From positions 36,078-100,077 of the IMG/VR virus record IMGVR_UViG_3300045988_062714: 64,000 nucleotides of DNA; one strand, 5' to 3'. The translations under genes were made by a program, and so were the position numbers. Shown here one piece after another: positions 1 to 64,000 of this stretch (positions are counted from its first letter, which is position 1; each line of letters starts with the position of its first letter). This DNA comes from a virus. The notes beneath the pieces were generated by a model. The model saw only the letters and a program-made list of their open reading frames with translations. It was not told the origin of the DNA and searched no databases.

Positions 1-2
1 AG

Positions 3-888
3 CGTTCTGGGCTTCCAGAATCCTATTTAGCGGCTATATGTGCAGACTTCTAGGAAAGACTTGGCAGATTTCCCCACCTTGATGAAATTAAGGGAGTAGA
101 TTCTTCAAATTATTTGACAGAAGAGCTAAATATTAAACGTGGGATTACGAAGGAATAGTAGATTTATAGGCTTACTGGGAAAAATGATTTACAATCTTCA
201 TAGGTATGGATAAATGATAACTTTAGAGACCTAGAAGTGGAGTTTTCTCCATTCTTTGGCGATATTAAGGTATATATTACTCATAGACCTATTACTCAAG
301 AAATCTCTACTCCTGTAAGTCATTCTAAAATAAGCGATACGCTAGTTGTAGAGGAGATTGTAAGTAAATTGCGGGACGTATATGGACTACCAGTAGAATC
401 TGTTATAACAGAGGATTTAAATGAATATAAAGAATCTCCAATTTTTTCGGAAGGTGGGATAACTTATGTAAATGCAGATGCTGTTACCCTAGATACCCCA
501 GTAATAGAGCTAATTCCTCTGTTAATTACTTCACTCCACGGTACAGAACTTTACGATAAGCTAATTAAAGATAACGAAAAAGAATTTTCTAAAGAATTAA
601 GAAATAGAATAATAGATAAAAGCGAAAAATTATAGTTTCTTCCAACCAACGTATAGTATGAGTTAATGTATAATATGAAGCGTGTATTAGACTCTATTCT
701 AATGGGGGAATCTAGTATTAGAGATATTAATGACGATATATTATTCAACAGTACTTTGAGGTCACTTGCTAGAATAGTTAACTCTAAAATCGATGTTTCT
801 AATTCTAATATACTAAGTCTGGATTTGGAAGAAAAGCACAAATAGTTAATGGAAGAAGGGAAGGTAACTGAATACTGTCATGTCTGAA
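3..888 (+). CDS. Late-module protein, N-terminally truncated by the window. Frame 3 is open only if TAG is sense. In-frame TAG at 51, 156, 159, 201 and 633; real stop TGA at 886-888.
   Basis: Frame 3 from base 3 to 888 has no TAA or TGA but five TAG codons. The stop overlaps the ATG of the next gene (ATGTCTGA). Confidence 0.5.
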
Positions 889-3800
889 TGTATATATAAA
901 TTTAAAGACCACGAATTTAGTAGTAAAAAGGAGTATGAAAACTTTCTACTACAAAAAGGAGACGAACTATACGAAATCTACGGGGATTTGGTATTTAATG
1001 CTTTAGATAACGTAATAACTTAGGAAGCTTTAAAGAAAGTTAAAGCAGAGGCTCAAAAGCATGTTAAAGCTTATGCTGAGGCTAAGAAATTATACTAGGA
1101 TGGAGAAGATAATCTAGAATTTAAACGCCCTTATATTGGTGTAACGGAATTTCTCGCGGATCTTACTAATTCTAAAGACTAGCTTTTAATGCCTTCTTTT
1201 AGAGAATTTGAATATTGGAGAAGACGTATTAAGGACTGGAAAGATCCCACTAAAGGATTTAATAATGACGAAATAGAACTATTCGGGAAGAATGTAACCG
1301 TTACCGATAATGTTAGCGAAGACTAGCTGAAGGAGTATTTAGATAACTTTGATAATAATTCAGAAACTACCAGTTAGACTTTAGGATTAATCAAACAAAT
1401 GAAGGATAAGTGGAAAGCACAGGGCGAATTAGGTACAGAGATCCATAGTATCTTAGAAATGCTTTTCAGAACTACAAAGGCTGGATTACTTATCACCCAG
1501 AGTGACAAAGCCATTAAGAGCTATATAAATTTACAGTATAAAGACAAAAAATTAAAGCAGGATACTATAAATAGTATAATTAAGTATGGAAAAAAGTTAC
1601 ACGAAGATTTAATTAATACATATGGACAGAATCTAACTTTCTTTCCTGAGTTTAAAGTAGTTACCAAGTTGGGATATGAGATCGAAGGGAAAGGAGATAC
1701 CATCTTAGGAAAGATAGACCTATTGGTAGTTGATGGGGATGGGTATGCTCATGTTATTGACTATAAGACTTCCCCTAAAGATTCTTTTGATTCTGCGAAA
1801 CAGAGAGCTTTTTGGTATCAGATGGGATTATATCATAGAATGATTGAGAATGCCGGAATTAGAGTTAACAGTCCATCACCTAAAGTTATTGTTGCTCCTA
1901 TAAAAATGCATAATTTCAGGTAGGAGGGAGACACTTGGGTATTTGATACTATTTCAGCTAGGTTAGGAGAGTCTACTTTGGAAGATATAACTACTAGAGC
2001 AACATTAAATGAGGTTGCTGCTAATATTGATGAGTTTATTCCTCCTACCCCAGTTATTGATTTAACTCCCAAGGAAATTGTAACTAATGTTTCGTAGGTA
2101 ATGGAGTATTCGTTTCCTAGTATAAATATGAGTAAGACTTGGGGAGACGAAGAAATAAAATCTATGATGGAAGGAAATATTGAGTAGGACCCAGAGTCTA
2201 AGAAATGGGTATTTAAAACTGAAAACTCTAAGATTCCATATACTGCTAACACTTAGGAAGAACTTTTTGAAAAAGTTAAAAAGTTCTATTAGGAAACTCT
2301 CCCAAAAAAACGCAGAGATATGGTAGCCTCTGTGGAAATGGCCTTGAAGAAAGGCATAAAAGAAAATACTAGTCTAGTTCCTTTACCAAAATAGGGAAGT
2401 ATTAATGTTAAACAAGGAGCTTCCGCAGAATGGTTCTAGAATCTAATGGGTAAGTACTGTAGGAACTATTATGAAATTATCGAAAATGAAGCAATAAAGG
2501 CTTATGGGGTTATTCTACTAAGAAACAAGCTCAACGGGTAGATTGATATATTGAAAATTACTACTGACAATCTAGATTATTCTCATAAGTTTAATAAATC
2601 TAGTAGAAGATAGTTATTAACTGGGGCATTTGAAGTAGATAGTGTATAGGCTAGGAAACCTGGTTCATTGGCTATGAAAGCTACCAATGGAAACATACAC
2701 TTGATGGAGACAATGGCAATCCTAAACTGTTTGCCTGAAATAACCTCTAAAGAAGGAATTATTGGAAATATACTTGTAGCTAATCCCCATTCTCTACAGG
2801 GTACAGCGGCATCAAACGAGGAATTAGTCTACAATTTCGGAGAGTTAGTATCCCACATTGATGGATTCTAGAATAATATTAAGAACATTAAATTTGCGAA
2901 TAAAGTAGAATTGGCTAAAAATAAGCTTAGAGAAGTATTAGAACTTGGTGCTAGCACACACTGGGAAGAGGATAAGTATAAGTTTGTAGGAAAGTATAAG
3001 GATTTATATACATAGTTGGATGAAGCAGTCTCTACTAATGACAGAAGAGATATTCTTAGAAAATTGGAGGCAATTAGGAAAAAATTAGAAGAGCCTAATG
3101 GAGGTTTAAGAACTGAGTAGATAACATCGTTAGACACTTATAGTGAGGAGGGAAATGAGTAGAGAACTTTATATAATCATATAATGTTAGCTATTGCTGA
3201 AATATAGGGAGTGCAGTTTAGACAGCAGACTAAAGACAACGAGAAGTATCTTGAGAGCATGAATATATTTAATAACGGGGTTAAATCTCTGATGTTAGAT
3301 AATCCAGGAAATCTAGATAATGCTACTCTAAATAAATTAACCTCTCTTATTACTGAAGCTTATTAGAACACTCGTGAGGATATGATGAGGGAGACTCCAA
3401 TTATTAGAGAGCTAGTAGAGGAACTAAAGAAAAGCAAAGGGTTTGGAAAGCTATCAGAAATGACTGTTGGCAATTAGGCAAGCTTGTATAGAAATATGAT
3501 AGAGTATAAAGATGGCGATATTCTATTTAAGAATCCCTGGAGCAACAAATTCTCTGGTACTGAACAGGAAAAGAAATTTCTTAAATATGCTCTTACTAAG
3601 ATAAATTAGGATAGGTTTGGAACTGATGAATTGGATGAAATGATAACTACAGAAGATGTTAGATTCTTTAGAGTTCCATTGGCTGTAGGAAGTTTATCCT
3701 CACAAGCTTCTTAGTTAGGAAGTATTGCTGAAGCATTCAAGAAGAGATTAGTTAGTAGATTGAGTCCAAAAAGATGGTGGGAAGAAACACAGAAATAGTT

Positions 3801-5589
3801 TCTAGGAGTATTCTCAGATGTCTAGAATCCCTCTTCTGAAGGAGAATTATTTCAGATGAATAATATGTTTGATGCTGGAAAGAATACAGAGTAGAGACTA
3901 GAGAAGATTGCAGAGAAGGGATATGATTATTTTGAGAATAATCTAGAAACTTTGTTATTAAAGCATATATTTGCTTACTCTACTAAGAAAAACGTTGATT
4001 TAATTATGCCAATGGCTAAAGCATCAATGATCCATGTAATCACTTAGGGATAGTTAACTAATAAAAAGTTTACTAATACTGCCAATTATATCACAGATTA
4101 TATAAAATCTCATATTAAAAACGAATCTTTAATTCCTGAAAATTAGTAGAATTTTAATGCTATTGTTAGCAGAATTAAAAATGCGGCATCATTCTTGGTG
4201 CTGGGATTTTCTCCTATTTAGTATGGCTACTAGATGATATAGGCTCTTTGGACCGATATAAGGCTAATGTATTAGGGAAGAGGAGATGAAAACACTCCTT
4301 TCACCTTTGAGAATTTTGCATTTGCTTTTAAAGAAGTTTATAGAGAACTATTTACTCTTGGAGGAAAGCCTACTAAATGTAGCCTATTAAATGATATGTT
4401 TGCTATTAACGATAGAGATATGAATACTTATGCAGAACAGACTAAATCAGATAGGTATGGAATATTCAATATGTCTAATATTGCTTTTCACTGCACCAGC
4501 AGACCAGATTATTACAGTAGAATGTCTATATTTGTCACTTAGTTAAAATAGGATGGCAGTTATGATGCCTATGAAAAAGTTGGAAACAAACTAGTATATG
4601 ATTGGAAAAAGGATAAACGCTTTGAAGCATATGCTAATGGAAGGACTGATGACCCCAAATATAACGAACAAAAAGGGTTATATTACGCTATAGCTGAGTA
4701 GTTAGAAATAGAACATGCTAAAAATGCTGACGGTAGTTTATTCTAGATCGGACAACCTTTACCTAAATCTCATACAAACCAGCAGATTGAGAGTTTCAAA
4801 TCGTTAGCTGATGATATTTATGGTTACTATGCCCACGAAAAAAAGGCAATGATTCATTCCTATACTCTCGGAGCCTTGTGGATGCAAATGAGAACTTTCT
4901 GGTCTGGTAAGAAAAACCAGTATTTGGGAGGATAGGGTATCAAATTAAAAGGACGCTATGCTCAGTAGAAGGATGCTAATGGTAATTTGTTATACCTCAC
5001 CGAAGAAAATGGCAGAATGATACCAACTACAGAAAATACTGGAGTTCCAGTAGTAAAGTGGGAGGGAGAATGGTAGGAAGGAATTATGCTAACCTTATCA
5101 TAGTTAATATCTGGAACCTTTCAAGGAGATGGATTAAAGCATACTTTCGAAGATATGTGGTATAATGAGGATGAGAAGCTTAGAAATCTCTATAGAGCCA
5201 ATTTACGACAAATCTAGTATGATTTACTAATGTTCTTTATTGTTGGTTCTCTTGTCACTGGAACATTAGCCGATTGGGATGATGAAAACATGAAGAAAGC
5301 TAAGGATTCTAGAGATATAGACGATGCAGCTATAGCAGCTGCTGCTCATATGGCATGCAAGATGGTAAGTTCGTCTTTTTTAGACCTTAACTTTATTGAA
5401 TCTATTGGAGGACCACTAGTTTATTGGCAACCAATGTCATTTAGTTATTTTTCTAGAAGAGCCGAAGATATATATAATATAGCATTTGGGGATACTTCTT
5501 TTACTGATGCTCTTATTAGAATGTCTTCATTAACAAATAATACTAAGATATTTTGGAATACTTTACTTCCTGAAAGGGAGTAGGAATAA
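877..5589 (+). CDS. Giant late protein of about 1570 aa, probably virion-associated, with about 45 in-frame TAG codons read as sense. Contains a PD-(D/E)XK-like segment (IDLLVVDGDGYAHVIDYKTS).
   Basis: I read frame 1 codon by codon from 877 to 5589. It has zero TAA or TGA and many TAG, and terminates at TAA 5587-5589 just before a hairpin terminator. It joins track ORFs 1399-1923, 2668-2871 and 5230-5583 in one frame. Confidence 0.6.
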
Positions 5590-5595
5590 AAAAAT

Positions 5596-5640
5596 AGGGA
5601 GAAACATAGACTTTATTGTCTACGCTTCTCCCTTTATTAT
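5596..5640. terminator. Bidirectional rho-independent terminator at the junction of the convergent + and - modules.
   Basis: 8-bp perfect stem AGGGAGAA/TTCTCCCT with an inner stem TAGAC/GTCTA. It is flanked by AAAAAAT upstream and TTTATTATTT downstream, between the stops of both modules. Confidence 0.55.
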
Positions 5641-6159
5641 TTACCAAGTATTGTAATCAGTTATGTTCTTACTCTCCTTACATACATTACATTTAACAGA
5701 TTTACCTATACCTATTCCACTATGTGTAAATGTTACTGAACATCCACACGCCTTTATTCCCTTATGTAGTTCATAATGTTGTTTTTGAAATTCGGCATAT
5801 GCATTTGCCTCCTTCTCATTCAAACTATAAGAGATAGCACTAGGTTTAAATATATTAGATATACAAGCAGTACCATCAGTACTAATAACAAATCCAGAGG
5901 AAGTTCCTTCTTCCTTTTTGTCCTCGTTAATCTGCCGAATCCTTTCTTTGCAAATATGGATAATCTTCTCGTAATCCATTATTCTAGCATCCTCTTTAGA
6001 CTTACCAGGTTCTTCCTTAGTTCTCAGTATCCTCTTTACAATATCCGCATCCCATGGATTCAAATTATATTCTCTCCAAATATCCCAAGGTTGTATTTTA
6101 TGCTTGCTGTAATTAGAATTTCCTACATTATAGCTTCTAATGTCTTCATTCGTCTCCAT
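5641..6159 (-). CDS. Hypothetical protein with a C-terminal Cys-rich (zinc-ribbon-like) tail.
   Basis: Intact ORF. ATG at 6159; the track M at 6162 is a TTG. C-terminal CGCS...CNVCK. Confidence 0.45.
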   Translation of the reverse strand: METNEDIRSYNVGNSNYSKHKIQPWDIWREYNLNPWDADIVKRILRTKEEPGKSKEDARIMDYEKIIHICKERIRQINEDKKEEGTSSGFVISTDGTACISNIFKPSAISYSLNEKEANAYAEFQKQHYELHKGIKACGCSVTFTHSGIGIGKSVKCNVCKESKNITDYNTW

Positions 6160-6347
6160 CAACTATTTCGATTTTATATTCAAGTTCCATAGAATCTCTT
6201 AAAGTGTCTAAATCATCTACGAACATAATTACGTCTCCAGAATCCACAAAGTCTCTTAAGACCTCTATAAAATCAAACTCATCGAGTTCGTCATCACATT
6301 CCTTAGCATAGGCTACTCCTGTTCTGCTCAATAATACTCTATACATA

Positions 6348-6608
6348 TTAATTACCGTTTATAATTGATATAATAGTGCCCAAAGAAACAGCACCTACTG
6401 TTCTCTTAACTTCTTCATCTTGCTCGTTATAATATATCAAAACTGGAACATTTCGTATACCTCTTGCATTCGCAAGTTCTTCCTCTTCGTCTACATCATG
6501 CTTGACAATTTCTATTCCAGTAAGCTGTTCTAACGTCCTGTCTAGTACTTTGCATGGTCCACACCATGATGCTCCAAACTTTTCAATTCTTGTAATCATT
6601 TTAATCAA
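6348..6608 (-). CDS. trx: Thioredoxin/glutaredoxin-like redoxin (NrdC/NrdH-type hydrogen donor for the RNR).
   Basis: FGASWCGPCK active-site motif (WCGPC), 86 aa. Confidence 0.75.
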   Translation of the reverse strand: MIKMITRIEKFGASWCGPCKVLDRTLEQLTGIEIVKHDVDEEEELANARGIRNVPVLIYYNEQDEEVKRTVGAVSLGTIISIINGN

Positions 6609-7492
6609 ATAGGCTTAGTTCTTGACTTATCTGTACTCTGTTATTTACGTACTTAATTGGTTCCGTTATTTCTCCAGAAATAAGTTCAGAGTTAGGATTT
6701 TCTGGTATTCTTTTAGCCAGATTATGATCTATAGTAGCATAACAATATTTACATCCCATCTTACAAGTATCGTATTCTCCTATTCCGTAGGTCTGAACGC
6801 TACAAGTACATCCACTAGTAATAGAAGCTTTAGTCGGCTTTATGTTAAGCCCAAATATCTTAGGACTCATACATCCTTCAACATATACCCCAGGATATTC
6901 CTTTCCTAATCTACATATCTGTAAATGTAGATTATTCTCGGATATAGCAATAACTCCCATTCTCATAGTAATCCAGTCCTTTTCCTCTTCAGTGAAAGGA
7001 ATTATTTCTGGCATATTAGCTAATGTGTGGGAATATGGAGTAATAAAACTAAATATACATCTACTTACATACTTGGACAATTCTTTAGCCATTTTCTTGA
7101 AAGAATCTACTAACCATTCGCAAGATATTTTGTTAGTCTTAAGTAAAGGGTCAAACCTCCACAAAACATTTTCTTTGCCTACTATCTTACTCAACTCTTT
7201 TAAAGTCTTTATACTTTCATCTACCGATGGAACATTTGGCTCTATGTCAGTTCCATATGGAGTAATAGTATATACACTTATACTTGGAATTGATTTCTTG
7301 AATATATGGTAATATTTTAGAATAGTCCTTAGAACAGAAGGCTATACAGTCTACATCCTTTAAGGAGTATGCTGTAGTAACCTTAGTTCTAGGATTCTGG
7401 GAATAAATAAAGTCCTTATGTAACAATTTATCTACCAGCCAATCAGTATAACAAGCTACTATGTCAGTTCTTAAGCTGATGTTTAGAATCAT
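6601..7492 (-). CDS. DUF1848-like radical-SAM-related protein with a C-terminal CxxxCxxC cluster. It is split over two frames, by a frameshift, an overlapping-gene arrangement or an authentic indel.
   Basis: Track ORF 7247-7492 has an ATG start. Track ORF 6601-7194 starts at TTG, and its frame stays open upstream to 7341, overlapping the first ORF in a +1 frame. The C terminus carries TCKMGCKYC. The combined length of about 295 aa fits a single protein. Confidence 0.4.
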
Positions 7493-7772
7493 TTATTTTT
7501 TCATTATCCTCGCTTAAAATAACTAATCTGTCTGCTAGTAAATTAGCTACCTGGTGGCGTACAGAGTCTGTAGTCCAATATCTCATTTGCGTTTCGATAT
7601 GTCTACGTACAAAAGTATCCATATCGAAGTCGTCAAAAGTTTTCTTTAACATAAGCTCAGCTTGAGACTGCACTGCCTCTTTAAGCCAAGCTCTTATATC
7701 ATCCTTGGTGATGCCCAATTCATTATGAATGTAATTCTTGAACATCATCCATTTATCATTCTTTTCTGACAT
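7464..7772 (-). CDS. Hypothetical protein.
   Basis: Intact 102-aa ORF with an ATG start, tightly packed with its neighbours. Confidence 0.4.
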   Translation of the reverse strand: MSEKNDKWMMFKNYIHNELGITKDDIRAWLKEAVQSQAELMLKKTFDDFDMDTFVRRHIETQMRYWTTDSVRHQVANLLADRLVILSEDNEKINDSKHQLKN

Positions 7773-8428
7773 TAGATATGAAAGTCTATTACTGAAATTT
7801 CAACATCATCTCCTACACTGTCTAGATACTCTTTAAACTCCTTGTTCCAAACATCTTCGTCTTTGTCATTTGTAGTCATAGCCCACCAACCCATACTAGC
7901 AGACTCATGCCAATCTCCGTCCTCTGTTACAAAACAGAATGGAATTCTATCTTTTTCCAACATAGCATCCCAGTCTACTTCTTCTTTGGTAGCAAAGATG
8001 GCATTGAGGGGTTCTCCGTCTTCTCCTTTTTCCTTAAGAAGTAACCATGCTCCCCATCTACCTCCTTCACAATACCAATCCCACTTAGAGTCAGGATTAT
8101 ATGTAGACATCAAGTTCTCTTCGTCATCAATTTCATATCCCCAGTTCTTAGCTTCTTCCCAGGCATCTTCATATGAGATAAACAACCCTTTCTCTATGAT
8201 TTTATTAGCTCTTTCAAGCTGTTCCTTTTCCCATTCGGTGGTAGGATTCTTATACTTATCTGCTAGCTTAATGGCATACTCATAGTTATCAGCGTGTCTG
8301 GTTTTAACCTCATCAATGGCTTCATCCTTTGTATATCTAACATATTGTTCTACCTCCATGTTTTCATCATAGGGTTCTAACAATGTTTCAACATTACTTC
8401 CGAATACTAGTCCTACAAAATGGCTCAT
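7772..8428 (-). CDS. Hypothetical acidic protein.
   Basis: 218-aa ORF. Its start overlaps the neighbour stop (ATGA). Confidence 0.45.
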   Translation of the reverse strand: MSHFVGLVFGSNVETLLEPYDENMEVEQYVRYTKDEAIDEVKTRHADNYEYAIKLADKYKNPTTEWEKEQLERANKIIEKGLFISYEDAWEEAKNWGYEIDDEENLMSTYNPDSKWDWYCEGGRWGAWLLLKEKGEDGEPLNAIFATKEEVDWDAMLEKDRIPFCFVTEDGDWHESASMGWWAMTTNDKDEDVWNKEFKEYLDSVGDDVEISVIDFHI

Positions 8429-8910
8429 ACTATATATTTTTTAACAATTTCTGAAATCATCTTACCGTCTGCTTGAGGAAATTCTGATTTCAAATATTTA
8501 ATCGCATTTCCCATTTCTTTCTTTGGAATTTGGAAACTAACCATATCTATTGAATTTTCTTCATTATAGAAATCTTCAATAAAGCCTTTTCCCTCACACC
8601 ATATTTGTAATGCAGAATGTATGTCTGGCTCATTTACAGGCTCAGGAAGCAACTTTTTTAGTACTTCCAATTCATCCCTATATTCAGTTGCCAAGTCCTC
8701 TCTACCAGCCTCTATAAAGCTAGAAATACTGTCCTCTAATTTCTTACACATTTTAGAAATAAGCTGTATCTCAGCTGCTTCATCATAAGGTTTAGCATTT
8801 TTAGCAGTTTGTAGAATCTGAATTTCTGCCTTCAGATTCTTATATGCACGAAGTTCTACTTGATTTTTAGACTTCATTGCTTTAGCTATACATTCGTTTA
8901 TATTTATCAT
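8425..8910 (-). CDS. Hypothetical protein.
   Basis: 161-aa ORF with a 4-nt start/stop overlap. Confidence 0.45.
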   Translation of the reverse strand: MININECIAKAMKSKNQVELRAYKNLKAEIQILQTAKNAKPYDEAAEIQLISKMCKKLEDSISSFIEAGREDLATEYRDELEVLKKLLPEPVNEPDIHSALQIWCEGKGFIEDFYNEENSIDMVSFQIPKKEMGNAIKYLKSEFPQADGKMISEIVKKYIV

Positions 8911-9245
8911 TTTAAATTATTTAATCCTTCTTCTAAAACTTCATTTAACCAAGTGCCTCCATTGTAAAATTGGACAATGTACTTGTAAGTTCCATCTCCA
9001 TTACTTCTAACGTCAACCAAATAGGAAGTGTCTTCTGGATATTGAGTATCACCACATTTATACAGTTCTCCGTTTAACACTTTATAAGTATCATCCACAT
9101 CCATTAAGGTTTCAGCATATGTATCTCCTTCATAAGCAATCTCATAACCATATTTCTTACAAAGATACTCACAATATTCTTCTACTGTAAGTCCTTTTGT
9201 ATTAATTTTAGTTAAAGTTCCTGTATGTAATTCAACACAACTCAT
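8907..9245 (-). CDS. Hypothetical protein.
   Basis: 112-aa ORF. Confidence 0.4.
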   Translation of the reverse strand: MSCVELHTGTLTKINTKGLTVEEYCEYLCKKYGYEIAYEGDTYAETLMDVDDTYKVLNGELYKCGDTQYPEDTSYLVDVRSNGDGTYKYIVQFYNGGTWLNEVLEEGLNNLK

Positions 9246-9320
9246 ATTTCTAGAGTATAATTAGAAATCCAATCTCCACAACATTCACAATGTCCTAAGT
9301 CTTTATATTCTCCTAGATGC

Positions 9321-9476
9321 TCAATAAGAGACATCCTGAAGAGTAGCTATATCGGTTTCCCTATCTAGCATGGCTCGTATAGATACTTTTATCTCTTCCG
9401 GAGTCATGTATGCAGTCTCTTTTCCATCAACGGTAAGGGATGTGCAAATACATCCGTCAGTATATTCTATTTTCAT
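9321..9476 (-). CDS. Small ORF of 51 aa, absent from the >=60-aa track.
   Basis: ATG (9476) through TGA in an otherwise empty 240-nt gap. Sequence MKIEYTDGCICTSLTVDGKE... Confidence 0.3.
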   Translation of the reverse strand: MKIEYTDGCICTSLTVDGKETAYMTPEEIKVSIRAMLDRETDIATLQDVSY

Positions 9477-9486
9477 AATTAATTTA

Positions 9487-9690
9487 TTACCTATTATAAT
9501 CCAAAGTCTTAACCAAATACTTGATTGCTTCTAACTGTCCATATGTTAAGGATATCAGTTTGTCATTTAAACAAATATCCCAACCTTCTCCATTTGCCCA
9601 TTCTGTTACTTCTATAAAGTCTGAATCCTTCGCCAGATGGTCATACTTTTTTAATTCGTCGCTTACAGCTTTTCTTTCATGAATTTCCAT
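9487..9690 (-). CDS. Hypothetical protein.
   Basis: 67-aa ORF. Confidence 0.4.
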   Translation of the reverse strand: MEIHERKAVSDELKKYDHLAKDSDFIEVTEWANGEGWDICLNDKLISLTYGQLEAIKYLVKTLDYNR

Positions 9691-9691
9691 A

Positions 9692-9814
9692 TCAAATAAT
9701 TATTTTAAAATATACAGAAGTCTTCCAGGTTCTCCAACCTAGAAATTTAGTAGGAACCCAGTTAGGTTTTCCTATTAAATCTCTAAGTTCTAATGGAGTC
9801 AAATCAAATTCCAT
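9692..9814 (-). CDS. Small ORF of 40 aa (MEFDLTPLELRDLIGKPNWVP...).
   Basis: ATG at 9814. Its stop lies 1 nt upstream of the next gene's ATG (tight packing). Confidence 0.3.
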   Translation of the reverse strand: MEFDLTPLELRDLIGKPNWVPTKFLGWRTWKTSVYFKIII

Positions 9815-9824
9815 CCCTTGAACA

Positions 9825-10427
9825 TCATCTGGAGACAGTCCTATCCAAACTTTCATTCTTCTGAGATTCTATTTTTTCTTTAACTTCCCTATATGATATT
9901 GGGGTAAAATTATTATTATCAACTCCGACATCATACTGAGTCGGTAATAATACCCTAAGTCTAGAAATATCCAAACCATCAGCTTGTGGTCCGGAGTGAA
10001 CATGGCCAAACAGTTGCCATACTCCTCTATATGACCCTCCATAACACAGAAATGGATAATGGTTTAAGTAGATAGAATTATCCTCAATTTCTATCTGCAG
10101 CTGAGGTACTACCATATCAAAATATAACATATATCCCTGTCTAAGATTCTTTCTGTCATGATTGCCTATAATGAGGTTTATATGACCATTTAGACGAGGG
10201 ATGATGCTATTCCATACACTACTTCCACCAAAGGCAAAATCTCCCAGATGGAAGACCGTATCGTCCTTAGAAACCACCTTATTCCAATTTTCTATCAGAA
10301 CTTCGTTCATTTCTTCTACATTTTGAAAAGGTCTATTACAAAACCTAATTATATTGGCGTGTCCGAAATGAGTATCTGAGGTAAAAAATGTATGGTCTGG
10401 ACTATACTTAATCTTCTTTTCGCTCAT
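9825..10427 (-). CDS. Calcineurin-like metallophosphoesterase.
   Basis: Motifs HLGDFAFGG, IIGNHDR and GHVH. Confidence 0.6.
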   Translation of the reverse strand: MSEKKIKYSPDHTFFTSDTHFGHANIIRFCNRPFQNVEEMNEVLIENWNKVVSKDDTVFHLGDFAFGGSSVWNSIIPRLNGHINLIIGNHDRKNLRQGYMLYFDMVVPQLQIEIEDNSIYLNHYPFLCYGGSYRGVWQLFGHVHSGPQADGLDISRLRVLLPTQYDVGVDNNNFTPISYREVKEKIESQKNESLDRTVSR

Positions 10428-11106
10428 TCTCTTCTAGTTTTTCAGCAGTTATATTATACCCAGTTTTCATCCAACAATAAAACTTAGATGAAACCATTTT
10501 TCTAAATTCAAAGTAAAACATCTCTTCTCTAGCTAATATAGGAAATAGGGTATGCGTTACTGCCAAGATTGAAACATTAAATTTCTTATGCAAGTTCCTG
10601 TACATATTAGACATTCCTACTTGGCGAGATAGATCGAATCCCTTGTCAACTTCATCAAACACTAATAGAGTTTTCTCATCCCAATGTTCCTTGTTTTCTT
10701 CTAACCATTTACTTAACATCGCTAGACCTCTCTGACCTGTAGACATACGTTTGGTTTGGAATCCTCCGTTCTCAAGTAAGGCTTCTGCTGAAGCACTATT
10801 ATTAAGACTCGTTGGGTCATCAAATTCGGCACTAATGAAATAAAACCTAGTAAAGTCAGTACTTATTTCAACCTTATTTTTGAATCCTCTAATATCACAA
10901 TATCCAAGCTTAGTCTGATACACAGCGTTTGGGTCATCTTTGCTGTTATCACATTGATAATCTCTTATAACATTAACAAGAGTTGATTTTCCACACCCGT
11001 TATCTCCAGCAATCAGAATCTCTGGATGTTTACTAAAATCGAAATTAAATTCATCACCTTGCTTGAGGGTTCGGAAATCCTCAAGCATTTTTATATTAAG
11101 GTACAT
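10408..11106 (-). CDS. P-loop ATPase (AAA/ABC-like).
   Basis: Walker A IAGDNGCGKSTL and a Walker-B-like LLVFDEVD. Confidence 0.5.
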   Translation of the reverse strand: MYLNIKMLEDFRTLKQGDEFNFDFSKHPEILIAGDNGCGKSTLVNVIRDYQCDNSKDDPNAVYQTKLGYCDIRGFKNKVEISTDFTRFYFISAEFDDPTSLNNSASAEALLENGGFQTKRMSTGQRGLAMLSKWLEENKEHWDEKTLLVFDEVDKGFDLSRQVGMSNMYRNLHKKFNVSILAVTHTLFPILAREEMFYFEFRKMVSSKFYCWMKTGYNITAEKLEENERKED

Positions 11107-11646
11107 ATTAAGAAATTAAATCTTTAAGTTTAGAGATATACTTACTATTATCCTCAGCTACTTGCTGGTTAAACTCAATTTGAGTTTGGATAGAAGCAAT
11201 CTCATTTTGTTTAACTTTAATGTCTTCAGCTATAGCTGCATTTAGAGCCATAGCCTGGTCATAAGAGGTCTTGAAAATATTCTTTACTTCTGCTAACTGT
11301 TCAGCAAATGATTTTATTTGTTTTTTGCTACCGAAAATACTTGAAATGTTCATAATATTAATTTTTACTTATTTATAAAATTGGTTTCTACTTCCCATTC
11401 GAAAAAGCTAGAGTCTAAGTTCTCATAACTTTTTCTTGGACTATTTGCGTAAATGCCTTTTAACTGTTCAGTCATCATATTTATCATTTCAGCATAGTCC
11501 ATATATCTTCTTATTTTGGCAGCTTTACGAGTCCATTTAGAATTTCTTCCTACAGTATATACCGCTCCATACCTAAGACATCTTCCACATACTCTTGGAT
11601 ATAGGAAGGTATACTTAAGAGCCTTCTTTATTTTTCTGGTATCCTT

Positions 11647-12099
11647 TTATTCTCCATGATACGTGAAGCCATAAGCTGCTCCATATAAATCCCACAAAGT
11701 TTCTTCCTCCAAGTCTCTAGAACTCCACTCTAAATCTGGAAGAGAATATTTTACTATAGCAAAATACAAGTCTACAAATTCCTCCTCAGCATAGTCAAAT
11801 TCATAACACCCAGCTGGTGCACCCCATTCAGCATCTGATTCCCTAACATACTTCTCGTCTATTATTCCTAGTTTTAATAACTCTTTAGTAAATTTTTCTG
11901 GTATCCAATAGTCTGACTGAAAATCTACTCCAACTTCCTTGATAAAATCAAAACCTAGGAGTTTAGTAGTTTCTTTGTATGCTTTGGATATTTCATCTGC
12001 CGAATGATTAGCAACTATATGATAGTCCGTTGTACAGGCATGACCGTCCCCTCCTGGGTCTCCAAGCGTAAATCCAATATTATACTTCATAATTAACAA
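11647..12099 (-). CDS. Hypothetical protein.
   Basis: 150-aa ORF. Confidence 0.4.
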   Translation of the reverse strand: MLIMKYNIGFTLGDPGGDGHACTTDYHIVANHSADEISKAYKETTKLLGFDFIKEVGVDFQSDYWIPEKFTKELLKLGIIDEKYVRESDAEWGAPAGCYEFDYAEEEFVDLYFAIVKYSLPDLEWSSRDLEEETLWDLYGAAYGFTYHGE

Positions 12100-12779
12100 G
12101 TTCCATATTCTGTTTCTTTATAAAACTCAATCTTTTGCCCATATAGTTTCTGTAATTCCTGATTTATTTCAGTAAACACACTATAAGGCATCTTTTTATT
12201 CTGTCTAGCAAAATAGGCAGGATGATACACTTCTATAATTTTGGGACTATTTACAATATATTTCTTAAATGATGATGCTTGATTACCAAATAAGACATAT
12301 ATTATACCTCCATCTCTAGAACTTAGATTGTGAATTAATTTGGCAGTAAAGGATCTCCACATATCAAAGTGTGAGCCAACTCTACCAATTTCACAAGTGA
12401 AAGCAGTGTTAATCATTAAAATACCTTGCGTTGCCCATGATTCTAGAGTATTATCAAATTCTATCCTATTGTGTGGAATTTCGTAATTTATTGCAGCTTC
12501 TTTAACTATCTGTAATGAAGGCGATAGTTTATCTTCTGGGGTGTCCTTTGAGTTGCCAAACAATATTCCAGTAGCCACACCTTGTTGTGGGTACGGGTCT
12601 TGTCCTAAAAATACAACTTTACAATCTTTAAGAGGACACGCTTGAAACGCTCTAAATATGTTTTGAGAAGCAGGACACAGGGTAGTCTTGTCCAGCTTTC
12701 CTATCCATGAGACTACCCTATATAGTTCCTGTGTATCAATTACTCCCATCCAATCTCCAAAATATTCACTAGCTTTCAT
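12093..12779 (-). CDS. ung: Uracil-DNA glycosylase.
   Basis: Water-activating loop motif VVFLGQDPY. Length 228 aa. Confidence 0.55.
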   Translation of the reverse strand: MKASEYFGDWMGVIDTQELYRVVSWIGKLDKTTLCPASQNIFRAFQACPLKDCKVVFLGQDPYPQQGVATGILFGNSKDTPEDKLSPSLQIVKEAAINYEIPHNRIEFDNTLESWATQGILMINTAFTCEIGRVGSHFDMWRSFTAKLIHNLSSRDGGIIYVLFGNQASSFKKYIVNSPKIIEVYHPAYFARQNKKMPYSVFTEINQELQKLYGQKIEFYKETEYGTC

Positions 12780-13759
12780 TCACACCATCCCTTTTTTCTA
12801 AATTCTGCATGTAGAGGTTCTGCCAATTCTCTAGCCTGTGGATGTGCACTTTCTGCATCACGCAATTTAAAGAATCCGTCCCACTGTGTAAGAGTACCAG
12901 TCATAATTAATTCAGTCTTAAGACTATTAGGTAGTACAGCTCTTGCTTGCTGAGGTTTCCAACCCTGATTTAGTAATTCCAAATATAATTGTTCGGATAT
13001 TTGTAAATTAGCTATAAAATTCCTTTCTGGAGTAATCTCCCAAGGTTTAAACCAGGGGTTCCCTTTTCCAGTTAAATGATAGTAGTATTCTCCAATTAAA
13101 TTTCCATACTCATCATGATTAATGATAGTTCCTTTAACTTCTTGGAGAGCTAGGCTGTCTGCCCAACATGGAATAATAAAGGTAAGCTCATTACCAAATT
13201 TGTCCTTGGAATAATTGCAATAACGGGTACTCTCCTGAGCAAAACTAAACACTCTATGCCTTACAAATTCGTGGCTTACTCCTCTATCACATACAAATCG
13301 AACCGTAATTCTTTTCTCATGTTCCTTACCAGGATTACAGATATATTCCAAATCCTCAAGCCAACCATTTTCTACTAATACTCTATAATTAGTAGTAACA
13401 AATCCGTTCCAAGTTCCCTTTTCGGCTTCTCCAGTACTATTAGCTACAGAATAAGGATTGCTGCAATACTTAAAATACTGTTGTCTAGAAGACATCGTTA
13501 GAAATAGATATACGGTACCATGCTCTAACATAGCTCCATGTCCAGACTTTACCATTCTCTCAACAAATTTTGCAGCAGAATCTAGAGTAATCTTGTCCTC
13601 TGATTTGTAACAGGTTCTTCCAGCTATTTCAATCTGTCTATATACAGTGTCAATAAGCTCTTGCCTAGCCATTTTAGGTCCTATTTCCATATCAGATGGA
13701 ATGATTATGTTTCTAGGTTTCTGTTCTAAGATTTCAAAATATGGTTTAATTAGCTTCAT
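12776..13759 (-). CDS. thyX: Flavin-dependent thymidylate synthase ThyX.
   Basis: ThyX signature RHRVFSFAQESTRY (RHRxxSxxQxSxRY). Confidence 0.75.
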   Translation of the reverse strand: MKLIKPYFEILEQKPRNIIIPSDMEIGPKMARQELIDTVYRQIEIAGRTCYKSEDKITLDSAAKFVERMVKSGHGAMLEHGTVYLFLTMSSRQQYFKYCSNPYSVANSTGEAEKGTWNGFVTTNYRVLVENGWLEDLEYICNPGKEHEKRITVRFVCDRGVSHEFVRHRVFSFAQESTRYCNYSKDKFGNELTFIIPCWADSLALQEVKGTIINHDEYGNLIGEYYYHLTGKGNPWFKPWEITPERNFIANLQISEQLYLELLNQGWKPQQARAVLPNSLKTELIMTGTLTQWDGFFKLRDAESAHPQARELAEPLHAEFRKKGWCE

Positions 13760-13918
13760 TGTAATCCTTTGTTAGTTCATCATTAGTGTATTCATCTGCT
13801 TCATAGTCACTCATTGCCTGGTCATACCATGTCCAATTATCAACACCTGCCATTTCTAGACAACGCAACTTCCATCTATCCCTTAATAACTCTGCTAACT
13901 CGTCTTTTCTAATTAACT

Positions 13919-14296
13919 TCATTTCCATAGTCCCAGTTCTATACCTAATGCTTTATCCATGAAGCAATACGTTGTTCCGTCCTTTAATGTCCTGGTATTC
14001 GGCTTTATGTGTAATGCTAAAGGACAATCTTTATTAATTCCTGTAATATCTCCAGTTCTCCAAGGTTCTTTCTCAGATTTTTCTGCGTCGATGCCTATTA
14101 TGAATAAGGCTTCATCCTTATACTTTGCACATTCCTTGCAAGCATGATCAGAATAACCTACAGTTTTTCCATGTAGACTCTTTACCTCTTTTGCAGCTTC
14201 TTCAGAAAGAAGGGAATTCATTATGATTCCCTCCTCTGCTATATTCCCACAAACTGGGCATATATATTTAACTATAGAAGCTTTGAACTTATCCAT
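13919..14296 (-). CDS. Zinc-ribbon protein.
   Basis: CPVCG...CKEC pairs. Confidence 0.4.
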   Translation of the reverse strand: MDKFKASIVKYICPVCGNIAEEGIIMNSLLSEEAAKEVKSLHGKTVGYSDHACKECAKYKDEALFIIGIDAEKSEKEPWRTGDITGINKDCPLALHIKPNTRTLKDGTTYCFMDKALGIELGLWK

Positions 14297-14708
14297 GTTT
14301 ACACCTTTTACAAGGTTTGTAACCTTTCTTCCTTGCTTCAGAAAGCAGTATTTCTTCCACTTTCGGATTTCGAGCTTTCAAAGATGCGCAACCTCTATCC
14401 GTATGATAAACACTACCAGTTTTTGTTATATAAACGTACTCTTCATCATCTATACATCCACCAGTAGGATTTCCGTCTTCATCACAATAAGCACCACTAT
14501 TAGCTAATATAAGTCTGCCATTATCAGCTTCTATTACTTCGTCACCATTTTCTAAATACATATCCTCTACCTTTATTAAAGTTAAACTTTTGATTGAATG
14601 ATAATCATGTCTAATTTCCTGCTCTGCTTCATACTGATTTTCTGCAGAAGTCCAGACATTTTGGTCCATACCGTTAGTATGTTCTATATGATATATAAAC
14701 TTCTTCAT
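14289..14708 (-). CDS. Hypothetical protein with a C-terminal Cys/His cluster.
   Basis: 139-aa ORF. C-terminal HTDRGC...CKRCKHG. Confidence 0.4.
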   Translation of the reverse strand: MKKFIYHIEHTNGMDQNVWTSAENQYEAEQEIRHDYHSIKSLTLIKVEDMYLENGDEVIEADNGRLILANSGAYCDEDGNPTGGCIDDEEYVYITKTGSVYHTDRGCASLKARNPKVEEILLSEARKKGYKPCKRCKHG

Positions 14709-14855
14709 TTAATCCTCCTTAATAAGCTCTACTAAAGTCAGATTTCTAAAAGTCTCTCTGAGAGATTTTCTTGCTTCTTCTTCACTTGGAGCTTCTATTG
14801 TAATCGTTTCAGCACATCTAGTTTTAAATTCTATATAGTATGTATAGGTTTTCAT
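14709..14855 (-). CDS. Small ORF of 48 aa (MKTYTYYIEFKTRCAE...).
   Basis: ATG at 14855. Its TAA abuts the ATG of the downstream gene. Confidence 0.3.
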   Translation of the reverse strand: MKTYTYYIEFKTRCAETITIEAPSEEEARKSLRETFRNLTLVELIKED

Positions 14856-14863
14856 CTTAATAT

Positions 14864-15487
14864 TTATTTCTGGTTATAGTATAAAAGTGTAGGATTATTG
14901 TCATGTATATCTATTGGGTCTAACTGATACAAGGCTAGCTTCTGAGAAAACTGTTGCCTGTCAAACCCGTTAGAAATAAGGTGATATCCATTTACAGTCG
15001 GAATGATGTGTCTAATTCTCTCTCCTTCCGAACCTCTACACTCTTTGATTAGAGAAATTATTTTCTGTTGATACCCATCATCTTTAGAATCTATATCAAC
15101 TATCCATAATTTCTTATAGTTTGTACTTCTGCTAGCACCAGTAGCTCTGTCATATACAGCAATACCTTGTCTAGTATTTTTATTCTTTATTAAGTCAGTA
15201 AACTGCTTAATAGATTCGCAAGCTATATCGAAAGTATTTCTTGGATTTATCCAGAAATAAGCACGAGCGTTATTACTATTACATAGGTCTTTTATGTAAG
15301 GTTCTTGTCTTAGAAATTCTTCCTTGGTAAAGAAATAGAAACTTCTAATAGTTCTAGCGCCAGAAGTATATGATGAGAGTTCTACTCCATCCTTCTTACG
15401 TTGAATTATTTGTACGAAATAGAAATCATCCTTGTCTATTAATTCATCAAACAATTTAGATAAATATTCAAAATTATCTACTATCAT
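14864..15487 (-). CDS. Hypothetical protein.
   Basis: 207-aa ORF. Confidence 0.4.
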   Translation of the reverse strand: MIVDNFEYLSKLFDELIDKDDFYFVQIIQRKKDGVELSSYTSGARTIRSFYFFTKEEFLRQEPYIKDLCNSNNARAYFWINPRNTFDIACESIKQFTDLIKNKNTRQGIAVYDRATGASRSTNYKKLWIVDIDSKDDGYQQKIISLIKECRGSEGERIRHIIPTVNGYHLISNGFDRQQFSQKLALYQLDPIDIHDNNPTLLYYNQK

Positions 15488-15954
15488 TAAAACATTCCTC
15501 CAAATATTCCGTTAAACAATCTATCATTAAAATACTCTGGTACACATTTAGTTATAATAAGTTGTCTAAATGCATCTCCATGTTTTCTTCTTAAATAATC
15601 CTCAAGAGAACATTTTGCCATCAATTCATTATCTTTGTTCTTAACCTTTATTTCTTTATCGTAAAGGATTTCGTTAAATAAAACTACATTGTAGTTAATC
15701 CTATAATTCATTTCTAAGCTCTTCTCTTATTTGTTTTTTGATAAGCTGTCTAGCTTTTCTCTTATTTACACAATCTATCATGATTTCCCCAAATCTTTTG
15801 AAGTATATTTCTCCTCCCCATCCTTTCCATCCTTGAGAGCCATAAGCACGTCTTTTTCTTCGTCTCTCTTTTTTACCTTCATTGTCTAAGTATGGGGAAG
15901 GAAACCTATTTTTTGGGTTATGTGCTACTGGATGATGCTCATCAAATGTTCTGC

Positions 15955-16740
15955 TCATATAAGCTTCTCTATATAGTCTCTCCCTTCTCCAGTAAAGATT
16001 GGAATCTCATCGTCAATATACCAATAACCTCTGAGAGTTTGGTTCATAGTCTGATGATACTTCTTGATACAACAGCTTCCTCTTCTAAACTTAGTAGGAT
16101 AATCATTCCAATTAATTCCCTTCTCTTGGAAAAGTAGTTCTTGAATCTGATTAGTATTTAATCCTTCTAACTGCTTATGAGAAAAGTAAGCTTGCCCAAC
16201 AGATTGAATACTATTTCGTGTAGCGTCTTGCTGTCTCCATAATATACAATTAGTTACCTCTTCCTTGGGGATATTAAAGCATCTTGCATCAAATACCGCA
16301 CCTGATTTAATAGCACGTATGTAGGATTTAGCCAGATTTTCGTCTCCTAATTCACCTTTCCAAGAAAGTTCGTTAACTTGCACTTGGAATTGTCTATTAA
16401 AGATAAAGGTGGCCATAGATGCAGCTACACTACAGATTTTTTGTACTTCGTAATCAAACCAAGCATCTGTAGTAAGTTTTTGGTAGTCTATCAGAACTAG
16501 CGTAATTTCATCAGATTGTGTATATCCCAAGACACATCCCTGAATGTTTTCACACAGATATTTCATAGTTTCCTGCATGGCTTTGGACATACACTCATCA
16601 AAGGGCTTAACAAAACCCTTTGTGAATGTGTGAAATGCTTTTCCATCTAATCGGATGATTACAGGAGTTCTTCTCATAAGTGATGTCTTAGAACGCGCTT
16701 CATAATAAAGCTTCATTCTATCTCCAAATTCGTCTTTCAT
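15955..16740 (-). CDS. Thg1-like protein (tRNA-His guanylyltransferase family 3'-5' nucleotidyltransferase), a likely tRNA 5'-end repair enzyme.
   Basis: RLDGKAFHTF...KPFDE...LGYTQSDEITLVL matches the Thg1/TLP catalytic motifs (RxDGRxFHxF, FExPxD, YxQSDE). Confidence 0.6.
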   Translation of the reverse strand: MKDEFGDRMKLYYEARSKTSLMRRTPVIIRLDGKAFHTFTKGFVKPFDECMSKAMQETMKYLCENIQGCVLGYTQSDEITLVLIDYQKLTTDAWFDYEVQKICSVAASMATFIFNRQFQVQVNELSWKGELGDENLAKSYIRAIKSGAVFDARCFNIPKEEVTNCILWRQQDATRNSIQSVGQAYFSHKQLEGLNTNQIQELLFQEKGINWNDYPTKFRRGSCCIKKYHQTMNQTLRGYWYIDDEIPIFTGEGRDYIEKLI

Positions 16741-17255
16741 TTCTCCTTTCTTATATTAATGTTTCCGTAGTATAAACTACCACTAACTATATACTTGAAG
16801 TCTTTTCCTTCCTTTATGAAAGTTACCCAATAGTCTATATCCCAGCCATTAGTTTCTATGTTAGTATCAGTCCATCCTAACTCCTCTAACACTTCTTTAA
16901 CCAATGCAAACGAGATACAGCCTGCACTAAACTCTTCTGGTTCAGATTCCATAATGTGAAACAGTTGGTCTGAGATATTCCTAAGGTCTTGGGTGATTAT
17001 TTCACCTCTATTAACTAGTTTTGCATTGTCCCAGACAACCTCGTCTTCGTGGTAAATTTCTCTGGTAGCAGACCCATTGTTCTCTTCTGGAGCTAAGTCG
17101 TCAGTACTTTCATAAAGTTGTTCACTATCGTAGCAATCTACCTCTCCGTCCTTTACTTTTTCTATAGCTTCCTCTAATGTTTCGGCTTCTACTTCATAGT
17201 AATACCTATTCCATGTACGAGATAGTACATCCTCGTAGAGATTAAAACTGTTCAT
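16737..17255 (-). CDS. Hypothetical protein.
   Basis: 172-aa ORF. Confidence 0.4.
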   Translation of the reverse strand: MNSFNLYEDVLSRTWNRYYYEVEAETLEEAIEKVKDGEVDCYDSEQLYESTDDLAPEENNGSATREIYHEDEVVWDNAKLVNRGEIITQDLRNISDQLFHIMESEPEEFSAGCISFALVKEVLEELGWTDTNIETNGWDIDYWVTFIKEGKDFKYIVSGSLYYGNINIRKEK

Positions 17256-17794
17256 AACTTATCAATTAAGATTTCTTCGTCTAAATCTTTTCCACTATAG
17301 TCTACAATTTTGAGTATCCAATTCCCTTTAAATCGAGCTTTGCATACTTCCTTAGCTAGAGCTATTACATCTTCTGGAGAATGGAAGGCATTAGTATTGT
17401 CACCAATTTCATATCCACACCACCGTGAATTATCCTCTTCAATTTCTTCACGAGTAACCGGCCGCACTAGTTCGATATGATACATTCCTCCAGCTAGAGG
17501 ATTTTTTTCTTCAGCATCATAGGTTTCTGAACACATAGTCATTGTGTTTGGACTATCTTCCTGACTAAAGCTTATACCTTCTATGTCTAAATTGCCATAG
17601 TAATGAACTGCATTCCAACTAGTTCCTATATAGGTAGTTACGTTTAAAGTAATTCTTCTAGGACGATTATGTTCTCTCCATGGGCCTCTAGTGATAAATC
17701 TAGGAATAGATATATCCAATCCAGCATCATCAGAGATTATCTCTGGATAATCCCTTCTGTCCCAACAATGTTCTACTGCTTTATTTAAATCCAT
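17252..17794 (-). CDS. Hypothetical protein.
   Basis: 180-aa ORF. Confidence 0.4.
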   Translation of the reverse strand: MDLNKAVEHCWDRRDYPEIISDDAGLDISIPRFITRGPWREHNRPRRITLNVTTYIGTSWNAVHYYGNLDIEGISFSQEDSPNTMTMCSETYDAEEKNPLAGGMYHIELVRPVTREEIEEDNSRWCGYEIGDNTNAFHSPEDVIALAKEVCKARFKGNWILKIVDYSGKDLDEEILIDKL

Positions 17795-18730
17795 TTAAAA
17801 CTTTCCGTCATTAGGTTGTAAACAAGTAATGCCTAAGTCTCTCCACATTCTTACACATTTTGTACTATCTTCGAGTACGATAGGGACATAATACTTGTCC
17901 TTTACATATTGCTCGTATAACTTTTTCTTACAGTCTGGTCCTGCTGAATAATCTCCTTTAGGTCGCATAAGAACCATGTCTGGACATAGTAGGTGCGCAT
18001 CAAGCCATTTCTCAGTAGCTACGCGAGATTCCGGAGTATCTTCTCTACCAGTAAGAATGATTAACTCTGCATTGTGGAAATTACAATAAGCTCTTACTAA
18101 GCCAACTATTTCATTAATTGGTTCATCTTTTTCCATACCCTCGGCAGCACCTTCTCCATAGAAGGGACGACCACTAGTATTTAAGCACAACGTAGCATCC
18201 ATATCACATATAATAGCTACTGGCAAATCGGGATTCTGTTGACTTGCCTTAGCCTTCATTGCCATAATATCCTCGTGAATGATAAAGTTTCTATAGCGTC
18301 TCCATGTGTCTTTAATAACCTTTGCTCCTATAGGATTTAGTCGAGATGCGTCTCGACGAATACATTCTTCAACAGGAGTCCAGAAATCTTTAAACTCTAC
18401 TTCATACTTCCATCCATACTCACCTCGTACTCCTCTATTAAATAGATCAACCTCAGATTCTATTTCGGCAACAGTCTTGGGATTTAGGTTCATATTGTCT
18501 ATTACAATATCATACTTACGGGCCATAGAATCAAGCAAGAATCTATCATAAAGACATTTAACTAATTTCTCTCTGCTAGGAATCCAATAATCTCCTAGCA
18601 TATTACGAATATCGTCATTATTAAATCTCACTCTATGTTCTGGGTCTTCGTGACACCATTGTTTAGCCCATGTACTCTTTCCAGAGCCTTGTATTCCTCT
18701 ACATATAATTATTTTTCTTGTTTCCATCAA
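17795..18730 (-). CDS. pnk: Polynucleotide 5'-kinase/3'-phosphatase (T4 Pnk-like).
   Basis: N-terminal P-loop CRGIQGSGKSTWAK. C-terminal HAD motif IICDMDATL (DxDxT). Confidence 0.65.
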   Translation of the reverse strand: MMETRKIIICRGIQGSGKSTWAKQWCHEDPEHRVRFNNDDIRNMLGDYWIPSREKLVKCLYDRFLLDSMARKYDIVIDNMNLNPKTVAEIESEVDLFNRGVRGEYGWKYEVEFKDFWTPVEECIRRDASRLNPIGAKVIKDTWRRYRNFIIHEDIMAMKAKASQQNPDLPVAIICDMDATLCLNTSGRPFYGEGAAEGMEKDEPINEIVGLVRAYCNFHNAELIILTGREDTPESRVATEKWLDAHLLCPDMVLMRPKGDYSAGPDCKKKLYEQYVKDKYYVPIVLEDSTKCVRMWRDLGITCLQPNDGKF

Positions 18731-18996
18731 TATAACATATTTAAAATACCCAACCGTATTTAGTTTCTAAACTATAAAACTTATTCTTATACATAAAGCC
18801 GGATTTACCTTTCTTTATAATTCTTCTACAGAGAAAAGGCATTCCGACTTTACAAGTATTGTTGTTTCTCCAAGCACATAGTAAGTTCTTACCCATGAAG
18901 TCCATAATAACAAAGCTAGAATCCTTACTATTTGGAACCTCTGTACAGTATTTTATCGGAACTCTCCAATAAGACTCATGTACACTTCTATACTTT

Positions 18997-19281
18997 TCAA
19001 ACTTGTTCATATTTAGATAGACGTTCTTCTAGTCTAGTCAATTTCCTTTCTCTTTCCAGAGCAACTTTTTCTTTTCCAAAATAATTAGAAAGCTGTTCGC
19101 ACATAATCATAACATCAGCAATTTCAGTTATAATATCATCCTCTCCAACTCTACCTCTTCTAAACTTACATATAGCATTAGTTAACTCGCTACATTCTTC
19201 TACTACCATAGCGGCTTGAGCAGGAAACCCATAGATTTCCATAGCTCTTCTACATAAATTTTCTGAATCAACCACTAACAA
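18997..19281 (-). CDS. MazG-like nucleotide pyrophosphohydrolase.
   Basis: EECSEL...EIADVMIMCEQL matches the MazG EExxE/ExxD helix pattern. 94 aa. Confidence 0.4.
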   Translation of the reverse strand: MLVVDSENLCRRAMEIYGFPAQAAMVVEECSELTNAICKFRRGRVGEDDIITEIADVMIMCEQLSNYFGKEKVALERERKLTRLEERLSKYEQV

Positions 19282-19477
19282 TTACTTTCATTATATCGTG
19301 ATACAATTTAACTGCCTCTTCCACACTTTCTTTCCTCTCGGCCAACATCTTACAGATATACACTCCTCTACCTGTACTATATCTAATCTGCTTTATCTTT
19401 TCCATATCTCCAGTATATTGTGCTGGAATTGATTCTAAAGCCTCTCTTAGATTACGTTCTGTTATAATATTGTACAT

Positions 19478-20284
19478 TTATTTTTCACTAGTTGGCTTAA
19501 GCCATAAATTAGTGTTCTTAAAAATGTAATCTCTTAAATCAGTGAGTTCAGATAACCACCCTAGAGTTAAAGATGAGTTACACTTAAAGCACTTTGTCAG
19601 TTCTTCCCTTATTCTCTCCTCAGATACTACTGGCATTTTGTCTAAATAGTCATAAGCCTTCATAGCCTGCCACATATCTTCAGATACCCGTAGTCTCTTG
19701 GTAATAGAGAATCTTATGCCTCTGAGAATCCTTAAAGGGTCATCATCAAAGGTTATAATAGGAGGTAATGGAGTCCTAAGAAGTTTCTCCTTAATATCTT
19801 TAAGACCTCCAAAATAATCAATGATTTCTCCAGTATCAGGGTCTTTAGCTAAAGCATTAACAGTAAAATCCCTACGTAATAAATCATCATAGAGATTTCC
19901 TGGCTCAACTATTGGAGTTCTAGTACCTGGAATGTACCCTACCTCCTTACGAGCCATTACAAAATCAGCCACTCCTTGATACTTATAGCCCTCCGGAAAC
20001 CTAGCTCGAATTGTATAGCAGTCTGGAGTTACTAAGAAGATTTCAAACTTTTCTGCTATTAAATGTTCCCATAATAACTGAAACATATCACAGGTAGTCA
20101 AGTTTTCCTTTAAAGCTTCCTCGCATGGAACTGCTACATAATCAATATCCTTATTAGTAAGGCCGAGAAGTTCATCCCGTACCTTACCTCCTACTTCGTA
20201 AAACTTAAACATCTCCATTTTCAAATAATTCTCTAATATCATAGCAGTCAATATAGGGAGTTCCACTTGCAGTTTCTTTTTCAC
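19478..20284 (-). CDS. cca: tRNA nucleotidyltransferase (CCA-adding enzyme) or poly(A) polymerase head-domain protein.
   Basis: GGKVRDELLG followed by a DIDYV (DxD) motif. Confidence 0.6.
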   Translation of the reverse strand: MKKKLQVELPILTAMILENYLKMEMFKFYEVGGKVRDELLGLTNKDIDYVAVPCEEALKENLTTCDMFQLLWEHLIAEKFEIFLVTPDCYTIRARFPEGYKYQGVADFVMARKEVGYIPGTRTPIVEPGNLYDDLLRRDFTVNALAKDPDTGEIIDYFGGLKDIKEKLLRTPLPPIITFDDDPLRILRGIRFSITKRLRVSEDMWQAMKAYDYLDKMPVVSEERIREELTKCFKCNSSLTLGWLSELTDLRDYIFKNTNLWLKPTSEK

Positions 20285-20708
20285 TTGTGAAGAAGTCTAC
20301 AAAGTCCTCCCATGCTCCATCATCCTTTAGAATAAAATCAGCAAGAGGGTATATTGCCATCTCTTCTAACTGCCAGGAGAGATGATACTCTTCAGCAGGA
20401 ACCCATTGGGTAAGATACTCCCCACAGTGGTCAACTACATACTGAATACAATGGTCTAGCCAGTCATTGCCTGCAACCTTACAATGATAATCGTAAAGTA
20501 TTGGATACTTCTCTGCTAAGAATAGTAAGAAGTTTTTATCGGCTTCTCGCGAGAAGTTACAATAGTCAGTAAAAGACTCTCCAGCTTCTCCTTCCCATAT
20601 GCTAATAAGACGTGCTACATCTTTAGCCTTCAAATCCTCTCTATTGTAAAACCTTGTCTTCTCCATAGATTTCTCCGCTATATTCATTCCATTCTTCGTC
20701 ATCTTCAC
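20205..20708 (-). CDS. Hypothetical protein.
   Basis: 167-aa ORF. Confidence 0.35.
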   Translation of the reverse strand: MKMTKNGMNIAEKSMEKTRFYNREDLKAKDVARLISIWEGEAGESFTDYCNFSREADKNFLLFLAEKYPILYDYHCKVAGNDWLDHCIQYVVDHCGEYLTQWVPAEEYHLSWQLEEMAIYPLADFILKDDGAWEDFVDFFTSEKETASGTPYIDCYDIRELFENGDV

Positions 20709-21156
20709 ATTCTTCTATGGAAAAACTATAGTAGGTACTCTCGTCTACTCTACTCCATAATTCATCCCAGTCACTTTCTTCCATTTCATCTGGGTCATAG
20801 CCTTCTTCCTCAGCTATATCGTTCTCACAGCTGTAGCTTTGAAAGTTATCATAAGCTAGTTGTTCGGCTAAATCCCATAACTCCATCTCTGATTCAGCGA
20901 CTGCTCTAAATGTATCATCCATTCCACACCAATATGTAGAAACATGAATTAAAAACCTTTTCATAATTTCTTAACAGTTATTTGGTCGTAAGTTATACCT
21001 TCTATAACTCCATCTAGATAATTATATACCACGTCCATCAGAGTATCTTCTGGTACATCTTCTAAACTAGTATATTCTTCAGATCTACCATCGTTAGCGT
21101 CTATCAATAACGAGCTATCGGAGATATCAAATGTAAATTCTAATTTAAATTTCATG

Positions 21157-21558
21157 TTAACCTACGTTACAACAAATTTGACTGAAGTCAGAAAAGCCTA
21201 AAGATGTCCACGATATGATATACCGTAGAAACTCACAATAATTTTTACTAGTAGTAAGCTCCTCTAGATACTCCTTTAAGAGTATAATCTCCTCAATATA
21301 ATCTGGATTATTGGCAGCATATTTTTCATATAGAGTTAATCTCTCAGCAGAAGATTTTATATCCTCTTCAATACTATGAATAACTCCATCTAAGTCTGAA
21401 GTATTCAAGTTGGTATATACCTCACTTTCTCCAGCCCATGCCACATTAACTTCATCGCAAATTGCACTATATATACAGTGGGACCGACTAAAGCTAACAA
21501 TATCTATAGGCTTACCTTCATTTTTAGGAACACCATATATAGTTAAGTAACTACTCAT
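21157..21558 (-). CDS. Hypothetical protein.
   Basis: 133-aa ORF. Confidence 0.4.
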   Translation of the reverse strand: MSSYLTIYGVPKNEGKPIDIVSFSRSHCIYSAICDEVNVAWAGESEVYTNLNTSDLDGVIHSIEEDIKSSAERLTLYEKYAANNPDYIEEIILLKEYLEELTTSKNYCEFLRYIISWTSLGFSDFSQICCNVG

Positions 21559-21946
21559 ATTTATTCAATTTATTAATTAACATTTTATTATTTTTAATCA
21601 ACTCGCTATTACGAGCGCGAAGTTTTCTATTTTCTCCTTTTAAAGTCTGATTTTGAATGATTAATTCAACATTCTTAACATCATAAAAATCCGTTAATTC
21701 TTTAATGCCTTTCCGAGCTAAAGATGCTTTAAGTCTCCTATTTTCATCTTTCATAGCTATATAGCTCTTAGAATATTTATTTATTCCTCTAAGCTCTTCA
21801 ATTTCATCCTTTAATTTTCCAAGCTCCACTAGAGCATTACTATAGTATTTCTTACGCTCAATATCATACTCTTGAAACTCTTTTATAGCTAATTTTAACT
21901 TAGCAATTATAATATCTTTGGAATCCATCAAATTCTCATTCAGCAT
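21551..21946 (-). CDS. Coiled-coil protein.
   Basis: 131-aa K/E-rich heptad-like sequence. Confidence 0.4.
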   Translation of the reverse strand: MLNENLMDSKDIIIAKLKLAIKEFQEYDIERKKYYSNALVELGKLKDEIEELRGINKYSKSYIAMKDENRRLKASLARKGIKELTDFYDVKNVELIIQNQTLKGENRKLRARNSELIKNNKMLINKLNKYE

Positions 21947-22196
21947 ACTATGTCTAATTAAAACAATACTTACAACTCGCTTACTAATTTAATTACTAAT
22001 TCTTTAAGGTGTTGTAACAATTCTTTCTTAGATTTCTCAGTAATACAAAGACCCATTACGTCAGCTCTGTCTTCTAAGCAATCAATAAAAGAATCTATCT
22101 TAAACTTCCCTTCGTCAAATCGGATGGATTCTCCAAATGCGCTTAGAATCTCTTCATCTGTAATTAATTCTGTTGTTGTAAATTCTACATTCATAA

Positions 22197-22475
22197 TTAC
22201 TTGACGTTTGGTTCAACAAAAGATACTGGCTCATATAATTCCCAGCCAGTTAACCATACTGGAACAATTACGGTTTCTATAGCAACAATATCCCAAACAA
22301 TGTTCTCAAAACATGCTTCATATGTTACTCCTTCAATCTTATTAGATTGGTAGTTAGCCCAACCATAAGGTTCAGCTACAAACTTAGTTCCATCAGCTCT
22401 CTCAAAAGTCTTGCTGTCTGCACAAGAACTTAAAGCAATAATTGCTATTAACAATAAACCAAATAATTTTTTCAT
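22197..22475 (-). CDS. Small lipoprotein.
   Basis: Signal peptide plus lipobox MKKLFGLLLIAIIALSSC. Confidence 0.45.
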   Translation of the reverse strand: MKKLFGLLLIAIIALSSCADSKTFERADGTKFVAEPYGWANYQSNKIEGVTYEACFENIVWDIVAIETVIVPVWLTGWELYEPVSFVEPNVK

Positions 22476-22499
22476 ACACTACTATATTTAATTAAAAAT

Positions 22500-22600
22500 G
22501 ATGCCCTAACTGCGCTCTCAGCATTACGCCTTGGACTGTAGGCACTGTTAGTAGGCCAAGGGGGCTCAGGTTTGGCATCACTACTATAGCCCCTTATTCG
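22500..22600 (-). other. GC-rich structured element (two tandem 6-bp-stem hairpins) immediately 3' of the polymerase gene.
   Basis: GGGGCT...AGCCCC and CCTTGG...CCAAGG hairpins. Local GC is far above the surrounding sequence. Confidence 0.35.
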
Positions 22601-24790
22601 TTAATGAATCCAATGATCTGATACAGTAACATCTGCACCTAAAAATACATTAGGACAGAATGGTTTCCCTCCATCTATCATACATTTAACTAATACCTTA
22701 GATACTTCATCGGCAATAGATTCTGGGCATTCTAGATTAAACTCGTCATGGACTGGAACACACATCTTAACAATGTTAAGAAGCTTATGCTCCTTAATCC
22801 AATTAAATAGTTTAATAGAGGAAAGTTTAAAACACATTGCTCCCCTGTTCTGAATACGATAATTGATAGACTGCTTTTCAGATGCTGCTTTTCTCTGAAA
22901 ATATCTCTTAACGTCTTGGACGGTATCACAGCCAGGAGAATCTCTCTTCATTTCTCTGTAATAATCCCAGAACTCTGGGTCATTGAACTTCTTAGAAATC
23001 CGCCAGAGGTCATCAATATCATATATATGTGCTCTATGCTTAGTTATAGGATTTAACAAAATATAACCATCCCTCATTACCGCCATTCTACAATAATCTT
23101 GATACTGTTTTACTCCGGGGAAACCCTTCATAAAGTTATCATAGATTTCTTGAGCTTCTGACAACGGTAGACCCTTGTTATTAGCTATAGTATTTGCATC
23201 GCCTCCATAATTGATGGCAAATTCAATACCTTTAGCATCCTGTCTTTGGGCATGATATAATTTAGCTATATCCCCTATAGGGCAGTCTCTAGGGATAATA
23301 TTCGGATAAGACATTTTAGCTACTAGACTATGAACATCCCCACAGCCATGTTCAAATAGTTCAATCATAGCCTCGTCCTTAGATACAGAAGCAATGATTC
23401 TACTTTCTTGAGACTGATAATCCGCAGAAATCCACTTATTACCTTTCTCTGCAGTAAAACATGCTCTAGTTTCCTTGTCATGAGGTAAATTCTGTAGATT
23501 AAGTTTATATACTCCTCCTCCAGAACTTACTCTAGCTGTATCAGCTCCTAGTGAGTGAAAATCTACATGGATTCTTCCAGTCTTAGGGTTAATTGCCTTC
23601 AACCAGTTTTCCCCATAAGTAGAAACCACTTTTGCAGCTTCCTGATATTTTAGATAGATAGGAATAATCGGGAAATCTTTAGCCTGTGGAGCTAGAAGCT
23701 TAGCTTCAACAGATTTCTTTTCCTTCTTAGTTTGCTTATCAAATGTCTTGACTTTAATTCCTAATAATTCAAATAACTTGGTAACTTGTTGAGAGCTACT
23801 CCAGTTAATTGTGCACTTAGGCTTGGTATCAAAGCCATTAAATAAATCACCTTGATTATCTACCTTAGTAAATTGACTTATTACTCTTTTTCTATAAGCT
23901 TTAACCTTTCCGTCTGGTGTTTCAAGGTCTTCCTGAGGGCATCGGACATATTTCTCTTTTAGCAGTCTAGCTACTTCATCCTCTATTTCCATAAGATTAT
24001 AAAATTCCAGTTCTGGGTATTTAATATCCCATCCATCATGCTCATGTCTCTTTTCAGAATCCCATTGAACTACCCAATCGTTTAGTTCTTGCTCAGCATC
24101 CTTCAGCTTAACAAGGTCTTTAGCCATCTTATTTCTCCATTTTACGACATCTAGATGAACACCGCAATGCTTGAAATAAGCAAGACTCTTGATAAACTCA
24201 CACTCAAGTTTCATAGCAAGATTTAATTCTTGCTTAGCAAGCTCTATTTCTTGTTTTTCTTTAATGTCTTCTAGCCACATTACGTCTCCTGCAGCATAGA
24301 CTACTACATCTTCAGTAAGACCATCATTTATAATCTTACCTCGAACAGATTTATCTAAGTCATAGTTTAGATAATTCCATGCAGCTGCTTTCAAACTCAT
24401 TTCTCTTATATTAGCTGGATAGCCTAACCAAAGTAATTTCTCGGCAATCATACCATCCCAGATATAATTTGGCCAAATATCCTGCACATATAAAAACCCT
24501 AAGTCAAACATTAAATTCCATCCAAGAAATACTCTATCAGACTCAAAATAATTCTTTATCTCAGCTTTCTCTTCTGCTGACATAGTTGTCCAGTCAAAGA
24601 CAACTTGATTTTCTTTGCAACCTAGTTGCACAGTTAGTAACTCCTTAGTATGCGCATCTAATCCCTTAGTTTCAGTATCAAATTGAACTAAAGAAAGAGG
24701 CAACAATATTTTCATTGCCTCCTCGAAACTTACTTCTTTGTATTTTGTAGACACAAATAAAGTTTTATTCCGACTTACTAAATAAATCAT
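22601..24790 (-). CDS. polA: Family A DNA polymerase with an N-terminal 3'-5' exonuclease domain.
   Basis: Exo I FDTETKGLD. Motif A SADYQSQESRII. Motif B RQDAKGIEFAINYGG. Motif C PVHDE. Confidence 0.8.
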   Translation of the reverse strand: MIYLVSRNKTLFVSTKYKEVSFEEAMKILLPLSLVQFDTETKGLDAHTKELLTVQLGCKENQVVFDWTTMSAEEKAEIKNYFESDRVFLGWNLMFDLGFLYVQDIWPNYIWDGMIAEKLLWLGYPANIREMSLKAAAWNYLNYDLDKSVRGKIINDGLTEDVVVYAAGDVMWLEDIKEKQEIELAKQELNLAMKLECEFIKSLAYFKHCGVHLDVVKWRNKMAKDLVKLKDAEQELNDWVVQWDSEKRHEHDGWDIKYPELEFYNLMEIEDEVARLLKEKYVRCPQEDLETPDGKVKAYRKRVISQFTKVDNQGDLFNGFDTKPKCTINWSSSQQVTKLFELLGIKVKTFDKQTKKEKKSVEAKLLAPQAKDFPIIPIYLKYQEAAKVVSTYGENWLKAINPKTGRIHVDFHSLGADTARVSSGGGVYKLNLQNLPHDKETRACFTAEKGNKWISADYQSQESRIIASVSKDEAMIELFEHGCGDVHSLVAKMSYPNIIPRDCPIGDIAKLYHAQRQDAKGIEFAINYGGDANTIANNKGLPLSEAQEIYDNFMKGFPGVKQYQDYCRMAVMRDGYILLNPITKHRAHIYDIDDLWRISKKFNDPEFWDYYREMKRDSPGCDTVQDVKRYFQRKAASEKQSINYRIQNRGAMCFKLSSIKLFNWIKEHKLLNIVKMCVPVHDEFNLECPESIADEVSKVLVKCMIDGGKPFCPNVFLGADVTVSDHWIH

Positions 24791-25322
24791 GTTGATAGAT
24801 TTCGATGTTATTTATTTCAACATCTTTGGATTTGAACCTATTATAAATAGCTTCTTCAACTGCACCTTTAATATCATCTTCATCTATTACTTCTACATCT
24901 ACGAATAACCCTAATTCAACTCCTACTTCTACCTTAACCTTAGTAGGTAGTGGTTCATTGTAAGGTGCTCTAGGGTCATTAGCTGCACCCATTGGATAGT
25001 TATCTAAAGTCGTCATATGGGTCATAAGTTAAAGGATCAACTACTTCCCAATCATCTGCGTTTATATCTTCACCATCAAAAGGATAGTAAGTACAAGTCC
25101 TATCAGAAAAGTCATACATGATAAACTGGTCATGGTATGTAATACCTACACCGTAACTACACATAAGAGCTTTCATATCATCAGGGATAGAACGCATAGC
25201 AGGTATTCCATCTCCAGAAATCATTGCAGGTATCTGCATAAATATTACCAGATTGCTCTGAAATACTTTCCTTCTTACTACTTTTCCCTCTTGTAACTTA
25301 GACAATATTTCTCCGAATTTCA

Positions 25323-26168
25323 TTACATTAAATTTTTAAGTTGATTAGAAAATCTACGTCTTAATTTAGCTAAAGCTCCCTCTTTCATCTGTCTTATTCT
25401 TTCTCCTCCAACACCGTACATATCAGCTATAATTTTAGGATTGACAGGAGCCATTCCTATACCAAATAACATACAGATTAAATCGTGCTCTCTAATTGTT
25501 AATTTAGAAAGTAGATTCTCTAGCTCTTTAGTTACATAGCTTTTATTTACTTGTTCATCAAGGGGGTCTTCACCATCTGGAATAATATCACAGACTTGAC
25601 TGTTTTCTTCATCTCCTCCTATGAAATCGTCCACAGAAACTAACTTATTAGAAAACTGTGCTAGATAGTCAATTTGCTCCCTAGGAATATCAGTCATTTC
25701 TGATATTTCTTCGGAACTTGGATTTCTATCATGCGATTGCAAGAATTTATTAGTTGCATCGAGTATACTTATTACCAATAATTGCTGAGACATTGGAAGA
25801 CGAATTTCTCGTGCTTGCCAATATATAGAATTATAGATACTTTGTCTAATCCACCATACAGCATATGACAAGAATGTCACTCCTCTTTCTGGGTCAAACT
25901 TATCAATAGCTTTCATTAATCCTTCATTTCCACTAGAGATTAAATCCATTAAAGGGATACCTCTATTCTGAAATTGCTTGGCGATAGTCACAACAAACCT
26001 AAGATTTGATTTTATGACTTGTTCTCTAGCAACATCATCTCCTTTTTGAGCCTCACAAATGAGACGAGTTACCTCAGTACTATCTAAAATCTTATATTTA
26101 GATATATCCCTGAGATAACTCGTCAACAGTGAGTCAGAACGGTCTGTGAAAATGATTTTTTTACTCAC
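25323..26168 (-). CDS. Sigma-70 family RNA polymerase sigma factor.
   Basis: Regions 2.1-2.4 (VAREQVIKSNLRFVVTIA..., DLISSGNEGLMKAIDKFDPERG, FLSYAVWWIRQSI) and a region 4 helix-turn-helix. Confidence 0.8.
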   Translation of the reverse strand: MSKKIIFTDRSDSLLTSYLRDISKYKILDSTEVTRLICEAQKGDDVAREQVIKSNLRFVVTIAKQFQNRGIPLMDLISSGNEGLMKAIDKFDPERGVTFLSYAVWWIRQSIYNSIYWQAREIRLPMSQQLLVISILDATNKFLQSHDRNPSSEEISEMTDIPREQIDYLAQFSNKLVSVDDFIGGDEENSQVCDIIPDGEDPLDEQVNKSYVTKELENLLSKLTIREHDLICMLFGIGMAPVNPKIIADMYGVGGERIRQMKEGALAKLRRRFSNQLKNLM

Positions 26169-26403
26169 CTTCTTTTACAACCTGGGCTTCTGAAATTTCA
26201 TCTTTAGGAGCATTAAGACCAATACGAATAGATAGTACTGATATATATGCTTCCATTGCTTTTAGTTGGGCGACTAGTAAGTCTTTATTAAGGTTGTCAA
26301 CCTCCTTGAACTTATCCCCTAGGATAAAATCTCTGAGCTTAACAGCACGTTCATTAACTTCGTTAAATTCTCCCAACATTCTTTGAAATACAGCTTGTTC
26401 CAT
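26161..26403 (-). CDS. Hypothetical protein adjacent to the sigma factor (possible regulator).
   Basis: 80-aa ORF. Its start overlaps the sigma gene stop. Confidence 0.35.
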   Translation of the reverse strand: MEQAVFQRMLGEFNEVNERAVKLRDFILGDKFKEVDNLNKDLLVAQLKAMEAYISVLSIRIGLNAPKDEISEAQVVKEGE

Positions 26404-26541
26404 TTGATTAATTTTTAATATTTACAAATGAATCTAGACCCGTAGGTTTCAAGGAAGTCCTTTTCTTCCTGTATTATCTCATAAATTCCAACTATTACTA
26501 ATGACAATACTAATCCTCCAAATATATAGACCAGAATAGTA

Positions 26542-27237
26542 TTAAATATCCAAATATAAAGGTTCATAATTAATATCGTAAGAGTCATCGAGAATAGATA
26601 CATTGGCGGTCTTTGTCTCGCCTGCATCTAGTAGCCAATGATTTCCTTCGTGGATATGTCCACAAAAAGCATACTTCGGTTTCTTATCTATAATAGCCTT
26701 AGCCAAGACCTCATTTCCTGCATTTATGGGAGTAGAACTCCACCTACCAGGCGGAATCATACCACAATCATTTAATGCGGGAGCATCATGACTAATCAAT
26801 ATATCGCAATTTCCTGGGATATGTGAATAGATTTCTTCCAGTTTCTCATCAGAATACATGAAAGCCCAATTACCAAATTCATGGCAGGCCGGAGTTCCAT
26901 AAATTCTATATACCTTTCCTTCATCACTTAGATAGTCTAGATGAGAATTATCAAGAAATTCAGCTTTTCCTTCTGTAGGAAATTTAATCACAGAGTTATT
27001 CCAAAGAAAATCCCTATTTTCAAAAACAAAATCATGGTTTCCAGCTGTAAATACTACCTTCTTACACGGCAATGATTTAATCCAATCTGCAAATACAGTC
27101 TTCAACCACTTCTCACACTGTGGCTTGTTTCTCTGCATATAAAGAGGAACAATATCTCCACATATTAAAACAAGTTCACATGGCTCTATATAATCAATTA
27201 GAAATCCATGTAAATCACTTATTGCACATATTTTCAT
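26542..27237 (-). CDS. Calcineurin-like metallophosphoesterase.
   Basis: Motifs DLHG, GDIV, GNHD and GHIH. Confidence 0.6.
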   Translation of the reverse strand: MKICAISDLHGFLIDYIEPCELVLICGDIVPLYMQRNKPQCEKWLKTVFADWIKSLPCKKVVFTAGNHDFVFENRDFLWNNSVIKFPTEGKAEFLDNSHLDYLSDEGKVYRIYGTPACHEFGNWAFMYSDEKLEEIYSHIPGNCDILISHDAPALNDCGMIPPGRWSSTPINAGNEVLAKAIIDKKPKYAFCGHIHEGNHWLLDAGETKTANVSILDDSYDINYEPLYLDI

Positions 27238-27483
27238 ATCTTATGAGCTAATCCGTAAACATTTTTAGTCCATCCATTCATATGCCCTTTGTTATTTCCA
27301 ATAAGGCATCCTTTGTTTGAGTCTATCGCGTATACTTTATGAGTAACGCAAGCGCCTCTAACTTTACAAAATACTACATCTCCAACATTACATTCTTGCC
27401 ACCTTATAGGAGTGACAAGATGCTTTTCATTGCTCTTATACAGAGGGAGCATTGAATTTCCCGGCTCGCTTGTTATAAACGAT

Positions 27484-28083
27484 TCACCAGCCTCCAATCT
27501 CTGTATCTTTCTCAGTATGTTTGGATTCATCAGAATATTTATTTAGTCCTTCCCTAGTCATATTAGGTACTATACTAATATAAACCTTTTCACCATCACG
27601 GTCATACGACCATATATGATTGTCTACTACATAGCTTAGAGATTTATCATATCTAGTATAGTCTAGAATAGCTTCCCAAGTAGCCATGCTGCCAGTAATA
27701 CTATCCTTTTTATGTTTAGTAGCCCAGTTAAATATCCATAATAAATGCCAAGTTCTGAAAAATGTTATACAAATCATCGGGTCCCATTCGTGTCTGGGAC
27801 TGTCCCATTTATCCTTCCATCCTAATGCATGAAATCCTATATCTATCACCGGACTATAGTAGTCTCTTCTTATGGGAAGTCCAAATGTCCAAAAGTTCTT
27901 TCTAAATAGAAAGTGGGCCTTGGGGCGTTTAAAGTATTTTCTGGCTTTCCACCAGTGATACCATGGATTACGATACTCGTTCCAGCCAGGAGAAAGGAAA
28001 GGAATTTTACTATGAAAAAAGTACAACAGCTTGTAACGCAAACTGCCATACTTTTTACTAGTTAAGTACTCTTTAACATTCAT
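27484..28083 (-). CDS. Hypothetical protein.
   Basis: 199-aa ORF. Confidence 0.4.
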   Translation of the reverse strand: MNVKEYLTSKKYGSLRYKLLYFFHSKIPFLSPGWNEYRNPWYHWWKARKYFKRPKAHFLFRKNFWTFGLPIRRDYYSPVIDIGFHALGWKDKWDSPRHEWDPMICITFFRTWHLLWIFNWATKHKKDSITGSMATWEAILDYTRYDKSLSYVVDNHIWSYDRDGEKVYISIVPNMTREGLNKYSDESKHTEKDTEIGGW

Positions 28084-28332
28084 ATCCTTGTTTTACTAGC
28101 TCTTTCTCCATTTCGTCTAAAATATCATCAATGACATAGTCAGTTAGACAATCAGAGTCAGGAAAGCCTAAGTTCCGCAGATGATAATCTATGTTATCTC
28201 CCGCTTCATTAAGTATCATCCAGCCTTCAACTTCTCCCTCTTCATCTTCCTTAAGTGTTTTCACCACTTGGTCGATTAACTTAGGGATATTCACATCGTA
28301 GTTCTTAACTACCTCTACATTATAACTTATTA

Positions 28333-29700
28333 TCATGCTTCGTCTTCAATATTAGTTTCACCTTTGTCAAGTTCCTTTCCTTCCTTATCTAGGAATTTAA
28401 AACATTTAAGCTTAAATGCCTCAGATTTCATATTCTCAATCTTAATAACTATTCCCTCATGAGGTACTTTGTTATCGCAAGATGGCGAAGTTCGCTCCAT
28501 ATAGAATCTAGCGTCGTTAGCTAATTTCTCCATGAAATTTTCGTTCCAGTGCTCAGCTTCGTTAAGTTCTGGATATAAGCTATTGGCAGTACCATAATAC
28601 CACTCTTCTACTGGGATAAGACCTACCTTAGCGCACCATTGTTGAACTTCCCTAGCACTAAATTCGTGAACTACACCGTCAACATTAGTTAATGTTACAC
28701 GATATATTCGCACTTTAAAGTGCTTTTCGTGAGTATACTGTTCTCCTTCTTTAGGAGGCATACAGCCATAGTCATAATTCTTTTGGATATAGCCACCATT
28801 AGGTAAGAAACCAACGATTTCATAATATGCAGTCATACCTTTAGACAAGCAAGGTTTAACTATTTTATCAGCTTCCGCCCAAACGTCACACCCGTAGAAT
28901 CCAGGAGTAACATTCTTATTATAGAACTGATTCTTTATTACCGTTCTAGAAGCATACAAATAGTCATACTTATTGAACTCTTCTCCAGTAAGCCATTTAG
29001 CGATTTTCTGTTTCCAGTTCAGATCTTGTTTACAAAGCACATAAGCTGATATACCAGAAGTTCCGTGAATTTTCTCAGTAATACTGATTAAATCATTTGG
29101 ATGAATTACATTAGGACATTTCTTAATAAGAGTTGTGTCGTAGTGGAATCTAAATTGTTCATCAATGACCTTGCTGATTCCTTTGACCTTCTTCGTTTGG
29201 TTGTTACGTGGTGTGCCACCTTGTCCTTGCTGTCTCTTAGGGATGTACTTCTTGTTAATCCAAAATTCTTTGCCTTCATGTTCTACAATATCAAATTCAG
29301 TTCCTACTTCAATTTCTATCTCTTTATTAGTTACGGACATTATGTAGTTTTGGAACTGTATAATGGGCATAATAAAACCTTCCGACAGTTCATTTTTAAG
29401 TCTAATAGCTTTGACTCTACCATTGTCTTCAAACATACCAGTTTGTTCTGGGTCGTTGTTCAACTCCTTATGTCTATACAAGTTGCAATACCTTAGAAAA
29501 TCAGGATTAATGCAACAAGCAGTTGGGAAATAAACATACAATCCTGGCTGGGAATCAATACCAGTAATAATGTTAAATCCATCGATGGTGCAACACTTAA
29601 GTCTAGTTACTTCTGGGTTACTGTGTTGTCTAAAATTCTTAATTTCTACAATCTTTGCCAAATAATTGACATTGGCTTTCTTACTTTTTGATAACTTCAT
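28333..29700 (-). CDS. rnl: RNA ligase (Rnl2-like covalent nucleotidyltransferase).
   Basis: Motif I KIHGTSG, motif IV HEGIVIK, motif V FKLK. Confidence 0.55.
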   Translation of the reverse strand: MKLSKSKKANVNYLAKIVEIKNFRQHSNPEVTRLKCCTIDGFNIITGIDSQPGLYVYFPTACCINPDFLRYCNLYRHKELNNDPEQTGMFEDNGRVKAIRLKNELSEGFIMPIIQFQNYIMSVTNKEIEIEVGTEFDIVEHEGKEFWINKKYIPKRQQGQGGTPRNNQTKKVKGISKVIDEQFRFHYDTTLIKKCPNVIHPNDLISITEKIHGTSGISAYVLCKQDLNWKQKIAKWLTGEEFNKYDYLYASRTVIKNQFYNKNVTPGFYGCDVWAEADKIVKPCLSKGMTAYYEIVGFLPNGGYIQKNYDYGCMPPKEGEQYTHEKHFKVRIYRVTLTNVDGVVHEFSAREVQQWCAKVGLIPVEEWYYGTANSLYPELNEAEHWNENFMEKLANDARFYMERTSPSCDNKVPHEGIVIKIENMKSEAFKLKCFKFLDKEGKELDKGETNIEDEA

Positions 29701-30020
29701 TTCTTATATTTTTAAAATGGTTCTTCAGTAGTTTCTATAAATTCACACATAAAGTTAGCATATACTTGAGCCTGAATCTCATTAAATTCATTATTGTAAT
29801 AGAACTGGAAAACATGAAACAGCTCATGATAAAATGTATTCCTAAGCTGTTCATCACTCATAGAGACGTTTCCTTCATATTCAGACTTTACTGTTCTCGC
29901 CAATTTAATAGTGTTAGTAGCATCACAAAAATAACCGTAATCGTTATTTGGAAGAGAATCTTCTATGATTACAGTTATTTCTTGATTAGCTATTTTAAAC
30001 TTGTCTGGAGCTTTCCTCCA

Positions 30021-30512
30021 TTATTCAATTTCATCATAATACAGTTTGTACAGACTATTTAAATAATCCACAAACTCCTGTTTGTTTTCAAAAAGATTAT
30101 CTACATCAGGAAGCTCTACCTTATTCTTTCTTCCATCGTTGTCATAATATTCTATACGTATCTGAGATACGCTATGGCACATGATATCACACATTCCAGC
30201 GAATATCAGAATATCATTTTCAGATAGATACTCCGACAACCAAGGAAAATCTTTGTTTTCGTCTACATACTTCCCGTATCCTGCAGAGTTCCATCCTTTC
30301 TCAGAAAATCTTCCGGAATACTTACTAACATATGATAAAACCAATAGGAGAAGTTCGTCTTCTTCAAACGATTCTTTATCAAATTCAATAGTATCTCTCA
30401 TGTAATCACCATCGTTTGCGTCACATTCTACATAAACTACATACAGCTCTCTATTATTCGGAACGATAGAATATTTAGCTTTCTTTAGAATATCAAATTT
30501 TTCGTATTTCAT
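30021..30512 (-). CDS. Hypothetical protein.
   Basis: 163-aa ORF. Confidence 0.4.
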   Translation of the reverse strand: MKYEKFDILKKAKYSIVPNNRELYVVYVECDANDGDYMRDTIEFDKESFEEDELLLLVLSYVSKYSGRFSEKGWNSAGYGKYVDENKDFPWLSEYLSENDILIFAGMCDIMCHSVSQIRIEYYDNDGRKNKVELPDVDNLFENKQEFVDYLNSLYKLYYDEIE

Positions 30513-30925
30513 CGCGTATCAAGTACAATAAAATTATCACACATTTTTATAACATTTACTTTAAGCCCTCCCTTCAAGGCGCGAGTATCGCACACTTCAT
30601 ATTTCTCTTCAAGAAGGGCTGCATTCTCTTTGGTTATCTTTACCCAATAAACCCCGTTTTTCTGCTTAGAGCCATTCCAGATTAGATGATTAACTAACCA
30701 AATATAGCGTTTTTCTACATCACTCATTTTCAAAGAAGTTTTTCAATGTCTCATATAGCGGCCTAAGCTCATCTGCATAATACTCCAACTCTAGACCTTC
30801 TATGTACGAGGCTGTATGATACACAAAATTTTCCGTATCCTGTTCCAGATAATTCCACATATCTTCGATGTCAGACTGCATTAGTTCAACGCTGTCATCA
30901 TCTAATCGAATACTTAAATACATAA

Positions 30926-31564
30926 TTAGTAATTTATTATAGAATTATAGATTTTATCTGCTTCTTCCTTAAACTTAGCAGCTATATCATTGGAATTAGA
31001 GAACTCCTCAAACCATATACGTCCATATGGTAATTCACTAACAGCCATAGAAGCAACTTCTGTTCCATCTATCCAGTTCTTGAAATACACACTACCTATC
31101 TCTATACCTTTATAAGTAATACGTCTAAGCTTAGATATTTCGGATATACCCTTAGATTCCTTATATAATACTTGTAAGTCACTCCTATCCTGTTCAGAAG
31201 CTTCACTGAGCTTTCCTATTTTACTTAGAATAGCTGATATTTTGTTTTCTGCCACAGCATCTTTGTAGTATCTTACCATATACGCATTTTCAAATCTAGG
31301 AGCCTCCTCTACATTCTGTATGGGTATTTCTGAGTTTTCTATAAAAACATCGTCTAGGTAAGATAGATAAACATTACAAAGCAGTTTAGAATCCTCGATT
31401 TCTGAAGGACAAAGAAAAACATAAGCTTTAGTCTCGCCTTCTTCAATCTTGTGGGATATATTCATAAAGCCTACCTCATAGATACGGCATTCGTCAGGAA
31501 CTTCTAACTCTAGGTTAGAAAAGTTCCCATTGTAGTAATATTGCCTATACTTAATCTTCTTCAT
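30926..31564 (-). CDS. Hypothetical protein.
   Basis: 212-aa ORF. Confidence 0.4.
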   Translation of the reverse strand: MKKIKYRQYYYNGNFSNLELEVPDECRIYEVGFMNISHKIEEGETKAYVFLCPSEIEDSKLLCNVYLSYLDDVFIENSEIPIQNVEEAPRFENAYMVRYYKDAVAENKISAILSKIGKLSEASEQDRSDLQVLYKESKGISEISKLRRITYKGIEIGSVYFKNWIDGTEVASMAVSELPYGRIWFEEFSNSNDIAAKFKEEADKIYNSIINY

Positions 31565-31978
31565 AAAAATTGATTTTAAAAGTATTTCCAGCTATATAGT
31601 ATTTGCCTTGATGATAGCAGTTGTCCCACTTATCATGTACTTCTAACTCTAGAGACTTTGGAAGATACAGTTCGTGTGATTGCCCGAATCTATTTGAGCT
31701 GTTGCCAACTATATTAGCGATAACTAAAATAATTATATCTTCAGCGCTCATTCTTTAATCGCCTCCATTCTTCCAAAAATCCTTTTGGGTAACGCCAGTC
31801 TGATTCGCAAGTATATACTCTAGAGAACTTGATATGCTTGCGAAGTGTACCACACAATGTGTCGTTAACTTCATCAAACAACTCATCTTCATCCTCACAA
31901 TATAGATAGTCACTAGGCTGCAGTTCGAATACCCCTTCACTAAGACCAGATGTAACAAGCGACACATCAAATTTGTAC

Positions 31979-33178
31979 TTACTCATAATCGCGAATACAT
32001 TTTAGTACAGGTTGCAATGGAGTACCTTCATCAGACAGATAGAAATACTTAACAGTAGCCATCTTTCCTATCAGCTCCTTAAGTCTTTCCCTATATTGTT
32101 GTTTAAGTTCTCTAGAACCCATTGGTTTAGCTTTAAATTCTATACCATCTTCTGTTATTAGCGTAAAACACATATCTTCTTCCCGAAGACCTTCTGATAA
32201 ACCAGTAATTTCAAACTCTGCATCCTTGTAGAATTTAAATTTAAGCATATCATTAGTACGTTTTCCGAAGCCATACTCTTTATCAGGATTTCTACATACT
32301 ACTCCTTCCCAACCTTCTGATACATACTGGTCGTGGAGTTTCATTATATTCTCATATCCAGAAACCTTCTCCTGTGGAACTAATTGCATTTGAAGTTCTC
32401 CTTCTTCCCATTCTCTATTTGGGTCAAATCCAAGATTAAGTTCCTTTTGCAACTGCTTAAGAATCTCTAATCTATCTGAGAACTTCATTCCAGGAATCAT
32501 GATGTCGTAAACATAATATTCAAGCCAGTCGCAGTCAACTGCGTTCTTCTCAAGACGAGCTGCTCCACTGATTTGTTGGAGGCTTTTACCATGTTTATAC
32601 AACTCTCCATCAAGTATGTAAGCGGGATGAGATTCGAAGAACTTAAGCAATTTCTCATTTCTTCTGATATGACCTGTTGAATAGTCATAATTTCCCCCTC
32701 CCCTAGAAGCAGATAAAATCTCACCATCCTTGTAGTAGAAGGAACACCTAACTCCATCAATTTTTCGGCTAGCATACCAATACTTGACCTTATTGATTGA
32801 GGATTCTTTAACCTTATCTGCAGATTTTGCAAGCATATGCTTTGCAAATCCATTCTGGTCCGTCTTGATGTCTCCATAAAACTCCTCCAATTGCGTTTCA
32901 CTGTAGGTTTCCGGATCATTTTCCATTTCCTTGTAACCTTTATCTAAATATTTCTTAAGCTCAGACTTAAACTGTAACTCAAGCTGCTCTCTATGCGTTC
33001 TACCAGCCTTACCCTTAGTAATAACGATTTCTGGCTGTTCTGTCATCTTTCCATGTAGCTGTCCAGTAACTCTATTTATTACAAATCCAGCTTTTTCTTC
33101 ATCCCACTCTTCAGTAGTAGATAGGTATACAACTCTAAATTTACCAGTAGAGGCTTTGCTTAACAAATATTTAATCAT
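31979..33178 (-). CDS. lig: ATP-dependent DNA ligase (could alternatively be an RNA ligase).
   Basis: Motif I KIDGVR, motif III ILDGELY, motif IV EGVVCR, motif V MLKFK. Confidence 0.6.
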   Translation of the reverse strand: MIKYLLSKASTGKFRVVYLSTTEEWDEEKAGFVINRVTGQLHGKMTEQPEIVITKGKAGRTHREQLELQFKSELKKYLDKGYKEMENDPETYSETQLEEFYGDIKTDQNGFAKHMLAKSADKVKESSINKVKYWYASRKIDGVRCSFYYKDGEILSASRGGGNYDYSTGHIRRNEKLLKFFESHPAYILDGELYKHGKSLQQISGAARLEKNAVDCDWLEYYVYDIMIPGMKFSDRLEILKQLQKELNLGFDPNREWEEGELQMQLVPQEKVSGYENIMKLHDQYVSEGWEGVVCRNPDKEYGFGKRTNDMLKFKFYKDAEFEITGLSEGLREEDMCFTLITEDGIEFKAKPMGSRELKQQYRERLKELIGKMATVKYFYLSDEGTPLQPVLKCIRDYE

Positions 33179-34267
33179 GAATAGTTACCTTATAATCATC
33201 ATAGTCTAATACATCATCTAGTCCACTGTAGTCATATTCATTCTCGATTAAGGTTTTCAAAAGCTCTTCATCGCTAACGAACTCTTCCTCTATATATTTC
33301 TTTAGCCATTCTTCCTGTAAATCTTCTCCTAATACAATATTTTTGTGTACTGTAATAGTGACTACTTTCTTTTTAAGTTCTTCTAGTGTCATTTCTGATA
33401 GTCCTTAACTAAGTTCCACAAATCATCTATAGTATCAGTAGGAATTATATTTCCGTCTTCATCATAAGCTTCATTAGGAAGACTATTTTTGAATAGTCCA
33501 GGCTTCTCAAACAACCACCAATTAACCCAGTCCACTCCTTCATCAGAGAACAATTCCGGAAGTACTGTATTTAAGAATCCCCAACCTAGTTCGGATATAG
33601 GAAGTTCAAACAAATCAATTCCAAAATCAGACCATCTATCCAATTCCTTAGAATAGTTCTGAGCATTTTCAATAAGCTTTACAAATCCTTCTTTAGTCAT
33701 AGTAGTAATTATTTTAATATTCTTTTTGTAATATCTGTCTTCCAACCGCAATCGCACTCCTCGGCTGCTATCTTAAATGATTCCTCTAGGTCTCCACTTT
33801 CCATATACTCTGCAATTAATATATCAGTGTCTACATCGTATTTATCAACAATTCTTTCAGTGACTATTTTAACTGCAACACCTTCGAGTTCGTCATAGAT
33901 AACATCTTCCAACTTACTCATTAATTCATCCCATTCATCACTTAGTTTAGCTGTGGTAGACTTGCTGTCTTCTTCTCTCATAGCTTCTTCGAGTTCTAAT
34001 ATTTTAGACCTCAATTCCTCTTTAGTCATGGTACTTTTAATACATTTTTAACAACAATTTCCTTTTTCATCTTACCAAATTGCTTCTCGATTTCTTCTGG
34101 AATATTTACTCGTATATCCATTAGGGAAGTTAGATACTTGACTTTGTCTCTTATATCATCAATAAAGTGATAATTAGTTTTGATTTGATTACTAATGTCC
34201 TCAACTCTCCGCATGAGACAAAGTATTAGGGCTAAGTTACATAATCCCAATACCATTAATACCCATA

Positions 34268-34849
34268 TCATACTCCAGTATGTCCAAATCCTCCTTCTCC
34301 TCGTTCAGTAGAAGGTAATTCTTCGACAACTTCCCATTCTATAGTTTCATGCTTAGCAATAACTATTTGGGCAATTCTTTCTCCATCAGTAATTCTAACT
34401 GGGACATTAGAAGTGTTCACTAATACAACTCCAATCTCTCCTCTGTAGTCGGCGTCAATGGTTCCAGGTGAATTAAGGACAGTAAGTCCCAATTTTAATG
34501 CAAGACCGCTTCGTGGTCGAACTTGCGCCTCGTAACCCTTAGGTAAAGCTATAAACAATCCAGTCGGAATCAAACATCTACCTCCGGGCTTTATTTCAAT
34601 AGTAGAAGCAACGGGAATACTAGGAACTCTTCTATCAGTAAGATTTCCTTCCTTGTCTACCACAAATGGACCATTTGGATCTTCAATTTTACTAATAGCT
34701 ACAACATCAGCATCGAAAAAGAATTTCTCAGGCTTATTGTCTACTAACTTAATTCTACTAAAGTCTCCTCTAATATCCATACCTGCTGATAAGGGAGTTT
34801 CATACTGAGGAAGTTGATGTCTTGATTTATTAATTATGAGTACTTTCAT
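34268..34849 (-). CDS. dut: dUTPase / dCTP deaminase family enzyme.
   Basis: RSGLALK and [17 protein letters not shown] motifs. Confidence 0.6.
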
Positions 34850-35384
34850 GTAATAAAATAAATTCAGTTAAATAAAATCTTGCATCTATAACACACTTAG
34901 GAACTAGTCCTTCTAGGCTTAAATTAGATCTTAGGGCATCTCTTACAACAGTAGCCGATATACCTTCTTCTACCTGTTCTCTTGCCATGAGAGTCATTGA
35001 TATATAACCCTTCAGCATAAACTTTGGAAACCATGTTGTAATAATTTCGTATCCATCGCTATAGTAGATATTAAAATGGGACTCTTTTATAATACTAACT
35101 ATGTTAGCATATAAATAGAATCCCCAATCCTGAGAGTTATCAGACTCATCAGTCAAATCATTAAGAGGCTGAATGATACATCTACTAAGTAAACCTTCGT
35201 CCTCTAAGGCAGTTTCTAGTAATTTTATCCTAACCTTTATAGGAATAGGATTACGCTTGTTTACTTTATCAGCACTACCAACTAACAAAAGAACCTTATC
35301 GTTCTCTGAACAAGCTTTTTTAATTAAAGCTAGGTGCCCATTGTGAATGGGCTGAAACCTAGCTAAAATAACTCCATATTTCAT
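34830..35384 (-). CDS. NMN adenylyltransferase-like nucleotidyltransferase (NadM/NadR-type).
   Basis: [12 protein letters not shown] (HxGH motif in the GRFQPxHxGH context). Confidence 0.55.
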
Positions 35385-36300
35385 TTCTGATCTTTTGGTT
35401 TTATCTCTGTTGTTTTAATTATTTCCCTAAAGTCGAGCAATTTCCAGTTCTGCCTCTTATACTTCTTATGGTCTTGTGAAAAATCTTTTAAATCAGATTT
35501 GGTACAGAACAAAGCAAAGGCATAATCAACAATAATCTCAGAAATCTTTTCATAATTCTGTTCCTTGTTTGTAGTCAGGTTGAGAATTACATCATCAATC
35601 TCTAAGTCTGGACAATTATACTTAGCTGGAATATAATTTTTGTCGTTGTAATATACACAAACGATGTTAGTAAATTTTCTTATCATACACTTAATTCGTA
35701 GAGTCTTATTGGAGTAAATTCAAATATAAACCACTCTCTATCTGCATCCTGGAACATACTAGAGTCCCAATCTATCATGGTAATTCTCTGTATTATCTTA
35801 GTCGGCTCACTATCAATAATTAGAGGAAGCCCAACCTTAAACGCTCCAGTTATCCCTTCGTACACTTTACCAGCGCCTGACCTATGACTAACTTTAATCA
35901 TTCCGTGCTTGGAGTGCAAGAGATTTTCTTCTTCTTCAGTAAAGTCCTTGAAGATATTCTCTTCAAGTCCTTTTATCAGAAGTTTCTTCCTTTCAATAAT
36001 ATCTTTAACCTTCAATTCTACCATACACTACAGGATTATTTAATGCTTTCATTATCTCTTCTATGGTACAAGTATTAGCTTCACTGTAGAATGCCATTAC
36101 TGGAGCTGCATCATTATCAATTAATACAGCAAATGGAGTATGTCTAGCGCTAAAACCTCCCTTAAGCTTGAAGGCGTTTTTACGTTCCTTAAACAAGCCT
36201 TCATGGTAAGTTTGTAATTCTACTAAAGGATATTTAGAAAGAACCTTTTTTAATTCGTCAACCAGATGTTGACTGTTATCATCATATGCAACCTTAAGAA

Positions 36301-36804
36301 TCATTTCCAAAAACGTGATGTTATGTCTTTAACTATGGGTTTTCCACAGCTATTATCTATATGAAGCATAACTTGATTAGTTGTCTTACTATTTAAAGGC
36401 CCGTTTTCTTCAATATATGGACCTAGCTTGATATAATCGAAATGCTTCATATTCACGTGCTCTGATAGTTCTTGTCTACCTGAGTACCATGCCACTTTTA
36501 AATTCGGATAATAATCTTTAACAAAACTAGCTAACACATTTACTAAGTGAGGGTCAGAATCCCCTCCCATAAATGCTATACACGAAATACCATCTGTAAT
36601 TAGTTCGTCTAGATGAATAATGTAATCATCAGAGAACCCCTGCGGATATTCAATTAATGGTTTACCTATATCTTCGGCTAGGTATTGACTATGACATCCT
36701 TTACAATGACAAGGACAGTTAGATATATTTATAGCTAATGTAATCTCATCCGGAATTTCCTGAAAGACTACTCTGGCATCAACATATTTAAGCATACTCC
36801 TCAA
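36301..36804 (-). CDS. nrdG: Anaerobic RNR activating protein NrdG (radical SAM).
   Basis: CPCHCKGC (CxxxCxxC), positioned next to nrdD. Confidence 0.65.
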   Translation of the reverse strand: MRSMLKYVDARVVFQEIPDEITLAINISNCPCHCKGCHSQYLAEDIGKPLIEYPQGFSDDYIIHLDELITDGISCIAFMGGDSDPHLVNVLASFVKDYYPNLKVAWYSGRQELSEHVNMKHFDYIKLGPYIEENGPLNSKTTNQVMLHIDNSCGKPIVKDITSRFWK

Positions 36805-37453
36805 TCTTTTTAGTTTCTGTATCTAATATAAAAGGTCTTCTTACGTCTAAGCAAGCAAACTTGTCAGTAATAATGGGTTCTGATTCCAATTGAGTATGCC
36901 CAAATATTTGATAATATGTAGACTCTCTATCTCCTTCTCTGACATCGCTCCATACCATACTGCCTGTATTAGACCACCCTCCTCTCATACGAGATACTTC
37001 CCATAGGAAGCCAACTAGAAAGTCCTCAGGCTTAGTAATTAGGTCAGTAATAGTAAAATCCATACTCTTTAACCAATCATTAGTAACTCCAGCATGAGTA
37101 TATAGAATACCTTCCGAGAAGTATTTGAGTTGGAATAGAGACTTGAAATTCTCAAACATTTCCTTAATTAGCTCTGCATTAGCGTAATCATACCTAGAAG
37201 CACTTCCGAAATCATAGCAATAAGCACAGTCGTGATTTCCAAGGAGTAGTATTACCTTATCGGGATTATCAACTTTGAATTGGATAATCTCTTTAAACTC
37301 CTCTATCGCATTCTCTCTAGTAATACCTTCATAACCATATGGGTCGAGGTAGTCCCCTAAAAAGACTACCTTATCCACACTATTAATCTTCTCTTTTGCT
37401 TTTCTCCAGAATGGTCTACCGTGAACATCTGGAATAATTAAAACTTTACTCAT
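36788..37453 (-). CDS. Ser/Thr-phosphatase-like metallophosphoesterase.
   Basis: Motifs DVHGR, GDYLDPYG and GNHD. Confidence 0.6.
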   Translation of the reverse strand: MSKVLIIPDVHGRPFWRKAKEKINSVDKVVFLGDYLDPYGYEGITRENAIEEFKEIIQFKVDNPDKVILLLGNHDCAYCYDFGSASRYDYANAELIKEMFENFKSLFQLKYFSEGILYTHAGVTNDWLKSMDFTITDLITKPEDFLVGFLWEVSRMRGGWSNTGSMVWSDVREGDRESTYYQIFGHTQLESEPIITDKFACLDVRRPFILDTETKKIEEYA

Positions 37454-37455
37454 TT

Positions 37456-39627
37456 TTAATTTACTTCTTTAGAATATGTTCTTTTCTCAGCTTCTATTCT
37501 TCTATCTTTACCAAAAGCAGTGATAGGTCTTAGATAGCCAATAATTCTGGTATATTGAGTAATATGTTCACTCCCACATTTAGGACATACCTTAATGGGA
37601 GCTTTCACAATATGTTTACAATCCTCGCACTTACTATTAGGAATATTGAACGTGAAGTAATTAGTTCCTTGCTGAATAGCAAAGTCTATAAGCTTCAAGT
37701 ATTGCTCCTTAGATAGATGTTCCTCCAAGTTAATGTGGGCTGCACTACCTCCATCTGTATACTGATAAGTCTGCCTTCCATGAAGTATAAACTTATCTAA
37801 TACAGATGTGTCATCATGGGCATTATAGAAATAACTATTGTATAGATTCCTATCTTCAGGAACCCAATAGCCATCTGCTTTATCCCATTTATAATTCTTA
37901 CCACCAAGTCCCTCTGCTGGAACAACTTCAGAATTAAATAGGAAAGGTCTTTTCTTATCGTAGATGGAATGAATCTTATTCTGCTCCTTAATAGTTCCGA
38001 GGATTAGTTGCAAGAACTCGAAATACTCTGGATTATTAGATACTTTCAGTCCTAGGAACTCAGCAGCTTCATTCAGACCATTTAGCCCAATAGTACTATA
38101 TAGGTCTTTGATGTTTATATAACCTCCATTTGAAGAAGCAAACATCTTCTTATCCTCCCACTCATAGAGCATGGTCTTATAGGTAATGTGATACTTGTAT
38201 ACTCTCTCTAGAATATCTATTAGATATTTTTTGAGTAGGGCAACATTATCTTTACAATGCAAGAGATTTTTGTCTCCATCTTCACTCCACCAAGTAGTTT
38301 CTTGTCTAGCCCAATCTTGGACAATTCTGTTAATATTCAGAGTAATAACATTACAAGAACCTGTCTTTACACCAGTCATACCAGAGGTAGGACTAAATGT
38401 ATTTTCAGCTAATTCATTACGAAGACGACAACAAGATGCAAGACTATCTGCACTGTCTGAGATATAGGTAAAGAAACTATGACCTTGAGAATACATTTCT
38501 GCACATAAGTCTTTATAGTTCTTATCTATAATGTCTTTACCGTCATGCACCATAGCAAAGGTTTCTACTGGAAATGTCAGAACTTGTTTCAAGCGAAGTT
38601 TATTAAACCAAGACATGAACAATCTCTGTAAAGTATCAATTGCTACCCATTCTGGCTTAGTTCCGTCTGGATAGTAAAATTCTCCAAATAGAGATTCAAA
38701 ATAGGTCTTATCGTAGTACGAAACATTAGTAAAGGGAGATTGATAACTTCTGTTTCCAGCAGGTTGATTAATTCCCCAAACAAACTGTTTAAAAGCTTTA
38801 AGGATAGAGTCTTCGATAGTTCTCTTAATAAGAGAATGTTCCGAAGTACATATACAGTCGAGCTTCTCGTACCACTTTTCTCCGTATTCAGCAATAATAT
38901 AATAGTTAAGTGCAATAAAATAGCTACCTACAGCAACTGCTCCTTTACATTGAGAGGACAATAGAAATACTAAGTTAGTAACTTGTCCACTGAATGACTG
39001 CAAATCATTAGGAGGGCCAGGAGTAACTCCATCAATATTACCTACTCCCTCTAACATTAGGGGGTATAACGAGACTGCCATACAATACTGTTTAAGTACT
39101 GACGTAGAAGCCTCATCGTGGGTATAAATAATATGACTGTCTAGGTCTTTAGAATATTGAGAAGAGAGTTCGGGATAAAGAAGCTTTAATTTCTTCTTCA
39201 TACGATAGCGCTGAATTTCTCTGTTCTCGCGCTTTCTATCTTCACTCTCTAATGTAGCAACGTTCTTAGATACAACATTAGCATTTCCATCTGTTTCAGA
39301 TGAAGTAGCTGCATTTTCGGAACTATTAATATAGTTATCTTGATAACTAATCTTAGCTATGATTTCTCTAAGTCTAGATTGTTCACTTCTATACTGAGAA
39401 TATGCTGAGGCTACATCATCGTAACCATAGTCCCTCAAGGTTTCTATTACTACGTCCTGAATCTCTTCTATAGTAATGCCGTCCCATAAATGCATATCAG
39501 CCACCATAGCTGTAATGACTTCTTTATTTTCTTCAGGACAGCAAGCATTAAATGCTTTAGATATTGCTTCTACTATCTTATTACCGTCAAATTCCTGTAA
39601 ACTTCCGTCTCTCTTTACTACTTGCAT
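37456..39627 (-). CDS. nrdD: Anaerobic ribonucleoside-triphosphate reductase NrdD (class III).
   Basis: 723 aa. C-terminal zinc ribbon CEDCKH...CPKCG plus glycyl-radical motif TRIIGYLRP. Confidence 0.8.
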   Translation of the reverse strand: MQVVKRDGSLQEFDGNKIVEAISKAFNACCPEENKEVITAMVADMHLWDGITIEEIQDVVIETLRDYGYDDVASAYSQYRSEQSRLREIIAKISYQDNYINSSENAATSSETDGNANVVSKNVATLESEDRKRENREIQRYRMKKKLKLLYPELSSQYSKDLDSHIIYTHDEASTSVLKQYCMAVSLYPLMLEGVGNIDGVTPGPPNDLQSFSGQVTNLVFLLSSQCKGAVAVGSYFIALNYYIIAEYGEKWYEKLDCICTSEHSLIKRTIEDSILKAFKQFVWGINQPAGNRSYQSPFTNVSYYDKTYFESLFGEFYYPDGTKPEWVAIDTLQRLFMSWFNKLRLKQVLTFPVETFAMVHDGKDIIDKNYKDLCAEMYSQGHSFFTYISDSADSLASCCRLRNELAENTFSPTSGMTGVKTGSCNVITLNINRIVQDWARQETTWWSEDGDKNLLHCKDNVALLKKYLIDILERVYKYHITYKTMLYEWEDKKMFASSNGGYINIKDLYSTIGLNGLNEAAEFLGLKVSNNPEYFEFLQLILGTIKEQNKIHSIYDKKRPFLFNSEVVPAEGLGGKNYKWDKADGYWVPEDRNLYNSYFYNAHDDTSVLDKFILHGRQTYQYTDGGSAAHINLEEHLSKEQYLKLIDFAIQQGTNYFTFNIPNSKCEDCKHIVKAPIKVCPKCGSEHITQYTRIIGYLRPITAFGKDRRIEAEKRTYSKEVN

Positions 39628-39628
39628 A

Positions 39629-40396
39629 TTAAATACCCATTACGTCCTTAATTAACAATGTCTTCTCGAATTTATTTACTAAGTCTCTCTTATCCTGAGT
39701 AATCAAGTCAGTAAATGCGTTATACACGGTAAATCCATCTACAACATTGTCTGTTGTATAATACTTAGATTTTTCATCATAAAACAAATCTTTATAAACA
39801 TCAATCGGAGCAGATTCAGCTAATTTTACAGAACCAAATCCCATGTTGATTTTAGAATTGATGCAGTTGTCAACCCAGTGACCTAGGTCAGCATATATAT
39901 CATCTTTCTTATACTCCATCTCTGAAAGTTTCTTAAGCATTAAGTTGGTTTCATCTGTCATCGACATAGCATTTCTTAAGAAGCTATAGTTAATAGCAGA
40001 TTCTGGCTCTAGCTCAGAAACATTTAACATTTCTGGATTAAATACACACAAGTTTAGACAAGCCATATTTAAAGCTCCTACATAGAACTTAACTAATGGT
40101 TTACGAGTATCAAGGGCATAAATCATACTAATTACTCTTTTATGATTATCCCAAGCATATTCATCCGGCAAAACACCTTGAATCCAAACTCTATTGTATA
40201 TTACATCATCAAAATTAATCTCCCCATCTTTAGTAAGCGATATTTGGTCAGCAGGCTTAGCATTAATGATAAAATTATCAGTCATTTTAGATACTCTGTC
40301 TATAAACGGAGTTACATAGGCTTCAGTAGTAAAATACTCTTTATCCTTAATTCTAGTTGCTTTCCCTTGCATCAATTGTTCAATCGTCAATTCCAT
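39629..40396 (-). CDS. Hypothetical protein.
   Basis: 255-aa ORF. Confidence 0.4.
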   Translation of the reverse strand: MELTIEQLMQGKATRIKDKEYFTTEAYVTPFIDRVSKMTDNFIINAKPADQISLTKDGEINFDDVIYNRVWIQGVLPDEYAWDNHKRVISMIYALDTRKPLVKFYVGALNMACLNLCVFNPEMLNVSELEPESAINYSFLRNAMSMTDETNLMLKKLSEMEYKKDDIYADLGHWVDNCINSKINMGFGSVKLAESAPIDVYKDLFYDEKSKYYTTDNVVDGFTVYNAFTDLITQDKRDLVNKFEKTLLIKDVMGI

Positions 40397-40398
40397 AT

Positions 40399-40989
40399 TT
40401 AAACATTATTATAGTAAATCTCCTTTAATAGGAGGTCTAATCTAAAGTGTTCATCCAATGCTTTAACCCTATGCCTTAGAGAATACATAGCTAATTCTGC
40501 AAAACTCTCTAATTCTGGTTCTTTGTATGCTTTGGAAGGTGAAACTCGAAAATATTTGCGCCATAAAGGTTCAAATTTTTCCATTAGAGTATCTATTTCC
40601 TTTCTCGGAATGTAGCAAAAATACCTTGCCGAATCGAGAAATACTCCATTGAAATTATCTACTCCTAAATGAGTACTAGTATCATAATACACGTTTCCTA
40701 AATACATCATAGCCTGTAATAAAGACCTATGTACGAAAACAGAGTTAATACCTATATCTCTTTTAGTTTCTTGAAGAATCCAGAACTTGACATTCCGGTT
40801 TTCATCATAGAACCTAACTATTCCATCTGTAGGTTTTCCCGCGATGGATTCTTTTCTTCCGATTATTAGAGGATTAACTAAGCTAAAATAGTTATAGAAA
40901 TGATTTTCTATTACATCTTCAAGCACACAACCTCTGTTTGTATAGAAATTAATTCTAATCTGAAGTCCTGTTATAGGAGTAAATTCCAT
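40399..40989 (-). CDS. Hypothetical protein.
   Basis: 196-aa ORF. Confidence 0.4.
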   Translation of the reverse strand: MEFTPITGLQIRINFYTNRGCVLEDVIENHFYNYFSLVNPLIIGRKESIAGKPTDGIVRFYDENRNVKFWILQETKRDIGINSVFVHRSLLQAMMYLGNVYYDTSTHLGVDNFNGVFLDSARYFCYIPRKEIDTLMEKFEPLWRKYFRVSPSKAYKEPELESFAELAMYSLRHRVKALDEHFRLDLLLKEIYYNNV

Positions 40990-41061
40990 TTAATTGTTAA
41001 TTAGTTGTTACACTTCCATAATTAAATTACGTTTAATATCTATTAAATATTGCTTATCTCA

Positions 41062-41100
41062 AAATAAAAAAGGAAGGCCACCCTTAGGCAGTCTTCCTTT
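41062..41100 (-). terminator. Rho-independent terminator of gene 41123-41680.
   Basis: Stem AAGGAAGGCC/GGC..CTTCCTT followed on the - strand by TTTTTTATTTT. Confidence 0.55.
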
Positions 41101-41122
41101 TAAACGTATATCTTTCAAGAAA

Positions 41123-41680
41123 TTAGGCTTCGATACCGAAAGCTAACCAAGTACCATTCTTGGTATTCTTAGAAGGAGTATATTGTGCAGTTGCTACTAC
41201 TGCCTGTCCTTCAACAACATCCTTAGTTTTCACCAACTCAGCATTTCCTTTATACTTACCGCTCTTATACAATTCTTTGATTGCGTTCTTAGCGTCAGCT
41301 TTGTTAGTATCAACTTGGCAAACAACAGTCTTAGTTTCTTTGTCAATCCACTTGTAGAAAGTCTTAAACTTACGCTTTCCATCACCTTTAACATCGTCAA
41401 TCTTGTACGGACGCTCACGAGTGTCTGCAACAGACGATTCGATAGTAATCAGATAACCAGCACCGGGGCAGTTCTTGCCTTTCTTAGCGAGATATTCAAG
41501 CATAAACTCTTTTACATCACGCTCAGTAATACCCTTAGTCTGTTTAGCTTTCCAATTTTTGTAAGCCTGAGTTGCATCACCATTTACATGGAATAATGTA
41601 CTTTCAACTTGTGCGATTGCTGCTTCTTTGCTTTCTGCTACTACTTCTACTTTCTTAAAATTCAAAATCGTTGTACTCAT
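41123..41680 (-). CDS. Lys-rich basic protein, probably abundant (candidate DNA-binding or early structural protein).
   Basis: 185 aa. Bracketed by a long AT-rich upstream region and a strong terminator. GC-richer codon usage than its neighbours. Confidence 0.4.
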   Translation of the reverse strand: MSTTILNFKKVEVVAESKEAAIAQVESTLFHVNGDATQAYKNWKAKQTKGITERDVKEFMLEYLAKKGKNCPGAGYLITIESSVADTRERPYKIDDVKGDGKRKFKTFYKWIDKETKTVVCQVDTNKADAKNAIKELYKSGKYKGNAELVKTKDVVEGQAVVATAQYTPSKNTKNGTWLAFGIEA

Positions 41681-42183
41681 AATAAATAAAATTTTTAAAC
41701 ATAAATCATTAACATATAATCTGAAATTATTTTTCCGTATCTAATCAGTATTGTTTCCCTTACTGATGTAATCAATTATACTACATCATACATAGAAACC
41801 CTAATCTTCAAATGTTAATTTTATGTTAAAGGACGTTAAAATCCTCTTAACTAAAAATCTCTTAAAATGGTACATAATTGTCGAGCAAAATCTGGAGCTG
41901 TTTGGGCATATCTTTCGGCTTAATACCAAAGTCAAGAAAAGTGGTACACCCATACATTAAATCCTCACAGATAGCCCCTAAAGACTTCAGAAAGGTATTT
42001 TTTTCTCCCTCCCTAAAATCTTTTCCGACTTTCAATAAAACATCATAACACGTTACCTTTTGACCTTTTTTCTTTAACTCATTAGTTATATAACAAGTAA
42101 GAGCAATACAGGCTAGTTTATCACCCATATTGCTCCCTAGGTAGTTTAAGGTAAAGTATTTTGAGTAAATTGATGACAATTGT

Positions 42184-43233
42184 TCAAAGCTGATATTTTG
42201 AAGGTCGTTCATCAAGAGAATAGTCTCTATAACCTATCTGATAGGCTACATACTTCAAAAGAGTCTTGAACTCATGAAATCCTTGTCGCAATTCCAAATA
42301 AGTAACTGGCCTAACCTTACTATAAAAGTTCGGAATGGTAGAAACTACTAAGTAATTAGCTTGCAATTTTGGATTCTCCAAGTTATAGAACTTTTCAGCA
42401 CACAACTTCAGAAGGTATAAATACATAGCAAACTCCCTACTATAGTGATACTTATTGATATTGGTATCAATTTCACTAACGATTTTTCCAATCGTCTTAA
42501 TATCATTCACTACAATAGTGTTAGTTTCTGTATCTATTGTATAATTATCTAGTTTGGACTTCAGGTGTAAGATAAACTTTTTTCCATTAGGGCAGGTCGC
42601 CTCCACGTCCAATAAAATAGCTTGCTCATTTTCAGAAATAGGTGTTTTAGTTATCCCTTCAGGATGTAAAAGTTTCTGCACTTGCTTATTGCTATTTAAT
42701 GCTGATACACAAGACTTTACGATTTCTAGTGATTTGTTGTCAAGATATATAATTTCCTTATCTTGTGTTAAATCAAATTCTTTTAGCTGTCTATTCTTCC
42801 AATAGTTAGTAGAAGCTTCAATCACAGATTTAGCTAGTTCCTTGGTAAGCTTTCCCTTATAATATTCGACCTTGTCTGATGCTTTCTTTACATCGTCAAA
42901 TGTCACTTCTCCTTTTAGAAAAACGGGATAGAGTTCATTAGCCATTGCTCCTAACTTTGCAGTAGGTTTACCAATGTCTTCTGACAGTTCAAAACTATCT
43001 GGCTGTAGCACCAATTCGTGTACAGCACTTCCAAGTTCCAGAGCAGAAGAGAAAGTATTTTTAAACCCAGTAAAGAATTTATCTGGATTACCATCCTGCC
43101 GAGGATTAATTAATCCTAAACGGGAATTACTAACGTATCCACTGTACTGTTCAGAAAAATATACCTTATCACTTATCTTCTCCAATCTTAGTGTGTCTAG
43201 CAGCGGCCTAAGCTTGATATCTTTTAATTCCAT
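42184..43233 (-). CDS. Hypothetical protein.
   Basis: 349-aa ORF. Confidence 0.4.
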   Translation of the reverse strand: MELKDIKLRPLLDTLRLEKISDKVYFSEQYSGYVSNSRLGLINPRQDGNPDKFFTGFKNTFSSALELGSAVHELVLQPDSFELSEDIGKPTAKLGAMANELYPVFLKGEVTFDDVKKASDKVEYYKGKLTKELAKSVIEASTNYWKNRQLKEFDLTQDKEIIYLDNKSLEIVKSCVSALNSNKQVQKLLHPEGITKTPISENEQAILLDVEATCPNGKKFILHLKSKLDNYTIDTETNTIVVNDIKTIGKIVSEIDTNINKYHYSREFAMYLYLLKLCAEKFYNLENPKLQANYLVVSTIPNFYSKVRPVTYLELRQGFHEFKTLLKYVAYQIGYRDYSLDERPSKYQL

Positions 43234-43742
43234 CCTAAAGTTGCTAATTCTAATTCATATGCAAATCTAATTTCGTCAATATCTAAACTATAAATGCGGA
43301 ATAAAGGATCTCCATTCTGGTTATGTGGCCTATCTATTAGCAATGCTGGAAGTCCAGAGTTTATTGCCATAGTCACATTACTAATACTGTCGTCGATTAA
43401 TACATCGCATTTGCCTTTTATCAAGTCAGCCTTGTTTCCGTGCTGATAATACATTTGATAAATAGGTCTTATGGGTAAATTGTATTTAGCTAGACAATTT
43501 CGAGTATAAGTTTTACTGTTAATTCTTTTAGTCGCATAAATATGCGGCTCGAAATTCGGCTTTTCTAGCAAGGGTAAATTTTCCCAAAACTCCTTGTTGT
43601 AGCAAAGACTTACTACGTTTCGTGTAATTACGTGCTCGACTAAATCTGATTCTCTAGGGAATAGTGTTTTATATGCTCCCCAGAAATCGAAGATTGTGTC
43701 ATCCAAGTCTAACGCTATCCTTAATGGATTACATAAATTCAT
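43224..43742 (-). CDS. HAD-superfamily phosphatase (5'-deoxynucleotidase-like).
   Basis: N-terminal IALDLDDTIFDF (DxDxT). Confidence 0.5.
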   Translation of the reverse strand: MNLCNPLRIALDLDDTIFDFWGAYKTLFPRESDLVEHVITRNVVSLCYNKEFWENLPLLEKPNFEPHIYATKRINSKTYTRNCLAKYNLPIRPIYQMYYQHGNKADLIKGKCDVLIDDSISNVTMAINSGLPALLIDRPHNQNGDPLFRIYSLDIDEIRFAYELELATLGWN

Positions 43743-44191
43743 TTATCTCAGATACTTCTCCTAAATATATCCCATGTTTATCGGCAAGTTCTTCGCAGAA
43801 ATCATCATAATCCAGAAGATCATCTAAATCGTCGTACTTATTTATATACATACTCTTTATTTTTTCTTCACAATCCTCGTAGCTTCTAGCTACCACTTTA
43901 CCAATTCTACAGACTTCATCTGTATGCCATGGAAATAAATATGTGTTCATAACTCGATTACTTCAATAACATTTAATCGCTTCTTAATTAAAAGTTCAAG
44001 GTCTTCTCTATCCACGTAGACAAAGTGACTCTTTTTCAAATCAGATAATGTAGAGTCAAATTCTAGAGAAAATGCTTCCTCAGTTCTCCAATTCTTCTTA
44101 GCTGTCCTCAAATAGAGGGCATACTCGTCATCAAAGTCATTAACTACACAGTTCTTAATCGTAGGAATTGGACCTTTAACTATTAACTTTT

Positions 44192-44737
44192 TCATTTCTT
44201 AAGCAATTCATAAAAATATTCTATAGGTATTACAGCTACTTGACCCACGCTAGGTGCCCCGTTCTTTCCTGCCTTCTTCCAACATATACAGAACGGTTTA
44301 GATTTATCACTACAAGCGTCCCTAATGTCAAAATAGTTTGGCATATTTTGGGTAAACTTGGCTTGGATATTAACTGGAAGTTCATTGTTCATATCAACAA
44401 TATCTATTTTGTCAGCATCAGCCAGTTTGTTCTGGCTTCTACTAGATACACATCCTTCATATCCAACATCTCTCAATTTATGAATTATTTCTAACTCATA
44501 TTGAGAACCTTTTTGTTTACTTTTCTTCGCTTGCTTACTTCTTCTAACTGCAGGATCTGCCCATTCAAAGGTAATTCCATCTTTCGATTTAGCTCCAGAG
44601 CCAGGTTTATTAGCCCTAGCTTTAATAGAGTTTATCTCTAAGCCAGTTACTTCTGAGGCTTCTTCTATAGTTTCGAAGGTTTTCTTTTCTCCATTTTTAA
44701 ATGTAGCTGTAACACTTGTATTAGTCTACTTTTTCAT
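44192..44737 (-). CDS. Hypothetical protein whose frame opens ATG AAA AAG TAG, with TAG as codon 4.
   Basis: The track ORF 44192-44476 starts at TTG. The same frame is stop-free for a further 88 codons upstream, with no ATG, GTG or TTG, until ATG at 44737, which is followed by TAG at 44726-44728. Confidence 0.4.
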
Positions 44738-44941
44738 TCCGTTTATTCTATTTATTTTTTCATTAACTTTACATCTCTAGGGTTTCTCTAGTCAATAACG
44801 AGTTGCTCATTTATAAAGTCCAATAAGTCTTGTGTATTTACACACGCTCCGGCTGGAAGCTCACACCTATATACTGTCTGTCTAGGAAATTTGGATATTA
44901 GTGCTTCTTCGTCTCCAGAAATAAAGTTTTCTCCAGTATCA

Positions 44942-45961
44942 TTAATTACTACGTAAAATACCATTTCTTTTAAATTTGTCAATAGTTAACTTAATCAACT
45001 CCTGAGTAGCTTTTCTTCCATAGTCCCTATAGTAATCACTTATATCCTTAGCTCCTGTGTTTCTGGGAATCATTGATACGATTAATTCTGGATGTTGTTT
45101 CCTAATCTTATTAGTAAAACGAACTCCAGTTAGGTCATTATCATATAGCAACACAATGTATTTGAATCTCTGCTTTAATTCTTCTAAAACTTTGTCAGAA
45201 ACAAACTGAGTCTCAGAGTTGGGAGCTATAGCTGGTATTCCTAAAGAATATAAACACATTACATCTTTCATAGACTTAGTTATTACTACCAGTTTTCCAG
45301 TCTTAGCTAATTGTTTATAGCCTTGAATAGTCTTAGTAGAAACATTACCTATGAATCTAAACTCCTTTCGTTTTGGCATATAAATACGCCATTGCTCGAT
45401 GTTCTCTTTCTTCCCAAAATAATATCCATAGATAGGACTATGTTGGGCAGACTGTGCATATATATTTCCATTTAAGAATACAGTACTACAACTGTATACC
45501 TTAAACCTATGTAGAATATCTTTAGTAATACCAAAGCTTCCCCACCACTTCAACTCAGGTTCTGAGAACTCCTTAGCTTCTATTTGGATGAAGGTTTGTT
45601 TTTCTTCCTCAAATTTCGGCTGGATTTTTACTGCAATCTTCTTTACAGGAGAATCCTTAGTATATCCAAAGTCCTTAGCTATAATCTTTAAAGCAGTGTG
45701 ATAGTTACAATTATACTTTTCCATAACTACCCCTTCGAATGTCAAACATTTTCCGGAAGCAAAGTCCTTAAAATATAAGTTTCCAGATTTTCCTCTAAAA
45801 AAGCTGCAGGTGACATGACTGTCACTACGCAAAGGAGACTTGAACAGTCCTTTCTTAACTGGAATACCCAGATAATAAGTCATGTAAGTCTCCTCATTGT
45901 TCTTAGATAGAAGAAATTCCTTAGTAATTTTGGGTTCAAAAGTATAATCAAACATAGTCAC
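44942..45961 (-). CDS. DNA primase (TOPRIM domain).
   Basis: C-terminal TOPRIM-like VVITKSMKDVM...LLYDNDLTG (DxD). Confidence 0.5.
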   Translation of the reverse strand: MTMFDYTFEPKITKEFLLSKNNEETYMTYYLGIPVKKGLFKSPLRSDSHVTCSFFRGKSGNLYFKDFASGKCLTFEGVVMEKYNCNYHTALKIIAKDFGYTKDSPVKKIAVKIQPKFEEEKQTFIQIEAKEFSEPELKWWGSFGITKDILHRFKVYSCSTVFLNGNIYAQSAQHSPIYGYYFGKKENIEQWRIYMPKRKEFRFIGNVSTKTIQGYKQLAKTGKLVVITKSMKDVMCLYSLGIPAIAPNSETQFVSDKVLEELKQRFKYIVLLYDNDLTGVRFTNKIRKQHPELIVSMIPRNTGAKDISDYYRDYGRKATQELIKLTIDKFKRNGILRSN

Positions 45962-45995
45962 TAAGGAATTTATGAATTACTCTACTAACAAATCA

Positions 45996-46691
45996 TTATA
46001 GCAAGTTGTCAAGATCGAAGTCATTTCCTGGTGCAGCATCTACACCGGCAACATCTGCAATCGGGTCTTCTGACTTCATTTCGGTAGGCTTAGCTTTCAG
46101 ATACTTCTGACGTTCTCCCTCCTCATAGTCAGAGAAGAACAGCTTGTCACCAATATAGTTATCAGAGATGAACGACTCACCTTGTTTGTTAATACCTACG
46201 ATACGAGGTATATCAGCAACTACTTTACCATCACGGTTTCTACCAATCAACTTCAACTTAGTCTCTGTACCTTTAACTTTTTCAGTTATAGTAATCAGAG
46301 CCTTAGCTACATCATCGAAGCTCTTAAATTTAGAGCTAGCTGCTTGCATCTTTTCAAATCCTGCAGGATTGAGAACCTGTGCAGTCTGCTTAACTACAGC
46401 CATCAAAGTCTCGAAGTTGGAAGGCATGATAACCTTTCCACCATTCTTACTATCAAACTCACGTCTCTCATCATCGCCAGCTTTAGGGAAGAATTGGGTT
46501 ACAGAGAAGTAACCCTCTTCGTTCTCAAAGTTGATTGCTAGAACTTTATAATGAGCCGTTGGATCCTTTTTACCATCAAATTCTTTGATTTCACATCCCA
46601 TGAATTTTACATCATGGATGTTCCAAGGAGTTAAAGGACGACGTGTGTTTCTTACTGCTGAGTCTGCTGATATACCAAAATTAAATGCCAT
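45996..46691 (-). CDS. Putative ssDNA-binding protein.
   Basis: 231 aa with an acidic C-terminal tail ...GNDFDLDNLL. Sits in the replication cluster. Confidence 0.35.
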   Translation of the reverse strand: MAFNFGISADSAVRNTRRPLTPWNIHDVKFMGCEIKEFDGKKDPTAHYKVLAINFENEEGYFSVTQFFPKAGDDERREFDSKNGGKVIMPSNFETLMAVVKQTAQVLNPAGFEKMQAASSKFKSFDDVAKALITITEKVKGTETKLKLIGRNRDGKVVADIPRIVGINKQGESFISDNYIGDKLFFSDYEEGERQKYLKAKPTEMKSEDPIADVAGVDAAPGNDFDLDNLL

Positions 46692-47268
46692 AATTAATTC
46701 AAATTAAAATCAAATTTTTCTAAGTCTTTGTCATCTTCGTCTATGTTTATATTATCTAATGATTCTATATCGAGTTCATTCTCAATATCAATTATCTCAT
46801 CAGGTACAGAGTTTTCTTCCTGTATCTTATCTCCTACTAGATAATAAATTCCTTTATCCTCTGTAGGCTCTAGTTTAAAGGTAGTACCATAAGCTGAGAG
46901 CTTTTCATTAGCTGCACCTCTATAACTTACAGTATTACTCTTCGTTAACTTGTTTCCACTTTTAGTTCCGAAAGCGGCATCGGTTCCAATAATAGGAACT
47001 GCCTTCTTATCCTTTTTCTTATACTTGATGTCTACACGACAATCTGCACAGACTTGTAACAAGTCTACTGCCCCTTGGGTCAAAATCAACTTGTTAGAAT
47101 CAAGCGTAATAATAGGTTCAGGATTTTCATCTACCTTAGCAGATGAAGATTTACTACTTGCAGCTTTCTTAGTAGCTACGGTGTCAACATGGATTTCTTC
47201 TTTACCAATATAGGTGATTTCACCCGTTTGCTCATTCACATCATAGTGAAACAGTATGTCTAATTTCA

Positions 47269-47964
47269 TTATTCCCCTTCGTTATAAGCGTCAATAACTT
47301 TAATAATCTCATCCAAATCATTATCAATTTCTAAGTCTTCAAACATTCCCAAAGAAGTCTTTGCTACACAGCTACCATCATTGTTAGTGATAAGCTTATA
47401 CTCCATTCTACCGGAGTCTCCTTCGTTTACTTTAGTAAAGAAGATATATGTAAACAAACCTTCCAAGGTTACTTTTTCAGACAGCAACTTACCAACAGTC
47501 TTGATAACATACTTAGGATTAACGTTGTCTCCAACATTTTCTGAGTGAGTCAAGAAGATCATTTTGCAATCCTCTCTCATCTTTTCTGAATATCTCAGAA
47601 TTTCCATAGCGTGTTGAGCTAATTCACTAAACTTAGTATAACCAACTTCAGTTGCTCTATCAACGAACTCATAAGAGAGAACATATTGGAAGTCATCAAT
47701 GATTACCTGCTTGATGTGTGGCATCATCTTATCAATAATTTGAAGAATTTTCAGTATTTGGTCCCACTTTGAACTTACATAGTAGTTACCACTCACGTTC
47801 TTTCCTTCGATTTTGATGGGAATATACTTCTTCTTCCATGCACGGAAGGGAAGGGGTTTACCCGTAGTACTTATAATAAAAGTAGTTTCGGGATTAAGAT
47901 TTCTTAAACTTGTACTTTTTCCAGTACCTGATTCACCTACGATAGCAATTGTTTCAGCAGCCAT
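47269..47964 (-). CDS. RecA-fold P-loop ATPase (AAA_24/Sak4-like).
   Basis: Walker A IAIVGESGTGKSTSL and Walker B IIDDFQYV. About 230 aa. Confidence 0.4.
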   Translation of the reverse strand: MAAETIAIVGESGTGKSTSLRNLNPETTFIISTTGKPLPFRAWKKKYIPIKIEGKNVSGNYYVSSKWDQILKILQIIDKMMPHIKQVIIDDFQYVLSYEFVDRATEVGYTKFSELAQHAMEILRYSEKMREDCKMIFLTHSENVGDNVNPKYVIKTVGKLLSEKVTLEGLFTYIFFTKVNEGDSGRMEYKLITNNDGSCVAKTSLGMFEDLEIDNDLDEIIKVIDAYNEGE

Positions 47965-49058
47965 TATTCTAATGCAAAATTAAAATTCGAATTTGAATTA
48001 TCTAATTCTGTAATATCATCTAGCTCCTGTTCTACAATAGAACTATTATCTTCTAATATATAGTTTGGACTTGTATATCTCTCATAATCATAAATTTCAT
48101 CGGGCTTCGGCAGCTCGTAGAACATATTAATCCATCCAAAGAAGTTTACTCCAACCTCAACATCGCAATCCCCATATCGGTTCTTAAGTACCATAATACT
48201 CCTATAATAAGAGCCTAGATACTCAATATTGTAATGTTTATAAGTCTTCAATCCATCTCTGTGAGGATTATACAATGCAATCATGATATTACAATCTTGC
48301 ACAGTATTACCTGAATCCTTAGCATCGTGAATAGTAAATGCACTTTTGCCTTGTTTAAACCTCTCAATATTTCCTTGCTCTCTATTAGCTTGCTGTATTA
48401 CTACAGGACTAATAAAACACTTATCTCTAAGAAAAAGAAGATAGCTAGACAACAAATCAATATCAGGCTTTGTACCAACAAGACCAATATGGTCTACAAC
48501 TACATTATAAATAAGATTAGGATTATTTGGAGTATAGACGAGGCGGGTTTCACTTTCAGAAAAGGTTCCCATTTCCTCCAACCTAGTTTTCAAGATGGCA
48601 TATACCTTCTTCGGAGTTACCTTCTTGTCATAGATTTCTAACTTCTTACTAATCTTATCTATCCAAGGCATACATTGCTTAACTAAGTCATAATGCTCAT
48701 CAGATAAAATATATTCTTTTTCTCTTGACAATATCTTCTTAAAAGATAGTTGGATTCCATAGGTCTCAAATATATATATGGATAACAGCTTAATATACAA
48801 AGCTACTTCTCCCATTTCAAGACTGAAATACAATACCTTAAAATCATCATCATCAAGATGTTCCATTAGTGGTCGATATACATAAGCATATAAGGCAAAC
48901 GAAGTCTTACCTGCACCAGAGTTTGATAGAATTAAAGTATAGGTTTCCCTAGTAACTCCATCAATAATACTCTCTAGCTTAGGAAGTTTCATAGAAATAC
49001 CATGATTTAGTCCCTGTCTACCTCTATCAATTTCATTGAGAAGTTTATCAGAAATCAT
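47964..49058 (-). CDS. DnaB-like replicative helicase (RecA-like C-terminal domain).
   Basis: LILSNSGAGKTSFAL resembles the DnaB Walker A segment. Confidence 0.55.
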   Translation of the reverse strand: MISDKLLNEIDRGRQGLNHGISMKLPKLESIIDGVTRETYTLILSNSGAGKTSFALYAYVYRPLMEHLDDDDFKVLYFSLEMGEVALYIKLLSIYIFETYGIQLSFKKILSREKEYILSDEHYDLVKQCMPWIDKISKKLEIYDKKVTPKKVYAILKTRLEEMGTFSESETRLVYTPNNPNLIYNVVVDHIGLVGTKPDIDLLSSYLLFLRDKCFISPVVIQQANREQGNIERFKQGKSAFTIHDAKDSGNTVQDCNIMIALYNPHRDGLKTYKHYNIEYLGSYYRSIMVLKNRYGDCDVEVGVNFFGWINMFYELPKPDEIYDYERYTSPNYILEDNSSIVEQELDDITELDNSNSNFNFALE

Positions 49059-49660
49059 AGTAATCTCATAGAATCATAATTAACTCCGCCTTCATTCTTT
49101 AATGCCTCTAGTTCTTCCCACTTATGGTCTATTACAAAATTAGCTATTGTGGTACACAATATATTGTGTTCATTAGCCCACTTAACTAACTCTATAATAT
49201 GGTTATGAGTTTCTGGCTTCCATCTGATAGTTTTACCATAAAACCTATAGAAGTCTTCAATTGTATCAAATTTCTTAGATACGCTTTTCAGACCCACTTG
49301 TGTATTATTAACTATTCCAAATAATGGATAAGTATCCCACAATTCCTTACCTAAGTCGAATGAACACTTATAAAAGTCTTTCACAACTAACTTATTTAGA
49401 GGAACATCTAGTGGGTTAAATACAGACCCTTTCTCAGGAATCTTATAGGATTTATGAATAACTCCAGCATCGCGAAGTCCAGTTAATAGTTCTATTGTAA
49501 AACCACGAGCGCATACTCTAGAAGAGAAATACTCGTGGACAATTTCGGGTTCATCACCCTCTTGGGCGATAAGAAGAATTTCTAACAACAACAGCTCACT
49601 TGGGTTTATGCTATATTTTTCACAAAACAAAAGTTGCTGTTTCAGTTCAAGATTTTTCAC
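49055..49660 (-). CDS. Hypothetical protein (possible helicase-associated).
   Basis: 201-aa ORF. Confidence 0.35.
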   Translation of the reverse strand: MKNLELKQQLLFCEKYSINPSELLLLEILLIAQEGDEPEIVHEYFSSRVCARGFTIELLTGLRDAGVIHKSYKIPEKGSVFNPLDVPLNKLVVKDFYKCSFDLGKELWDTYPLFGIVNNTQVGLKSVSKKFDTIEDFYRFYGKTIRWKPETHNHIIELVKWANEHNILCTTIANFVIDHKWEELEALKNEGGVNYDSMRLL

Positions 49661-49917
49661 GTGTACAAATTAATAGATTTTCTACTAATCTATACACCAA
49701 GTCTAGTTTACTTGTTAAAGCGTTAAAACTTGGTTACGTGATAAACTTTAGTCCTCAACTTTTTCGCTGGCAGTTTCAAGAAGTACTGCATAGTCCTTCT
49801 TTAATTCCTTCAATTCAGCAGTAAGCTTACTAACTTTAGTTTCCAATGCTTTGCACTTCTTAGTCAAAGCAGACTTCATCTCATTAAACTCTTTTTTAGT
49901 GTAATAAGTTTCCATAA

Positions 49918-51195
49918 TTAAAAACGATAGGTAAAATTCTGCAATTTTTTCTTGTAAGGTTCCCAAGGCTCTCCATTAAGTAACTTTCGTAAGTTATCTA
50001 CATCAATAGTAACATACTCGCTCTTTTGATGAGACTTCTTAAACCATTCTTGTTCAACGGTATCTTCTAGCACTAATGTGAATATTTCAGAGTATTTAGA
50101 ACCTTCTTTTCTAATGACCCTACCAGCGGCTTGAGTGCTTTTTGTGCTACTAGAGTCAACTCCAAGCATTATCCCGACCGATAGACCGGGACAATCAAAA
50201 CCTTCAATAGCCAATTTACAGCTATTAATTACGCCCTTGTCTAGTAGGGCGAACTCCTCAAGTGTAATTCTGTTTTGTTTTTTACTTTCTTTGCCAGTGT
50301 AAACATATCCTACTCCTATCTTCTCTGCCATTGCAGTGTTGGCAGAGAATGTAATAATTTTCTTGTCTGCTCTGTGAGCAATAATCTCCCTAGCCACTTC
50401 TAATTTAGCCGGATGATTATGGATAAACTTTTTTCTAGCTTGTAAAGCTCTCATAAAAGCCGTAGAATGAAAGGTAATCTGCTTCAAAGCATTAGACAGC
50501 TCAGCTTTATCCGAACTACTACAAATCTGATTTCTGTAATTAAGCCTATTTCTGAGGCCGTCTTTACCAACCATACTCATTGCGAGTCCAAAATCAAAGT
50601 TAAAGAATTCAAAATGTCTTATAAATTCCCTATTTTGCTCTCGATAGCTTTCGATGTCTTCTGCTGTGATAATTACTTGATATTCAGTAAAATCAGATAC
50701 CCAACCATTGGCTTTGGCTACTTCAATAGTTACACTATCAACTACAGGGCAATATTTCTCGACTATAGTATGTCTACCGTCAAGTCTTTCCAGAGTAGCA
50801 GTTAGTCCAAGAATTAACTTGTATTTAACCTTACTAAATACAAATTGTAAAGTCTCAGCAGCAGTTCTATGGATTTCATCAATGATTAAAAAGTCACATT
50901 CGTATCCATTCTTTGCTGTAGTATTTACAACTTGCACCTCTGTATTTAACCCTAGACCTTCCTTATCTAATATATCTATCCACTGATTCTTTAAAAGTTC
51001 CGTGGGGACTACTACCAATGCTCTAATAGTAGGATATTTAGATAGAACAGCCTTTAAACAATTAATAGCACATCGTGTTTTACCAAAGCCTGTACAGGCT
51101 TCTATGGTGCCTCTTCCTTTATGTAATAACCAGGCTCTCTTACATTGCTCCTGTCGCTCATCACGAGTAACAGGAGTAAAGAGGTCTTTCATCAA
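49918..51195 (-). CDS. Superfamily II DEAD/DEAH-box helicase.
   Basis: Walker A TGFGKT, DEIH box and a helicase C-terminal region. Confidence 0.6.
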   Translation of the reverse strand: MMKDLFTPVTRDERQEQCKRAWLLHKGRGTIEACTGFGKTRCAINCLKAVLSKYPTIRALVVVPTELLKNQWIDILDKEGLGLNTEVQVVNTTAKNGYECDFLIIDEIHRTAAETLQFVFSKVKYKLILGLTATLERLDGRHTIVEKYCPVVDSVTIEVAKANGWVSDFTEYQVIITAEDIESYREQNREFIRHFEFFNFDFGLAMSMVGKDGLRNRLNYRNQICSSSDKAELSNALKQITFHSTAFMRALQARKKFIHNHPAKLEVAREIIAHRADKKIITFSANTAMAEKIGVGYVYTGKESKKQNRITLEEFALLDKGVINSCKLAIEGFDCPGLSVGIMLGVDSSSTKSTQAAGRVIRKEGSKYSEIFTLVLEDTVEQEWFKKSHQKSEYVTIDVDNLRKLLNGEPWEPYKKKLQNFTYRF

Positions 51196-52055
51196 TCTAT
51201 ATTCCTAGTGATGTCCCATCCTTTAAGTTCTGCAACTTTCTTGATTTCTTCCATCTTATCCTTCCATTGTTTAGCCTGGTTCTCGCATTGATTTTGGAAG
51301 CGATAAAGAACTTTGTTTGATAGCAGTCTGAGCTGATCACTAGTTAAGTTAGCATATTTATCTCGTTTCAATCTACACATAGATCTAAACTCAGCATAAC
51401 TTAATCCAGTATCACAGATTTTCAGAGCTATAGAAGGATTCAAACGAAGTTCCTTACTTACTACTAACAGTCTGTTAACAGCTTTACCTGTCACTGGGTC
51501 TTTACGATACAAGTCTTTCTGCATTTCTTGCTGTGTAAACCACAGTCCCATTTTTACAATGAAGTTAAGCGTCAAGTGAGAGTTGTCAAACAATCCCAAG
51601 GAATCTAAACAAGCATCCATAACTAAACTTACTGGTACTTCTCTAAACTCTACAGGGATTCCATTAAGAATCTCTCCAATTGGATAGACCTTAATAGCCT
51701 CATTAGTTAACACTTCCTTATTGTTTTTGATAACAGCTTTCAAGTCTTCCAAACAACGTGTGTTTGTGTATTGCTTTTCAGCTCTAAGCCATCTAATAAG
51801 AAGCTCTGCACGACATCTTTGTATTTGGTCGGACACAATTCCGAGTAATGTTACACGACCCGGATTCTTGGTATCAGAGTTGTACAACATTTGTTCACAA
51901 TGATTGTAGAATCGTCTTAGCTGGTCATAACCTGCGTCTACCAATTTAATTTCCTCCTGGACCCCATTTACCTTAGGTCCTTTCCATACATAGCTATTAA
52001 CGTCGTTTGCTTTATCGCTCAAAGCCTCTCTCAGCTTATATCCTAATACAGTCAT
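51192..52055 (-). CDS. Hypothetical protein.
   Basis: 287-aa ORF. Confidence 0.4.
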   Translation of the reverse strand: MTVLGYKLREALSDKANDVNSYVWKGPKVNGVQEEIKLVDAGYDQLRRFYNHCEQMLYNSDTKNPGRVTLLGIVSDQIQRCRAELLIRWLRAEKQYTNTRCLEDLKAVIKNNKEVLTNEAIKVYPIGEILNGIPVEFREVPVSLVMDACLDSLGLFDNSHLTLNFIVKMGLWFTQQEMQKDLYRKDPVTGKAVNRLLVVSKELRLNPSIALKICDTGLSYAEFRSMCRLKRDKYANLTSDQLRLLSNKVLYRFQNQCENQAKQWKDKMEEIKKVAELKGWDITRNID

Positions 52056-52578
52056 AAATTATTCTTTAAAAATACTTCATAGTTTATCTCCTTTTTAATG
52101 TTAATCTAATAATATTTGTCCATCTTCAATGATAGGCTTTTCATGAATAAATTTCAAGAAAATTATATTACTATCCTTGTATGGAACAAAATCTTTACCA
52201 TCGTACCATTTATCGATGCCTTCTTCTACGTATCTTAGTGAAACATAGCCGACATCTCCTAATTTCATAGAACACTGGTTCCAATTCGGGAATCGAACAC
52301 ACATTATATCCTTGTAATCTAGATTATCATATTCTAGCCTTTCAAAGACATAATTAGCGTATCCCATCCCGTCCTCACATTCAGCAACAAATTTGACATG
52401 GTAAGTTACTTCTTTGGTTTCCACACTTCAAATGTATTAATATCCTCGAACTTCCTACAACCATAAGAAGCGAAGTCTCCTTGCAGCTTATCCATGTTAG
52501 GCAAGCAAGGGTAATTCTTACACCTAGTGCAGCTACGTTCAGGATGTTTGTAGTGAAAACCATCTTTGTCCTTAAACA

Positions 52579-52953
52579 TTACTTCAGTAATAGGCATAAT
52601 AATATTAATACACATGAACCAGCAGTGCCATATTTAATGACATTCTGCTTCTTTTTTAAAGACTTATTAAGACCTTCAATAGATCTATTTTTATCTTCAA
52701 TTATGTTTCCATAATACAGTAACTGAACTCTACGAAGAGAATCCGTTTTTTCCCAACTCTTATTTATTAGTTCTAGATTAGTTATTCGCTTATTCAATAA
52801 CGGAACAGTTTCAGACAACTTCTGATGCTCAGCAAATATCAGATTAGTTGTTTTTAGTTGCTCGCTGGTTATTGTAACGGTCGATGTATTCTGAGAAAAA
52901 GCACAAATTGATGCTATCAGAACTAGACATAATAGTAGATACTTTCTCATCAT
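52579..52953 (-). CDS. Secreted or membrane-anchored protein.
   Basis: Signal peptide MMRKYLLLCLVLIASICAFSQ. Confidence 0.4.
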   Translation of the reverse strand: MMRKYLLLCLVLIASICAFSQNTSTVTITSEQLKTTNLIFAEHQKLSETVPLLNKRITNLELINKSWEKTDSLRRVQLLYYGNIIEDKNRSIEGLNKSLKKKQNVIKYGTAGSCVLILLCLLLK

Positions 52954-53135
52954 ACTCTTTGTCTATATACTTAATTTTCTCCACGATGGAATCGTTAACT
53001 ATATAGATGCTATCTCTAATTATAGAATCCCTTACTATTTCCTGCACATTAGGTGGAGAAACTGTGGTTTCCTTCTTAGGTATTAGCAAATAAATAATTA
53101 ACAATCCCATCAAGGCTATTAAGATATAGCAAAAC

Positions 53136-53720
53136 TTAGTCCTGTTCATTCAGATCAACGCCTATTGCCTTGGCTTTAGTTACCAGTTCAGCGCATTTAA
53201 CTACATCTATACCTTCTTTAGCTAGATTCAAAGCTTGCTTCTCTTTATCAGAGAGATTTTTGATTTCATTTTTGAGGGCTTCTTTTCTTTCAAACCGAGC
53301 TTTCATTTGGTTATATCCCTTAATGATACGCTCTGGATTTTCTTTCAAGAAAGTAAGCTCCTGTTCCAAGAATGCTTTTACCAGCACTTTACTTGCTACA
53401 CCTCCAGATGTAGTATAAATAGCTGGACACTTTGGATCATGAAGAGCCTTATCGTAAGCCTTCTTCTGTCCCTTAGCCAAATCGAAGGTATCACTAGGAT
53501 TACATACTGCAATACCAACGGTTACTACTCTACAGATTCTAGCATAGTCCGGATCATTTGTGCATATGTATTCATCGGGAGTCACCCAACCTACTGCTAA
53601 GACACAATCATCCTCACTTACTTCAGCAGCCTGACTTAAAGCACAAGCTACAATTTTACGTTCTTCACCCTTAAAGTCTACAAATGAGTCTACCATGTAC
53701 TCAATCACATCCTGTTTCAT
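53136..53720 (-). CDS. Hypothetical protein.
   Basis: 194-aa ORF. Confidence 0.4.
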   Translation of the reverse strand: MKQDVIEYMVDSFVDFKGEERKIVACALSQAAEVSEDDCVLAVGWVTPDEYICTNDPDYARICRVVTVGIAVCNPSDTFDLAKGQKKAYDKALHDPKCPAIYTTSGGVASKVLVKAFLEQELTFLKENPERIIKGYNQMKARFERKEALKNEIKNLSDKEKQALNLAKEGIDVVKCAELVTKAKAIGVDLNEQD

Positions 53721-54656
53721 TTTCTACAATTTTAAAACCGTTATTAATTAAATATTCTTCGGGAGCAAATTGTAATTCAAAGAATCTATGCAGAGAGTAT
53801 TTCTTCCTCTTACAACATAGTTGACTCTTTTTCAATACAATAGGTTTATTAGAAGAGTAGTATTTTTCTTCCATTAGAGCAGCTCCCCAGCTCCATATTT
53901 GATATACTGAACTACAGTAGATAAACTTATCATGCGTATGCACAATCTGTTTATCCTTCTCGTAAGTCCTCCGTGAGGTCGTCATAAAACACCTTTATAG
54001 TCTTAAAAATGAATTGATTCTTTTGAGTATTATAACAGTCATTCCAGCTACATTTCTGATAGTGAGATAGTAGTTCGGAAGCTTTTACGCCAGTATACAC
54101 ATTTCTGCAAAAGCTATCGTCATCATCACAATCTGCTGCGTTTATGGTGTACTTTCCAATAGAAATCGCATAATGATAATGACTTCTCGCTACTTCGCTA
54201 AACTTTTCTTCTAGTTCATAATCCTCGTAAATAATGACTTTGAACTTGAATTTATCTCTACTTAGTAGCCTAGCTAGACAGTATGCTATATAGCAACACC
54301 CTCCACAATTAACGTCATATTCCTCATCTAAGAATCTACAAAGCTTATTCAGCCTCTCCGCTAGAATCTCCTGAATCTCCTGAGACTTCGAGTTTAATTT
54401 CCTCCTTTGCCTTTTTAAACTCATCTAAGTACCTACCTAAAGTTATAACTTCATCTTTTCCGAACTTTTTTCTTACTGCATAATGGCGACATCGCTCTAT
54501 AGCAGCTTCTAGGGGATAGCCGTAGCCCTCCACTTTAAATTCTTTTCTCGGATTTTTCCCACCAATATCATACAACAATTCCAAGTCAAACCTCGGAGAA
54601 GATTCACTAATGGGAGTAAGTCTGTAAAAAGGACCTTCAATTACCATTTTATTTTG

Positions 54657-55466
54657 TTATTTACAAACGTCTATTACAGTTAAGTTCTCGTTGCTGGGAC
54701 GATAATTAATATCCCTATGAGAATTAGATACAATAACCTGGTCAAAATTATTACACATATTAACCAGGCCTTTATCATTAACTGCATGACATACGATTAT
54801 GATAAACTTGCTATTTGGATATCTCTCTTTGAGAACCTTAAGCTCTCCTAGGAAAGTTCCTCCAGCATCACACAAGTCATCAATGAACACAAATGTAGAA
54901 TAGTAGCAATTCTTAGACTCCTCTATTTCAAAGGACTCAATTCTTCCAGTCTCTAGATTTCTTTCCTTTTTGAAGACTAAATAACCATAGTGAGAATAGT
55001 TACTTCCATATCTGTCCTTCGCCCCATGGTCTGGGAACACGATATTACTTTGGGCTGGAATCCAAGAGTGGTGTCCAAATTCCCAAGGTAAACATCTGTC
55101 ACCAAGAAGATGAAAAGTTCTACTAGAATGTGCCTCAAGAACATATATGTTTCTATAGCCTAAGCTATTTAACATATTACATACTACTTTCAAGGAGAAT
55201 GGACGATTAAAACTCATTACTCTATCCATACGCATAGACATTAAATAAGTAATGTGTAAATCCCATTCTACTTCTTGTCTATCTAAAATATCTCCTACTT
55301 GCATTAAGAGGAATAAATCCTCAGTATTAGATATTCTACAAATGACATCAATAGATTCCTTTCTGTTTAATTCCTCAGTAAGGAAAAACTGAGGCTCTCC
55401 ATCAGGAAATCTAGTAACATCGTACTTAATTTCACTGATTTCCTTGTTGATTAAGTTTAATTTCAT
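54657..55466 (-). CDS. Ribose-phosphate pyrophosphokinase-like enzyme (Prs-like; candidate ADPR-pyrophosphate synthetase Adps).
   Basis: PRPP-binding loop VFIDDLCDAGGTF and a Prs-like VFPDHGAKDRY segment. Confidence 0.55.
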   Translation of the reverse strand: MKLNLINKEISEIKYDVTRFPDGEPQFFLTEELNRKESIDVICRISNTEDLFLLMQVGDILDRQEVEWDLHITYLMSMRMDRVMSFNRPFSLKVVCNMLNSLGYRNIYVLEAHSSRTFHLLGDRCLPWEFGHHSWIPAQSNIVFPDHGAKDRYGSNYSHYGYLVFKKERNLETGRIESFEIEESKNCYYSTFVFIDDLCDAGGTFLGELKVLKERYPNSKFIIIVCHAVNDKGLVNMCNNFDQVIVSNSHRDINYRPSNENLTVIDVCK

Positions 55467-55887
55467 CTACTACATATTTTAAGATTTCATAACTTTCTTC
55501 TAGACCTGCCCTATCATCTAGGAGGATATTATAATAGGGTTTCTCAGAATTAGGAAATACAGGACTTTCATTTGTATATAGCTCAAAGTCTTCATCCAGA
55601 CCTAATAATTTAGCAGTTTTCATCTGTTTAATACATAGCTCTTGAAGATTTGTTTCACAGGTAAACAATATCAAATGAAATCCCAATTTATAACACTTAT
55701 TAAGTAAATTTATGACTTCACTATAATCTCCTCCATTATTATGGTAATCGAAAATAGTATTATCAAAATCGAAAGCGACTATTAGCTTTCCGTATTTATG
55801 ATACTCTTCTAATAGTCGTTTCTTGCAAGCTTCTTTCCCAAAAGGATGATTAAAGTCCATGGTCAATTCTTTGTCTGATTTCTTCAA
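55432..55887 (-). CDS. HAD-superfamily phosphatase.
   Basis: IVAFDFDNTIFDY (DxDxT). Confidence 0.5.
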   Translation of the reverse strand: MKKSDKELTMDFNHPFGKEACKKRLLEEYHKYGKLIVAFDFDNTIFDYHNNGGDYSEVINLLNKCYKLGFHLILFTCETNLQELCIKQMKTAKLLGLDEDFELYTNESPVFPNSEKPYYNILLDDRAGLEESYEILKYVVDEIKLNQQGNQ

Positions 55888-57400
55888 GAGAATATTCTTT
55901 CTTCAAGATACCATCTTCAAAGACAGTCTCTAAGCATCCCTCTTTTTCCTCCTCGATTGAGACCTGGTCGGTAGCAGTATACTTCCCATCCAGACCTTTA
56001 TAGACAGCAATCAAACCTTTCAAAGAGTTCTTAGTACCATCATCAGTTTTAGGATGTTTGAAGATTTCTTTCAATTCGCCATTTACTACGCAAGCAGTAG
56101 CCTTAATAGCAAACCCAAGACTATCTCTACTTGCATACTGATAGGAATATGAACCTACTCCCAGAACGAGATTACAAGCCGCCATATGAGCGTTTTCTAA
56201 TCTCAAGTAGATTTGCTTTTGACGTTCTAGAGTAATAGAATCTCCATAAAGCAGACCAACCTTAGTGCTAGGATAACGGTAATCCTTTGAAGTAGTATTC
56301 CATCCGAAGATTTTACCAAGCATATAATATGCCCCATAATATTGACCTTCGGACACTTCAACATACTCTGCATCGTCGTTAAACGGAGCATAGCAGCAAT
56401 AATACTTACCTTCTTTCATTCTGGTATTGAAGTGAGGATTAGTTCTCAACCCGCAGATTATATCTACTGGGTCTCCACTATCAGGACGGATTACTACTCT
56501 ACCATCACGAGCCATAATGTCTTTCTTCAGCTTGGGCAAGAAATTTTCAATTACATTCCAGAAATCCCAAGTATCAGATACAATAGAAACAAACCCAGAA
56601 GGATACAAATCATTAATTAGACGTTTGAAAGTGCCCAGCTCATCTTCCTCCCCTCCAGCACACATTACAGAGTGTTCTGTTGCTGGAACTGTAGCAGCAA
56701 TCAATTCCTCGTCTGAATTAGCTCCATAATATTCTTCCAAAGCAGCAATAGCTGGAATAGTCTCACTTCCCACAAAAGAAGTCATATGCGCCATACCAGA
56801 TATAATTGCGGCTTCCATTCCCGCCATACCTCGCATTGAGAAATCATGACAACAAAAACCAAGATTTACATCTGTTGGAAAACCAGTCTTGCAAGCATGA
56901 CGATGTAGCTCTTTCTTATAAAGCCTAGCTCTAGTAGCAGATGTGCATGGCATCCACAAGGTACAGCTGATAATAGTCTCTAAGTAGTTAGTTAACCAAA
57001 AGAACTCGGGTAGGGTATTTGTAATGGTCATCATGGGAACCCGAATAGGGCACACAGAACCTTCAGGAAGAGCCTTTATGCGAATTGGTAGATACCCAAG
57101 GTCATATAAAGCTTCAATATGTCTGTACCCAACGGATTCAATACCAACAAAGTTGTTTACTCTACGATAGAACATCTCTACAGCTTCCTTCTTTGGTAGA
57201 TTAAAGAAGTTTTTCTCAAACTGTTTAATGAGATATTCTTTGATTAGGTATTGAATACCAAATACTACTGAACCTTCGGTTGCTTCTGGGAAGTATTTAT
57301 TACTTCTAGGAGTCCAGTTACTATAAACTTGTTCAGTACCTTCGGGGTACATTCTGTGATGGCCCAATTTGTAACCATCTGTAGCATTAATTATTTCCAT
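55850..57400 (-). CDS. nadV: Nicotinamide phosphoribosyltransferase-like enzyme (NadV/NAMPT or Namat).
   Basis: N-terminal INATDGYKLGHHRMYP...QVYS matches the NAMPT TDSYKxxH...YP...VYSY pattern. 516 aa. Confidence 0.7.
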   Translation of the reverse strand: MEIINATDGYKLGHHRMYPEGTEQVYSNWTPRSNKYFPEATEGSVVFGIQYLIKEYLIKQFEKNFFNLPKKEAVEMFYRRVNNFVGIESVGYRHIEALYDLGYLPIRIKALPEGSVCPIRVPMMTITNTLPEFFWLTNYLETIISCTLWMPCTSATRARLYKKELHRHACKTGFPTDVNLGFCCHDFSMRGMAGMEAAIISGMAHMTSFVGSETIPAIAALEEYYGANSDEELIAATVPATEHSVMCAGGEEDELGTFKRLINDLYPSGFVSIVSDTWDFWNVIENFLPKLKKDIMARDGRVVIRPDSGDPVDIICGLRTNPHFNTRMKEGKYYCCYAPFNDDAEYVEVSEGQYYGAYYMLGKIFGWNTTSKDYRYPSTKVGLLYGDSITLERQKQIYLRLENAHMAACNLVLGVGSYSYQYASRDSLGFAIKATACVVNGELKEIFKHPKTDDGTKNSLKGLIAVYKGLDGKYTATDQVSIEEEKEGCLETVFEDGILKKEYSLEEIRQRIDHGL

Positions 57401-57413
57401 TCTAAAAATTATT

Positions 57414-57938
57414 TTAATAACTAATTGTTAATAAACTTTTCATGCCTTTACCACTAGCTAAATTCTTAAAACACTGAGTGATAAATTCCTTCGTTTCTGG
57501 ATGGATAGCCCTAGGAGAATTTATATACTTAATCCACCAGTTATATTCTCCTTGAAAACTATTACCGTTGTATACTTTACCAGCAGCCAGATAATCGCAT
57601 ACCAATTCTAGAGCATACTCTTTAGGCATCTTCACTGGAACACCGCCAATGTCTAGCTTAGTTACCCAGTATTCATAATGGTGTGGATTTCTTCCTCTGT
57701 GATGTAAATAAGACCTAGAATATCCTAGAATTTCTTTTTCCTTGTTTAAGGGAGATGTGTCATCATCGTAAAATTTTACAGAACGAGAGAACTCATACCA
57801 TCCGAATTTAGATAAGTCGTGCAAGATGCCCTGTTTGTATAAACCTAACTGAAAACAGTAATAAGCTACCCAAAACTTATGTCTAAGTATTCGCCTAAGA
57901 TGTTTCAGTGTTATACACATACATTTAAGAATTTCCAT
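57414..57938 (-). CDS. Hypothetical His-rich protein (possible HD-like hydrolase).
   Basis: HDLSK...YLHHRGRNPHHYEY. Confidence 0.35.
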   Translation of the reverse strand: MEILKCMCITLKHLRRILRHKFWVAYYCFQLGLYKQGILHDLSKFGWYEFSRSVKFYDDDTSPLNKEKEILGYSRSYLHHRGRNPHHYEYWVTKLDIGGVPVKMPKEYALELVCDYLAAGKVYNGNSFQGEYNWWIKYINSPRAIHPETKEFITQCFKNLASGKGMKSLLTISY

Positions 57939-58254
57939 ATCTTCTTCACTATTCTAGTTAGAAAATTATTTCCTCTTAGATTGAACTTATGTGTATATCC
58001 AGACAACTTATCTGGATTCCACACAGCATGAACTATATAGAATAAATATCCTACTGTGTATAGCATAATGTTCAGTACTGGGATAAATCCTAGGATTAGT
58101 ATTACTAAAACTAGCCACACTGGAACTTTAAGGTCACAGTCTTCTTCTATAAGTGCCACACTTCTGCTATACCCATTGTAATAAACGGTTACATGGGTAT
58201 CTTTCAAGATAAGCACCGTGATGATTACCATCACAGTGCATATTACTAGATACA

Positions 58255-59082
58255 TCATTTGTTATTAGCTACATCTTTAAATAAGGTGGGAACCTGACCA
58301 TAAGTAGGAAGTTTTCCATCCCACTTCTTAATCATATCCTGCTGAACTATGAGAACTGACAAAGATGCTGAAATCTTTCTATTATATTCAGCTTCTGCAT
58401 CACCCTTAATCTTAAGAGCTTCTGCCTCTCCTTGTGCAGCTGCTACTTTCTTTTTAGCTTCTGCCTCAATAGTCTTAACTTCATTCTCTGCCTTCAAAGC
58501 CTGTTGAATTGCAGCATTCTTAGCATCAATAGAATTGACTAGCGTCTGTGGATATTGAAGACCAGAAGTCATTTGTTCAAGCTGAAAATTCTCAGCCAAG
58601 AGTTCCTTTGACAGTCTATCTTCTATAGACTTCTCAAACTCCTCACGTTTACTTACTAGTTCATCAGTAGTATAGTTATTCAGCTGAATGCGAAAAGCAT
58701 TCTTTACGTAATTATACAAAGTAGTGTTAATTACCTCTACAATATCTTCCTTTCTATACTTCTTAAATACTTCTGGTGATTTCCCGTCAACAATCTTCAA
58801 AGAAATTGTAGGGTCTACAGTAAATGATGATCCATCTTTAGCATTAATACTGAAAGGAGGATAGTCCACAGTCTGTACGAATGTAGGATATTCATATACA
58901 GCCGTAGTAACAGGATTGTACCATACCGCACCAGTAACAAGAGACACATCGTCTACTCCTTTACCATCTCCGTATAGATTTACCTTGATGCCTTCATAAC
59001 CAGCATCAATTCTCTCATAGCCACAACTAGATAAGCCAAACACTAAAGTTAATACGCACAAAATCTTAATAATTGTCTTCAT
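58255..59082 (-). CDS. SPFH/band-7 (stomatin/HflK-like) lipoprotein.
   Basis: Lipobox LVFGLSSCGY. C-terminal Ala/Glu-rich coiled coil typical of SPFH proteins. Confidence 0.5.
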   Translation of the reverse strand: MKTIIKILCVLTLVFGLSSCGYERIDAGYEGIKVNLYGDGKGVDDVSLVTGAVWYNPVTTAVYEYPTFVQTVDYPPFSINAKDGSSFTVDPTISLKIVDGKSPEVFKKYRKEDIVEVINTTLYNYVKNAFRIQLNNYTTDELVSKREEFEKSIEDRLSKELLAENFQLEQMTSGLQYPQTLVNSIDAKNAAIQQALKAENEVKTIEAEAKKKVAAAQGEAEALKIKGDAEAEYNRKISASLSVLIVQQDMIKKWDGKLPTYGQVPTLFKDVANNK

Positions 59083-59409
59083 TTTCCTTATTTAAGTAAT
59101 GTTTCTTAATATATTTGAATATCCTATAAACTAAACTTGGGATTGCCACTAGTAATAGTAACAACCCCAAGATATTTGCAGCATACAATGATTCGGATAA
59201 TAACCATAAGCTGACGTTGTAAATCACAACGATTAACAGAACGGCAACAAATGCCTTAATTAAGTTTTTCTCGACCATAGAATAATATATTCTCTATTGC
59301 CACTTTTATTATACCATAGTAGTACATTATCCTCTGTAATGTCTACATACGGGTCATAATAAATATACGCGGCAAACATTATGCACACAATTATAAATGC
59401 AACCATGAT

Positions 59410-59523
59410 TTATCGAGTTTTAACAGACCCAGGTCTGGTAGTTGCAGCCTGAAAATCTTTTCCTTGTTTATCCCACCATGCTTGCTTTGCTTTTAACCAA
59501 GCTACTTTTTTCTTATACTTCAT
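59410..59523 (-). CDS. Small, very basic ORF of 37 aa (MKYKKKVAWLKAKQAWWDKQGKDF...).
   Basis: ATGA start/stop overlap with the OmpA-like gene. Confidence 0.3.
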   Translation of the reverse strand: MKYKKKVAWLKAKQAWWDKQGKDFQAATTRPGSVKTR

Positions 59524-60536
59524 TGTTCGGAAATTATTACGATACGATTAAATTCATTATCTCCAAATTCAGTAGTAATTCCGCATCCCTTAACAACCAA
59601 TTTATCCTCTGGAGCACCATAGCTAATCAGAGCCTTCTTCATAGATTCTGCCCTAGCTACAGCAAGGTTATTATTAAACTCTTCTGGACCTTCTTCCGAA
59701 GCATATCCCTCAATCACATAAGTTTTTCCACTATTAGAAATATAGGAAGCTAGTTCTGAGACAGCCACATTGGAAGTTTTAGAAATCTCTGAAGAATTTT
59801 GAAGGAATTGAATTTTTGGAGTCAAAAGCTCTACTTTAGTAATTTCGATTGTGTCCGTCTTAACAATTTCTATTGGTTTACGAGCCATAAGTTCCTCATT
59901 CTTGGCTCTCAACTCATTAATAGAAGCGTTTAGGCTTTCAACCTCGGCATCACTATACAACTTCATAATTGGAAAGTCCCCTTTGCTAGACTTAAAGCGA
60001 TAGGTAGCACCAATATAGACGTTAAACTCATGATTCAGAGGAGAAGTCTTGGGAAGTAACATATACTCAGGAGTAACATTTAATGCCCATCTATTAGAGA
60101 TATTAAAGTTACATCTAACGGCTCCACGGGCGGATACATTATTATAGACATCTCCATAAGTATGATACCAACCAGCACCAACGATTAGTATAGGCTCAAA
60201 CAGACGCCTATCTCCGTTATATCCACATATCAGGTTAGTAAGATTGGTAGTAACGTTAGCTGTCAAATTATGTGAATCAAAGAATGTTTTATTTCCTTGG
60301 TTCATTCCAGCCATCATGTCTAACTCCAAGCCAAAGATAGGAGTAACCTCCTTACCAATAGCAATGTTTACTAGTACATCATTTGGTTCTGCCCAACTTC
60401 TATGGTTATCCCAAATAGTAGTTCCAACATTACCAGAAATATACCAGTTATCCTTCATACTTCCAGTCTCAACAACTTGTGCGCTAGCAAATGCACACAT
60501 CAAACACAAACAAATAATACTAAAAATTCTCTTCAT
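59520..60536 (-). CDS. Outer-membrane protein with a C-terminal OmpA-like peptidoglycan-binding domain.
   Basis: Signal peptide MKRIFSIICLCLMCAFASAQ. C-terminal EGYASEEGPEEFNNNLAVARAESM (OmpA_C pattern). Confidence 0.55.
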   Translation of the reverse strand: MKRIFSIICLCLMCAFASAQVVETGSMKDNWYISGNVGTTIWDNHRSWAEPNDVLVNIAIGKEVTPIFGLELDMMAGMNQGNKTFFDSHNLTANVTTNLTNLICGYNGDRRLFEPILIVGAGWYHTYGDVYNNVSARGAVRCNFNISNRWALNVTPEYMLLPKTSPLNHEFNVYIGATYRFKSSKGDFPIMKLYSDAEVESLNASINELRAKNEELMARKPIEIVKTDTIEITKVELLTPKIQFLQNSSEISKTSNVAVSELASYISNSGKTYVIEGYASEEGPEEFNNNLAVARAESMKKALISYGAPEDKLVVKGCGITTEFGDNEFNRIVIISEQ

Positions 60537-60949
60537 AATTAAATTAGTTAAATTAATCCCACCAAGTTCTCATACGTTCAAACCTAAGTTTATTGTATAA
60601 GTACCAGGCTTTTTCTCTTCTCAGATAATCTTTAAGGATTGGGGCATTCCAATCGAGATCAGCAGCCTTAGGGTGGAATCGATTCCAATTTTTAGTATTT
60701 ATGTGTCTATCTACAAATCCCTTTGACCCAGGTCTAAAGTCATGGTGATACGCAGAATCTATTTCTAGCACAATATCTAATAGCTTTAGTGCTAGATTTA
60801 GCTCTTTTTCGACACGTTCATTGCCTTCCGCAATTCTAGATACTTTGAAGTATTCATACATTCTGATTAAGGCTTGCTTCTCTAGTGAGAGCACGAAACC
60901 ATAATCGAATGGATAAAACTTCATAGCTTCTTTGATAAGTTTCTTATTC

Positions 60950-61393
60950 TTATTCTTTCTTAGTTTCATATTCCTGACTTGCTTCAACTGCTAATTTATC
61001 TGCGAGATTATTCATCTGAGAAAAGAAGTCTGAACTTGAAGTATGTCCTTTCACCCAACAAAAATCTATATTAGGACAAAATTGCTTTGCCTTATTTAAG
61101 ACCTTGTCGTATAAATTCCATAACTCTACGTTCTTCTTTCTTTTCCATCCTTTAGTAGCACATCCTATGACGTACTGAGAATCTGAGTAAATAGTCAGAG
61201 ATTCGATTTTACGACTTACTGCATTTAGAGCATAAATTACTGCTAACAACTCACATTTGTTGTTAGTAGTATTTGGAATCATCTTGCTAAATTCATAGGA
61301 TTTTTTCCCATCAATTACGAATACAACTCCTACTCCTCCTGTATTTCTAGATGAACTAAAAGCTCCGTCAGTAAAGACCTCTAAATTACTCAT
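60950..61393 (-). CDS. rnhA: Ribonuclease H (RNase HI).
   Basis: Acidic catalytic residues in VFTDGA, ELLAV, YSDSQYV and ...NNLADKLA. Confidence 0.7.
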   Translation of the reverse strand: MSNLEVFTDGAFSSSRNTGGVGVVFVIDGKKSYEFSKMIPNTTNNKCELLAVIYALNAVSRKIESLTIYSDSQYVIGCATKGWKRKKNVELWNLYDKVLNKAKQFCPNIDFCWVKGHTSSSDFFSQMNNLADKLAVEASQEYETKKE

Positions 61394-62440
61394 TCTGAGT
61401 ATTAGTCCTGAGATTAGTTCCTAGTAGTATTGCTATCTTTAGCAGGTCGTCTTGGTTATCACAAAATATATTATCTAAAATATAGTTTGCGTAATCACTT
61501 ATTCTAACTCTCTTTCCTACAGCTCCATACTTCCCATTAAGCCACTTAATTTGTGGAATAAAGTCTTCCAAATTATCTCCAAGATGCCTCAAGGCTTTTC
61601 TAATAGAGACTGGAAACCACATTTTTTCTTTTATCCAATCTAAGTGACAATAACCAAACGCAAATGCTCTACTTAAATCCTTCTGAATAAACTCGTCTAA
61701 CTCGAAATTTCTCTCATGCCTACCAGCTTCCTCGAAATCATCTTTCAAATCCTCACAAAAAATCTGATTAAATTCAATCATAACTCCAAGTTTCTAGGCA
61801 AGCTATAAGTTCCAGCATCCCATATCTGCAATAACCTTGAATGGTCCAGTAGCTATAGAAAGATAAGGACTTTTGTTGTCATTGTACAGCTTCATTACTT
61901 CTCTTAGTAGTATACTAGCATTTCTGGATAGTTCGTAAAGAGTGGGAACTCTGTGTTCGTTCGGACCTACATACATTTTCCATGTACTTTTGCCTATACA
62001 GCGACCCTCGTCATCATATTCTCTATGACTCTTGTTCCACTGCATATACTCCAGAACCTTATCAAAATCAAAGTTCTCCATAATGCTTTTGTATTGTTCC
62101 TCCAATGGGGGACAATCATCCCTTGTCAGGACTGTTCTCTTTGTTTTGCTCATTTTTGTAACAATTAACAAGATTCTGTAAGTTGGACAACTTATCAGTT
62201 CTTACACTGACCAGTAGCCCACCCTTACGTAAGTTGTAACTAAGTTTAATTCCGCAATGATTTAGAATTTCGATAAACTCTCTCAATGCGCTTCCCTTTA
62301 ACACATTTCTGTAGACTAGTTTCTGACCATCTTGATATCCTGCTCGATAATATTCATTCGCAACATCAGAAATAAGCCATCGCTTAATAGGAGATACCCT
62401 ACTTAAGAGTTCATTGACTCTGGTTGCGATAAAATCCATA

Positions 62441-62614
62441 TTACTGAATACTATCAATTACAAGACTATCCACACCTAGAGTGTCTACACTCATTGTGTC
62501 AGCAACTTCTTTAACGATTGCGATAGAATCGTTTTCTGGAGCCTGAGTCTTTGTATTACCTGCACAAGCAGACATCAGTGCAACCATTCCGAAAAGCAAT
62601 AGTACTTTCTTCAT
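62441..62614 (-). CDS. Small lipoprotein of 57 aa.
   Basis: ATG at 62614. Sequence MKKVLLLFGMVALMSAC (signal peptide plus lipobox). Absent from the track because it is shorter than 60 aa. Confidence 0.35.
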   Translation of the reverse strand: MKKVLLLFGMVALMSACAGNTKTQAPENDSIAIVKEVADTMSVDTLGVDSLVIDSIQ

Positions 62615-62655
62615 TTTTCTTAATTTAAATTAGTTAATAATCATTTTATCTATCA

Positions 62656-62707
62656 AAAAAAAGAGTGGTTCCAGTATCTGTGCTTCACCAGATACTTTCC
62701 CCACTCC
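62656..62707 (-). terminator. Rho-independent terminator on the - strand.
   Basis: Bipartite stem GAGTGG..CCAGTATCTG/CAGATACT..CCACTC followed on the - strand by U8. Confidence 0.5.
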
Positions 62708-63088
62708 TATCACTCCGAAGAGCTTGTACCATTATTAGGTTGGTCAACCTCCCTCTTCATCTTGTTGAGAATTTGGGATAATAGTCACCAAGTTTAAAGA
62801 TTACTTGTAACTGAAGCAAAAGGCTAGAATCCCGAAGGGATTCCGTAACTCCTTCAACACGTGGTTGACGAGCTATGTAGGAAGCTAACGCGCAGGCAAA
62901 GATGAAGCCGTAGTCAAAGACCTAGCTACACTAACAAAGACTAAGACAAAGACTCTCAATTAGAGAGTAGGTTGTAAATTTTTGTGTAGCCAGCGAATAA
63001 AGATTAAATCCATGCGGATTTAAGAATATACTGTTCATAATTATTCCTGTTAAGTATGTTATGTTAGCTTCCTACGGAAGTCCTCTAA
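62708..63088 (-). ncRNA. Candidate structured non-coding RNA or unusually long structured 3' UTR.
   Basis: About 380 nt with no ORF. GC is well above the genome background. Contains multiple perfect hairpins (GAATCCC/GGGATTC, AAATCC/GGATTT, CCTCTAA/TTAGAGG) and ends at a terminator. Confidence 0.3.
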
Positions 63089-64000
63089 TTACTTAGAGGA
63101 AGAGTCGCCTTGTCTCCTAATCTCTTCGAAAATATCTAAAAGATTCTTAGGCAAAGCGATTTTTAGTTTGGAAATACGTTCCATTTCAGAAGTTTTCCAA
63201 CTATTGAAACAACTTCTCAACTCTCCTAATTCGGAGGTATATTTGTCGTATTTTGCTTTAAATTCAGCCATTTTCTCACGATACTCTTGTTCTTGAGTGT
63301 TAGAAAGTTTATTAACCTCCTCCTTAAGCTCAGCTTTAAGAGCATTTAACTCCTTCTCGTAAGAACGATAGGTGTCTTGAAGAGACATGAACATATTGTC
63401 CACTTTTTCTACTTCGATGGTAGGGTCTTGGTAGTAGAGAATTAAATCTCTTCCAGAGCCTTCCTTATAGATAGGACAATTCTCAGCTGCATGAACTTCT
63501 TTTCGTGCTTTACTAAAGGCTCCTTTTGGATGAATATACTTTCCATAGGTAGAAGCAAACGCCTCTAATCTTAGGAATTTATTTCTCTTGTTAATATCCC
63601 ACGACTTTATGATAGTCTCTTCAGTCGGAGAAGGTAGAGCTTCTGGATACTTAGGCTGCTCTGGCAGTCCTATTCCCTGACTTTCTGCCCAATCATCAAG
63701 CATAGTAGCAGATACTTTGCCAATCATTCCTTCTTTCTCTTTAATAGCTTCTCGTACCCAAGCACAAAAACTATTCATGGCAGCGACCTTTTCCAAATCA
63801 TCTTTTATAAAGTCAAGGGACTTTTGTCCTACTGTCATTAACTGCTTTTCTCCTCCACCGATAGAGGCTACAGATACTTGAAAGAATTTCACATTATTCA
63901 AGCGTTCCTGTGCTGCTTGAATCATTTCTTGTGCGATGTTCGCATAGAAGTTTGCTGACGTAGAAGTCAACCCTTCATTTCCAAAAAATACACTGTTCAT
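63089..64000 (-). CDS. Hypothetical coiled-coil protein, possibly truncated by the window edge.
   Basis: ORF runs to the last base of the window. Confidence 0.4.
   Translation of the reverse strand: MNSVFFGNEGLTSTSANFYANIAQEMIQAAQERLNNVKFFQVSVASIGGGEKQLMTVGQKSLDFIKDDLEKVAAMNSFCAWVREAIKEKEGMIGKVSATMLDDWAESQGIGLPEQPKYPEALPSPTEETIIKSWDINKRNKFLRLEAFASTYGKYIHPKGAFSKARKEVHAAENCPIYKEGSGRDLILYYQDPTIEVEKVDNMFMSLQDTYRSYEKELNALKAELKEEVNKLSNTQEQEYREKMAEFKAKYDKYTSELGELRSCFNSWKTSEMERISKLKIALPKNLLDIFEEIRRQGDSSSK

What the first reader, a model, noticed from the sequence alone, without database searches (positions are those of the whole stretch)
62615..63088. GC-rich, heavily structured 430-nt non-coding region ending in a strong terminator: candidate novel ncRNA
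There is no ORF on either strand. GC content is clearly higher than the flanking coding DNA. There are at least four perfect hairpins with short loops (GAATCCC-gaa-GGGATTC, AAATCC-atgc-GGATTT, CCTCTAA-ttac-TTAGAGG, CTTCC-tac-GGAAG). A bipartite terminator hairpin plus U8 sits on the - strand about 390 nt past the upstream stop codon. I could not match it to tmRNA, since it lacks a T-arm or CCA end, nor to RNase P or a tRNA. Large ornate ncRNAs such as GOLLD and ROOL are known in phages, so a new structured RNA is plausible. A riboregulator of the downstream lipoprotein gene or a long structured 3' UTR are alternatives.
Basis: seen in the sequence. Interest (0 to 1): 0.65.

Follow-up and report, generated by a model that had tools for sequence, protein, structure and literature searches.

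The report
Two-module structured RNA in gut phages
The gap between two genes of this roughly 190-kb human-gut phage encodes a roughly 445-nt, highly folded non-coding RNA made of two separable modules; it is conserved with compensatory base-pair changes across many related phages, matches no catalogued RNA family, and its function is unknown.

Summary
Window 62652-63099, minus strand, is non-coding and folds better than shuffles (z -4.75). It ends in a two-tier hairpin followed by U8. "GC-rich" is overstated: 37.3% against 35.1% for the window.

The element is conserved in more than 60 phage contigs. Base pairing is kept by compensatory changes:
- 5' helices P1 and P2: 12 of 23 pairs changed on both sides.
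- 3' core: 20 of 44 pairs, against 7.1±1.7 in shuffles.

Rfam 15, ARAGORN and a scan of 185,579 bacterial and archaeal genomes give no known family and no host copy.

It consists of two modules:
- The 5' module (62877-63075) always follows the same 303-aa gene, even at 28-38% protein identity. A hairpin overlaps that gene's stop codon. The module carries an array of UCUU(U/A)G motifs.
- The 3' core (62652-62819) has a 44-nt stretch that is nearly invariant among the members retrieved. The core occurs alone elsewhere and always lies upstream of an RNase H gene.

One clade carries a tRNA-like insert in the linker.

The layout resembles GOLLD: phage-borne, next to a tRNA island, with a conserved 3' part and a variable 5' part. 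There is no detectable homology to GOLLD. I conclude it is a new structured RNA family of unknown function.

The parts
62652..63099 (-). Whole structured RNA element, from the stop-codon hairpin to the terminator U-tract (about 448 nt)
   Evidence: Sequence. Fold z = -4.75. Conserved in relatives. Coordinates.
63082..63099 (-). P0: hairpin CCUCUAA-GUAA-UUAGAGG with the UAA stop codon of the 303-aa ORF in its loop
   Evidence: the pair at columns 27/42 is C-G in 8 sequences and U-A in 3. Hairpins of different sequence cover the stop codon in L102, L116, L169 and L220 (read by eye).
62877..63075 (-). 5' module, a domain closed by helix P1
   Evidence: Model R2 scores 213.5 bits here and has no other real hit in the window. 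The module is found after the homologous gene in L169, L217-L223 and, weakly, L215 and L216.
63063..63075 (-). P1 5' strand, GUAGGAAGCUAAC
   Evidence: 13 bp, 100% paired in 12 sequences, with 6 pairs changed on both sides. Entirely different P1 sequences occur in L169, L220, L215 and L216.
62877..62889 (-). P1 3' strand, GUUAGCUUCCUAC
63006..63021 (-). Pa: hairpin AAAUCC-GCAU-GGAUUU, variable in sequence between clades
   Evidence: Replaced by GAAAUC-ACUG-GAUUUC, GAAAUC-UAAG-GAUUUC or CAGAU-UUAUA-AUCUG in other clades. Absent in L220.
62984..62993 (-). P2 5' strand, CUGGCUACAC
   Evidence: 10 bp, 97.5% paired, with 6 pairs changed on both sides.
62922..62931 (-). P2 3' strand, GUGUAGCUAG
62952..62968 (-). 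P2a: hairpin ACUCUC-UAAUU-GAGAGU inside P2
   Evidence: helix 3: 3 pairs changed on both sides and 84.7% paired. This position is variable, and other clades carry different hairpins there.
62895..62953 (-). Array of five (G/A)UCUU(U/A)G motifs, three in the 3' side of the P2 internal loop and two after P2
   Evidence: Density is 10.5 per kb here against 0.31 per kb on the rest of the minus strand, and this is the only cluster in the window. The array is kept in L102, L116, L169, L220 and, as CCUU-type motifs, in L215 and L216. Copy number varies between strains.
62846..62875 (-). P3: linker hairpin UAGCUC-GUCAAC-CACGU-GUUGAA-GGAGUUA
   Evidence: the pair at columns 284/299 is U-A in 5 sequences and C-G in 5. 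Absent in L102, L116, L169, L217, L218 and L220.
62827..62844 (-). P4: linker hairpin GGAAUCCC-UUC-GGGAUUC
   Evidence: pairs at columns 310/381, 313/378 and 316/375 changed on both sides. Replaced by a roughly 280-nt tRNA-like insert in L036 and L223.
62652..62819 (-). 3' core module (P5 to P9 plus U-tract)
   Evidence: Model R1 scores 209.4 bits and this is the only hit in the window. 22 distinct homologues: 96.2% paired, 20 of 44 pairs changed on both sides against 7.1±1.7 in shuffles. The core stands alone in L120.
62783..62812 (-). P5: hairpin AGUUACAAGU-AAUCUUUAA-ACUUGGUGACU
   Evidence: helix 1: 97.7% paired and 2 pairs changed on both sides (L217, L116).
62750..62778 (-). P6: UCCC...GGGA outer helix and UUCUC-AACAA-GA(U)GAA inner helix. 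Contains the invariant AAGAUGAA, with GGAGG at its 3' edge
   Evidence: in the outer helix 3 of 4 pairs changed on both sides (L169, L220). The inner helix is invariant in all 22 sequences, so its pairing is untested.
62745..62788 (-). Near-invariant 44-nt stretch GUGACUAUUAUCCCAAAUUCUCAACAAGAUGAAGAGGGAGGUUG
   Evidence: Part of this invariance is ascertainment, because the search patterns used required parts of it. L169, L217-L223 were found through protein neighbours and still keep most of it.
62724..62747 (-). P7: hairpin UUGACCA-ACCUAAUAA-UGG(U)ACAA with a conserved 9-nt loop
   Evidence: helix 4: the pair at 82/94 occurs as C-G, A-U, U-A and G-C; the pair at 83/93 occurs as A-U, U-A and G-C.
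62712..62723 (-). P8: hairpin GCUC-UUCG-GAGU
   Evidence: helix 5: 3 of 4 pairs changed on both sides. Absent in L169.
62655..62707 (-). P9: two-tier terminator. Outer helix GGAGUGG/CCACUCU, purine-rich internal loops, inner helix GUAUCUG/CAGAUAC, loop with conserved GAAGCA, then U8 at 62655-62662
   Evidence: helices 6 and 7: 4 and 6 pairs changed on both sides. The U-tract is present in all members.
63089..64000 (-). Upstream 303-aa ORF of unknown function, which the 5' module always follows
   Evidence: 469 homologues. AF2 model with pLDDT 89, helical with an 81-residue helix, and no informative fold match.
60950..61393 (-). RNase H gene. It is the first conserved gene downstream of the 3' core in every core-bearing locus, with 0-4 small ORFs between
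   Evidence: phrog_531, E = 8e-38..

Best explanation
This is a new family of phage-encoded structured non-coding RNA, read from the minus strand.

What is shown:
- It is non-coding.
- Its base pairing is kept by compensatory substitutions.
- It consists of two independently occurring modules joined by a variable linker.
- It ends in a hairpin followed by a U-tract.

What is inferred about the transcript:
- The RNA is made as the long trailing part (3' UTR) of the mRNA of the 303-aa gene, because a conserved hairpin covers that gene's stop codon and no promoter is seen in between.
- Transcription stops at the two-tier intrinsic terminator.
- The 3' core is an autonomous small-RNA unit of about 165 nt. 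In one lineage (L120) it stands alone behind a Bacteroidota-type -7 box (TAnnTTTG).

What is inferred about how it works, with low confidence:
- The 5' module is a scaffold that displays a tandem array of single-stranded UCUU(U/A)G motifs. This looks like a multi-site protein-binding or sponge platform. The likeliest client is the coiled-coil product of the gene it is always attached to, or a host RNA-binding protein.
- The near-invariant junctions and loops of the 3' core contact a highly conserved partner. One lead is the invariant GGAGG, which is complementary to the anti-Shine-Dalgarno tail of 16S rRNA, in a phage whose own genes lack Shine-Dalgarno sequences.

In genomic logic it behaves like GOLLD and ROOL. 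It is a stable ornate phage RNA at the edge of a tRNA island, with a conserved 3' part, a variable 5' part and sometimes a tRNA-like element in the linker.
For: Non-coding: stops in all frames and indels that are not multiples of three.

Conservation exceeds that of the neighbouring gene:
- The region is 80-83% identical in DNA where the flanking protein is 74-78% identical.
- A 164-nt core stretch is 92% identical where the flanking protein is 59% identical.
- The core is still found at 72 bits, and the 5' module at 72.5 bits, where the flanking protein is 38% identical.

Covariation:
- P1 is 100% paired with 6 of 13 pairs changed on both sides. P2 has 6 of 10.
- The core has 20 of 44 pairs changed on both sides, against 7.1±1.7 in shuffles and 3-7 in slid controls. 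An independent MAFFT alignment gives 12 against 2.7±1.2.

Strand:
- Invariant or frequent G-U pairs at 11/37, 80/96, 101/115 and 121/172 would be A-C mismatches on the other strand.
- R2 scores 159 bits forward against 21 bits on the reverse strand.
- The U-tract is on the minus strand.

Modularity:
- L120 has the core only.
- L215 and L216 have the 5' module only, and R1 with filters off finds nothing there.
- The linker is absent, two hairpins, or a 280-nt tRNA-like insert.

Attachment to the upstream gene: the 5' module starts 8-25 nt after the stop codon in every lineage, and a hairpin overlaps the stop codon.

Repeat array: about 33-fold local enrichment, unique in the window, and kept across lineages.

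Not a known family, and no host copy.

GOLLD parallels: stated in PMC12286853. tRNA genes lie upstream in the relatives.

GGAGG against the anti-SD tail: -17.5 kcal/mol, z = -3.4. Only 7 of 53 window genes have an SD-like motif.
Against: - There are no expression data, so no 5' or 3' end is mapped and a discrete stable RNA is not demonstrated.
- The P6 inner helix never varies, and most of P5 does not, so their pairing is unproven.
- Part of the invariance is ascertainment, because several members were found with patterns taken from the core.
- Alignment A6 was fitted to the model and therefore leans towards its structure.
- The sequences come from one phage lineage and are related, so the shuffle controls overstate significance.
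- The protein-binding role of the repeats and the anti-SD idea rest on sequence inspection only. The 303-aa protein has no recognisable RNA-binding fold.
- In every locus the terminator is followed within 20-45 nt by the next ORF, with no obvious promoter. This also fits a cis-regulatory reading.
- The L215 and L216 matches to the 5' module are weak: 19-27 bits, with only rough E-values of 0.003-0.07.
Confidence: 0.72

Rival explanations
1. A cis-acting transcription attenuator or read-through control element. The folded RNA and its terminator would gate expression of the downstream genes (small ORFs and RNase H), in the manner of a riboswitch or a protein- or RNA-responsive leader.
For: In all loci the terminator U-tract lies only 20-45 nt before the next start codon on the same strand. 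That is too short for a separate Bacteroidota promoter. RNase H is the constant downstream gene, directly adjacent in L116, L120, L217 and L222.
Against: - The immediately downstream gene varies: lipoprotein, 113-aa ORF, 131-aa ORF or RNase H.
- RNase H homologues occur without the RNA in L170 and L171.
- The terminator hairpin itself has a conserved loop (GAAGCA) and conserved purine-rich internal loops with covarying stems. This points to a functional part of a folded RNA rather than a simple switchable platform.
- I saw no conserved alternative (anti-terminator) pairing, though I did not search for one exhaustively.
- At about 445 nt it is far larger than known riboswitches.
Confidence: 0.15
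2. A DNA-level element, such as a replication origin or protein-binding site with short iterons (GTCTTT/GTCTTA) and hairpins, sitting in the replication module next to RNase H. One version is an R-loop or primer-RNA origin of the ColE1 or T4 kind.
For: Tandem 6-7-nt repeats are unique in the window. The window is a replication and nucleotide-metabolism module with DNA polymerase, primase, helicases, ligase and RNase H. RNase H is the constant downstream neighbour.
Against: - Compensatory changes that use G-U pairs on one strand only indicate selection on a single-stranded RNA of the minus strand, not on duplex DNA.
- A strong intrinsic terminator would release the transcript, whereas a primer RNA must stay hybridised.
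- There is no inflection of cumulative GC skew at the site.
- The two modules occur separately in other phages.
Confidence: 0.04
3. A divergent member of an already known RNA family (GOLLD, ROOL, tmRNA, RNase P RNA or a group I intron) that the models fail to detect.
For: Context and layout resemble GOLLD: phage-borne, next to a tRNA island, conserved 3' part, variable 5' part, tRNA-like element in the linker.
Against: - No match to any of 4227 Rfam 15 models, even at E<=10 with permissive filters, on four different members.
- ARAGORN finds no tmRNA.
- The size is about half that of GOLLD.
- The flanking ORFs are complete, separate genes, so it is not an intron.
- There is no tRNA-like acceptor and T-arm pairing of the RNA ends.
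Confidence: 0.04
4. A decayed or recoded protein-coding region, that is a pseudogene or a gene read with a reassigned stop codon.
For: Minus-strand frame 2 is open for about 93 codons if TAG is read through. Stop-codon recoding is known in gut phages (my own knowledge).
Against: - That frame also needs TGA read-through.
- Relatives differ by 1-, 2-, 4- and 6-nt indels scattered through it.
- Substitutions are concentrated in paired positions as compensatory doubles.
- The rest of the window is densely coding under the standard code.
- A putative 16-codon ORF in the core loses its start codon in L033 and is truncated in L102.
Confidence: 0.01

Closest known systems
GOLLD RNA (Rfam RF01998)
   Same: - Encoded by phages and prophages.
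- Located at or near tRNA islands.
[quoted passage not shown]
- tRNAs are sometimes present in the linker. These properties of GOLLD are taken from PMC12286853.

Here tRNA genes lie upstream. The 3' core is near-invariant and the 5' module varies. A tRNA-like insert sits in the linker of L036 and L223.
   Different: - No sequence or structure match to the Rfam model at E<=10.
- About 445 nt against more than 800 nt.
- The two halves occur as free-standing modules in other phages.
- The 5' half is tied to one protein gene and carries a short-motif repeat array.
- Multimer or cage formation is untested.
ROOL RNA (Rfam RF03087)
   Same: A large, ornate phage or prophage RNA of unknown function, often near tRNA islands (PMC12286853).
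   Different: No model match. This RNA has a different size and architecture. No pseudoknots are established here.
3'-UTR-derived or 3'-UTR-embedded bacterial small RNAs ending at the mRNA's intrinsic terminator
   Same: The structure starts at the stop codon of a protein gene and shares that gene's terminator. The terminal module can also have its own promoter (the -7-like box in L120). This comparison class is from my own knowledge.
   Different: It is much larger and more ornate than typical 3'-UTR small RNAs. Its very highly conserved stretch (44 nt or more) is far longer than a seed region. It sits in a phage, with no identified target.
Protein-sponge RNAs with repeated short motifs (CsrB/RsmZ type)
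   Same: Several copies of a short motif, (G/A)UCUU(U/A)G, are displayed in loops or single-stranded stretches of a structured scaffold. Copy number varies between strains.
   Different: The motif is different: there are no GGA motifs presented in hairpin loops. No CsrA-type partner is known in Bacteroidota. Binding is not tested. This is a resemblance from memory, a lead and not a test.
Phage T4 stable RNAs C and D (rnaC, rnaD) in the T4 tRNA gene cluster
   Same: Phage-encoded stable RNAs of unknown function associated with the phage tRNA region (my own knowledge).
   Different: No sequence relation was tested or is expected. The T4 RNAs are smaller (roughly 120-140 nt) and are processed together with the tRNAs.

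Membership tests
GOLLD (RF01998) | Match to the family covariance model at or near its gathering score | tested here: not met
   cmscan at gathering score on the whole window gave 0 hits. Scans at E<=10 on the window region, L036, L120 and L116 gave no GOLLD hit.
GOLLD (RF01998) | Phage-borne, near a tRNA island, with a conserved 3' half and a variable 5' half | tested here: met
   tRNA-Leu lies 30-1000 nt upstream and up to 11 tRNAs lie further upstream. The core is near-invariant and the 5' module varies. This is context only and is not sufficient for membership.
ROOL (RF03087) | Match to the family covariance model | tested here: not met
tmRNA | tRNA-like domain formed by the 5' and 3' ends, plus a tag reading frame | tested here: not met
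   ARAGORN found 0 genes in the window. There is no Rfam tmRNA hit. The RNA's 3' end is a terminator hairpin, not an acceptor and T-arm.
RNase P RNA, SRP RNA, 6S RNA, Y RNA | Match to the family covariance models | tested here: not met
Group I or group II intron | Model match, and interruption of a single reading frame whose exons join | tested here: not met
   No Rfam hit. The upstream ORF is complete, with a conserved C-terminus. The downstream gene differs between relatives.
tRNA (linker insert of L036 and L223 only) | Cloverleaf recognised by ARAGORN or by the Rfam tRNA model at 29 bits or more | tested here: not met
   ARAGORN does not call it. The Rfam tRNA model gives 18.8 bits, E = 0.6. 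The insert has a 7-bp acceptor-like stem, a T-arm (GUAGG-UUUGAAU-CCUAU) and a hairpin with a CUUUUAA loop. These arms covary between L036 and L223. It is therefore tRNA-like, not a tRNA.
Intrinsic (Rho-independent) terminator | Stable GC-containing hairpin immediately followed by a U-tract on the transcribed strand | tested here: met
   GGAGUGG...CCACUCU followed by U8 at 62655-62707. It is kept in all core-bearing members. The simple scanner missed it because the hairpin is two-tiered. Termination activity cannot be tested here.
Riboswitch or cis-regulatory leader | Constant association with the 5' end of one gene or one functional class of genes | tested here: inconclusive
   The immediately downstream gene varies. 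However, RNase H is always the first conserved gene downstream of the core.
Diversity-generating retroelement template or other repeat partner | A second, near-identical copy elsewhere in the genome | tested here: not met
   No repeat family involves this region in the 64-kb window. R1 and R2 each have a single real hit in the window.

The most novel reading that the evidence does not exclude
The element may be the RNA part of a previously unknown phage ribonucleoprotein or RNA-only assembly, functionally analogous to GOLLD and ROOL.

In this reading the 5' module, with its UCUUWG array, would be the cognate RNA of the coiled-coil 303-aa protein it always follows. The near-invariant 3' core would dock onto a conserved host machine, for example the small ribosomal subunit through its GGAGG and anti-Shine-Dalgarno complementarity, in a host that normally hides its anti-SD. 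The phage would thereby re-programme translation or RNA metabolism.

Probability: 0.2. Interest if true: 0.8.

Novelty: new variant of a known kind. Interest (0 to 1): 0.6.

Why it matters
Large ornate phage RNAs such as GOLLD and ROOL are abundant and structurally spectacular, but their function is still unexplained. This element has the same genomic logic in a different and smaller fold. It sits in a widespread lineage of roughly 190-kb human-gut phages: the 100%-identical protein cluster alone has 562 member sequences, and there are 469 homologues.

It comes with several handles:
- Two modules that nature has already separated.
- A protein gene that always accompanies one module.
- An RNase H gene that always follows the other module.
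- A repeat array whose copy number changes between strains.
- A clade with a tRNA-like insert.

Each of these suggests a direct experiment. If the RNA proves to be only a long structured 3' UTR with a terminator, it is still a well-supported new RNA family suitable for Rfam.

Tried and rejected
- Rfam scans at gathering score on the whole window, and at E<=10 on four members, gave only noise hits to snoRNA and miRNA models.
- ARAGORN found no tRNA or tmRNA in the window.
- A repeat search for a second copy or a DGR-type partner found none.
- The coding and recoding hypothesis is rejected by the stop codons and the indel pattern. A 16-codon ORF in the core is not conserved.
- The 'phages' GenBank collection holds only one unannotated 25-kb fragment of the same phage.
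- Three relaxed core patterns run against IMG/VR returned the same 43 contigs.
- In the metagenome scan, the hits with a 56-nt span were mreB coding coincidences.
- The bacterial-genome scan found only mis-binned phage contigs, so there is no host homologue.
- A candidate loop-A to AAGAU pseudoknot is rejected, because L116 and L033 break it without compensation (by eye).
- GAAGAG/CUCUUC pairing is rejected in favour of the covarying P8 hairpin.
- The bipartite Bacteroides promoter motif is not enriched in the window: 1 found against 2.6 expected. I could not define a promoter for the full-length RNA.
- Complementarity of the core to the 11 phage tRNAs is not better than for shuffles, with z from -2.0 to +1.8.
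- Function of the neighbouring 303-aa protein: Pfam and PHROGs gave only coiled-coil noise. The AF2 model is confident, but Foldseek found nothing informative.
- The supplements of the two large csRNA surveys either do not contain the core sequence (PMC8040213, first 200 of 408 files) or are not held (PMC10690425). Prior listing as an unnamed candidate therefore cannot be excluded.
Full report
**1. What is there**

The interval lies between two minus-strand ORFs. One is a complete 303-aa ORF at 63089-64000. The other is a 57-aa lipoprotein ORF at 62441-62614.

Nearly all genes of the window run on the minus strand. They form a replication and nucleotide-metabolism module with DNA polymerase, primase, helicases, ligases, NrdD, NAMPT and RNase H.

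The interval is not coding:
- It holds only two ORFs, of 35 and 38 aa.
- All six frames are interrupted by TAA, TAG and TGA.
- Relatives differ by 1-, 2-, 4- and 6-nt indels.

The minus-strand transcript folds at -133.6 kcal/mol, against -106.4±5.7 for shuffles (z = -4.75). The plus strand is similar, so folding energy does not choose the strand.

GC is only 37.3%, against 35.1% for the window, with a local peak of 42-45%. "GC-rich" is overstated.

**2. No known family**

- Rfam 15 gives nothing at gathering score over the whole window.
- It gives nothing meaningful at E<=10 on the region or on three divergent homologues.
- ARAGORN finds no tRNA or tmRNA.
- No second copy exists in the window.

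**3. Relatives**

- The flanking protein retrieves 41 IMG/VR loci on contigs of about 185-192 kb.
- The only GenBank phage record is an unannotated fragment of the same phage.
- The non-coding region is 80-83% identical in DNA where the flanking protein is 74-78% identical.
- A 164-nt stretch is 92% identical where the protein is 59% identical.
- A metagenome pattern scan added divergent members L102, L116, L120 and L142.
- Protein-guided retrieval added L169 and L217-L223.
- A scan of one genome from each of 185,579 prokaryotic species found only two records. Both are this phage mis-binned into MAGs.

The RNA is therefore phage-specific as far as this pattern can see.

**4. Structure and covariation**

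5' module (window 62877-63075):
- It is closed by a 13-bp long-range helix, P1. P1 is 100% paired in 12 sequences, with 6 pairs changed on both sides.
- Inside it, helix P2 (10 bp) has 6 pairs changed on both sides.
- Over the three counted 5' helices (P1, P2 and P2a) 15 pairs changed on both sides, against 6.3±1.5 in shuffles and 3-6 in slid controls.
- Lineages L169, L220, L215 and L216 have P1 and P2 of entirely different sequence in the same places.

3' core (62652-62819):
- It has five hairpins, P5 to P9.
- In 22 distinct sequences, 96.2% of cells are paired and 20 of 44 pairs changed on both sides. Shuffles give 7.1±1.7 and slid controls give 3-7.
- That alignment was fitted to the model. 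An independent MAFFT alignment of 14 sequences gives 12 against 2.7±1.2.
- The inner helix of P6 (UUCUC/GA-UGAA) never varies, so its pairing is untested.

Strand:
- Frequent G-U pairs occur on this strand only.
- Model scores are asymmetric between the strands.
- The U-tract is on the minus strand.

These three points fix the RNA to the minus strand.

Covariation favours P1.

**5. Two modules**

- L120 has only the core. It lies behind a TATATTTG box, which matches the Bacteroidota -7 consensus TAnnTTTG (consensus from my own knowledge). A different upstream gene precedes it and RNase H follows it directly.
- L215 and L216 carry homologues of the 303-aa gene at 28-31% identity. They have only the 5' module. 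R2 scores 19 and 26.7 bits there, exactly in the intergenic region after that gene. P1 and P2 covary between the two loci. P1 is followed by a U-run. R1 with filters off finds no core.
- The linker between the modules takes three forms. It is two covarying hairpins (P3 and P4) in the window clade. It is 9-29 nt in L217, L218, L220 and L222, and L102, L116 and L169 likewise lack P3 and P4. It is a roughly 280-nt insert in L036 and L223.
- That insert has a 7-bp acceptor-like stem, a T-arm and a hairpin with a CUUUUAA loop. The arms covary between L036 and L223. ARAGORN does not call it, and the Rfam tRNA model gives 18.8 bits. It is tRNA-like, not a tRNA.

**6. Fixed neighbours**

- The 5' module begins 8-25 nt after the stop codon of the 303-aa gene in every lineage.
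- A hairpin (P0) covers the stop codon. It shows a compensatory change even though one of its arms is coding. This argues that the RNA is physically continuous with that mRNA.
- The core is always upstream of RNase H, with 0-4 small ORFs between.
- RNase H homologues without the RNA also exist.
- The immediately downstream gene varies, so the element is not a leader of the lipoprotein gene.

**7. The repeat array**

- Five (G/A)UCUU(U/A)G motifs lie within 59 nt, at 62895-62953.
- Their density is 10.5 per kb, against 0.31 per kb elsewhere on that strand. It is the only such cluster in the window.
- The array is kept in all lineages. GC-rich relatives carry CCUU-type variants.
- Copy number changes between near-identical strains by 6- and 12-nt deletions.

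This looks like a multi-site binding platform. That is an inference.

**8. The neighbouring protein**

- It has 469 homologues and no annotation.
- Pfam and PHROGs give only coiled-coil noise.
- The AlphaFold2 model has pLDDT 89. It is helical and includes an 81-residue helix.
- Foldseek finds nothing in the PDB (best E = 0.056) and only one uncharacterised phage protein in BFVD.

There is no evidence for or against RNA binding.

**9. Leads on function**

- The window's genes lack Shine-Dalgarno motifs (7 of 53). This fits a Bacteroidota host.
- The core carries an invariant GGAGG that is complementary to the anti-SD tail: -17.5 kcal/mol, z = -3.4.
- Complementarity to the phage tRNAs is not above chance.

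These are leads, not findings.

**10. Comparison with known RNAs**

According to PMC12286853, GOLLD and ROOL are phage or prophage RNAs near tRNA islands. [quoted passage not shown]

The present RNA shares all of these organisational traits. It fails the model-match test for GOLLD and is about half its size.

It is best described as a new family of the same general kind, with two features of its own: two naturally separable modules, and a 5' half bound to one protein gene.

Large surveys have predicted thousands of unnamed candidate structured RNAs in IMG/VR and in human microbiomes (PMC10690425, PMC8040213). I could not find this sequence in the supplements that are held. Prior listing as an unnamed candidate cannot be excluded.

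**11. Verdict**

- Well supported (about 0.9): a conserved structured RNA read from the minus strand.
- Likely (about 0.7): it is made as the trailing part of the upstream mRNA, ends at the two-tier terminator, and consists of two functional modules.
- Speculative: a protein-sponge or RNP role for the 5' module, and a conserved-machine-binding role for the core.
- Rivals: a cis-acting attenuator of the RNase H operon (about 0.15), a DNA-level origin (about 0.04), a hidden known family (about 0.04), and coding sequence (about 0.01).

Noticed in passing
window 62895-62953 (-); L007, L013, L026, L041, L089, L106: The number of GUCUUUG/GUCUUAG repeats differs between otherwise near-identical phage strains, through 6-nt, 12-nt and larger deletions. 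L106 even loses part of the P2 3' strand. This suggests slippage or recombination between the repeats.
   Followed up: partly
L036 5165-5450; L223 3660-3940: A roughly 280-nt insert replaces hairpin P4. It sits on a stem of about 25 bp and contains a tRNA-like unit: an acceptor-like stem, a T-arm GGUUUGAAUCC, and a hairpin whose 7-nt loop CUUUUAA is that of a tRNA-Lys(UUU) anticodon loop. The arms covary between the two loci. ARAGORN does not call it.
   Followed up: partly
L001 3019-3549 (just beyond the window's upper end): The window's clade has an HNH endonuclease ORF (Pfam HNH, E = 4e-6) at the position where relatives carry tRNA-Leu(UAA) immediately upstream of the 303-aa gene. The tRNA is missing in L001.
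   Followed up: no
L164 (DXLM01000001.1, 186,052 bp, labelled Bacteroides sp. MAG); L167 (CALEBD010000016.1, labelled uncultured Clostridium sp.): Two records in the bacterial genome collection are contigs of this phage that were binned into bacterial MAGs. The conflicting host labels should not be read as host evidence.
   Followed up: partly
L087, L088, L091 and about 25 other metagenome loci: The gapped core pattern also hits a conserved stretch of mreB genes in sediment bacteria, always with a 56-nt span. This is a coding coincidence and is unrelated to the RNA.
   Followed up: yes
window 37456-39627 (-): The anaerobic ribonucleotide reductase (NrdD) is about 70% identical to NrdD of the crAss-like phages cr85_1, cr111_1 and IAS virus. 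This genome is about twice their size, which suggests gene exchange among gut Bacteroidota phages.
   Followed up: no
window-wide, minus-strand gene starts: Only 7 of 53 genes have a GGAG/GAGG/AGGA motif within 20 nt upstream of the start codon, and the upstream regions are A/T-rich. GGAGG is nevertheless 69:16 enriched on the coding strand, which is presumably a codon-usage effect.
   Followed up: partly
window 61803-62614 (-): The small lipoprotein ORF and the next two ORFs (113 aa and 122 aa, which overlap each other by about 55 nt) are variably present between the RNA and RNase H in relatives. This is a hot spot for gain and loss of small genes.
   Followed up: partly
window 62952-62968 (-): The simple terminator scan flags hairpin P2a plus the U-rich repeat array as terminator-like. 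The covarying P2 and P1 3' strands lie downstream of it, so full termination there is unlikely. Partial termination would give a short 5' product.
   Followed up: no
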